Source of the DNA: a virus
Taxonomy: Duplodnaviria > Heunggongvirae > Uroviricota > Caudoviricetes
Virus record (IMG/VR): IMGVR_UViG_2651869695_000012
Reading direction: 5' to 3' (one strand)
Length of the DNA stretch: 38,818 bases
The translations under genes and the position numbers were made by a program. Shown here piece after piece: positions 1 through 38,818 of this stretch. Each line of letters begins with the position of its first letter. The stretch's first letter is position 1. The notes below the pieces were generated by a model. That model did not search any database. It saw nothing but the letters and a program-made list of their open reading frames with translations, and was not told where the DNA came from.

Positions 1-537
1 TTCATAAGCAATATCAATGGCCACGGATTCGGTCGGGTTAAACTGCACGCCAGCTCCCCACGCCAGAGAGGTGTCGCTGTGGCGACCGTCATCACTTCCG
101 GTCAGCACATCGTGCGTTTTCCCCTTGTTGTCAGTTACGCGAAGATAATCCCCGGAGAAAGTCGACACACGGCTGTAAGCCACACCCGCCATCGCATACG
201 CGCTGAACCATTCATTCACGCGCACAGACGGCCCCGCCATTACGCTGAACCAGCGGTTACGCACGGAATCTTCATGCCAGCGGGTATCGCTGTAACGGGT
301 AAGCTGGCGATTCTTGTCTCCTGCATAGCTGAATGACGTCACCAGCCCCAGCGTGTCCGTAAATTCATAACGGTATTTCACGTTAATCCCGTTAAGATTA
401 TCGCTACCGGGAGCGTTCGTCCGGGCATGAAGATACCCCGCGCTCAGCGTGGACTGATGTTCAGACGCCCATGCAGGCGCACCGGATACGGACAGACAAA
501 TGGCTGCGGACAAAATGGCGGCACAAACTTTACGCAT
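1..537 (-). CDS. lom: Lom-like outer membrane beta-barrel protein, 3' end truncated by window edge
   Basis: Reverse-strand ATG at 535-537; translation begins [38 protein letters not shown], closely matching lambda Lom from memory; lies directly downstream of J as in lambda. Confidence 0.8.
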
Positions 538-607
538 AATTACCTCTCGCTTTTCTGCAATAAAAAAGGCACCATTCCTGACGCCACTTATAGGGGTTAT
601 AAAAATT

Positions 608-3600
608 TCAACGAATACTGATGCCGGAAGCCGCTTTTTTGGTCACAATCACCGTACAGTCGGTGATATTACCTGCCCACTGATTGCCTTTATGGAAAAC
701 CTTAAACTCCAGAGTGACGCTACCACCACCACTAGGCATATCAATAACCGCACTGTAACTACCGGGAATGGCCCCTTTAGTTTCTCTGGATGCGATTAAT
801 ACACCGTTTTTGCGAACTTCAAAACCATAACCCGTGTAACTTGTACCTCCCGGGTTATTACCACTTCCCGGATAGCTATACGCTATTCCGTTAAAGATAA
901 TGGGCGGAATAATGATTTGACGGTCAAAGTTATGATCATCGCTGATGGTGACTGTAACCGTCCCGTTTGGTGTTTCCGTGTTACCCCACGTACCAGCCTG
1001 TTTCGGAAATGATTTGGATACAGCTTTAACGAAGTCACCTCTGACCTGAGTCGCCTCCAGCATGCCCTTAATCGTACAGTTTTCATTTACCGTGACATTG
1101 TTGAGCGTCCCGGCGTTCGCATTCACACTGCCACTGATATCCGCATTTTTAGCGGTCAGCTTTCCGTCTGATGTCAGGGAAAATGCCGGTGGATTGCCAC
1201 CACTGGTAATGGTGGGGGCCGTCAGGCGTTTCAGGAACACGTCATTCATGAATATCTGATTGCCCTGCGCCACAAACATCGGCGTTTCATTCCCGTTTGC
1301 CGGGTCAATAAACGCGATACGGTTAGCGGCAACCAGAAACTGGCTCAGTTTGCCTTCCTCCGAGTCCTCCATGCTGAGGCCAATACCCGCGACATAATGT
1401 TTGCCGTCTTTGGTCTGCTCAATTTTGACAGCCCACATGGCATTCCACTTATCGTTGGCGTCCTTCCACTCTTTCGAAAACTCCTCCAGTTTGCTGGCGT
1501 TATCCTCCGTCAGCTCGACTTTTTCCAGCAGTTCCTTGCCGAGATGGGATTCGGTTATCTGGCCTTTGAAAAAATCCAGGTAACCTTCCGCATCATCGCT
1601 CGCCCGACCGACAGCCTCCACAAATGCCGATTTGCCAACGGTGTTCACACTGCGGATATAAAAGTAATAATCATGGCCCGGTTTGATATTGATACTGGCG
1701 GCTATCCAGTACAGCGCCGTACCAAGATAACGCGCGCTGGTTTCAACCTGCCTGATATCGGCAATCCGCTTTTCCGAGAACCAGAACTCAAACTGTACCG
1801 TCGGGTCATAAACAGCAAGATGCGGCGTCGCAGTTATCTGAAAATAGCCCGGCGTCAGCTCAATCAGTGACGGCGCTGCCGGTGCGGCAATCCGGAACGA
1901 TACCGATGCCGGATCGCCCTGCTGCCCCCACGCATTTACCGCCCGGACTGTCAGCGTGTAACGCCCCAGAGCCAGTTGCGTGAAGCGGTATGTGGTTTCC
2001 GTCGTCCGGGCCGTGCTGACCAGCCGCTCACTGCCGTCGTCCGCTGCCACGGTCAGGCGAAGCAGGAAGCTCACGCCCTTCACCACCTTCGGCGTGTCCC
2101 ATCGCGCCAGCACCTGATATTCCCCGCTGTCTGCGGTGACTTCGGCAGTCAGGTGCTGCACCGCTGGCGGCGTGACACCATTCACCGTGCCGCTCTGGTC
2201 GCCGTCAAAGTGCGCCCCGTTATCCACGATGGCCTCTTTTTCCGGCACATGCTGCACGGCGGTGATGGCATACGTGCCGTCGTCGTTCTCACGGATACTC
2301 ACGCAGCGGAACAGGCGCTGGCGCAACGTCGGCAGCTTCAGCCCCCATACGCTGTATTCAGCAACGCCGTCAGGAACACGGCTCACTTTCACCTGCACGC
2401 CGTCGGTGACGGACTGAACCTCCACGCTGACCGGATTGCCACTTCCGTCAACCAGGCTTATCAGCGTGGTACCGGAGGATGGCAGCGTGATTTCACGGTC
2501 GAGCGTCAGCGTCCGGGTCTGGCTGTTCACCGCCAGCACGCGCCCGCCGGTGCTGATACCGGCATAGTCATCATCACAGATTTCAATGACATCGCCCGGC
2601 ACATGGCGAAGCCCTTCTGCACCCACGCTGAAGTCCACGGTCTGCGTTTCCAGCAGTTCTGTTTTAATCAGCCACAGCCCGGCGCGGTGTGCCTGCCCCC
2701 GGCTGGTACAGCCAAAGGCATCCATCTTCGTGACGTTACGACCGTAACGGGCAATGGCCTGCGTGTCCTCCACAAGCTCTGTCGCCGTCTCCCAGCCGTT
2801 GTCCGGGTCAATCCAGTTCACCTCAACGGCATTATGGCGGTCCTTCAGGGCGCTAAAGCTGTAGCGGAACGGCGCGCCATCATCCGGCATCACCACATTA
2901 CTGCGGTTATAGGTCCACACCTTATCCGATGGTCGGTCCTGCACGAACGTCAGCGTCTGCCCGTTCCATACCGGCATACAGCGCATCGCCGAGCAGAAAT
3001 CACTGAGCACATCCCACGCCTTGCGCTGTGTGGTCAGGTACGCATTACAGGTGATGCGCGGCTCCGTGCCGCCAAAGCCGTCCGGCACCGACTGGTCGCA
3101 GTACTGGCCGATGACATACAGCGCCCATTTATCCACATCCGCCGCACCAAGACGTTTCCCCATGCCGTAGCGCGGATGGGTCAGCATATCCCACAGACAC
3201 CAGGCCATGTTGTTGCTGTATGCCGGTTTTAACGTTCCGTCCCAGATACCGCTGTATTGCCGCGTCTGCGGGTTATAGTTCGACGGCACCTGCAGAATGC
3301 GCCCGCGAAGATGATAATTACGGCTCACCTGCTGGCTGCCGAACTGCTCCGAGTCCACCTGCACGCCAACCAGTGCCGTGTTCGGGTAGCACTGTTTCAC
3401 ATCGATGATTTCGGTGTATGACGACCAGAGCGTTTTGTTCTGCAGCTGGTCTGTGGTGCTGTCCGGCGTCATCCTGCGCATCCGGATATTGAACGGGCGC
3501 GGCGGCAGGTTATCCACCACCACCGAGGCCAGATACTGCGACGTGGTTTTGCCCTTAATGGTGATGTCTTTTTCCGTCACCCAGCCACCGTTACGTTGTA

Positions 3601-4021
3601 TCTGAACCAGCAGGCGGACTTCCGACGGATTCCGGTCACCCTTTGAGGTGGTTTCCACCAGTGCCTGCACGCCGAAAGTAAAACGCAGACGGTCAATGTT
3701 TGCCGACGTGATGGTCCGGGTGATCGGCGTGTCATATTTCACTTCCGTACCCAGCACCGTCTCGGAGCCGGAGGATTCAAAGCCCTCAGGCGGTGTCTGC
3801 TCCTGCTCACCTGCCCGGAACACCACCGTGACGCCGGAGATATTGGTATTCCCCTCACTGTCCAGCACCGGCGTACTGTTCAGCAGCACGCTTTTTAATC
3901 CATCCACCGGACCTTCAACCGGCCCTTCGCTGATGGCATCGATCACACTCAGCAGCTGCGTGGACTTCAGGTTGTCCTTCGCTTCGCGCGGGGTATGCCC
4001 CTTACTGCTACCTTTACCCAT
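608..4021 (-). CDS. J: Tail tip / host specificity protein J (central tail fibre)
   Basis: 1137-aa ORF; N-terminus [37 protein letters not shown] matches lambda J almost exactly from memory; GAGGA RBS upstream; position after I. Confidence 0.95.
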
Positions 4022-4087
4022 TCCTCACACTCCATAAACAACAAAGCCGCCCAAAAGGCGGCTCATGAGTTACGGCAGGATTAACTA

Positions 4088-4426
4088 TTATTTACATGCA
4101 TTAACACTATCAGCAAAAATTTTTGGCGTTAATGCTGGTACGCGTTCATAAAGAGTAAAACTACTGCCATTTCCTGCTTTTTTGATATCAAGCACAACAT
4201 CATACCCACCCATAGCCTGTGGAACTAAAAGGCTTACCCCATTCTCAATAGGAAGGGATGTTATAGGTGTTCCATTACCAGCCCATTGTCTGGATATGCA
4301 GCCTGACAATTCATCAATATTTTTTAATGAATTACCTTCCATTACAGGCTTGCCGGATTTTACGTAATCCAAAGATTTACATCCTGTTAAGGCAATAATC
4401 GTGCAGAATAAAATCGTTTTGTTCAT
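4088..4426 (-). CDS. Small lipoprotein moron between I and J; candidate superinfection-exclusion or envelope protein
   Basis: ATG at 4426 gives MNKTILFCTIIALTGC with a lipobox (LTGC); the longer ORF to 4438 starts with TTG; locus is visibly AT-rich compared with flanking tail genes. Confidence 0.55.
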   Translation of the reverse strand: MNKTILFCTIIALTGCKSLDYVKSGKPVMEGNSLKNIDELSGCISRQWAGNGTPITSLPIENGVSLLVPQAMGGYDVVLDIKKAGNGSSFTLYERVPALTPKIFADSVNACK

Positions 4427-4498
4427 ATAGCTAACCAACAGAATAATTATCAGTGTTCGATATAAATATTAAATCAGTTAGAACATGAGTAAATAATA

Positions 4499-5140
4499 TT
4501 ACCGCCCAATTACCACAACCTGACCACCATCCCCTTCATCTGCCGTGCTGATCTCCTGAGATGCCACACGTGACCCCACGCGCATTTCACCGTACAGAAC
4601 AGGCAGGACATTGCCCTGGGCAACCATGTTATCCAATGAGGAAAAATAGGTATTTTGCTTACCGTTATCAGTGGCTGACACTTTAGGCGTTTTGGCTTTC
4701 GGTGCCAGCATCTGCGCAACACCGCCTAAAACCATACCTGCCCCAAGAGAGAACATGAGATTACTTGCAACAATACTAAGCCCCGGCATCCAGATTGCCG
4801 TAGCAATTAGCGCCGCACCCAGCACTGCCTGAAAAATACCGCCACTTTTGGCACCCGCCAGACGCGGTACGATGTGGATCACGGCACCATTTGCCAGCGG
4901 CTCATTAAGACGGGCAGATAATTCGTTTTCGCCTGCATCACGCCCGGAAATGCGCACCTGATACCAGCCCTCATTCAGTTTCTGGCGAAACGCCGGAAGC
5001 TGCGTGGCCAGCGCCCGGATGGCTTCAGCCCCCGTTTTCACACGAAGGTCGATGCGGCGACCAAATCGTTGTAAATCCCCGTAAAGGCAGATGCGTGCCA
5101 TGCCCGGTGACGCCAGAGGGAGTGTGTGCGTCGCTGCCAT
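4499..5140 (-). CDS. I: Tail assembly protein I
   Basis: 213 aa; MAATHTLPLASPGMARICLYGDLQRFGRRIDLRVKTGAEAIRALATQLPAFRQK matches lambda I from memory; 5' end overlaps K as in lambda. Confidence 0.9.
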   Translation of the reverse strand: MAATHTLPLASPGMARICLYGDLQRFGRRIDLRVKTGAEAIRALATQLPAFRQKLNEGWYQVRISGRDAGENELSARLNEPLANGAVIHIVPRLAGAKSGGIFQAVLGAALIATAIWMPGLSIVASNLMFSLGAGMVLGGVAQMLAPKAKTPKVSATDNGKQNTYFSSLDNMVAQGNVLPVLYGEMRVGSRVASQEISTADEGDGGQVVVIGR

Positions 5141-5781
5141 TTGTCGGTATACCTCTCTCGTTTGCTCAGTTGTTCAGGAATATGGTGCAGCAGCTCGCCG
5201 TCACCACAGTAAATGGCGGCATGATTCGGCACCGATGAACCAAAACAGCACAGCAGCACATCGCCCGGCTGCGCCGCTGACAACGGCACCTGATACAGCC
5301 CTGTGGCCTCCAGATTATCCAGATAGAGATTCTGACCGTTACGCCACCAGTCATCCTCGCGATGAAAATCCGGCATCTCAATCCCCGCCAGATGGTAAGC
5401 ATCCCGGAACAGCGTGTAACAGTCCGTCACCCCGTGCTCAAAGCGCCGCCCGGTAAGATGTGGCACACAGCGGAACTTGTAAATCGCCCCCCGGCAGACC
5501 AGCCACCACGGCAAATCACTCTGCACCTGCAGCCGCCGATCGGCCTCACTCAGCCAGGGCAGACCACCGGGGTGATTGTGGACCAGCGCCACAATCTCAC
5601 CCTGCATTTCTGCCTGCAGCCAGTCCTCCGGCGACATCCGGAAATACTCCTCCGGCTCACCGGAGATATTCACGCAGGGAAAATATCTTTCCCCCTCCGG
5701 CGTTCTCACCACGAAGCCGCACGACTCCGCTGGCGCACATCGCCGGGCGTGCGCCAGAATCGCTGATTCTGTCTCTGTCAT
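5038..5781 (-). CDS. K: Tail assembly protein K
   Basis: Start taken at the ATG at 5781 (MTETESAILAHARRCAPAESCGFVV...), matching lambda K from memory; the ORF track extends further upstream into L. Confidence 0.9.
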   Translation of the reverse strand: MTETESAILAHARRCAPAESCGFVVRTPEGERYFPCVNISGEPEEYFRMSPEDWLQAEMQGEIVALVHNHPGGLPWLSEADRRLQVQSDLPWWLVCRGAIYKFRCVPHLTGRRFEHGVTDCYTLFRDAYHLAGIEMPDFHREDDWWRNGQNLYLDNLEATGLYQVPLSAAQPGDVLLCCFGSSVPNHAAIYCGDGELLHHIPEQLSKRERYTDKWQRRTHSLWRHRAWHASAFTGIYNDLVAASTFV

Positions 5782-5785
5782 GGGA

Positions 5786-6484
5786 TTACTGCGAAAGTTT
5801 GTTAATGGAAAGGAAGCCGCCAAAGTTGCCGACATTATTGCGAAACTTACAGCCACTCAGGCATTTACTGCATTTATCTTTCGTGATATCGGACGTCGGC
5901 TGGTCATATTCATCCGCGACAGCCGGACCGCTATAACCGCACTCATCACCGCGATAGGTCCAGGTACAGGTGTTGGCCAGCATGATGCGCCCCGGAAAAA
6001 CAGCGCCATCCGTTTCCGTCGGCGTGGACAGTACAAAAGAGGCGCTCACCGCGCTCAGTTCGCTGCACTGCTCGATGCGCCAGCGGCTGATCACCTCCTG
6101 CTCCGGATCGGCATCGCTATTTCCGTTGACGAAGTTCACCGCATCCAGAAAACGGGCGTAAACCTTACGCCTGACCACCGTTCCTCCGACCAGACTCTGC
6201 AGGTCTTCCACCATCCCGGTGACCATGCCGTGCAGATTAGAGACTTTCAGCGTTGGCCTTGCACTGGCTCCTTTGCCGTTCATCTCAAATCCACTTCCCT
6301 GAATGGGATAGGCCTGATACTGCCGCCCCTGCCAGGTGACTGGTTCACCTTTTTCGTTCTGCTCATTACAGAAGAAATAACGATCTCCGCCGACCTCTGT
6401 CAGATCGATTTCCCAGAGCACCACGCTGGCAGACTGCTCCGCACGGGTGCATTCATTCAGTGTTTCCTGTCGGATATTCTGCAT
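5786..6484 (-). CDS. L: Minor tail protein L
   Basis: 232 aa, same length as lambda L; C-terminal Cys-rich segment; position between M and K. Confidence 0.9.
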   Translation of the reverse strand: MQNIRQETLNECTRAEQSASVVLWEIDLTEVGGDRYFFCNEQNEKGEPVTWQGRQYQAYPIQGSGFEMNGKGASARPTLKVSNLHGMVTGMVEDLQSLVGGTVVRRKVYARFLDAVNFVNGNSDADPEQEVISRWRIEQCSELSAVSASFVLSTPTETDGAVFPGRIMLANTCTWTYRGDECGYSGPAVADEYDQPTSDITKDKCSKCLSGCKFRNNVGNFGGFLSINKLSQ

Positions 6485-6813
6485 CAGTTCACCACCTGTT
6501 CAAACTCTGCGCTGAACTCAACACGCAACACACTGACCCGCGACGACCATTTTGCGCAGGTCACCTTTATCTGCCGGTAGCCATAAGGCGGCGTCCACAG
6601 AAAGGCCTTCCAGCCCCCGTGCTCAGCCAGAAACGATTCCAGTGCCGTGGCCTCCTCGCGGGGAACAGAAAGCGTCACGCTGTACGTTTTCAGGTCAGCG
6701 TTCAGCCCGGCAGGCGCACGCTGAGAATAGCCATCACCAAAGCGCACCTTTATTACGGAAGGGGCCGAAGCCACATCCATACCGGGTTTCACTTTCCAGC
6801 GGAAGGTTTTCAT
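6484..6813 (-). CDS. M: Minor tail protein M
   Basis: 109 aa, same length as lambda M; 1-nt overlap with L and 4-nt overlap with H. Confidence 0.85.
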   Translation of the reverse strand: MKTFRWKVKPGMDVASAPSVIKVRFGDGYSQRAPAGLNADLKTYSVTLSVPREEATALESFLAEHGGWKAFLWTPPYGYRQIKVTCAKWSSRVSVLRVEFSAEFEQVVN

Positions 6814-9800
6814 CGTCCACCTCCGGAGAACAGACCACCATCACGGGACTGCTGTTGCATAAAGTCCGCTGCTGCTTTTTTCCCGAGGTCATAAACCACC
6901 TTCAGGGCAGCCGGACCTATCTGCCCGTTCGTGCCATCGTTATTGATCTCGATGTTGTACTGCGGGGCAAACATCGCCATACCTGAACCACCAATATCCG
7001 CCACAACCCCCAGCTTACCGTCAGCACCACGACGCAGAGGCAGAATGGCTTCAGGCCCAGCTTCCCCCATCACACCTGCACCTTTTGCAAAAGCAAAAAA
7101 CGTCGGACGGTTAACCACCGTGCCACTGTAGCGACTCAAATCAGCAGACTGATAAACACCACCATCAGCATTGGGCGTCACACTGGCAGTTGCTGCACTC
7201 CCCCAGCCAAACGCCGAACCAATCCCCTTAACTGCCTGCATCATGGACATCTGAGCCATGATTTTTGCCAGATCAGAAAGGAGCGAGGCGGTAAAAGATT
7301 TGAAGTTCAGTTTTCCGGTGGTACAGAATGTAGCCAGTGCATTACCTGCACTATTAAATGCCGCTGTAAGCATCTGCTCCGCAGTGCCTGCCGCATTATC
7401 CGCATCTGCCGTGAAATTCTGAAACGCCCGCATGGCACCGTTTTTCCAGTTACCCTGAGCAATTTCAAGCTGTTGCCAGTAACGGCGATTCTCATTCAGT
7501 TGCCTGTTCAGGCTCTCCGTCAGCGCCTGCTCGGCCTTTCTGTAGTCATCCGTGTTATATGTCCCTTTCTGCTCACTATCCCGCCTCAACTGCTCCAGCT
7601 GTTGCTGGTATTTCTGGCGAAGGCTCAGTTGTACCTGATATCGCTGCCGCTGCTGATCACCCATACCCACCGTGGCGATATCCAGGTCATGTTGCTGACG
7701 CTGAGCGCGCTCTTCTTCAGCCAGTTGACTGGTCAGCTGAATTGTTTTTTTCTTCAGATCGTTGAGTGCCGTCTGTTTCTGAAGCTCCTGCTGTTTTACA
7801 TCCAGCAGCGTCAGTGCCTGAATCAGTTCATCTTTACGGGCCAGCACACTCTTTTCATCTGCCGTCAGTTTTTTCCCGTCCAGGTCGCTGATGCGCTGCT
7901 GCAGAGCCAGAAGCTGTTTATGCGCTTCTGTCATCTTTTCAGTGGCAATGCCTGCTGACTGTCTTGCAGCAGCAATCTGTCCTTCCACCTGTGCCTGTTG
8001 CTGACTGTACTGCAGCAATAACCGGGTGGCCTCATCATTACGGGTTTCGCGTGTTTTTTTCTTACCGGATGCCAGGGCTTTCTCGTAACGTTCATTTTCA
8101 CGTTGTATCGCCGCATCCCTGACAGCCTGGTCGGCGTACTGCATGGCATTAATACGCGCAATTTCACGCTGATGTCGTGCTGCTTCCGTTTCATTCATCC
8201 GGTTCAGTGCAGCATTTTCAGCATTACGTCGTTTCTGTTGCTCCTGATAATTCCGCTCTGCCTGCTCTTTTGCATCCTGCAAATCCTTCTGGCGTTTTTT
8301 CTCCTGAAGCTCGTTAAGACGCTGCTGATCGTATTCAACCTGAGAAGATGATGCCGTCCAGGGGAGTCTTTTCGCCCGCGATACTTTCTCCTGCAAAGTG
8401 GCAATCTGCGCATCCAGCGAATCTTCACGACCAATATTCATGGCCGCATCCCAGAACTGCTTCCACCAGTCAGACAAGGTTTGCAGCGTACTACCCAGCG
8501 CATTGAGGTTATTATCAATATCCGCAGTACGCCGACCGGTTTCCTCTGCCAGTGCAGACATGGCTATCCGTGCCGCATCACTGGACCGCCCCTGCTCTCC
8601 AAGGATGCGTATCTGCTCAAGCTGAGTGGCAGTAAGAAAATGCAGCTCATTGTCCAGAGCCTTCGCGGCATTTACAGGATCATCCTTCAGCCGCTTAAAC
8701 TGATTTATGGTATCGCTGATCGACTGGCCAACCGATCGCTCCATCTGTGCGGCAGCTCTCGCCACCATACCGATATCGTTTCCACGAAATGCACCACTCC
8801 CCACCACCTGAGCCAGCGCACCGGCTGCAGCATGTTGCGTGATACCATTCCCGGAAATAGCACGACTGAGCGTCCACAGCTGCCCGGCAGTGACTCCGGC
8901 ATAATGCCCCGTCAGCGACAGCTGGCGGTTAAATTCTTCCCCCTCCTTCTGACCGTCATACCAGGCTTTACCCAGACCATAGACGGCCGCGGTAATACCG
9001 CCAATAACCCCGCCCAGCATCATGCCTTTCGGTGACATCAGTGTGTCTATCCATCCGGCACGGTTAGCCAGCGTTATCCCGGATCCCCTCAGCGCCCCTA
9101 AATTGCCGCGGGCCAGTTCACCTATCAGAACGCCTATCTCCTGGCGGGCCGCTGCACTTTTCAGACCCAGCGAATGCGTGGCTTTTCCTGCCCGCTCCAT
9201 TTTGCGGATATACACTTCTGCAGCACTGCTTACCCCCAGCTGGGCAGCCCTGGCACGAAGCAACTCAGAAGAAGAAAGATTCTGGCGGGTTGCCTGCTCT
9301 TTAAGCTGACGGATAAACGCCACTTTCTGTCGGGTAGCCTCTGCCTCAGCCTGCGTAAGAACACGGGTTTTCGCCGTAACCTCAGAAATCAGCGCCAGAT
9401 AATCCTGCTGACCAATCCCGCCACTGTTTCTGGCCTGTCGGATCTGCTGCTGAATACGCTGTAATTCCTGCAACCCCGCACTGGCCTGTTTCACACTGTC
9501 AATCTGACGATAAAACGCGGCAGCCGCTTTATCCTGAGCCTCCGCCAGAGCCATGGCCTGTGCCTGTTCCTCGCGCATTTTCTGGCTCAGTGCCTCCATA
9601 CGCTGGCGGGTTTGCTCCACCTCGCGGGCCATGCGTTCATGAGCCTGTGCGCTCTTCTCCACCGTCTGCGCATGGACGGATGCGGCTGTTGCAGCCGAAG
9701 AAGCCGCCTGCATTGTCTGCCGGGCGGCCTGAGTCTGACGCTCCATAAAACGCTGCATACGGGCAGAAGACCGTTCTGCATCGCTGGCTGCACCATTCAG

Positions 9801-9884
9801 AAGGTTTTTGATACGGGGAATTTCATTTTTAAACTCTGCCGCATCAATCCCCAAATCAATGACCAGGTTGGCTATCTGGTCCAT
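6810..9884 (-). CDS. H: Tail tape measure protein H
   Basis: Start placed at ATG 9884 (MDQIANLVIDLGIDAAEF, cf. lambda H MAEPVGDLVVDLSLDAARF) with GGAGGTG RBS; C-terminus NNDGTNGQIGPAALKVVYD...DGGLFSGGGR matches lambda H; long coiled-coil, Q/A/R-rich middle. Confidence 0.9.
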   Translation of the reverse strand: MDQIANLVIDLGIDAAEFKNEIPRIKNLLNGAASDAERSSARMQRFMERQTQAARQTMQAASSAATAASVHAQTVEKSAQAHERMAREVEQTRQRMEALSQKMREEQAQAMALAEAQDKAAAAFYRQIDSVKQASAGLQELQRIQQQIRQARNSGGIGQQDYLALISEVTAKTRVLTQAEAEATRQKVAFIRQLKEQATRQNLSSSELLRARAAQLGVSSAAEVYIRKMERAGKATHSLGLKSAAARQEIGVLIGELARGNLGALRGSGITLANRAGWIDTLMSPKGMMLGGVIGGITAAVYGLGKAWYDGQKEGEEFNRQLSLTGHYAGVTAGQLWTLSRAISGNGITQHAAAGALAQVVGSGAFRGNDIGMVARAAAQMERSVGQSISDTINQFKRLKDDPVNAAKALDNELHFLTATQLEQIRILGEQGRSSDAARIAMSALAEETGRRTADIDNNLNALGSTLQTLSDWWKQFWDAAMNIGREDSLDAQIATLQEKVSRAKRLPWTASSSQVEYDQQRLNELQEKKRQKDLQDAKEQAERNYQEQQKRRNAENAALNRMNETEAARHQREIARINAMQYADQAVRDAAIQRENERYEKALASGKKKTRETRNDEATRLLLQYSQQQAQVEGQIAAARQSAGIATEKMTEAHKQLLALQQRISDLDGKKLTADEKSVLARKDELIQALTLLDVKQQELQKQTALNDLKKKTIQLTSQLAEEERAQRQQHDLDIATVGMGDQQRQRYQVQLSLRQKYQQQLEQLRRDSEQKGTYNTDDYRKAEQALTESLNRQLNENRRYWQQLEIAQGNWKNGAMRAFQNFTADADNAAGTAEQMLTAAFNSAGNALATFCTTGKLNFKSFTASLLSDLAKIMAQMSMMQAVKGIGSAFGWGSAATASVTPNADGGVYQSADLSRYSGTVVNRPTFFAFAKGAGVMGEAGPEAILPLRRGADGKLGVVADIGGSGMAMFAPQYNIEINNDGTNGQIGPAALKVVYDLGKKAAADFMQQQSRDGGLFSGGGR

Positions 9885-10580
9885 AACGCACACCTCCGGA
9901 AATACCTTCCCCAAGATGCATCAGTTCTTCGTCCGTTCGCTCCGGTATCCCGTTCTCTTCCGGTAAAAGGCTGAAATCAGCCACCGCAGCATCACTGCTG
10001 CCGGACACCATTCTCACGATCAATGCCTTCAGCGAGGCAAACTGCGCATCCATCCACACATCACTGAAGCTCTGCATCCGGAAATAATCGCCCCACTCAC
10101 CAAGCTCAGTGGCCGACATTTCCGACAGCATCCGCCGCCAGTCTGCCCGCCGGAACTCCCGGGCAAGCCGCATGACAAACTGCATTTCCCGCGTCAGGAC
10201 TTTTCCGGCGTCAGCACCTCATGCTCCAAATCCCCGGCATTCTCAATGGCTCCCATACCGCTCAGCGACAGAACCATCTCCGCCCCCGCTCCCAGGGCAT
10301 CATACGACCATGTTGTAATAACGGATGCGCAAAGCGTCTCAACATCCTGAGACTGTTCCGCATTCCACAGTGAGCGGGAAACCAGCCAGGCATTGATATC
10401 CATCCCCATCCGCAGAAAAGCAATCTGTCGTTCAGCCTCCGGCAGTTCTCCCTCTTCGGCATCAAACTTTGCCGTTCGCTGCTGAACAAACGCCAGATAT
10501 TCAATTCTCTGCAGCCCGGACAGCTCACTGAGCACCACGGACTGCTTTTCATAATTAAACGTGCCCTGTTTCAGAAACAT
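9856..10580 (-). CDS. G-T tail assembly chaperone fusion via programmed -1 ribosomal frameshift (T-frame extension 9856..~10218)
   Basis: The T ORF is in the -1 frame relative to G and open from 10218 downward; the frames overlap across CCGGAAAAG near the G stop; conserved G/G-T arrangement between V and H. Confidence 0.6.
10194..10580 (-). CDS. G: Tail assembly chaperone G
   Basis: Start placed at the second ATG (10580, MFLKQ..., as lambda G begins MFLK) after a GGTGGAG RBS; the ORF-track start at 10622 is a TTG; ends TPEKS-stop at 10194. Confidence 0.8.
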   Translation of the reverse strand: MFLKQGTFNYEKQSVVLSELSGLQRIEYLAFVQQRTAKFDAEEGELPEAERQIAFLRMGMDINAWLVSRSLWNAEQSQDVETLCASVITTWSYDALGAGAEMVLSLSGMGAIENAGDLEHEVLTPEKS

Positions 10581-10640
10581 CATGTTCTCCACCTGCAAAA
10601 AAGCCCCGGATAATCGGGGCAAATGATGAGTATCGTCCTG

Positions 10641-11384
10641 TTAACCTGCGGCGCTGACGGCCACCGTAGCCACTGCCACAAAATCGCCGTCAGAAGTCAT
10701 GCCCACAATGCTGACACTGCCCTGCTTCACGCCTTTCACCGTGGCCACAAGCCCGTTCAGGGTCACCGTGGCAGTCTGTGGATCTGTCGAATGCACACTG
10801 ATCGCTTTGTCACTGGCTCCGTCAGGTTTTACTGTAAAGGTCAGCGTGGTGGTTGCTCCCACTTTTACACTGGCAGATGCCGGTGCCACCGTCAGCCCGG
10901 TAACGCCCACGGTTTCAGTGCCTTCTTCTGCCAGATACGGACGCCCCACACCGCTGATTTTCACTGTGCGGGTCATCACGTCTTTTGAGGCAATGGTTTT
11001 ACCCAGTGAACTCAGCCAGCCACGGAAAACATCAACAGTACCGTTGGGATATTTGATACGAAACGCGCAGACTTCACCGGAGTCGAACAACTGAACCAGT
11101 TTTTTCTGCCCGCTGTCACCCGGACGCCAGGCCAGCGTCGCCGAAGTATCACCGACGGATTTCTGCCCCTGGGTTGTCGTTTTCCAGTCTGCATCTTCAT
11201 CATCGAGATAAGTGTCATCTTCTGCATCAGCGGTCATTTCGCCAGGCTGCAGATCCTTCACCATCGCAAGACGCAGCCAGTCAGTGTCCGATAAAGGGTT
11301 CGCAAACGCATCGCCCTTGCCGGTGTACATCCAGAACGTCGTTCCCGCACCTTTCGTTTTTGCCAGTGGATTTGGTGTGGTCAT
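10641..11384 (-). CDS. V: Major tail protein V with C-terminal Ig-like domain
   Basis: Start at ATG 11384 (MTTPNPLAKTKGAGTTFWMY, cf. lambda V) preceded by AGGAGGTG; central YLDDEDADW motif shared with lambda V; Thr/Val-rich Ig-like C-terminus. Confidence 0.9.
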   Translation of the reverse strand: MTTPNPLAKTKGAGTTFWMYTGKGDAFANPLSDTDWLRLAMVKDLQPGEMTADAEDDTYLDDEDADWKTTTQGQKSVGDTSATLAWRPGDSGQKKLVQLFDSGEVCAFRIKYPNGTVDVFRGWLSSLGKTIASKDVMTRTVKISGVGRPYLAEEGTETVGVTGLTVAPASASVKVGATTTLTFTVKPDGASDKAISVHSTDPQTATVTLNGLVATVKGVKQGSVSIVGMTSDGDFVAVATVAVSAAG

Positions 11385-11394
11385 TGCCACCTCC

Positions 11395-11796
11395 TTAATT
11401 CGTGTACGTGATCTGGTACGTGATTTCCGCCATCGCCCAGGTGGCCATCTCATTATCACGTTGATAGTTAAAACCGAGAGGGATCAGGGTGTCGATGAGT
11501 CCGGAAAGTGCCGGTATATCATTCAGAGCCGGGAAAATGGTGCTCTCCATCCACATATCCAGCTCTGAATCCGGTGCCTGTGCCCGGATGAAGACAGCAA
11601 TATGCAGAACAGCCTGCCAGTCATCTTCATCCGTCATTTTTCCGGTGTACTGAGCATCACTCAGCCACACCGCCACGGCAGGCAGTTCCTGCGCATCAAC
11701 AAATGCCGGAAGCCCGTCAAAAAACGTGGCGCTGTCTCCACACTGTTCCCGAAGGCGTGCCAGTACGACCTGGCGGATTTGTGTATGTCGGTTCAT
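11395..11796 (-). CDS. U: Tail terminator protein U
   Basis: ATG at 11796 overlaps the Z stop (ATGA); ATFFDG...FPAVAV...PDSELD.WMES motifs resemble lambda U; an alternative start lies at 11808. Confidence 0.8.
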   Translation of the reverse strand: MNRHTQIRQVVLARLREQCGDSATFFDGLPAFVDAQELPAVAVWLSDAQYTGKMTDEDDWQAVLHIAVFIRAQAPDSELDMWMESTIFPALNDIPALSGLIDTLIPLGFNYQRDNEMATWAMAEITYQITYTN

Positions 11797-12371
11797 CGGG
11801 TCAGCCATAACCTCAGTTGTTGTTTCAGTGCATACCCCAGCTGTTTCGGCATTTCCGCAGCAATGATGCGGTCGCGGGCATCTTCAAATGCCTGTGTCAG
11901 CGGTCCGGACAGAGGGATTTTCACCACATCAATGGGGTAACGATTTTTGCCATCAATACGCCGCATCACATGCCAGCGACCATTCGCCAGTTGCTGAATA
12001 AACGCATCCCGGAAAAGATATTTACCCACCTTCAGCACGCTGCCACGGTACTGCAGTTTTCCACCACGCCGGGTCAGACTGACCCGGGCGGTCCCCAGCT
12101 TAATGGCAGGCAGATTGCCCCGGTTAACGCGGATCCTGGCCGTCATTTTTCCTGACGGACTGGCTTTAAACACCCGGACACGCTGACGTACCAGTTTCAG
12201 GGGTATCCCTTTCACTTGGTTATCTCCCGCAACGGTATTCCCGGCAACCTGCCGGGTGGCAACCGAGACCGCTTTCTGTGCCACACGGTTTATCGCCCAT
12301 GCGCTGGCCTGTGGCACCATACGGGTATCAAGGCTGTTCAGATTGCGGATGGCATTCTCAAGCCCCTTCAT
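11793..12371 (-). CDS. Z: Tail completion protein Z
   Basis: 192 aa, same length and position as lambda Z, upstream of U. Confidence 0.8.
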   Translation of the reverse strand: MKGLENAIRNLNSLDTRMVPQASAWAINRVAQKAVSVATRQVAGNTVAGDNQVKGIPLKLVRQRVRVFKASPSGKMTARIRVNRGNLPAIKLGTARVSLTRRGGKLQYRGSVLKVGKYLFRDAFIQQLANGRWHVMRRIDGKNRYPIDVVKIPLSGPLTQAFEDARDRIIAAEMPKQLGYALKQQLRLWLTR

Positions 12372-12382
12372 CCCACACCTCT

Positions 12383-12658
12383 TTACTCAATAAAGATCAT
12401 TGGCTTACCGTTAAAGCGTTCATGCCGTGTGACCGTCCAATGTTGTCCGTCATAAACAACGCGATCCCCGCGCCGTGGGCGGTATCCCGAAGAAAACACC
12501 ACCAGAGAGACCGCAGGTCCGGACAGAGCATTCAGCTCTGCCAGTGTTTCTCCCGGGATCACAGTCATATCGACATCATTAATCGAGGCTGTCTTTCCCA
12601 TCTTTCTGACCGTGATCGCATCCATACGCGCTGCCAGCCGGGAAAAGGGATCAGACAT
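12383..12658 (-). CDS. Small head-tail joining protein (FII/connector-like), function inferred from position
   Basis: 91-aa ORF between the head genes and Z; start overlaps the stop of the upstream gene; no sequence resemblance to lambda FII recognised. Confidence 0.45.
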   Translation of the reverse strand: MSDPFSRLAARMDAITVRKMGKTASINDVDMTVIPGETLAELNALSGPAVSLVVFSSGYRPRRGDRVVYDGQHWTVTRHERFNGKPMIFIE

Positions 12659-12974
12659 TGAGTTTTACCGGCACTTCTTCTGCACTGGTTCCGGCATCTG
12701 CCCAGACAACCCCGACCAGCGGATCAGAGCCGCTGTTAGTCAGCTGAACTTTTCCGGACTTCAGATAAACCTTCTTACCCGTTTTCATGTCATCCGTTTT
12801 CAGCTTAGGCAGCATAAACACACCTTCGGTCAGGCCGTCGCCTGTTTCACCCTGTGGAATATCGGTCAGCGCCACCGCAAAAACATCACCCACCTGCACC
12901 AGGTCTCCGCTGCTGATGGCTGCACTGGCAACAATCGCCACCGTTTTTCCTTCTTCTACAAAATTCTTTGCCAT
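12651..12974 (-). CDS. Small head protein (possible decoration/DUF2190-like), hypothetical
   Basis: Start at ATG 12974 (MAKNFVEEGKTVAIV...) with GGAG RBS; lies immediately after the capsid gene and its terminator-like hairpins. Confidence 0.45.
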   Translation of the reverse strand: MAKNFVEEGKTVAIVASAAISSGDLVQVGDVFAVALTDIPQGETGDGLTEGVFMLPKLKTDDMKTGKKVYLKSGKVQLTNSGSDPLVGVVWADAGTSAEEVPVKLNV

Positions 12975-12987
12975 AACTGTCTCCGCA

Positions 12988-13040
12988 CAGCCCCGTTCAG
13001 GGGCTGATTTCAGGTACAAAAAAAGCCCTTACGGGCCATC
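12988..13040 (-). terminator. Hairpins between capsid gene and downstream head gene: GCCC-GTAA-GGGC followed by U7, plus a CAGCCCC/GGGGCTG stem
   Basis: Read directly on the minus strand: GCCCGUAAGGGCUUUUUUU at 13036..13018 and a 7-bp stem hairpin at 13006..12988. Confidence 0.4.
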
Positions 13041-13060
13041 AGAGTTGTTGTCTGCGACGT

Positions 13061-15019
13061 TTACGCCGTACATTTCACCAGACCGCGGTGATCAACTGGC
13101 GCGACACCGGCGTCAATACGCACTTTCGTTGTCACGCCATCCACACTGAAGCCCTCCATCTGATCAATATATGGCGTATCCACACCGTTGAGATAAGCCA
13201 CTTCAATCGTATCGGAGCCTTTTGACGCAGCCAGGTAGAAGGTGGTCTGGCTGTTATCATCAAGACGAGGCTCTGCAATAACGGTCGCAAAATCTTTCAC
13301 CGGGTTAATAATACCGGCGTTAATGTCAGCCCCCTTGACACTTGAGGAGCGAATGACCTGGTTAGCAACAGACTCCATCGCCGTCGGTACCAGTACGAAC
13401 GCAGGACGAATATTCAGATGACGCTCCCCCTCTTTCTGAACGCGCATCAACTGGCGGGCTTTATCCAGCGATGCCACGTCCATTGCAGCGCTCTCCAGTA
13501 CGTTTGCATGTTTCGCTTTATCGAACAGACTTACATTATCTGTGGAGATTTTCGGGTTAGACGTCAGAATGGCATAAACCAGATCGGCAATAGTGGATTT
13601 CGCCGCACGGCCCAGTTTCATCGGGACATCGGTCAGCATATTCAGATCATCATTGATAATGGCCTGACGGGTGATACTGAACAGCTCGCCATAGGTCGCC
13701 AGTGCAATAGTGGCCTGTTTATCTCCGGTGGTGACGTATTTATATTCCGCCCCTTCACGCACCTGACGCAGAGCACTGAAGCCCCCCATACCCACACGAT
13801 GGGCAATTTTAAAATCAGACAACTGACCTTTCCGCGTCCACTGTTCATAGGTTTCAGGGGCATCTTCCCAGCCCTGCAGAATGGCTTTGTTCGCAACATC
13901 CAGCAGAATATTACCGAAGTCAGACGTACTGTGTGTGAACGCCGCACCGACCATCTGCATCGGGTTATAACTGGAAACCCCAATACCCCGTTCAGTCAGT
14001 GACATACGGGCATATTCACGCAGGGTCATCCCGTTGTAGACATTATCACGTTCGGTTTTTTCAAATCCGGCACGCGCCATCAGCGCCTGGCGGATCCCGT
14101 CCCCCACAAAATTACCGTTACCGGCATAAATATGAGCCGGGGTATTTTTATTGGATGGCGTGGACTCGCGCCCCATCTCGTTCAACAGCTTTTCGCGGGC
14201 CTGCTCCAGCGAACATTCAGGATCGGCAAGACACTGAGCCTGCAGCGTCTGATAACGCCCGCCAAACATGGCAAACAGATCATTAATACCGTTTACACGC
14301 GCTTTTTGCTCTGCCAGTACCTGCGCACGGATGCTGTTTTCATCCACCACGGGTGCTGCTGCCTGCACTGGCGTCCGGGAGGCTTCAGGTTCATTATCCT
14401 GTACGCGTGGAGCACTGTTGCGTGGCGGAGTAATCATGTTTCGAATGGATTCCGGCATCTTTTTAAATTCCTCTGTACGTTTTGACTGAATACATGCCAT
14501 TGCCTTAACGGCTGGCGTTACCTGATCAGCAAATCCATGTGCCAGACATTCGGCACCGGACATCCAGGTCTCATCCGCCAGCATGGCAGCAATTTCATCG
14601 GTGGTTTTCCCGGTTTTCTGTGCATAAGCGGGTAACAGAACCGCCTCAACTTTATCGAGCAGGTCGGCATAGGTGCGCATGTCCTCCGCATCACCGCCCG
14701 TAAAGCCAAATGGTTTATGAATCATCATGAAGGTGTTTTCCGGCATAATGACCGGGTTTCCTACCATCGCAATGACCGACGCCATTGACGCCGCCACACC
14801 GTCGACATAAACGGTAATGGACGCACCATGTGTTTTCAGCGCATTAAAAATGGCGATGCCTTCAAAGACATCGCCACCCGGTGAATTAATATGGAGATTA
14901 ATGTGGGTGATATCGCCCAGTGCATTCAGATCACTGATAAACTGCTTCGCTGTAACACCCCAGAAACCAATCTCGTCATAAATATAAATATCCGCGTCAC
15001 TCTGGTGACCAGCCTGCAT
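13061..15019 (-). CDS. Prohead protease (ClpP/S14-like) - scaffold - major capsid protein (HK97 fold) fusion
   Basis: Start at ATG 15019 (MQAGHQSDADIYIYDEIGF), just after the portal stop; N-terminal ClpP-like signature (HINSPGGDVFEGIAIFNALK...ASMASVIAMVG); Ala/Gln-rich linker; capsid-like C-terminal half. The ORF track extends to 15280 in a frame overlapping the portal gene. Confidence 0.8.
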   Translation of the reverse strand: MQAGHQSDADIYIYDEIGFWGVTAKQFISDLNALGDITHINLHINSPGGDVFEGIAIFNALKTHGASITVYVDGVAASMASVIAMVGNPVIMPENTFMMIHKPFGFTGGDAEDMRTYADLLDKVEAVLLPAYAQKTGKTTDEIAAMLADETWMSGAECLAHGFADQVTPAVKAMACIQSKRTEEFKKMPESIRNMITPPRNSAPRVQDNEPEASRTPVQAAAPVVDENSIRAQVLAEQKARVNGINDLFAMFGGRYQTLQAQCLADPECSLEQAREKLLNEMGRESTPSNKNTPAHIYAGNGNFVGDGIRQALMARAGFEKTERDNVYNGMTLREYARMSLTERGIGVSSYNPMQMVGAAFTHSTSDFGNILLDVANKAILQGWEDAPETYEQWTRKGQLSDFKIAHRVGMGGFSALRQVREGAEYKYVTTGDKQATIALATYGELFSITRQAIINDDLNMLTDVPMKLGRAAKSTIADLVYAILTSNPKISTDNVSLFDKAKHANVLESAAMDVASLDKARQLMRVQKEGERHLNIRPAFVLVPTAMESVANQVIRSSSVKGADINAGIINPVKDFATVIAEPRLDDNSQTTFYLAASKGSDTIEVAYLNGVDTPYIDQMEGFSVDGVTTKVRIDAGVAPVDHRGLVKCTA

Positions 15020-15032
15020 CCTGAACCAGGAA

Positions 15033-16541
15033 TTAATCTTCGGACTGGTCGTCGGTGTGCTGCGGCTCCTGTCGTTTCGTTGCGGCACTACTGCCTCCTT
15101 TATCACTGGCCGGATCGGTATCAAATACCAGATCCAGCTTGCGGTTTTCATCAATTTCGGCCTTGCGCCGACGTTTGACATCATCCGGATTACGACCACC
15201 AGCACGTACCCAGTCTGATTCTGTCGCCGCTCCACCACGAATCTGGATTTTCCAGGCCTCAGCCTCCTTAACAGGGTCAATCCACGGCATCACTGGTCCG
15301 GAATACACCGCGGTATACAGTGAAGAACGGTCAAGATCGCGGGGTAGCCTGATAACACCGGATGCCACAGCCTGTTTCAGCCAGGCACGATACATCGGGC
15401 GGGTGACGGCACCAATAAACCAGTCCTGCAGGATCAGGTAGCCATCAGTAGATTCAACCAGCTCCTGACGCTGGGCGCTGTAAGTGCCGTTATAGTTGCG
15501 CGCTGTACTGGAAAAACTCAGACGACTGCCCGCCGCCACGGCACGCAACTGACCATTACGAAAAGTTTCAAGGTTAGGATTGGGACGATCCGACTTCACC
15601 ATTCCGATTTCTTCGCCGGGTTTCAGATCGTCGTAAATAATGCCTGGCTGAATGGTAAGCTCGCGTTCATTCTCCTTGCTGCCATTACCATCCGGTTCAT
15701 AGCTCTGCCCGTCGCCTTTCCGGATGTACATCCCCAGAGCAGCGGCGATCCTTGCTGCAGTCAGCTCAGAATCTTCATACTCTTTCAGGGCACTGAGGCG
15801 GATCAGCACACCGGACAACAAAGACGTCCCGCGCATCTGGTGCAGACGGCGAACAAATTTAAGATGCAGCATTCGCTCTGCATCCACTTCTTTGGTTTCC
15901 ATCTGCCGCCCGGATACGGGACGACTTTTATACACCAGATATTTTTCGGGACGCCCCCAGTCATCAACAAACACGCCCTGATTCAGCCTGTTGCTCTCAT
16001 CACTGGTCATGGGAATAAAGTCCGGCTCGAGCGCCTCCAGCCAGAAATGAACACCGGCAGAAGGCGTCAGGCTGTTTATGCGCCCGGAAACCATCTGGGC
16101 AAACACCTCACCATCGCGCAGCCAGGTACGCAGCATCAGACGTTCCAGCATCGGACGGGTAAACTGCCCGGTGACTTCCGGACTGACAGACCATTCACTC
16201 CATCGGGTGCGTATCTCTGCTGCCAGATCACGGGCAATGGCCCCATTGCGTAATACCGGATGTGGCTCGACAATAATCCCGTTTTTCCCCACCACCCGTT
16301 CTTCCAGCTTGTCAAATACACCAATGACCAGATCGTGGTTGTTATCAAGGTAACGGGCCTGCTCACGTAACGACACGGCCCCGTACTGGCTTAACTGGTC
16401 GGCAGTTCGGTTTTCCCGCCGGGCTTTATGTGTCCGCGTCGTTTTTACGGCCTCATAAGCCTGGATCACCGCACGGGAACGCAGCCTTGCCGCTTTCCAT
16501 CCTGGTGAAAAAACGCCAATCACATCATCAAGAATTGCCAT
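15033..16541 (-). CDS. Portal protein (lambda B family)
   Basis: Start at ATG 16541 (MAILDDVIGVFSPGWKAARLR), overlapping the stop of the upstream small gene (ATGA); ~500 aa at the lambda B position between terminase and capsid. Confidence 0.85.
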   Translation of the reverse strand: MAILDDVIGVFSPGWKAARLRSRAVIQAYEAVKTTRTHKARRENRTADQLSQYGAVSLREQARYLDNNHDLVIGVFDKLEERVVGKNGIIVEPHPVLRNGAIARDLAAEIRTRWSEWSVSPEVTGQFTRPMLERLMLRTWLRDGEVFAQMVSGRINSLTPSAGVHFWLEALEPDFIPMTSDESNRLNQGVFVDDWGRPEKYLVYKSRPVSGRQMETKEVDAERMLHLKFVRRLHQMRGTSLLSGVLIRLSALKEYEDSELTAARIAAALGMYIRKGDGQSYEPDGNGSKENERELTIQPGIIYDDLKPGEEIGMVKSDRPNPNLETFRNGQLRAVAAGSRLSFSSTARNYNGTYSAQRQELVESTDGYLILQDWFIGAVTRPMYRAWLKQAVASGVIRLPRDLDRSSLYTAVYSGPVMPWIDPVKEAEAWKIQIRGGAATESDWVRAGGRNPDDVKRRRKAEIDENRKLDLVFDTDPASDKGGSSAATKRQEPQHTDDQSED

Positions 16542-16753
16542 CAGAACCTCGCCAGCCGGTACCCGGGATGCCCCCGTCGTCGTGTAATCAGAGCCGCAAG
16601 GCGGCGCTCCCACTCCTGCCGTCCCTGCCGGATCTCAGATAAGTTTTCCATGGTCATCTGCTGACCATTAAAGGTGACGGATTTTCCGTCCAGCACCGCC
16701 ATTTCAGCTTCCGTATAACGCTGAATCATGGCTTCAATATCATTCTGGTTCAT
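16541..16753 (-). CDS. gpW-like head-tail joining protein
   Basis: ~70-aa ORF between terminase large subunit and portal, as lambda W; ATG 16753 overlaps the terminase stop with GGAGG 6 nt upstream; C-terminal RRRG motif as in lambda W. Confidence 0.6.
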   Translation of the reverse strand: MNQNDIEAMIQRYTEAEMAVLDGKSVTFNGQQMTMENLSEIRQGRQEWERRLAALITRRRGHPGYRLARF

Positions 16754-18852
16754 AACCATCCTCCGGAAGTCAGCCAGGGGTTAACATCGTCAGTTACTGT
16801 TTTCTTCCGTTTTTGTTTTTTAACAGGCGTGGATACCGGTTCCGGTGAGGGTGACGGTCCGGTACTGTCCGGGACACACTCCAGCCAGGTTTCCCGGCTC
16901 GCCCACTCCGGTGCATCCGGCCAGCGGATCTTTTCGTATCCATGCAGAATGACCAGAGCCTCGGCATACACCATCAGGTCAAAGGCTTCGTTGGCACCGC
17001 GACCCGGCTTACTCCATTTCCCGTCACTGCTCCGCTCTTCATACGTCAGTTCGTCGTAAAACCAGCTCCCCAGCCAGTCAGGGAAATGCACATAGCCGGG
17101 ACCTGGAGAGTCACGCCATAACGCGTTATTCACCCGGTCTTTCAGGGCATCCGTCTGAAGAAGCCAGAGCGGCACATCACCTGCGGCCTGCGCCCGTCGG
17201 CCCGTTCGTCCGGTGTTATCAGGGAATGTACGGGTGATCAGTTTTGCGCGCCGGATGCTGTCGCCCTTAAACAGGTAAATACGTTTACCAAGGCCATCAC
17301 GACGGCAACGACGCCAGAATTTATAGGCATTATCAGTGACCCCGTCTTCACCGCCGGAGTCCACCGCCATTGCCATCAGTCGCATTTGTTGAGAAGGATC
17401 GGAGGCCAGCGGCCAGCTTTTATGAAAAACATCCGTCAGCAGGACATCCCAGTCTTCCGGATAGCTGGCCGGATCAATTCGCTGGCTCTCCCCGTCGCTG
17501 TCACCGCGCAATGACTGCGTGATGTTGTAACGATCAATAATCCAGCGTTCGCCACGGCTGCCATAGCCCGTTACCTGAACCACAAAACGGCGATGACGTC
17601 CCGCCTGCACATCCACTGTCGCCACAAGGAAATTAACGCCATCCGGCACACTGCGGGAAGGAACTGGCTCTGCCCGCTGCTCAAGCAGTTCACTTTTTCG
17701 TTGCTCCATGCTGGCGCGGGGAAGATAAGGTAATCCCCAGTCGGTATTGATAACCGTCTTGAGTGTTTCTTCACTTCCGGTTGTCTCGTATTCCTGTTCT
17801 GCAGTAAGCAGTTTGTAAACGAGTTGCGAGAGTGTCTGGTAAGCAGCTGCCGGACCCTCCATCCAGAATGACGCAATACGTGAGCGTCGGGGATCACCAT
17901 AACGACTGCCATCTGCATTGATGGATTCACCATCCCGTAACCAGACCCCACGTCCGTTCAGCTCGCGTTTTTGTTCAGGCAAAATCCGTCCTGAACAGGA
18001 AGGACACTGAATATAAGCCGCCTCACTTGCCAGCACAGGATCGGCAATATCACGGAAACCAGCAACCACATCGCCGCAGGGCTGAAAATACTCACCACAG
18101 TGTGGACAGGGCCAGTACCAGCGACGGCGATCGCCACGGTTATAGAGCGACAGGATCCCCGTGGTTGGTGGAGCCTCATGCGGTGAAGTCCGTCGCCATT
18201 TCACATCCTTCACATCCCTGCCGGGGGAACTCTCCACCAGCGTCATACCACTGGACATAAATGTGGTGGTACGTTTTGAGGCAAGAGAGAAGGCATCCCC
18301 CTCACCATCAATATCTTCCGGAAAACGGTCATAATCCGTCAGCGCCACGCATTTATAATCTGATGAAGACATGATATTGACTGACGGCCAGCCGATTTTC
18401 AGGTAGTTGCCAGCAAGGAATGTTCTGTCATAAACGTTGTTGTCATTTTTGTTCGGACTCAGGCGACTGACCACTTCCGGGCTGACGCGAAACGTTCTGG
18501 CGAGTCGTTTTTTGGAGTGTTCGCGGGCTTTTTCCTCCGTCATCTGAATGATCAGCATATCAGCAGGATCGCAAATCACGTTGTAAATCACCCAGCCGTC
18601 AATCAGGCCGATAGTCTTGCCGGTTCGTGCCGGGCCAACAAATATCACTGCGTCGTATTCACGCGAGGCCAGGCAGTTCATAGGCTCAATAACATACGGT
18701 GCCACCAGCGGATCCCACGGGACTGAGTTCCCTGCCCCCATGGGCACCCGCATATACTGAGCAACGGCATCAGCAACCCGCATTCGTCTCGGTGCGCGAA
18801 GGATATAACCTGAATCGGTTCGTGCTGCCTTTGCGGTTTCCTGATTCAGCAT
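16750..18852 (-). CDS. Terminase large subunit
   Basis: 700-aa ORF; Walker A-like VGPARTGKT near the N-terminus; Cys cluster WPCPHCGEY...CPSC; sits between small terminase and the gpW-like gene. Confidence 0.9.
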   Translation of the reverse strand: MLNQETAKAARTDSGYILRAPRRMRVADAVAQYMRVPMGAGNSVPWDPLVAPYVIEPMNCLASREYDAVIFVGPARTGKTIGLIDGWVIYNVICDPADMLIIQMTEEKAREHSKKRLARTFRVSPEVVSRLSPNKNDNNVYDRTFLAGNYLKIGWPSVNIMSSSDYKCVALTDYDRFPEDIDGEGDAFSLASKRTTTFMSSGMTLVESSPGRDVKDVKWRRTSPHEAPPTTGILSLYNRGDRRRWYWPCPHCGEYFQPCGDVVAGFRDIADPVLASEAAYIQCPSCSGRILPEQKRELNGRGVWLRDGESINADGSRYGDPRRSRIASFWMEGPAAAYQTLSQLVYKLLTAEQEYETTGSEETLKTVINTDWGLPYLPRASMEQRKSELLEQRAEPVPSRSVPDGVNFLVATVDVQAGRHRRFVVQVTGYGSRGERWIIDRYNITQSLRGDSDGESQRIDPASYPEDWDVLLTDVFHKSWPLASDPSQQMRLMAMAVDSGGEDGVTDNAYKFWRRCRRDGLGKRIYLFKGDSIRRAKLITRTFPDNTGRTGRRAQAAGDVPLWLLQTDALKDRVNNALWRDSPGPGYVHFPDWLGSWFYDELTYEERSSDGKWSKPGRGANEAFDLMVYAEALVILHGYEKIRWPDAPEWASRETWLECVPDSTGPSPSPEPVSTPVKKQKRKKTVTDDVNPWLTSGGWL

Positions 18853-19346
18853 TACTCCTCCTGCTGTAATTCCTCCTCATCATCCGCACCTGCTTCAGTC
18901 ACCCGCAGGGCTATCTGATCGCGCAGATCATCAATAATGGACTGAACACGGCTCACAGCGGCAGGCTGCAGACCGCAGTCACGTTCAAGAATATCCGGTA
19001 ATGTCTCCAGCACCTGCACGACCGCTTTTGCCCAGATGGCAAACTCCCGTCTGACATCACTGGCCGGTATGAGTTGTGCCGTTTCCTGTTCGAACTTAAG
19101 ACGCTCACGTTCAGACTGATACCAGGCTTTGCGCTCATGCGCGTCCATTTCGCCTTCTGCAACCGGCGGTGGTAATGCCAGAAATGCCGACACAATATCA
19201 ACCACCCGATAAAGCTTGAGGTTGCTTTCATGCCCCCCTGCAACGGGTAGATTTTGCAGCCTTGCCGCAGCAGTCTGGCGATGTACACCTGACAGTGCCG
19301 CCAGTTGACTGATATTCAGCGTCAGATTTTTTAACTCTCGATCCAT
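18852..19346 (-). CDS. Terminase small subunit (DNA-recognition, HTH)
   Basis: 164 aa; N-terminal HTH-like LNISQLAALSGVHRQTAAARL; acidic C-terminal tail; 1-nt overlap with the large subunit start. Confidence 0.8.
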   Translation of the reverse strand: MDRELKNLTLNISQLAALSGVHRQTAAARLQNLPVAGGHESNLKLYRVVDIVSAFLALPPPVAEGEMDAHERKAWYQSERERLKFEQETAQLIPASDVRREFAIWAKAVVQVLETLPDILERDCGLQPAAVSRVQSIIDDLRDQIALRVTEAGADDEEELQQEE

Positions 19347-19504
19347 ACCCGCTCCAGAATGTTTTAAACATGCATCTTGCGAACAACTTTAGGCAAACGG
19401 TGTTAGTGATGAACAAAAAACAATCAAAATCGACACCGTAAAAATAAAACTACTGTAATATCAATCAATTACAGCAGTGGTGATGACGAATGAAATTTCA
19501 AAAA

Positions 19505-19540
19505 CTAGCCTTTTTCCGCGACGCTCCCGCCCCGTGGCAG
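19505..19540. promoter_or_regulatory. Candidate cos cohesive-end site (cosN-like)
   Basis: ~170-190 bp upstream of the small terminase start, where lambda cosN lies; minus-strand read GGGGCGGGAGCGTCGCGG partly resembles lambda GGGCGGCGACCTCGCGGG (from memory). Confidence 0.3.
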
Positions 19541-19799
19541 GCCACCCCACCGGAAGGACCCGCCAAAATGAGAGTGATTATCACCATTGCTGATGAATAA
19601 ATTGATGAAAATCATTGAAACGCCTTTCAGCAAGATAACGGCGACGGTCGTTGTTGAACTCCGTAGCTCTGCTACTAAGGTTAAAAGCATGGCCATCTTT
19701 TGCCACCGGCAAATCTTCAATGGATTTCCCCTGCCGGTTTTTTATTCCTCACATTATCGCAGCCCCTCAGTGAAGGGCTGCTGTAATGCCTGCTCTTAC

Positions 19800-20162
19800 T
19801 CAGTAACGACCGCGCCTTCCGGTAATTTCATACCGGCAAATACCGGACAGCCCGGGGATCGTTATCTGCAGCTGGTTAGCCAGGGAGTTAATCTCAGCGA
19901 CCAACACTGGCTTCGTATAGCGCCATGCCGCCAGCCCTTGTCCACAGAAGCTCACCATATCTTTTTTCTGATCAAACTCATGACACTTCATATTGAGCTG
20001 CGCACTTAAGCTGTTGCGATGCTGAAGTTCTCCGGTGAAGTAGTCATCCAGGACTTTATAGGCTGCATATTTAAATCCGGGGTTTAGCCATGCTGCATAA
20101 TCATAAGCAACAAACTTCCCGCCATATGTTCCACCGTGTACACCGCGCTCAGTAAAAACCAC
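19800..20162 (-). CDS. Hypothetical protein with KilA-N-like motif, possibly a gene remnant
   Basis: 120-aa ORF with only a GTG start and weak RBS; contains YDYAAWLNPGFKYAAY reminiscent of the KilA-N core; occupies the bor/moron slot between Rz and cos. Confidence 0.35.
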   Translation of the reverse strand: MVFTERGVHGGTYGGKFVAYDYAAWLNPGFKYAAYKVLDDYFTGELQHRNSLSAQLNMKCHEFDQKKDMVSFCGQGLAAWRYTKPVLVAEINSLANQLQITIPGLSGICRYEITGRRGRY

Positions 20163-20183
20163 AGATTCGTGTTTTTTCTCCAG

Positions 20184-20651
20184 CTACTTAATGCGCTGGG
20201 TGCGGATATATTCCTGCGCCCCTTCCAGTTGCTTCTGCATCGTCATCAACCGTTCTCTGAGGGTGAAATAATCCCGTTCAGCGGTGTCTGCCAGTCGGGG
20301 GCTGGTTGCATTATCCATGCTGGTGGGTCCGGTGGCTTCACGCACGGCTGCGGAGCAACTGGCATTGACCCGCAGGCGCTTACGACCAGCGGCAACATCA
20401 GCGCGCAGAGTTTCATTTTCAGTTTTCGCATCGGCTAACTCCTTCGTGTATTTTGCATCGATCGCAGCAACATCACGCTGACGCTGCTGCATGTCAGCGA
20501 TGGTGGCGGTCGCCTGCTTCAGCTCACTGACTTTTTTATCACGCTGTTCTTTGTAGGCGATGGCGTTATCACGGTAATGATTGACCGCCCACGACAGGCA
20601 GACGATGATGCAGATAACCAGAGCGGAGATAATCGCGGTTACTCTGCTCAT
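20184..20651 (-). CDS. Rz: Spanin inner-membrane subunit Rz (i-spanin)
   Basis: Start at ATG 20651 ([31 protein letters not shown]...) near-identical to lambda Rz from memory; follows the endolysin. Confidence 0.9.
20246..20431 (-). CDS. Rz1: Spanin outer-membrane lipoprotein Rz1 (o-spanin), embedded in Rz in the +1 frame
   Basis: 61 aa; lipobox LVVSAC and Pro-rich [30 protein letters not shown] match lambda Rz1 from memory. Confidence 0.85.
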
Positions 20652-21145
20652 TGTTGCCCCCACAAACAGACTTCACGCTCAATCTCACGACGAGTCATCA
20701 GGCCTTTCCATTGCTTACCGCCAGCGTATGTCCAGCGACGTAGCTGGTCACATGCGCCTTTGATATCGCCCTGGTTTATTTTGCGAAGAAGCGTCGATGT
20801 TCTGAAATTGCCAGCACCCACGTTGTAGACGAACGAGTAAAGAGCGCCGCGCGTTGTTTCCGGTATATCGACTTTGATGTACGGGTTAATTTGTCTGGCG
20901 ACCGTGGCAAGGTCTTTATTCAGGAGGGCTTTGCATTCTGCTTCGGTATACGTTTTACCTAGCATGATGTCTTTTCCGGTGTGTCCGTGGCATACAGTCC
21001 ATACGCCAACGATATCTTTGTATGGTATGTAGCTGACACCTTCCAGGCCATCGTCACCACTCGGACCAGTGATGAGCACAGACGCTATGGCAACAGCCCC
21101 ACCACCAATAGCAGCAGCAACAGCCTTGCGTAATGATGGCGACAT
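20648..21145 (-). CDS. R: SAR endolysin (phage lysozyme, P21 R-type)
   Basis: N-terminal Gly/Ala-rich signal-anchor-release segment ([20 protein letters not shown]) followed by a lysozyme core; near-identical to P21 R from memory. Confidence 0.9.
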
Positions 21146-21360
21146 TATTCACCTCTCGCAGCCTTACGCTTATCTTCTTTAATCTTGAAATAAAGGTTTG
21201 TCAGATACGTCAGCAAGCCAAATACCAGACTACCCAGCACACCTATTGCCGCCCACTGTGAGGGCGTGACTTTATCGAGCAACTGTAAAAACCAGTACCC
21301 GGCACTACCTGCTGAGGTGCCATAGGCGACACCCGTTGTTAACTTATCCATGGATTTCAT
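21145..21360 (-). CDS. S: Pinholin (P21 S21-type holin)
   Basis: 71 aa; dual-start MKSMDK; two TM segments; matches S21 from memory; immediately upstream of the SAR endolysin. Confidence 0.85.
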
Positions 21361-21426
21361 AACCCCACCTCGCAGATGCGGGTGCTGTGTAATGGAAATA
21401 AAAAGGCCACCTACGTGGCCACCAGA

Positions 21427-22479
21427 TTATTTCCCCACCAGCTCGTTTATCTCTTTCACTGTCTGGTTAAACCGCTCTGACTCAAGCTCAACACCTAAGG
21501 CCCGACGCCCCAGCGCCATTGCTGCTTTTATTGTGGAACCGGATCCCATAAAAAAATCAGCAACCAGATCACCAGGTCGACTACTGGCATTGATTATTTG
21601 CCGGAGCATATCCGCAGGTTTCTCACACGGATGTTTACCCGGGTAGAACTGAACGGGTTTATGCATCCAGACATCGGTATAAGGCACGGAGACTGATACG
21701 GAGAAATAGCGCCGGAGAGATTTAAACTCATCCAGCAATTCAGAATATTTGCGATTCAGTGAATCATAAGATGCCACCAGCTGGTGGTGTGGTTGTTCCA
21801 GTTGTTGTTCCTGAAACTTCTCTGCCGCTATACGGGAAAACAGTGCCTGTAACTTCCGATAGTCAGCCTCATTCGGCAACTGCCACTGACTGGCACCAAA
21901 CCAGTGGGAAACCATATTTTTCTTACCTGTGGCTTCGGCAATTTGTTTTGCCGTTATACCCAGTTCGGCACGAGCATCCCTGAAATACGAAATCAGCGGT
22001 GCCATTATGTGCTGTTTGAGTTCCCTTTCTTTTGCCGCATAGCCGTCACTTTTGCCGCGATATGGCCCCTGGTAATGTTCAGCAAACAGAACGCGCTCTG
22101 TGGCTGGAAAATATGCACGCAGACTTTCTTTATTACACCCATTCCAACGTCCGGACGGCTTCGCCCAGATGATATGGTTAAGCACGTTGAAACGTTCACG
22201 CATCATGATCTCAATATCAGATGCCAGGCGATGCCCACAGAACAGGTAAAGGCTTCCGGCAGGTTTTAACACCCGCCAGAACTGGGCCAGACAGTGGTCC
22301 AGCCACTTAAGGTAATCTTCGTCCCCTTTCCACTGATTGTCCCAGCCGTTGGGTTTCACCTTGAAGTACGGCGGATCGGTAACAATCAGGTCAATGGAAT
22401 CATCAGGCAGGGACTGAATAAAATGCAGGCAATCAGCGTTGATTAAATCAACACTGTTTATTTTTACAGTATTTTTCAT
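21427..22479 (-). CDS. Orphan DNA methyltransferase (beta-class N6-adenine or N4-cytosine)
   Basis: 350 aa; motif IV LIVTDPPYF near the N-terminus and motif I FxGxG (DFFMGSGSTIKAA) near the C-terminus; no adjacent restriction endonuclease ORF. Confidence 0.85.
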   Translation of the reverse strand: MKNTVKINSVDLINADCLHFIQSLPDDSIDLIVTDPPYFKVKPNGWDNQWKGDEDYLKWLDHCLAQFWRVLKPAGSLYLFCGHRLASDIEIMMRERFNVLNHIIWAKPSGRWNGCNKESLRAYFPATERVLFAEHYQGPYRGKSDGYAAKERELKQHIMAPLISYFRDARAELGITAKQIAEATGKKNMVSHWFGASQWQLPNEADYRKLQALFSRIAAEKFQEQQLEQPHHQLVASYDSLNRKYSELLDEFKSLRRYFSVSVSVPYTDVWMHKPVQFYPGKHPCEKPADMLRQIINASSRPGDLVADFFMGSGSTIKAAMALGRRALGVELESERFNQTVKEINELVGK

Positions 22480-22629
22480 GGATCAGTAAGCGTAACTCTG
22501 GTAGGCTCACTCTGCTTTTGCGCTAAAGCAGTGGGCCGTGGTTCGCTTGTGACCAGTAAGCATGAGCGAATGGCTGGCAGGTGCTACCAACACCCACCAG
22601 CCGCCCATTTTCACAGCAGGAAACCGCCA

Positions 22630-22857
22630 TTACTGGCAGCGTCTGAATTTATTCCCGTACCCGCCGTTATCCTTCGCCAGACCCGCCAGAACTAACTGAG
22701 TCAGTATTAACTGGCACCGGGCTTCGCTTACTCCGGTAGTTCTCGTCATCATGCGTGGCGTTACCCACTTGTCAGCAGGTAAGAAATGAAGGACTGCGGC
22801 GGCGGTTTCTGTCATATCTTGCTGTTTTAGCATGTCTTTTTCCCTTCTGGTTAACAT
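22630..22857 (-). CDS. Small hypothetical protein with possible HTH, upstream of the methyltransferase
   Basis: 75-aa ORF with several candidate ATG starts (22857, 22833, 22815); helix-turn-helix-like VTPRMMTRTTGVSEARCQLILTQL; weak RBS. Confidence 0.3.
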   Translation of the reverse strand: MLTRREKDMLKQQDMTETAAAVLHFLPADKWVTPRMMTRTTGVSEARCQLILTQLVLAGLAKDNGGYGNKFRRCQ

Positions 22858-23103
22858 GACATACCAATAACTCTTGTCTAAAAAGCCAGCAAGATAAAAA
22901 GTCAGTATTCACGACCACCAGCGTGTTTACTGTACTGCACCAGGTTTACAGGTACAAAAAAACCGCTCAGCGGCGGGTTTAAGTTGTGTGGCGAAGTAAC
23001 CACTCTTAACAGCATATTTGATTTTTTACGATTGTAAACGGTTGATTATTCATCTCCAATAAAAATAATTGTGTGGGTATGCCCTTAACAATGGATAAGA
23101 AAC

Positions 23104-23550
23104 ATGAATAAAATGACTGTACTATTACTTAGCGCAACTATCATTTCAGGTTGTACTTCTTCCGTACCATTGATAAAGAAAACTCAATCAGGAAAACCTG
23201 AGGGGGTTTATCAAAATACGACAAAAGATAAAGTCAAAGATGCCCTTGTGAATTACTGCAATAGTAGAGGGTTGATAATTTACAACGCGGATAACAGCAG
23301 TGTTATATGTGGTAAAGAACTGGAAGGCGGCTCTGCTGTTTTTGGACAAATGTTAATCGGCAATGCCTATTCAACAACCCCGGTATCAAAAGTCAGATTT
23401 ACTATCGCTCAAGTTAATAACGATACAAAAGTGTGGGCCGATATGTGGATGGAAACTCAAATGGCAATGGGGCAAGTACAACAAATGTCTATAACAGACA
23501 ACGCAAGCAAAAACACTATCCAACAACGTCTTGATGAATTAAAACCTTAA
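23104..23550 (+). CDS. Lipoprotein moron, antisense to the late operon
   Basis: 148 aa; signal peptide with lipobox (IISGC); AT-rich island between Q and the methyltransferase; own RBS and start on the plus strand. Confidence 0.6.
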   Translation: MNKMTVLLLSATIISGCTSSVPLIKKTQSGKPEGVYQNTTKDKVKDALVNYCNSRGLIIYNADNSSVICGKELEGGSAVFGQMLIGNAYSTTPVSKVRFTIAQVNNDTKVWADMWMETQMAMGQVQQMSITDNASKNTIQQRLDELKP

Positions 23551-23588
23551 ATAAATTAAATAAAATGGGGAGAATAAATCGACTCCCC
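23546..23588 (-). terminator. Intrinsic terminator just downstream of Q (tR'-like) and just past the convergent lipoprotein gene
   Basis: Minus-strand read GGGGAG-(10 nt loop)-CUCCCC followed by AUUUUAUUUAAUUUAUUU; ~40 nt after the Q stop. Confidence 0.55.
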
Positions 23589-23630
23589 ACACATTAAACT
23601 GATTCAATTACCCCCTCAATAAGAGGTCTT

Positions 23631-24011
23631 CTAACGATCCATCTCTAGCTCAATTTCTAACATCATTAACATGCCATCAACTACACCTTCAGCCTTTTGC
23701 AATAAACGCCCAACCCAGCAATCAGAACGCCCATGTTTACGGGCAAGCGCCATAAAAGTCATACCACCTACATAATAATCCACTAATAAATCGTGCAAAT
23801 CGCTGTTGTTCTTTTTCAGGCGAGCCATGCATCCACAAATGATCATCGCGTCATCGTCACAACATTGCGGGCGGGATTTTACTTTTGAAGGGATTAGTCC
23901 TTTAAATCCTGCAGCAATAGACGACCAGGTGACATCCTCGTGATTATTTGCCACCCATGCCCCCCAACGTTCAAGAACCATTTGAATATCACGCATCAAC
24001 TTTCTCCACAA
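23631..24011 (-). CDS. Late-gene antiterminator Q (small, DLP12 quuD-like)
   Basis: 126 aa; Cys cluster [17 protein letters not shown] suggests a zinc site; position immediately upstream of the terminator and lysis cassette. Confidence 0.7.
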
Positions 24012-24013
24012 AA

Positions 24014-25009
24014 TCAGGCCAGCACGCCAATTGCCAGCGCACGATCGATAAAACGAAATATCAGCTCCAGCTGGGAGCCATACTTCTCTTCAAATGCCAC
24101 GGTATCCGCATGCAGCTCGTCGTGATGCTTTCTGCACAAAGGCAACACAAAAAGGTCATGCGCTTTTGTTCCCATTCCACCCTGACCGTGACCTATCAGG
24201 TGGTGGGGATCATCAGCGGGCTTTCCACAACATGCACACGGCTGTGTCTTAACCCAGCGCGTGTACTTTTCATTAACCCAGCGGCGACGTTTTGGGCGTA
24301 ACATAAAAGACTCCGGCGACTCCGGATCCACTTTCAGCGCCAGCACCTTTTTCGCCTTATCCTGGATGATGCTGGTGGCAGGAACCGAAGGCACAAGGTC
24401 ACTTTCCCGGGTAACAGACGGCACAACAGGCTTCGGTAATCTCAGTGCCTTACGGGCTGCACTTTCCGGTAAGGCATCCGCCAGATCATTACGAATCAGC
24501 CACCAGCACAGTTCCGGCATTGTCACAACGTGACTGTCATCAAAACCGAGATCCCGACGCACAACAGACAACACCCAGCGGGCACAGTTATCCGTTGCCA
24601 TTGATTCCAGCCGTTCCGTGAACTGATCGCGCAGCTGGTTATCGCAGTGCCAGCACAGACGGATTGCACCCGGAGCGTGTCGCATTGTGGTCATGTTCTC
24701 GCTGTGCCAGTCGGAATGAGGCCACTGGCAGCCTTTTTCACGAAGTAACCAGCTTTCAAGACATTCCACGCCACCAGCACGACGGATCACTGCCTCATTG
24801 CGGAACACGGCCCGAACGGCAGGATCATCCGCCAGCGGTTGTGATGCCGCCGGAACGGCACCACTGGCGAAAGATGAATAACGCTCCGGCTCAGGCTCCA
24901 GCAGGACACGCCCCTGCATAAACAGGGGCATCAGCTCTGAACCTGGCCTGAACAATACGATCCCCATACGCGGGGCAATTTCAGGGGTCAGTAGTGCTCT
25001 CACGGTCAC
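24014..25009 (-). CDS. DUF968-like phage protein with C-terminal HNH-like zinc motif
   Basis: 331 aa; C-terminal [43 protein letters not shown] (Cys-x2-Cys ... HH ... H). Confidence 0.6.
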
Positions 25010-25010
25010 C

Positions 25011-25820
25011 TCAATGAACGGTATCGAGCAGCTTTAACAGCTCAGAGAATCGGGATTCGAAGAAATGCGGCTGCGTCTCGCGCGGATTTGCGGGACTGGT
25101 GATGTTCTTGCCGAACATGCAGCCTTTCGCTGTCAGCGACCAGAATTTTTTGATGTTGTTAATCGCGGTACGGCTGTATCGTTCGCGCTGCTCGACGATC
25201 CCCAGTTTCACCATCTGGTGATATGCCTGATTAGCCGTCAGGCGTATACCATACTGTTTCAGCAGTGCACTCAGTGACAGTGTCGGGCGACTTGAGCCAT
25301 CGTGTGCATCAGCAGGAGCATCAATGGCATAGCGCGGTGCCAGATTCGGTAAGCCAACAGCCTCCTGGAGTTTCTGACAGGCACCAAGCACTGAAGAGTT
25401 AGACAGGTTTAACTCCCGGCGCATAAAGTCCAGCAGGATCACGCCAGCCTGCATCTTGTCAGCAGCCTGTCCGGATAATTTTTCCGGTGCGCTGGTTACC
25501 ATATCGAAAGTACGGATCACCTTCAGATGGAATGACGGGCTGATCCACATTGCATAGGCATACACCAGTTCCTTGCAGACATACGTTCCCCGTTCATTTC
25601 CCCCATGAATCACACTCACCGGGTCAACACCCAAATTCTGGGTGTTGGTCAATTCATGAACAAGCTCAACAGTTTGTTGGCTGGAAAGAAACTTTCCCGG
25701 CTCCTTGGTTCTGGCATTTGCACCAGATGCTACTGCTGCGCGATGCAGATCGTTCAGGCTGTAACGCCCATAAGCATCACGACGAACTTCAATACCATCA
25801 ATGACCATCAGATTATTCAT
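25011..25820 (-). CDS. KilA-N domain protein (antirepressor/regulatory family)
   Basis: Start at ATG 25820 with GGAG RBS; N-terminal domain with GTYVCKELVYAYAMWISPSFHLKVIRTF, the KilA-N signature. Confidence 0.7.
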   Translation of the reverse strand: MNNLMVIDGIEVRRDAYGRYSLNDLHRAAVASGANARTKEPGKFLSSQQTVELVHELTNTQNLGVDPVSVIHGGNERGTYVCKELVYAYAMWISPSFHLKVIRTFDMVTSAPEKLSGQAADKMQAGVILLDFMRRELNLSNSSVLGACQKLQEAVGLPNLAPRYAIDAPADAHDGSSRPTLSLSALLKQYGIRLTANQAYHQMVKLGIVEQRERYSRTAINNIKKFWSLTAKGCMFGKNITSPANPRETQPHFFESRFSELLKLLDTVH

Positions 25821-25839
25821 ACTTCGTTTCTCCTCTTGA

Positions 25840-26229
25840 TCAGGCGGCTGCACCCGCCGTTTTCTCGTACTTACTGATAGTGATCTCGACCTTCCCTTTC
25901 GGGATAACCGGTCCCCACTCCACCAGCATTCTTTTCACCTGACTGTCGTCTTCCCACACACCCGCATGGGTCAGGGCGTCAAACAGCGCCTTGTTATAGT
26001 TGTCCAGATCGCGGATCCGGTTATCCGGAGGAAACAACACGATCTCCACTGAAGCAGGTGCCGACGTTGGTTTCGGCAGACGACGTAACTGCTCAACTAT
26101 TGCTGCGCACGCCGCGCTCTGGAATTTTCGCCCCGCCGAGCTTATCAGGCTCTTACCAGCAAACGCCCCTTTGTTGGGGTGTCGCCAGTACGTGTTCACG
26201 CTGGGCGGAAAAGGCAGGATCAGCTTCAT
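25840..26229 (-). CDS. rusA: RusA-family Holliday junction resolvase
   Basis: 129 aa; LPFPPSVNTYWRH and DLDNYNKALFDALT motifs typical of RusA. Confidence 0.85.
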   Translation of the reverse strand: MKLILPFPPSVNTYWRHPNKGAFAGKSLISSAGRKFQSAACAAIVEQLRRLPKPTSAPASVEIVLFPPDNRIRDLDNYNKALFDALTHAGVWEDDSQVKRMLVEWGPVIPKGKVEITISKYEKTAGAAA

Positions 26230-26552
26230 GCTTTCAGGCCTCTCTCATGTAACCAGTGGGTTGCACGCAGCCTTGCGTTTTCCTCACCGGCAAGCAGTGA
26301 GCGGATAATCCCGACCGCCTCGCTGTCGTCGTCCTTCACCGCGGTATGAAGCGTGATCCCCCGGGCCACGCCACGCTTTATCGTGATGACGCCTTTTTTC
26401 TCCAGTGCGCGAAGATGCTCCACCGCTGCATTCACTGAACGGTATCCCAGCATGGTTGCCACCTCCTGATTGGTTGGCGGGAAGCCACGTTCTTTCTGAT
26501 AAGAAATCAGCATATCCAGCACCTGCTGCTGGCATTGAGTTAACGTCGTCAT
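26226..26552 (-). CDS. LexA-N-terminal-like winged-helix DNA-binding protein
   Basis: 108 aa; LTQCQQQVLDMLISYQKERGFPPTNQEVATMLGYRSVNAAVEHLRALEKKGVI resembles the LexA DNA-binding domain; no peptidase domain. Confidence 0.6.
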   Translation of the reverse strand: MTTLTQCQQQVLDMLISYQKERGFPPTNQEVATMLGYRSVNAAVEHLRALEKKGVITIKRGVARGITLHTAVKDDDSEAVGIIRSLLAGEENARLRATHWLHERGLKA

Positions 26553-27202
26553 GCCGCCATCTCCCTGACCAGTTTTTCTGCCTGCTGGCGAACCTGCGCC
26601 AGAAACGCCTCACCACATGCCTCAAGTTCATCGCGCCCGATGTAGCTGATTGCCGGTCCCTTCCAGGTCTTGTCGAAAACAGCAATAGCACCAGCGAAGA
26701 AAGCGCCTGTCGGCACCTGCTTCTCATCTTTCGGGATAAACCAGGCAGGCAGTTCAAAACCAATACGCCCGCGAATAAAAGCAATATGATCTGCATCTTC
26801 CGGCCACCACACTTCGCAGGTGGCAGCTTTGATCAGGAAAACATAGCGCCCGCCTTTATCACGCATGGCACTGGCATGTTTCATGATGTAACGCATGCCG
26901 GTGATGTATTGCCCCTCATGCTGACTGGCGCGGCTGTATGGGGGATTACCAAAGGCAGCACCTTTAAGCTCCGCAAGACGTTCTGACCAGTCATGCGCCA
27001 GCGCGTTGTCTTCCGCCGTGTAATACGCGGTACATTTGGCGTTATCACCGTCAGTAAACAGATCCAGGACAAACGGGCCAAACAGGGTGTTAATTCCCCA
27101 GAAAATGTTATCCGGCGTGCGCCACTGATCGCCCACTTCCTTCAGTTCATGGGCTGGTTTGTTCCGCAGTTCCACCAGCGCCCGGCAATATTTATTACTC
27201 AT
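26549..27202 (-). CDS. Phage Dam-type N6-adenine DNA methyltransferase (orphan)
   Basis: Start at ATG 27202 (MSNKYCRAL...), 1-nt overlap with the upstream stop; catalytic NPPY motif (GNPPYS). Confidence 0.8.
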   Translation of the reverse strand: MSNKYCRALVELRNKPAHELKEVGDQWRTPDNIFWGINTLFGPFVLDLFTDGDNAKCTAYYTAEDNALAHDWSERLAELKGAAFGNPPYSRASQHEGQYITGMRYIMKHASAMRDKGGRYVFLIKAATCEVWWPEDADHIAFIRGRIGFELPAWFIPKDEKQVPTGAFFAGAIAVFDKTWKGPAISYIGRDELEACGEAFLAQVRQQAEKLVREMAA

Positions 27203-27690
27203 TAAGCCCCCACGTAATTCCCTGACAGATACCACTCTTCACCCGATGCAGCGCGCTTGCTGCTTTTCCGTAAGCACCGCTCACGACGTGCCAGAAAATT
27301 GTTTCGTTCTGGCTGGGAGTGGCTTTCACGGAATGCCGCCATCCACACGGTTGCAGCACGACGGTATAAGCCCCTTGACTCCAGTTCTTCCGCCTGGCGG
27401 GTCAGGCACAAAATCACCCGCGGGTCGTTAGTGCCGACATAGAAATTGCGCACAGGTCTGGTTTCACGAACTGGTTGTGGTTCCAGCTCCTGCGCTCTCT
27501 CAGTCAGGCGCGGGAAATGTCTGCGTGTATCTCCTTCACAACGGTGAGCCACACGCCCACTCTGACGTAACTTGCTTGCATACTGCAGAACGCGCTGCCG
27601 TGAGTAACCTGCAAAAGCATCCGCAATGTCTCCGGAAGTACACCCCGGATGGGCTTCAATGAATTTCTGAACTTCATTCAAAAGACTCAT
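27202..27690 (-). CDS. PerC/ANR-like regulatory protein
   Basis: Start at ATG 27690; C-terminal segment LTRQAEELESRGLYRRAATVWMAAF resembles the PerC family. Confidence 0.5.
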   Translation of the reverse strand: MSLLNEVQKFIEAHPGCTSGDIADAFAGYSRQRVLQYASKLRQSGRVAHRCEGDTRRHFPRLTERAQELEPQPVRETRPVRNFYVGTNDPRVILCLTRQAEELESRGLYRRAATVWMAAFRESHSQPERNNFLARRERCLRKSSKRAASGEEWYLSGNYVGA

Positions 27691-27692
27691 GA

Positions 27693-28511
27693 TCACCCCC
27701 TGAATCCTGCCGGGATCTGGCTGTAGTCCACGTTGTCGTAACTGGCTTTGAAGTACGGGTCCTCACGTCTGGCTGCAGATACCGCAGGAACTTCCCAGGA
27801 TTCTTCGAAATGACGATCCGGACCAAAGAACGTGACAGCCTGTTTCACAAATTGTGTGCCGCTGTTACCCATCGCAGATACCCAGCCCGCGTAGCGTTTC
27901 ACACCTTCCAGCATGGTTTCGGGGTTTACCCCCTCATTCAAACGGGCTTTCCAGGCTTTGAAGGCTGCAGATTTTGAATTGCCACCAGCACGTTTGGGAT
28001 ATGCCAGCCATGCCTGCTCAAACTCCGGAGAGTATTCCGGTCGGTTTGAACGAACTCGCACAGACTCATCAACTGATGCACCAACAGCTATTGGTTCATT
28101 GACTGGTTCTTTGACTGGTTCAAAAGAGTGACTGGTTCTGGGTGAATCTCCTGCACTACCCCCTGGTGCAACTCCTGCACTACCTGGTGAATTTGCTGCG
28201 CCAGATAGTGAATTATTTGCACTACCCCCTAGTGAATCTCCTGCACCATCCAGATGAAGGAGATAGATATTACTTGAGTTACCTTTTTCACCTTTCCGGG
28301 TGACTTTTTTTACCAGCCCGGACTCACAAAGGGCCGCAATATGATTCATCACAGAACGTTTGCTAATCTCGCACTGGTCAGCAATATGCTGGTAGCTGGG
28401 CCAGCACTCCCCCTGATCGCTGGCATTATCAGCCAGCTTGATCAGAACCAGTTTTCGCAATGGATTACCCACTCGAATTTTCATCGCTTTAACCATCAGC
28501 TCCATACTCAT
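27693..28511 (-). CDS. Replication initiator (lambda O-like organisation) with origin iterons inside the coding sequence
   Basis: 272 aa; N-terminal HTH (VGNPLRKLVLIKLADNASDQGECWPSYQHIADQCEISKRSVMNHIAAL); low-complexity Gly/Ser/Ala/Pro linker whose DNA carries direct repeats; C-terminal domain. Confidence 0.7.
   Translation of the reverse strand: MSMELMVKAMKIRVGNPLRKLVLIKLADNASDQGECWPSYQHIADQCEISKRSVMNHIAALCESGLVKKVTRKGEKGNSSNIYLLHLDGAGDSLGGSANNSLSGAANSPGSAGVAPGGSAGDSPRTSHSFEPVKEPVNEPIAVGASVDESVRVRSNRPEYSPEFEQAWLAYPKRAGGNSKSAAFKAWKARLNEGVNPETMLEGVKRYAGWVSAMGNSGTQFVKQAVTFFGPDRHFEESWEVPAVSAARREDPYFKASYDNVDYSQIPAGFRG
28090..28260. repeat. Iteron array (candidate origin of replication) inside the replication initiator gene
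   Basis: Three copies of TGACTGGTTC (28099-28138) and about five degenerate ~21-24-bp repeats of the form AATCTCCTGCACTACCCCCTGGTG (28143-28255), read directly. Confidence 0.55.
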
Positions 28512-28732
28512 GCAGCACCTCCGAGATGCTTCATGTTTTTTCCGGAGCGAAAGGCTATAAGCGGCATACTGACGCGGTAATTACGGCCCAGCGGTTCACA
28601 AATCACCTTCTGACATTCACGGTCAACCAGGCTAACACGTAGAACATGCCCTGCAGGTGTGGTGTACCACTGACCCGGACGAGGACAACGGAAAGTCTGA
28701 TTGGTAAACCGTTTGAAAATATTCCGGATCAT
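28508..28732 (-). CDS. Small hypothetical phage protein
   Basis: 74-aa ORF with start overlapping the upstream stop (ATGA) and stop overlapping the replication gene start; no family recognised. Confidence 0.4.
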   Translation of the reverse strand: MIRNIFKRFTNQTFRCPRPGQWYTTPAGHVLRVSLVDRECQKVICEPLGRNYRVSMPLIAFRSGKNMKHLGGAA

Positions 28733-29889
28733 TTGCGCCCCCTTACCTCTGAAGGGTTCAGCGACAAATTTATGAGGCAGGCCAGCGCCGAAGCATCATT
28801 AATATAATCATATAAGCTAACAGCCAGCGGAGATTCAGCTTTTGCCAACATAGGATAAAGCTGCTGCAGCCAGACCTTGTGGATTACCGACAGGTGGGAG
28901 TAAAGCACGCTGGCGTTATCTGCGGCATCGCTCAGCGTGGATGGCTTTGAAAGCAGTTTTTCCATCTGGTTAAAGGCATTGATGTATGCCTCTTTGAACC
29001 GGGCAGCACGTTTACCCGTGAAACCCATAGCAAGAAACGCAAAACCGTCTCGTGTGATTTGATAGCAAGGGAGCTTGCGTGTACCACCGTTCGGTTGATT
29101 TACCGAAATCGATGTCTCCGCAAAATTGCGGGCACAAAACTCAGGGGAACAATCCAGAGTGCGGATCTTTTTCAGCACATCGTCGTGACGCTTGGAGAAG
29201 AAGTTGGCAACAGCCAAAGAAGTGGTAACGGCCTGGCCGTTGTCAATGGTGATTTCAGGTTGAGTGAGGGCTTGGATCGTAGCCATGATGGCAGCCTCCG
29301 TTGACAGTGAAAAACTTCCACCACCGGAAACGCCAATTTCACTGGTGGTGAACTGGACGGGGTTGGCGTAACCGGCGTCAACGGAGACCGGCGCACCTTT
29401 CGGTGCCCCCGCCCAGCCCACCATAATCTGGATGTGAGCAAATGCGGACGATAAAAAAGACGCTGGCGCGTCATACATCGCCGTTGACAATTTCAGGACG
29501 CCAATCCCGGCACCCGCTTTATAAGGTGCCTGAACAGTGTAACGTCCCGGAATTGCAGAATCAATATGCTGGTGGTCCTTCACACTCAACAAAATCACGC
29601 CTGAATTTCCACAAAGGACTAAAGCACTCATGCGGGTAGTCTTTGCGAAGATAGATAACGCGCTGTGTTTCTGGCTCCCAACGAATAACATGAACATAAA
29701 GTCCTCTTCCGTCACGAAACCAGCGGTTAAGTTCCTGCACAACTCGCCCCCCACAGTCAGGTAAAGTTCTCTGTGGTTACTTACAGCCAGGTGATTTGGT
29801 AATCTGCATTCATGCCGTAACAACAGGTGTGCAGCGACACTGACCACCAGCTGTTGCGACAAACGGTTATTTGCCGTTAAACTGTTCAT
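28729..29889 (-). CDS. Protein with C-terminal Rha-like phage regulatory domain; possible internal start at 29286
   Basis: 386-aa ORF whose ATG at 29889 overlaps the CII-like stop (ATGA); C-terminal half carries a Rha-like segment (VTTSLAVANFFSKRHDDVLKKIRTLD); strong GGAGG RBS precedes internal ATG 29286. Confidence 0.5.
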   Translation of the reverse strand: MNSLTANNRLSQQLVVSVAAHLLLRHECRLPNHLAVSNHRELYLTVGGELCRNLTAGFVTEEDFMFMLFVGSQKHSALSIFAKTTRMSALVLCGNSGVILLSVKDHQHIDSAIPGRYTVQAPYKAGAGIGVLKLSTAMYDAPASFLSSAFAHIQIMVGWAGAPKGAPVSVDAGYANPVQFTTSEIGVSGGGSFSLSTEAAIMATIQALTQPEITIDNGQAVTTSLAVANFFSKRHDDVLKKIRTLDCSPEFCARNFAETSISVNQPNGGTRKLPCYQITRDGFAFLAMGFTGKRAARFKEAYINAFNQMEKLLSKPSTLSDAADNASVLYSHLSVIHKVWLQQLYPMLAKAESPLAVSLYDYINDASALACLINLSLNPSEVRGRK

Positions 29890-30437
29890 GCGTTAGTTTC
29901 TCCACAGACACAAAACGCCACGACGCCCGGAGCTGCACACTCGCGGGCGTTACTCTTTTCTGGAGCGCAGAAGATTTTGTAGACCAGTGCTGCATGCTCC
30001 TGGAGCTTCGAAATTGACAGATACAACTCATCATTAATTGCTGTCTGCTCGTGTGGCTCCACTACCCCATCTTCGATTGCCGAACGAATCTGCTTTGAGT
30101 AACTCCCGATCTGTTCGATGACTTCCAGCAGGCGCTGGTTTATATCGGCGTTCTCTACTTCCTCAATTTCTGGAAGTGATACAAACACCCCACCAGCAGA
30201 CTGTGCGACAGCATCCGCAATGTGGTGAGTACCAGCCGCACGCTGTAAAACCATTGCCCATCCCAACGGAAAAAACTGATCGCCATCGGCACGAAGGCGG
30301 TTGAATAAAGCGTTCTCTGTTACATCCAGCCACTCAGCAGCTTCAGCGTAACCCCCCGGCAACACCGCGATAGTTTTTCTGACAGCTTTCACGTACCACT
30401 CAGGCTGTTTTTCCACTTTCCAGTGATGCTTACCCAC
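29886..30437 (-). CDS. CII-like regulatory protein (CP76-type)
   Basis: 183 aa, second gene of the cro-side operon, overlapping the cro stop; family assignment from memory of the CP76 pattern. Confidence 0.5.
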   Translation of the reverse strand: MGKHHWKVEKQPEWYVKAVRKTIAVLPGGYAEAAEWLDVTENALFNRLRADGDQFFPLGWAMVLQRAAGTHHIADAVAQSAGGVFVSLPEIEEVENADINQRLLEVIEQIGSYSKQIRSAIEDGVVEPHEQTAINDELYLSISKLQEHAALVYKIFCAPEKSNARECAAPGVVAFCVCGETNA

Positions 30438-30690
30438 GGCTTACCTCCTGTTCCTGTGGTTTTAACTCATTCCGGTTTTGACTAGATTGAAAGCGTGCAG
30501 GATAGAGAATCTGCATTTCGCTGATTTCTCCCTTAAAAAAATTGGCCAGACGTTCTGCAAGCTCGATAGATGGAATTTGTTCCAGTCTTTCAATACGACT
30601 CAGCGTCGCTGGATTGACCTGAACGCCCGCAGCAACATGCTGCAAAGTAAATCCGTGCGCCTTACGCACATTCCGTAATGGTGATTGCAT
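30430..30690 (-). CDS. Cro-like HTH (XRE family) repressor
   Basis: 86 aa; HTH LQHVAAGVQVNPATLSRIE; GGAGG RBS; divergent from the CI-like gene across an operator-rich spacer. Confidence 0.8.
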   Translation of the reverse strand: MQSPLRNVRKAHGFTLQHVAAGVQVNPATLSRIERLEQIPSIELAERLANFFKGEISEMQILYPARFQSSQNRNELKPQEQEVSRG

Positions 30691-30787
30691 ATAACCTCCA
30701 CATATTGCGTGATGAGCATATTATTTCACGCAAATATTTTGCGCAAGTTGATTTGCTTAACGCGCAATAAAGAAATGTAATAAACGC
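30691..30787. promoter_or_regulatory. Immunity switch region: divergent promoters and operators between cro-like and CI-like genes
   Basis: 97-bp spacer with dyads: TTGCGTGA (30705-30712) / TCACGCAA (30726-30733), palindromic TTGCGCAA (30739-30746), and TTGC-N7-GCAA site TTGCTTAACGCGCAA (30753-30767). Confidence 0.65.
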
Positions 30788-31480
30788 ATGAACATAGGAA
30801 ATCGAGTCAGACAACTTCGCCAGGCGAAGAACATGAAAATCGCCGATCTCGCTGAAGCAATAGGAGTGGATGCGGCGAATATCTCGCGCCTCGAAACAGG
30901 TAAGCAGAAACAATTCACTGAACAAGCCCTGAGTAATATTGCCAGGAGCTTAGGTGTTGATATTGCTGATCTCTTTACCTCAGACCTCAAAAGTAATACT
31001 GTATGTAAAAACAGTATTAGTGAGGATGTTGCGCAGGTGAAGGATGTATTCCGTATTGAAATGCTGGATGTCAGTGCCAGTGCGGGAAATGGCCTTATCC
31101 AGGGCGGTGATGTCATTGATGTGATTCATGCCATTGAATACAGAACTGATAATGCTGTATCGATGTTTGGTGGACGACCAGCAAATCACATTAAAGTTAT
31201 CAACGTTCGTGGGGACAGTATGTGTCCAACCATTGAGCCAGGAGATCTCATCTTCGTTGATATCAGTATCAATCAGTTTGATGGGGATGGTATATATGTA
31301 TTTGGTTTTGATGATAAAATTTACGTCAAACGACTGCAAATGATACCTGATAAACTGCTGGTAATTTCTGATAATCAGATTTACCGCGAATGGGGAATTA
31401 CCAGCGAAAACGAACATCGGTTTATGGTCTTTGGAAAGGTCTTAATCAGTCAGTCACAAACCCTTAAGCGACACAATTAA
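30788..31480 (+). CDS. CI-like repressor: N-terminal XRE HTH plus C-terminal S24 (LexA-like) autopeptidase
   Basis: 230 aa; HTH VRQLRQAKNMKIADLAEAIGVDAANISRLE; Ala-Gly cleavage site (SASAGNG); Ser nucleophile in GDSM and Lys in VKRL. Confidence 0.9.
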   Translation: MNIGNRVRQLRQAKNMKIADLAEAIGVDAANISRLETGKQKQFTEQALSNIARSLGVDIADLFTSDLKSNTVCKNSISEDVAQVKDVFRIEMLDVSASAGNGLIQGGDVIDVIHAIEYRTDNAVSMFGGRPANHIKVINVRGDSMCPTIEPGDLIFVDISINQFDGDGIYVFGFDDKIYVKRLQMIPDKLLVISDNQIYREWGITSENEHRFMVFGKVLISQSQTLKRHN

Positions 31481-31501
31481 CCCCCTACCTCAACATCAAT
31501 T

Positions 31502-31526
31502 AGCCACCAGAAGGTGGCTTTTCATT
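31502..31526 (+). terminator. Intrinsic terminator after the CI-like gene
   Basis: AGCCACC-AGAA-GGTGGCT followed by TTTCATT, read directly. Confidence 0.6.
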
Positions 31527-31536
31527 ACCCACCAAA

Positions 31537-31575
31537 TTGCATATCTCGCAATAAAAACACTTGCATAATGCGCAA
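31537..31575. promoter_or_regulatory. Candidate OL/PL: two TTGC-N7-GCAA operator-like sites with an overlapping promoter-like hexamer
   Basis: TTGCATATCTCGCAA (31537-31551) and TTGCATAATGCGCAA (31561-31575) share the form of the 30753-30767 site; TTGCAT resembles a -35 hexamer, with TATCTT 17 nt downstream. Confidence 0.35.
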
Positions 31576-31989
31576 CTTCATTTTATCTTTCTTTCCAGAC
31601 CTACAAACAAGGTACTAACAAAATTTGGTTGTAACACGGCGTATGGCACATGCGTCGTTAGCGGTCTGGGGACGTTAAAGGGGACAATCCACTCCTTGCT
31701 CGGGCAAACAAACCAGGTAGCCGGAATGTGCAAGTCAATGAGGATGCTGATAAGACGCCTAACCAGCGTGGCGATTCGGTTTGACGCCTGGGAAGAGACC
31801 AGGGTGCAACGATGAGGGCATTTATGGAACCGCGACAAAGTGTGGTGCCGTAACTGGCTAAGTGCTCTCAGCGTTGTGGTAATCCGCGAAATGGCGCGGC
31901 GGTAAGTATGGCGGGGTTATTCCTTCCCCGTTGAGGACACCGGGTTGTCAGGTTGACCATACGCTTAAGTGACAAGCCCACCACAACAG

Positions 31990-32046
31990 CCACTGCTTTG
32001 GCGGTACCAGTTTGTACACTTGCTTCCGGCTGGTACCGCTCTTTTT
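31990..32046 (+). ncRNA. Candidate DicF-like small RNA / terminator hairpin in the leader
   Basis: 10-bp perfect stem GCGGTACCAG / CTGGTACCGC (32001-32010 / 32030-32039) then TCTTTTT; the 5' part UUUGGCGGUACCAGUUUGUAC resembles E. coli DicF (UUUGGCGGUAUCAGUUUUAC) as recalled from memory. Confidence 0.35.
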
Positions 32047-32135
32047 ACAAAACAGAGAAGAGCATCACCGGACGACGGGCTCATAACCCAATCCACCCGG
32101 GCGGCTGCCACCGCAGGTGTTCTTCTCTGTTTTGT
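32047..32135 (+). other. Long perfect inverted repeat (14-bp stem around a ~61-nt interior); candidate RNase III processing site or attenuator
   Basis: ACAAAACAGAGAAG (32047-32060) is the exact reverse complement of CTTCTCTGTTTTGT (32122-32135); sits immediately before the RBS of the first downstream gene. Confidence 0.45.
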
Positions 32136-32183
32136 GGAGAAACCAACCGACCTTGCAGGGTCGATATGATGAGGAGCAGCAAA

Positions 32184-32546
32184 ATGGCTAGCGAACGCAG
32201 TACTGATGTGCAGGCATTTATCGGGGAGCTGGACGGCGGCGTATTTGAAACCAAAATCGGCGCTGTTCTCAGTGAAGTCGCTTCCGGTGTGATGAACACG
32301 AAAACCAAAGGTAAGGTCTCGCTCAACCTGGAAATCGAACCGTTTGATGAGAACCGTGTGAAAATCAAACACAAACTCTCATATGTTCGCCCGACTAACC
32401 GCGGGAAAATTTCTGAAGAAGACACCACCGAAACGCCGATGTATGTCAATCGCGGTGGTCGCCTGACTATTCTGCAGGAAGACCAGGGACAATTACTGAC
32501 TCTTGCCGGTGAACCTGACGGAAAACTTCGCGCAGCAGGTTATTAA
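32184..32546 (+). CDS. Hypothetical protein, first gene of the plus-strand accessory operon (possibly YfdP-like)
   Basis: ATG 32184 preceded by GAGGAG at 7 nt spacing; 120 aa; the longer ORF-track start at 31953 is not supported by any RBS. Confidence 0.55.
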   Translation: MASERSTDVQAFIGELDGGVFETKIGAVLSEVASGVMNTKTKGKVSLNLEIEPFDENRVKIKHKLSYVRPTNRGKISEEDTTETPMYVNRGGRLTILQEDQGQLLTLAGEPDGKLRAAGY

Positions 32547-32611
32547 TATCGTTCTTAATTAACTGATTATTTATCTCATCACTGAATATCTTTATATAGT
32601 GAGGACTTATT

Positions 32612-33436
32612 ATGTCTCAGAACTTAGACGCAACCGCAATTAATCAAATCCATGCTCTTATTTCTGCTCAGGGTGTTAATGAAATTATCAGTAAGATTGG
32701 TGCCGATGCTGTGGCATTGCCTGAGAATTTCCGCATTCATGATCTGGAAAAATTTAATTTAAATCGCTTCCGTTTCCGTGGTGCGCTTTCCACTGCCAGC
32801 ATCGATGACTTTACCCGTTATTCTAAAGATCTTGCAGATGAAGGCACCCGCTGCTTTATCGATGCCGATAATATGCGAGCCGTCAGTGTGCTTAACCTAG
32901 GTACTATTGATGAACCAGGTCACGCAGATAACACCGCCACTCTTAAACTGAAAAAGACAGCACCGTTCTCTGCTCTGTTGTCTGTTAATGGCGAGCGTCA
33001 TTCCCAGAAGTCACTGGCAGAATGGATTGAAGACTGGGCCGACTACCTTGTGGGCTTTGATGCTAATGGTGACGCTATTCAGGCAACAAAAGCGGCTGCG
33101 GCTGTCCGTAAAATCACGATTGAAGCAAACCAGACCGCTGATTTTGAAGATAATGACTTCAGCGGCAAACGCTCCCTGATGGAATCTGTCGAAGCGAAAA
33201 CCAAAGATATTATGCCAGTGGCATTTGAATTTAAATGCGTTCCGTTTGAAGGTCTGAAAGAACGTCCATTTAAATTACGCCTCAGCATTATCACTGGCGA
33301 TCGTCCTGTACTGGTTCTGCGCATTATTCAGATGGAGGCGGTGCAGGAAGAAATGGCTAACGAATTTCGTGATCTGCTTGTTGAGAAATTCAAAGACAGC
33401 AAAGTAGAAACCTTTATTGGTACTTTCACCGCCTGA
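32612..33436 (+). CDS. DUF2303/YfdQ-like phage protein
   Basis: 274 aa, GAGGA RBS; length and composition recall CPS-53 YfdQ (from memory, not verified). Confidence 0.55.
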
Positions 33437-33563
33437 TTTCATTACTGCAAATGCCCCTGCGGGGGCATTTATGGAAACGTAATTGACTCAATAATCGCCG
33501 GATGGTGAGGGCTTCCTTTTACCAGAATTCAGCGTGGTGCAGCACATATACGCGGAGAACAAA

Positions 33564-34100
33564 ATGTCATTTATTAAAACTTTTTCCGGGAAGCATTTTT
33601 ATTATGACAGGATAAATAAAGACGACATCGTGATTAACGATATCGCGGTTTCCCTTTCAAATATCTGTCGCTTTGCCGGTCATCTTTCACACTTCTACAG
33701 TGTCGCCCAACATGCGGTGCTTTGCAGCCAGCTGGTGCCGCAGGAATTTGCTTTTGAAGCGTTAATGCATGATGCAACAGAAGCATATTGCCAGGACATC
33801 CCCGCGCCACTGAAACGCCTTCTTCCTGACTATAAACGGATGGAAGAAAAAATAGACGCCGTAATCCGTGAGAAATACGGGTTACCTCCTGTTATGAGCA
33901 CGCCAGTGAAATATGCCGATCTCATTATGCTGGCAACCGAACGCCGCGATCTCGGGCTTGATGATGGCTCTTTCTGGCCGGTACTGGAAGGCATCCCGGC
34001 AACAGAGATGTTCAAAGTGATTCCACTGTCACCAGGCCATGCCTACGGGGTGTTTATGGAACGTTTTAACGAGTTATCGGAGTTACGCAAATGCGCATGA
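33564..34100 (+). CDS. HD-domain phosphohydrolase (YfdR-like 5'-deoxynucleotidase)
   Basis: ATG 33564 with GGAG RBS; HD motifs (SVAQHAVLCS ... ALMHDATEAY); ~178 aa. Confidence 0.7.
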   Translation: MSFIKTFSGKHFYYDRINKDDIVINDIAVSLSNICRFAGHLSHFYSVAQHAVLCSQLVPQEFAFEALMHDATEAYCQDIPAPLKRLLPDYKRMEEKIDAVIREKYGLPPVMSTPVKYADLIMLATERRDLGLDDGSFWPVLEGIPATEMFKVIPLSPGHAYGVFMERFNELSELRKCA

Positions 34101-34453
34101 ATGTTTTCGAAATGGAAGGGTTTCTTCGCGGGAAATGTGTACCGCGTGATCTGAAAGTGAACGAAACAAATGCTGAGTACCTGGTACGTAAATTCGATGC
34201 GCTTGAAGCTAAATGTGCGGCACTGGAAAACAAAATAATACCAGTGTCAGCTGAACTGCCACCAGCAAATGAAAGTGTTCTGTTATTTGATGCTAACGGA
34301 GAAGGCTGGCTAATTGGCTGGCGTTCTCTCTGGTACACCTGGGGACAAAAAGAAACCGGAGAATGGCAGTGGACATTTCAGGTCGGGGACCTTGAAAACG
34401 TCAATATCACTCACTGGGCAGTAATGCCGAAAGCACCGGAGGCAGGAGCATAA
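34091..34453 (+). CDS. DUF551-like phage protein (YfdS-like)
   Basis: 120 aa; C-terminal W-rich segment ending ITHWAVMP typical of DUF551; start overlaps the previous gene. Confidence 0.5.
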   Translation: MRMNVFEMEGFLRGKCVPRDLKVNETNAEYLVRKFDALEAKCAALENKIIPVSAELPPANESVLLFDANGEGWLIGWRSLWYTWGQKETGEWQWTFQVGDLENVNITHWAVMPKAPEAGA

Positions 34454-35097
34454 TGATCACGTTTACCGACAAAGAACTGATTAAAGAAATCAAAGAGCGC
34501 ATAGGAAGCCTGGATGTGAGAGACAATATTGAACGCCGTGCTTATGAAATCGCACTGGCATCGCTGGAAGAGGATCCGGTGGCATGGCTGCATTCAGACA
34601 ATGGATTAGGTATTCCGGCAATAACCAGGAGTAAAAAAATTGCTGACAGTTGGTTATCGAAGGGCTGGTATGTTCAGCCGCTATATATAGCTCAGCCAGT
34701 ACACGTGCCGGAGGAAATGAATCTGGCACGCGCACAGAAAGAGGTGGGTTTTAATCGATATATCAGGGCTGGGTATGTTGATGGCTGGAACGCCTGCCGC
34801 GCCACCATGCTTCATGGTGCCAAACCTGTAAGCCAGACTTACAAGTTGAACAAGCTGTCGGGCAACTCTCCGGTAACTCCGGATGGCTGGATAAGCTGTA
34901 GTGAGCGAATGCCGAACGATAAACAGTATGTTTGGTGTTGGGGTAAGTCTTACGGCTGGACTGAGTGCGATACCTTCGAAGGGTATTATGATTGTTCGAG
35001 AAACAAATGGTGGGCAGTTACTGACAATGGGGAAGAACCGGCATCGAAAGTAACCCACTGGATGCCGCTACCGGAACCGCCGCAGGAGGTGAAGTAA
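34453..35097 (+). CDS. DUF551-like phage protein (YfdT-like)
   Basis: 214 aa; C-terminal VTHWMPLPEPP; translationally coupled to the upstream gene (TAATG). Confidence 0.5.
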   Translation: MITFTDKELIKEIKERIGSLDVRDNIERRAYEIALASLEEDPVAWLHSDNGLGIPAITRSKKIADSWLSKGWYVQPLYIAQPVHVPEEMNLARAQKEVGFNRYIRAGYVDGWNACRATMLHGAKPVSQTYKLNKLSGNSPVTPDGWISCSERMPNDKQYVWCWGKSYGWTECDTFEGYYDCSRNKWWAVTDNGEEPASKVTHWMPLPEPPQEVK

Positions 35098-35291
35098 TGA
35101 ACAACTTAATGACAACTAAACAAGTCGCCGACTTCTGTGGCGTTTCAGTATCGACAGTTCTTCGCTGGAACAGCGTAAACCGGAGAACTGGCCAGAAGTA
35201 CAGGCCTGATTTTCCAGATCCTGATATTAAATCATGCCCAAATAAATGGGCTTCACGCAAGATTTACAGGTTTGCAGGAGTTATTGAATGA
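35097..35291 (+). CDS. Excisionase / AlpA-family HTH DNA-binding protein
   Basis: 64 aa; MTTKQVADFCGVSVSTVLRWN is the AlpA/Xis-type HTH; GGAGGTG RBS; lies between the accessory operon and the integrase-proximal locus. Confidence 0.7.
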   Translation: MNNLMTTKQVADFCGVSVSTVLRWNSVNRRTGQKYRPDFPDPDIKSCPNKWASRKIYRFAGVIE

Positions 35292-35635
35292 CGTATGTGA
35301 ACAGACACGTCTATGGCACGGTAAGCGTCTGTCTGAGCGATACAGGCACGGACGTTGCTATCCACAAGCATTAATTATCAGGAAACGGGGACCGCTCCCC
35401 AAGCATGATGTATTGAAACGAAGACATTTACACAATGATAGAAAAAATACTAAAATAATGATTCAACTCAAAGAGTTGATGTACATAAAATGCCTCACCA
35501 GCCTAGGTGAACATTTTCATGGGTGGGAAAAAACATGATGTGGACCACACTTCCCCCTCTAAAATGAGGGGAAAGAGTATGGTTTTGTTGTACACTAAAG
35601 GCCATATGGTTTTTTATTATGTTTGGATAAGATAA

Positions 35636-35821
35636 ATGAATGTAATAGCATTTAATGAAATAGAATCGAGCATCGCCGCCAATGATCAGGTTGATTCTAT
35701 CTGCATTGAATTAACAACATTTAATCAAGATAATGTCATTTCATTTGAAAGTAAAAAGAAAAATAAAGAAATTCTTGATGCATTTTTTGAAATAATAAAT
35801 ACTGATATAGTTTTCGACTAG
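35636..35821 (+). CDS. Small acidic ORF immediately upstream of the deaminase gene (may be part of a non-coding leader instead)
   Basis: 61 codons, ATG at 35636 with a weak GGATAAG context; very AT-rich; ends 10 nt before the deaminase start. Confidence 0.3.
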   Translation: MNVIAFNEIESSIAANDQVDSICIELTTFNQDNVISFESKKKNKEILDAFFEIINTDIVFD

Positions 35822-35831
35822 GTAATTAGCA

Positions 35832-37427
35832 ATGGCTGAAGCAGCAAAAAAAAACCCACAAAAGCTGAATGAAAAAAAAGGCTCAACATCGGCATCATCA
35901 CTTGATATTGTGAATTCACGACAATCAAAGGATATTTATCTTGGATTGTGTGGATATGTTGGATGTGGCATGAGAACGATAAACAAAATTATCGAAGAGA
36001 TATCCAAAGAATGGGGGTATAATGTTGTACACATCCGCATAAGTGCGCTTATGGAAAACCCATTATATTTTGAGCCAGCAGCACTGAAGGTATCCGAAAG
36101 CACACAAGTTAATAGACATTTAAAACTCCAGGATATTGCCAATAAACTTCGTAAACATTACAAAAAAAATGAGTTGCTTGCAGAAGCTGCTATTGCAGCA
36201 ATCGCAGCAGAGAAAAATAATATTGTTTATAATAATGATGAATATAAAGGTACTGTCTTCATCATTGATCAATTCAAAAGGCCGGAAGAAATAGAGTTAT
36301 TCAGAGTTATATATCAGCATAATTTCTATTTGTTAGGAGTTTTGCGCGATTTAGATTACCGAATTCAGAATCTCATTGATGACGAATCGACAAAGAACGA
36401 TCTTCATTTAATTATCAATATTGATAATAAATCCTCTGATCCGTATGGACAAAGAACCGGGGAAACCATTCTTGATTCAGATTTTTTTATTAAAAATAAC
36501 TTCAGCCAAAAAAGTGAATTAAAGAAGAAGATTGATCGGTTTTTCGGTCTTATTCATGGCAAAAATGGTTTAACACCAACTTTTAACGAGAAAGGTATGT
36601 ATGCTGCCTTTTCAACATCATTACAATCAGCTTGTTTATCACGTCAAGTAGGGGCTGCACTGTTTGATGATGAAGGGAATTTGCTTGCCGTGGGTAAGAA
36701 CGACGTACCTAAAGCTGGTGGCGGGTTGTATAGCAGTGATGATTTTGATAACGATCATCGATGCGTTCACAAAAGTGGTAAGTGTTATAATGATGCAAAC
36801 AAGCTAAAAATTAAAGACCGTATAAAAAGCATATTATCAACCGAAGTAAGAACTGTATTAGGTATTTCCGCAGGACAAACTGTTGCCGATATTAATATAA
36901 CACGACTTCTAAACAAATTAGATAATATTGCAGAAGGCATTTACAAAGACAGCAAAATATCAAGTGTAATGGAATACTCCAGATCAATTCATGCTGAAAT
37001 GGACGTCATTACATCAATGGCTAGAAAACAAAACGGCGATACTAAAGATAAAATTCTTTTTACGACAACCTATCCCTGCCACAACTGTGCAAGGCATATT
37101 GTCGCAGCTGGAATAAAAAAAGTAGTATATATAGAGCCATTTGATAAAAGCCTTGCTCTTGATCTGCATAATGATGCAATAACAAAGAACGAAGAATCTT
37201 CCAAAGTAATATTTTGTGATTTTGAGGGGGTATCACCCCGCCGCTACCATAAATTTTTCAGACCAACGGATGAACGTAAAGATGATAAAACAGGGGCTGC
37301 AAATAAATTTAATGCTCGCTACGAAAATCATATAGATGTTCAATATCTTGATGATTATAGAAAGTATGAGACTGTTGTAGCTAAGAAATTTATAAACGAG
37401 ATTGCTAAACCAGAGTCTCAGCCATAA
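35832..37427 (+). CDS. Two-domain P-loop-like NTPase + zinc dCMP/cytidine deaminase protein; candidate AvcD/DCD-type nucleotide-depletion anti-phage protein
   Basis: 531 aa; N-terminal Gly-rich loop LGLCGYVGCGMRT; C-terminal deaminase signature: CLSRQVGAALF, zinc ligands HAE (SIHAEMDV) and PCxxC (TYPCHNCARH); AT-rich; terminator hairpin directly downstream. Confidence 0.75.
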   Translation: MAEAAKKNPQKLNEKKGSTSASSLDIVNSRQSKDIYLGLCGYVGCGMRTINKIIEEISKEWGYNVVHIRISALMENPLYFEPAALKVSESTQVNRHLKLQDIANKLRKHYKKNELLAEAAIAAIAAEKNNIVYNNDEYKGTVFIIDQFKRPEEIELFRVIYQHNFYLLGVLRDLDYRIQNLIDDESTKNDLHLIINIDNKSSDPYGQRTGETILDSDFFIKNNFSQKSELKKKIDRFFGLIHGKNGLTPTFNEKGMYAAFSTSLQSACLSRQVGAALFDDEGNLLAVGKNDVPKAGGGLYSSDDFDNDHRCVHKSGKCYNDANKLKIKDRIKSILSTEVRTVLGISAGQTVADINITRLLNKLDNIAEGIYKDSKISSVMEYSRSIHAEMDVITSMARKQNGDTKDKILFTTTYPCHNCARHIVAAGIKKVVYIEPFDKSLALDLHNDAITKNEESSKVIFCDFEGVSPRRYHKFFRPTDERKDDKTGAANKFNARYENHIDVQYLDDYRKYETVVAKKFINEIAKPESQP

Positions 37428-37433
37428 CTGTTT

Positions 37434-37474
37434 CCACTCCTTATTTCTGTAAGGATAAGGAGTGGTGTTTTTAT
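37434..37474 (+). terminator. Intrinsic terminator after the deaminase gene, between the convergent deaminase and integrase genes
   Basis: 11-bp perfect stem CCACTCCTTAT / ATAAGGAGTGG (37434-37444 / 37455-37465) followed by TGTTTTT. Confidence 0.65.
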
Positions 37475-37579
37475 AAGTATAATGACCGTCTCTTCATAAA
37501 TCGGCAAATCGAAATATCAGCAACCAGTTAATTATAATCCAAGAATCATTACTATTTTCTTACTCTGTATGTCTATTCA

Positions 37580-38818
37580 TTATTCAATAGGCTGTCTGTT
37601 GGAACCTAAATTAGTGTAAGTAAGAATCGAATCAACCCTATCCCACCATGCCTGATAGGCTTTACGCTGTTCTTCTAGATAATCGCTCTTATCATAAACT
37701 TGCCATACCCCTGGCAGTTTATGACCGAGCATTATTTCAGCAATATGAGGCGCAGTAAGATCAGAAAAGTTTGTTCGTGCTGTTCGTCTCAAATCATGAA
37801 GAGACCAATGAGGAAATTGATACCCCAAACGCCGCCATGCGTACTGCATTAAATTGTAAGGCAGCGACTGCAATGATGTTCGACCAACTGGCTCCTTGCT
37901 TCCTTCCTTGGTAAAAAGCATATCGGAACCGTTGTTCATAGAGATAACGTATTTTATAAGCTCTTCAACCGGTTCAATAATGGGGCGCTTTAGCGGTTCG
38001 CCTGTTATATCACCTGTCTTATGTCGTTCTGGCGGTACAGTCCATACCTTATTAATGAAATCAAAATCATCCACCCTGGCAGTAATCAGCTCTGAACTAC
38101 GACAGCCGAAATGCAGCAATAGTTTAATGAAGGCCCGGTATTTGGGAACCATTCGAGAACCATCGATCGCAGCATAAAGAATTTTAATTTCATCGTGTGT
38201 CAGAAACCGTTTCTTCTGACCTTTACGGATATCCATATCTTTCCCCGTGATGTCCGACAGCGGGCGAGTTTCAATAAACTTTCTCTTATACGCCCAGACA
38301 TGGGCCTGCTTTGCGTTAATTAGCAATCGGTCTGCTATTGCTGGAGTCTTAGTGCTAAGAGGCTCCAGGACCTCTAACCAATCATGCAATGTAGCTGCAT
38401 CGTGAGGGATACTCCCGATTTTAGAGAACAGATGCAGTTCAAATGAGCGGAGTATCTGCTCAGAACCTTTTTTATTTTTTACACAATATGCTTCATACCA
38501 GGCACGGATCACAGACTCTACCGTCATGGCTTCAGTAGCTTTGCGTTTTTCTGCCTGCCTGACCAATCGTGGATTGCGGTTTGACTCAAGTTCACCACGA
38601 AGACGGATAACTTCTTCTCTGGCCTCTTTTAATCCAGTTGCCGGGTAAGTTCCGATATCAAGTCGCTCGCCTTTCCCTGCCCATTGATAACGATATTGGA
38701 ACACTACGCGACCTTTCGGTGATACTCTGACAGACAGACCATCACGATCTGATTTAACCAAAACCTTATCGCGTTCCTTTCCAACGACTGAACGCAACCA
38801 CGCATCAGACAGCGCCAT
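37580..38818 (-). CDS. int: Tyrosine recombinase / integrase (P4-type with N-terminal arm-binding domain)
   Basis: 412 aa; start ATG at the last three bases of the window; C-terminal catalytic motifs HDLRRT and LGHK...Y; N-terminal MALSDAWLRSV typical of P4-like integrases. Confidence 0.9.
   Translation of the reverse strand: MALSDAWLRSVVGKERDKVLVKSDRDGLSVRVSPKGRVVFQYRYQWAGKGERLDIGTYPATGLKEAREEVIRLRGELESNRNPRLVRQAEKRKATEAMTVESVIRAWYEAYCVKNKKGSEQILRSFELHLFSKIGSIPHDAATLHDWLEVLEPLSTKTPAIADRLLINAKQAHVWAYKRKFIETRPLSDITGKDMDIRKGQKKRFLTHDEIKILYAAIDGSRMVPKYRAFIKLLLHFGCRSSELITARVDDFDFINKVWTVPPERHKTGDITGEPLKRPIIEPVEELIKYVISMNNGSDMLFTKEGSKEPVGRTSLQSLPYNLMQYAWRRLGYQFPHWSLHDLRRTARTNFSDLTAPHIAEIMLGHKLPGVWQVYDKSDYLEEQRKAYQAWWDRVDSILTYTNLGSNRQPIE

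Follow-up and report, generated by a model that had tools for sequence, protein, structure and literature searches.

The interval preceding the deaminase gene in the Caudoviricetes record IMGVR_UViG_2651869695_000012 (38,818 nt in all, hereafter the window) is probably the regulatory and antitoxin half of an AvcID system, with a 186-nt avcI counterpart that would also, or instead, be protein-coding. The locus itself is a member of the known AvcID family; new here is the coding signature of the gene in the avcI position, whose 61-codon open reading frame (ORF) is, judged by how its homologues diverge, a genuine protein-coding gene under amino-acid-level purifying selection across the AvcD clade. 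The features on which the argument draws are the following:

35097–35291, plus strand: prophage excisionase, left neighbour of the cassette (phrog_1553, 7.7e-36; HTH_17).
35292–35529, plus strand: poorly or non-conserved spacer, holding hairpins 1 and 2 and the best sigma-70 match.
35301–35307 / 35327–35335, plus strand: arms of hairpin 1 (−10.7 kcal/mol).
35387–35391 (GGGGA) / 35396–35400 (TCCCC), plus strand: arms of hairpin 2 (−8.4 kcal/mol).
35530–35635, plus strand: conserved non-coding leader of 105 nt (promoter and/or 5' UTR), delimited by its constraint relative to avcD pS.
35547–35578, plus strand: hairpin 3, a conserved GC-rich, terminator-like stem-loop (arms 35547–35559 / 35566–35578).
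35636–35821, plus strand: avcI-position gene, an ORF of 61 codons whose small, acidic product falls in phrog_9966, recognised by constant length, pN/pS and open frame.
35706–35734, plus strand: putative promoter-like site within the small ORF (TTGAAT-17-GATAAT).
35820–35823, plus strand: AGGT, the avcD Shine-Dalgarno (SD), which shares bases with the TAG that ends the small ORF and precedes the ATG by 8 nt.
35832–37427, plus strand: avcD, predicted anti-phage dCTP/dCMP deaminase of 531 aa (PADLOC, Pfam, NCBIfam, zinc motifs).
37434–37465, plus strand: intrinsic terminator closing the cassette (13-bp stem and T run).

By its profile matches and motifs, the window deaminase is an AvcD-type anti-phage dCTP deaminase, in agreement with the first-pass annotation, which had considered an AvcD-like enzyme. 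It matches the PADLOC dCTPase model at 1.1e-164, scores 465 bits against the NCBIfam equivalog NF041025 (cut-off 400), contains the Pfam domain dCMP_cyt_deam_1 (PF00383) and carries the zinc motifs HAEMD and PCHNC. Its architecture is that of AvcD, an N-terminal P-loop kinase-like domain followed by a C-terminal dCMP/cytidine deaminase domain with HAE...PCxxC, for which the PDB holds no solved full-length representative. The two-gene AvcID-type cassette is a mobile moron inserted between xis and int of a CPS-53/KpLE1-like E. coli prophage. The sequence upstream of the deaminase is AT-rich, as had been reported, with GC falling from ~0.50 to 0.27–0.38 from ~35400 on.

The small ORF (35636–35821; 186 nt) had been described as acidic, weakly provided with a ribosome-binding site and ending 10 nt before the deaminase, all of which is correct: its product has a net charge of −8, its SD is weak (GGA at −14) and a 10-nt gap separates its stop from the deaminase ATG at 35832. 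Its description as marginal has to be reversed, as it is rather the best-conserved feature of the interval. Its length is 61 aa in 29 of 29 homologue clusters, its frame contains no stop in the homologues of the window subfamily, where the other sense frames contain 6–14, and an open frame of 61 codons in sequence of 27% GC has a chance probability of p~0.002. Within the same subfamily its pN/pS is 0.33, against 0.58–0.76 in the other frames and 0.40 in the antisense frame that shares its wobble positions; the within-subfamily codon-position test is marginal (p=0.05–0.07). The sequence TAGGTAAT, where the small-ORF stop meets the avcD SD, is invariant across 15 homologues. The small protein belongs to a PHROGs family without functional annotation (phrog_9966) and has no family in Pfam, NCBIfam or PADLOC, no match to HTH, RHH or AbrB domains in Pfam or NCBIfam, and no relative in the PDB. 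A search of its HMM against 1.84 billion representative proteins recovered only its own family and one 39%-identical relative, and the AlphaFold2 model, built with an alignment of 25 sequences, was of too low confidence (pLDDT 47.5) to serve in a fold search.

The same arrangement recurs throughout the clade. Loci were gathered by exact-protein look-ups and by metagenome and viral scans (a genome-contig scan with a single deaminase gave only 2 loci), and of the 33 AvcD homologues at or above 39% identity, every one had an upstream ORF of 45–90 codons. In E. coli, five divergent avcD loci, that of H10407 p58 among them, each carry an ORF of 60–62 codons directly before the deaminase gene. Family ORFs have in common the motif N-V-[VI]-x-F and, at the C-terminus, a helix with A..K-L-x-W, and end in W or D, and the conserved amino acids persist across loci without nucleotide similarity. 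Information per codon position in the family alignment is 0.51/0.90/0.40 bits, and conserved residues are encoded by varying codons (Ala by all four GCN, Leu by both TTR and CTN), with the conservation signal vanishing past the small-ORF stop codon. In an independent lineage the small ORF has a pN/pS of 0.19 at a pS of 0.83, and SD cores are enriched before family ORFs (13/32 against a background of 0.09). The clade proteins fall into a basic type ending in Trp (mean charge +3.8, 26/29 positive) and the acidic enterobacterial type of the window, which ends in Phe/Leu-Asp and whose member here is strongly acidic (−8). The family also evolves fast, being 39–52% identical where the deaminase is 75–82% identical. 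We tentatively propose that clade-wide 'avcI' encodes a conserved protein of 50–65 aa, built of a strand bearing N-V-[VI]-x-F and an amphipathic helix at the C-terminus, that may be the AvcD inhibitor or an obligatory part of it.

In the published systems, avcI directly precedes avcD in the same orientation, measures 152–174 nt and coincides with a small ORF; it is co-transcribed with avcD, whose product it neutralises in V. cholerae, V. parahaemolyticus, P. mirabilis and E. coli H10407, with cognate specificity between systems (10.1101/2021.03.31.437871). AvcID systems are further characterised by a large excess of avcI RNA and by a deaminase that becomes active when transcription is shut off or a phage infects. 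The window reproduces this synteny, with a same-strand gene of 186 nt (~150–190 nt in AvcID systems) immediately 5' of avcD. Translated, the published primers for V. parahaemolyticus avcI read MVTNLN... and ...QKIRW-stop, so that avcI there is delimited by such an ORF, and these translations match Photobacterium small proteins; a match of the primers in viral contigs fell in an unrelated phage structural gene and is a chance hit. The layout is also that of H10407 p58 and three other E. coli loci; H10407 p58 and the window both have a 61-codon ORF, 12 nt before avcD in H10407 and 10 nt before it in the window. The window deaminase is only 61% identical to that of H10407, and its small ORF ~22–32% identical, which is not significant by BLASTP (E=0.79), with M1, N16, N33, V34, F37, I53, I58 and D61 in common in a multiple alignment. 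We presume p58 to be the tested H10407 locus, although the accession given in the paper, WP_096882215.1, differs from that of the p58 protein, WP_000951932.1. In hhalign the window family aligns with the W family, to which the V. parahaemolyticus type belongs, at E=7.6e-4 and a probability of 25%; proteins of the V. parahaemolyticus and Photobacterium type are basic and end in ...W, whereas that of the window is acidic and ends in ...FD.

Upstream of the small ORF, constraint is confined to the leader. Homology to cassettes in other genomic contexts begins anywhere from 35347 to 35504, divergence across 35478–35529 (p=0.29–0.41) is near the synonymous divergence of avcD, and the stretch 35292–35529 is filler. 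All three hairpins listed by the first-pass annotation are present (hairpin 2 displaced by 2–3 nt), but set against 200 dinucleotide shuffles of the region, scanned in 40-nt windows, hairpin 3 alone is more stable than expected by chance: 65–88% of shuffles attain the energies of the first two hairpins, whereas 2.5% attain the −14.5 kcal/mol of hairpin 3 (−14.5 to −16.1 kcal/mol over the estimates). The first two are chance features, and the sequence common to homologous cassettes in other genomes does not include them. The core of hairpin 3 is CCCCTC-TAAAAT-GAGGGG at 35554–35571, with arms that extend to 13 nt and are 85% complementary; its pairs are kept in 13–15 of 15 homologues, with 0 compensatory changes. 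A T-rich run (35583–35590) starts 5 nt past the stem, and the terminator scan flagged the 15-bp stem of the Enterobacter homologue, while raising no flag in the window. The leader as a whole (35530–35635) diverges by p=0.13–0.15 against an avcD pS of 0.32–0.47, is present in 15/15 distinct homologous cassettes whatever flanks them, and folds better than shuffles (z=−2.17). It includes an 11-nt palindrome, TGTGGACCACA, at 35539–35549. Neither the cassette L027, whose deaminase is 75% identical and which keeps the ORF, nor H10407 p58 has the leader, and the palindrome is likewise missing from L027. A promoter scan of the window and its homologues found no convincing canonical sigma-70 promoter within the leader; the sequence closest to consensus, TTTACA-18-TAAAAT at 35427–35456, lies upstream of the leader and is missing where homology begins later.

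By analogy with the tested homologues, the 186-nt gene would be the counterpart of avcI, transcribed together with avcD from a constrained leader that may act as promoter and/or 5' UTR and bears the terminator-like stem-loop. The product of the small gene would keep the dCTP/dCMP deaminase inactive post-translationally until an infecting phage stops host transcription, whereupon this labile product would be lost and the freed deaminase would convert dCTP/dCMP to dUTP/dUMP, starving phage DNA synthesis. Selection at the amino-acid level on the 61-aa gene suggests that the antitoxin locus is a dual-function mRNA/sRNA, or that the protein takes part in the control of AvcD. The expectation of an inhibitory RNA near an AvcD-like deaminase is borne out insofar as the interval holds the counterpart of the neutralising element; in the published systems that RNA is the transcript of the small ORF, and not cis-acting in the sense of a separate hairpin-bearing sRNA (10.1101/2021.03.31.437871). 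The other option raised at first pass, a small acidic protein partner, is strongly supported by coding selection as far as the reality of the gene is concerned.

How RNA and protein share the work is where the alternatives differ. We consider it decidedly unlikely that the 186-nt region acts, in type III fashion, purely as an untranslated RNA inhibiting AvcD, with an ORF that is incidental or positions ribosomes for avcD. In its favour, in the 174-nt V. cholerae ORF, mutants with stop codons in place of start codons and a construct without ribosome-binding site still neutralise the deaminase (10.1101/2021.03.31.437871); AvcI RNA itself is reported to bind AvcD and inhibit it, and the enzyme is not activated by spectinomycin (PMC10511110). 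The lower synonymous diversity of the small ORF (0.22, against 0.32 for avcD) also hints at an added nucleotide-level constraint. An incidental frame, however, leaves unexplained 61 codons that stay open in every homologue at 27% GC (p~0.002), the same amino acids reached through varying codons at loci without nucleotide similarity, and pN/pS values of 0.19–0.33. Nor do tests for a structured RNA favour it: folding energy shows no excess (mean z −0.51, where control segments from within avcD average −0.71; p=0.58), Rfam at permissive thresholds returned only sub-threshold chance matches, and RNAalifold on 15 homologues found compensatory change in 0/80 predicted pairs, a null that is uninformative because the set is 91% identical. 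The opposite extreme, a type II-like pair in which the small protein is the inhibitor and the RNA matters only as a short-lived mRNA, appears somewhat unlikely to us. It would account for the family-wide protein conservation, for the overlap of the small-ORF stop with the avcD SD, which recalls two proteins encoded in a coupled operon, and for cognate specificity, which fits fast-evolving protein-protein contacts such as the divergence of the ORF relative to the deaminase suggests. It would also fit the loss of activity on a 4-nt deletion at the 3' end of the V. cholerae ORF (10.1101/2021.03.31.437871), which takes away the stop and disrupts the codon before it; this final codon specifies a conserved Trp in the ORFs of V. 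parahaemolyticus and Photobacterium, and the same terminal residue is assumed for V. cholerae. Against it stand the low-confidence AlphaFold2 model of the protein alone, the start-codon mutants (10.1101/2021.03.31.437871), the reported direct RNA binding and the finding that rifampicin activates AvcD and depletes avcI while a translation block by spectinomycin does not (PMC10511110), which argues against a labile protein as sole inhibitor.

Both bodies of evidence could be reconciled if RNA were the inhibitor and the small protein an accessory factor, for instance one that autoregulates the cassette, senses phage or stabilises the RNA complex. The leader palindrome could then be an operator, and the basic W-type proteins fit RNA binding; but the window protein, at −8, is no obvious nucleic-acid binder, no DNA-binding domain was matched, and L027 keeps the ORF without leader or palindrome. 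We hold this alternative to be unlikely. It is very improbable that the antitoxin is a separate hairpin-bearing sRNA from the leader (35292–35635), as the earlier proposal of the leader hairpins as candidate antitoxin implied. The stability and conservation of hairpin 3, the folding of the leader and the V. parahaemolyticus avcI transcript, which at ~280 nt is longer than its ORF (PMC10511110), speak for it. That proposal nevertheless fails for hairpins 1 and 2, which are at chance level, non-conserved and outside the common cassette, and for hairpin 3, which sits in a subfamily-specific leader missing from L027 and H10407 p58; in the tested systems, moreover, the neutralising fragment is the ORF-sized segment itself, and Rfam gave no match. 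An avcI counterpart that is also, or instead, protein-coding thus stays our preferred reading, and the production and active form of AvcI are named as open questions in the AvcID literature itself (PMC10511110).

Set against known systems, the window locus resembles AvcID in its two-domain deaminase, its same-strand 5' gene of ~170–190 nt, the coincident small ORF and its carriage on a mobile element, and differs from the published model, in which AvcI is non-coding, by the amino-acid-level selection at the avcI position. Its deaminase matches both models of the single-gene 'dCTP deaminase' system (PADLOC dCTPase, NF041025; Tal et al., 2022), although those catalogues model one gene and the surveyed homologues have the upstream small gene in 33/33 cases (at least 39% identity). 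Likeness to type III toxin-antitoxin systems of the ToxIN kind comes from the published AvcID properties of a labile RNA antitoxin, post-translational inhibition of the toxin and loss on transcription shut-off (PMC10511110). Unlike ToxIN-like loci, the window has no tandem repeats (TRF and a tandem-family search), a toxin that is a deaminase and not an endoribonuclease processing its antitoxin, and a protein-coding antitoxin locus; the scan predicted no terminator between the small ORF and avcD, and the published AvcID systems likewise have none between their genes (PMC10511110). Type II antitoxins are proteins that bind the toxin, usually equipped with a DNA-binding domain for autoregulation; in the window a coding gene is supported in the antitoxin position, and its product matches none of the HTH, RHH and AbrB domains. 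Another parallel lies in dual-function sRNAs that encode small proteins. These include SgrS/SgrT and RNAIII/delta-haemolysin and act by base-pairing with mRNAs; at the window locus one short transcript would similarly carry an RNA activity and a small ORF, but AvcI RNA is reported to bind a protein.

Taken by itself, the window locus belongs to a known defence family and is ordinary within it. AvcID as a whole is the cited case of an RNA antitoxin whose target is an enzyme other than an RNase, and the coding signature fits poorly with a purely non-coding view. If the avcI-encoded protein is the AvcD inhibitor or an obligatory part of it, AvcID would leave type III and be classed as a toxin-antitoxin defence based on protein, or on RNA plus protein, while 'dCTP deaminase' defence would have to be annotated as a two-gene system. 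In defence catalogues and genome annotation the deaminase stands as a one-gene system, often with its partner missing, and a deaminase cloned alone would yield a toxic or misregulated construct. Clade-wide selection, together with the ORF-delimited avcI of V. parahaemolyticus, makes a coding role directly testable.

Several smaller features of the interval deserve mention. The listed ORF at 35272–35538, noted at first pass as having no plausible start, does have a TTG start and is present as listed; it is not conserved, its homology being missing or frame-shifted in every non-E. coli homologue. A GTG ORF at 35507–35635 was also set aside, as its frame is broken by 1-nt indels, or its homology missing, in all non-E. 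coli homologues. The promoter-like site TTGAAT-17-GATAAT occupies the same place in the Yersinia, Enterobacter and Klebsiella homologues, a conservation that is not independent evidence because the site lies within conserved coding sequence. As for gene calls, PGAP annotates the small ORF in some but not all E. coli genomes that were inspected, and leaves the excisionase at 35097–35291 unannotated in the 99% identical E. coli 33-6.

The right end of the window corresponds to a CPS-53/KpLE1-like E. coli prophage, with the following order of features:

Left of the excisionase: yfdP, yfdQ and yfdR, then a gene for a DUF551 protein
35097-35291: excisionase, 64 aa (phrog_1553, 7.7e-36)
Between the excisionase and the 531-aa ORF: gap of 540 nt
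35636-35821, plus strand: small ORF within this gap
35832-37427, plus strand: deaminase ORF, 531 aa (avcD)
37434-37465: strong terminator, after the deaminase ORF
Beyond the terminator, minus strand: integrase

By its profile matches, the 531-aa protein is predicted to be an AvcD-type anti-phage dCTP deaminase: it matches PADLOC dCTPase (1.1e-164), carries the Pfam domain dCMP_cyt_deam_1 and scores 465 bits against the NCBIfam equivalog NF041025 (cut-off 400). GC content drops from ∼0.50 in the prophage backbone to 0.27-0.38 across about 35400-37600, which agrees with the AT-rich region described upstream of the deaminase in the first-pass annotation. In a set of 5,426 complete E. coli genomes, every occurrence of the 540-nt interval (49 genomes, identity of 98.7% or more) is accompanied by the deaminase, and the interval is therefore part of the cassette, not of the prophage. 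The excisionase (35097-35291) carries no PGAP annotation in the 99.2% identical chromosome of E. coli 33-6, and its equivalent in strain GB089 is annotated as a partial 'DNA-binding protein' pseudogene.

The small ORF is as first described, with 61 codons, a net charge of -8, a weak Shine-Dalgarno sequence and an end 10 nt before the deaminase ATG. In the published AvcID system, the neutralising element directly precedes the deaminase gene on the same strand, measures 152-174 nt, coincident with a 174-nt ORF, and is co-transcribed with the deaminase gene at 20-60 times greater abundance; the V. parahaemolyticus, P. mirabilis and E. coli H10407 homologues are also preceded by a 'hypothetical protein' small ORF, and each homologous small ORF neutralises its cognate enzyme only (10.1101/2021.03.31.437871). 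The sole H10407 homologue that we found is on plasmid p58, where a 61-codon ORF (2618-2803) ends 12 nt before avcD, and at three more E. coli avcD loci, with 43-54% identity to the window deaminase, ORFs of 60, 62 and 61 codons occupy the corresponding position. Position, size and orientation mark the window's small ORF as the putative avcI counterpart, and the earlier proposal of an antitoxin upstream of an AvcD-like deaminase was largely right.

The ends of V. parahaemolyticus avcI are given in an oligonucleotide table (PMC10511110). One oligonucleotide, ATGGTTACAAATTTAAATG, translates to M-V-T-N-L-N, and the reverse complement of another, TTACCAACGAATTTTCTG, reads CAG AAA ATT CGT TGG TAA (Q-K-I-R-W-stop). 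These ends match 56-aa Photobacterium proteins (MVTYLNNYKE...KAAQKI[RH]W) encoded upstream of avcD on plasmid pPHDD1, and so the start and stop codons of a family member bound the avcI that was used in the experiments. The Photobacterium genes are 171 nt long, equal to the 'minimum functional length of about 171 bases' quoted for AvcI (PMC10511110).

Homologues of the 61-aa product, 75-98% identical, fall into 29 clusters and occur in Klebsiella, Salmonella, Serratia, Yersinia, Proteus, Morganella, Budvicia, Enterobacter and Cronobacter. A 531-aa deaminase invariably follows the small ORF after 10 nt, and all 29 clusters keep the 61 codons, bar two with frame-shifted tails. Stop codons are absent from the ORF frame in 15 distinct cassettes and number 6-14 in each of the other two sense frames, and pN/pS is 0.33 in the ORF frame, 0.58-0.76 in other frames and 0.40 in the wobble-sharing antisense frame. 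A 61-codon open frame is expected by chance at this composition with p∼0.002; the distribution of variable sites over codon positions (18/13/27) is marginal only (p=0.07). Within the small ORF, at 35706-35734, there is also a promoter-like TTGAAT-17-GATAAT that could give avcD its own transcript; homologues from Yersinia, Enterobacter and Klebsiella have it at the corresponding site, two of them with a TG extension.

This coding signature extends across the AvcD family. We gathered 115 AvcD-homologous loci from metagenomes and viral contigs and examined the 81 evaluable ones. In all 33 loci at least 39% identical to the window deaminase, an ORF of 45-90 codons on the same strand runs up to just short of avcD; its last residue is Trp in 27, Asp (the window's type) in 4 and another in 2; more distant homologues (<39%) have one in only 9 of 48. 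Some of the latter (within L060-L140) carry a longer upstream gene instead, which in one locus (L133) encodes a 110-aa protein that by eye we take to be Xre/HigA-like; this hints at different partners in other AvcD branches. Within 300 nt upstream, the median length of the longest ORF is 59 codons in sense against 19 in antisense, and a Shine-Dalgarno core stands before 13 of 32 starts (background frequency 0.09). The family-wide upstream ORFs are dissimilar in nucleotide sequence; they share an internal protein motif, [S/N]-N-V-[V/I]-x-F, and a C-terminal helix, K-x-A-[LI]-x-x-[IV]-[LV]-x-x-A-x-K-[LI]-x-W-stop. Over the last 18 codons, information per codon position is 0.51/0.90/0.40 bits (29 non-redundant sequences); conserved Ala is encoded by all four GCN codons, conserved Leu by TTR as well as CTN, and the conservation signal is zero directly past the stop codon. 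An independent lineage comparison (L043 with L055) gives a pN/pS of 0.19 at a pS of 0.83. Such a pattern shows that selection acts on amino acids, not on RNA sequence. Two results tie the window's family to this larger one: in profile-profile alignment, NVISFE..KEILDAFFEII of the former pairs with NVVSFK..QKAIETIR of the latter (hhalign E=7.6e-4), and N33, V34 and F37 are invariant in an alignment with the H10407 ORF included. The two kinds differ in charge: the enterobacterial proteins ending in F/L-D, including those of the window and H10407, are acidic (-6 to -9), whereas those ending in W, including V. parahaemolyticus and Photobacterium, are basic (mean +3.8, 26 of 29 positive).

The avcI-avcD pair moves as a discrete unit of ∼2 kb (loci L009-L026 and L003-L006). 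The flanks of homologous cassettes differ widely: the cassettes lie in P4-like satellites or satellite hotspots, beside the primase; in P2-like prophages, between gpA or ogr and the portal gene; in ICEs, near traU and parM; in islands adjoining GmrSD, EcoRII or GAPS4; and on ColE1-like plasmids of 4.6-5.8 kb in Klebsiella and E. coli. The three hairpins claimed upstream of the small ORF are all present, in the following arrangement:

35301-35335: hairpin 1, -10.7 kcal/mol
35387-35391 and 35396-35400: hairpin 2 (GGGGA/TCCCC), -8.4 kcal/mol
35478-35529: pairwise divergence (p) 0.29-0.41
35530-35635: pairwise divergence (p) 0.13-0.15
35539-35549: 11-nt palindrome TGTGGACCACA, directly 5' of hairpin 3
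35547-35578: hairpin 3, core 35554-35571, 13-nt arms, -14.5 to -16.1 kcal/mol
After hairpin 3, in the constrained leader: TTTTGTTG
In the constrained leader: TTTTTATTATGTTTGGAT, invariant
35636-35821: small ORF, pairwise divergence (p) 0.10-0.15

Homology to the window starts, depending on context, at 35347, 35368, 35397, 35417, 35422 or 35504, and hairpins 1 and 2 therefore fall outside the shared unit, as does the frame at 35272-35538, which exists as an ORF but is not conserved. Hairpins 1 and 2 are chance features; their energies are reached in 65-88% of dinucleotide shuffles of the region, that of hairpin 3 in only 2.5%. Set against the synonymous divergence of avcD (0.32-0.47), the evolution of 35478-35529 is close to neutral, and the ∼105-nt leader at 35530-35635 is constrained at the nucleotide level. 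The palindrome TGTGGACCACA, a possible operator or small RNA stem, is nearly invariant across 15 homologous cassettes. The pairs of hairpin 3 are retained in 13-15 of 15 sequences, with no compensatory changes among these, and in the Enterobacter homologue its stem reaches 15 bp and is called a terminator by the scan. The leader is specific to the window's subfamily: a locus with a 75% identical deaminase (L027) keeps the 61-codon ORF behind an unrelated leader, and that of H10407 p58 likewise differs. Within the constrained leader no canonical sigma-70 promoter could be placed; TTTACA-18-TAAAAT at 35427-35456, the best match, lies upstream of it and is missing where homology starts later. Hairpin 3 is part of this leader, which may be a promoter, a 5' UTR or a terminator-like element. 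The emphasis falls on the ORF rather than on the hairpins, two being at chance level and the third lying in the leader; that a separate leader sRNA is the antitoxin is highly improbable.

The locus is probably an AvcI antitoxin gene that is also translated, into a protein with a selected function. The case published for an RNA antitoxin rests on experiments and is not to be dismissed: V. cholerae constructs with the start codon changed to a stop, or without the ribosome-binding site, still neutralise, these constructs being over-expressed (10.1101/2021.03.31.437871). Direct binding and inhibition of AvcD by AvcI are reported, and AvcD is activated by rifampicin, not by spectinomycin (PMC10511110). 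A 2025 review still describes AvcI as non-coding. The start-codon and ribosome-binding-site constructs speak against the protein as sole inhibitor, which the amino acid-level selection would suit and which we consider rather unlikely; an accessory or regulatory role of the protein, compatible with both lines of evidence, is unlikely, and an RNA acting alone, with the codon pattern against it, is quite unlikely. Loss of activity upon a 4-nt 3' truncation in V. cholerae (10.1101/2021.03.31.437871) fits RNA and protein models alike, as the stop codon is lost and the codon before it damaged; that codon is a conserved Trp in V. parahaemolyticus-type ORFs and is assumed by analogy to be Trp in V. 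cholerae.

RNA-level tests lend an RNA function no support, yet are compatible with one. The region has no Rfam family and no tandem repeats, and compensatory change affects 0 of 80 predicted pairs in an alignment too shallow to inform. Mean folding z-scores are -0.51 for 34 diverse avcI-position ORFs and -0.71 for same-length avcD pieces (p=0.58), and the sole hint of extra nucleotide-level constraint is a synonymous diversity of 0.22 in the small ORF against 0.32 in avcD. We found no report of a conserved AvcI-encoded protein in the literature searched, and a coding signature that spans the family at the 'non-coding' avcI locus appears previously undescribed; the window locus itself is a further case of a known system, and the signature can be tested with few alleles.

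In a bovine E. coli lineage (OkiPb strains; hits H55-H65 and H104-H114 among E. coli genomes), an IS1A element interrupts the leader at ∼35591, in the stretch that separates hairpin 3 from the small ORF. There the cassette appears to be decaying or rewired, because the same IS1A-bearing strains match the deaminase over bases 1-1407 only.
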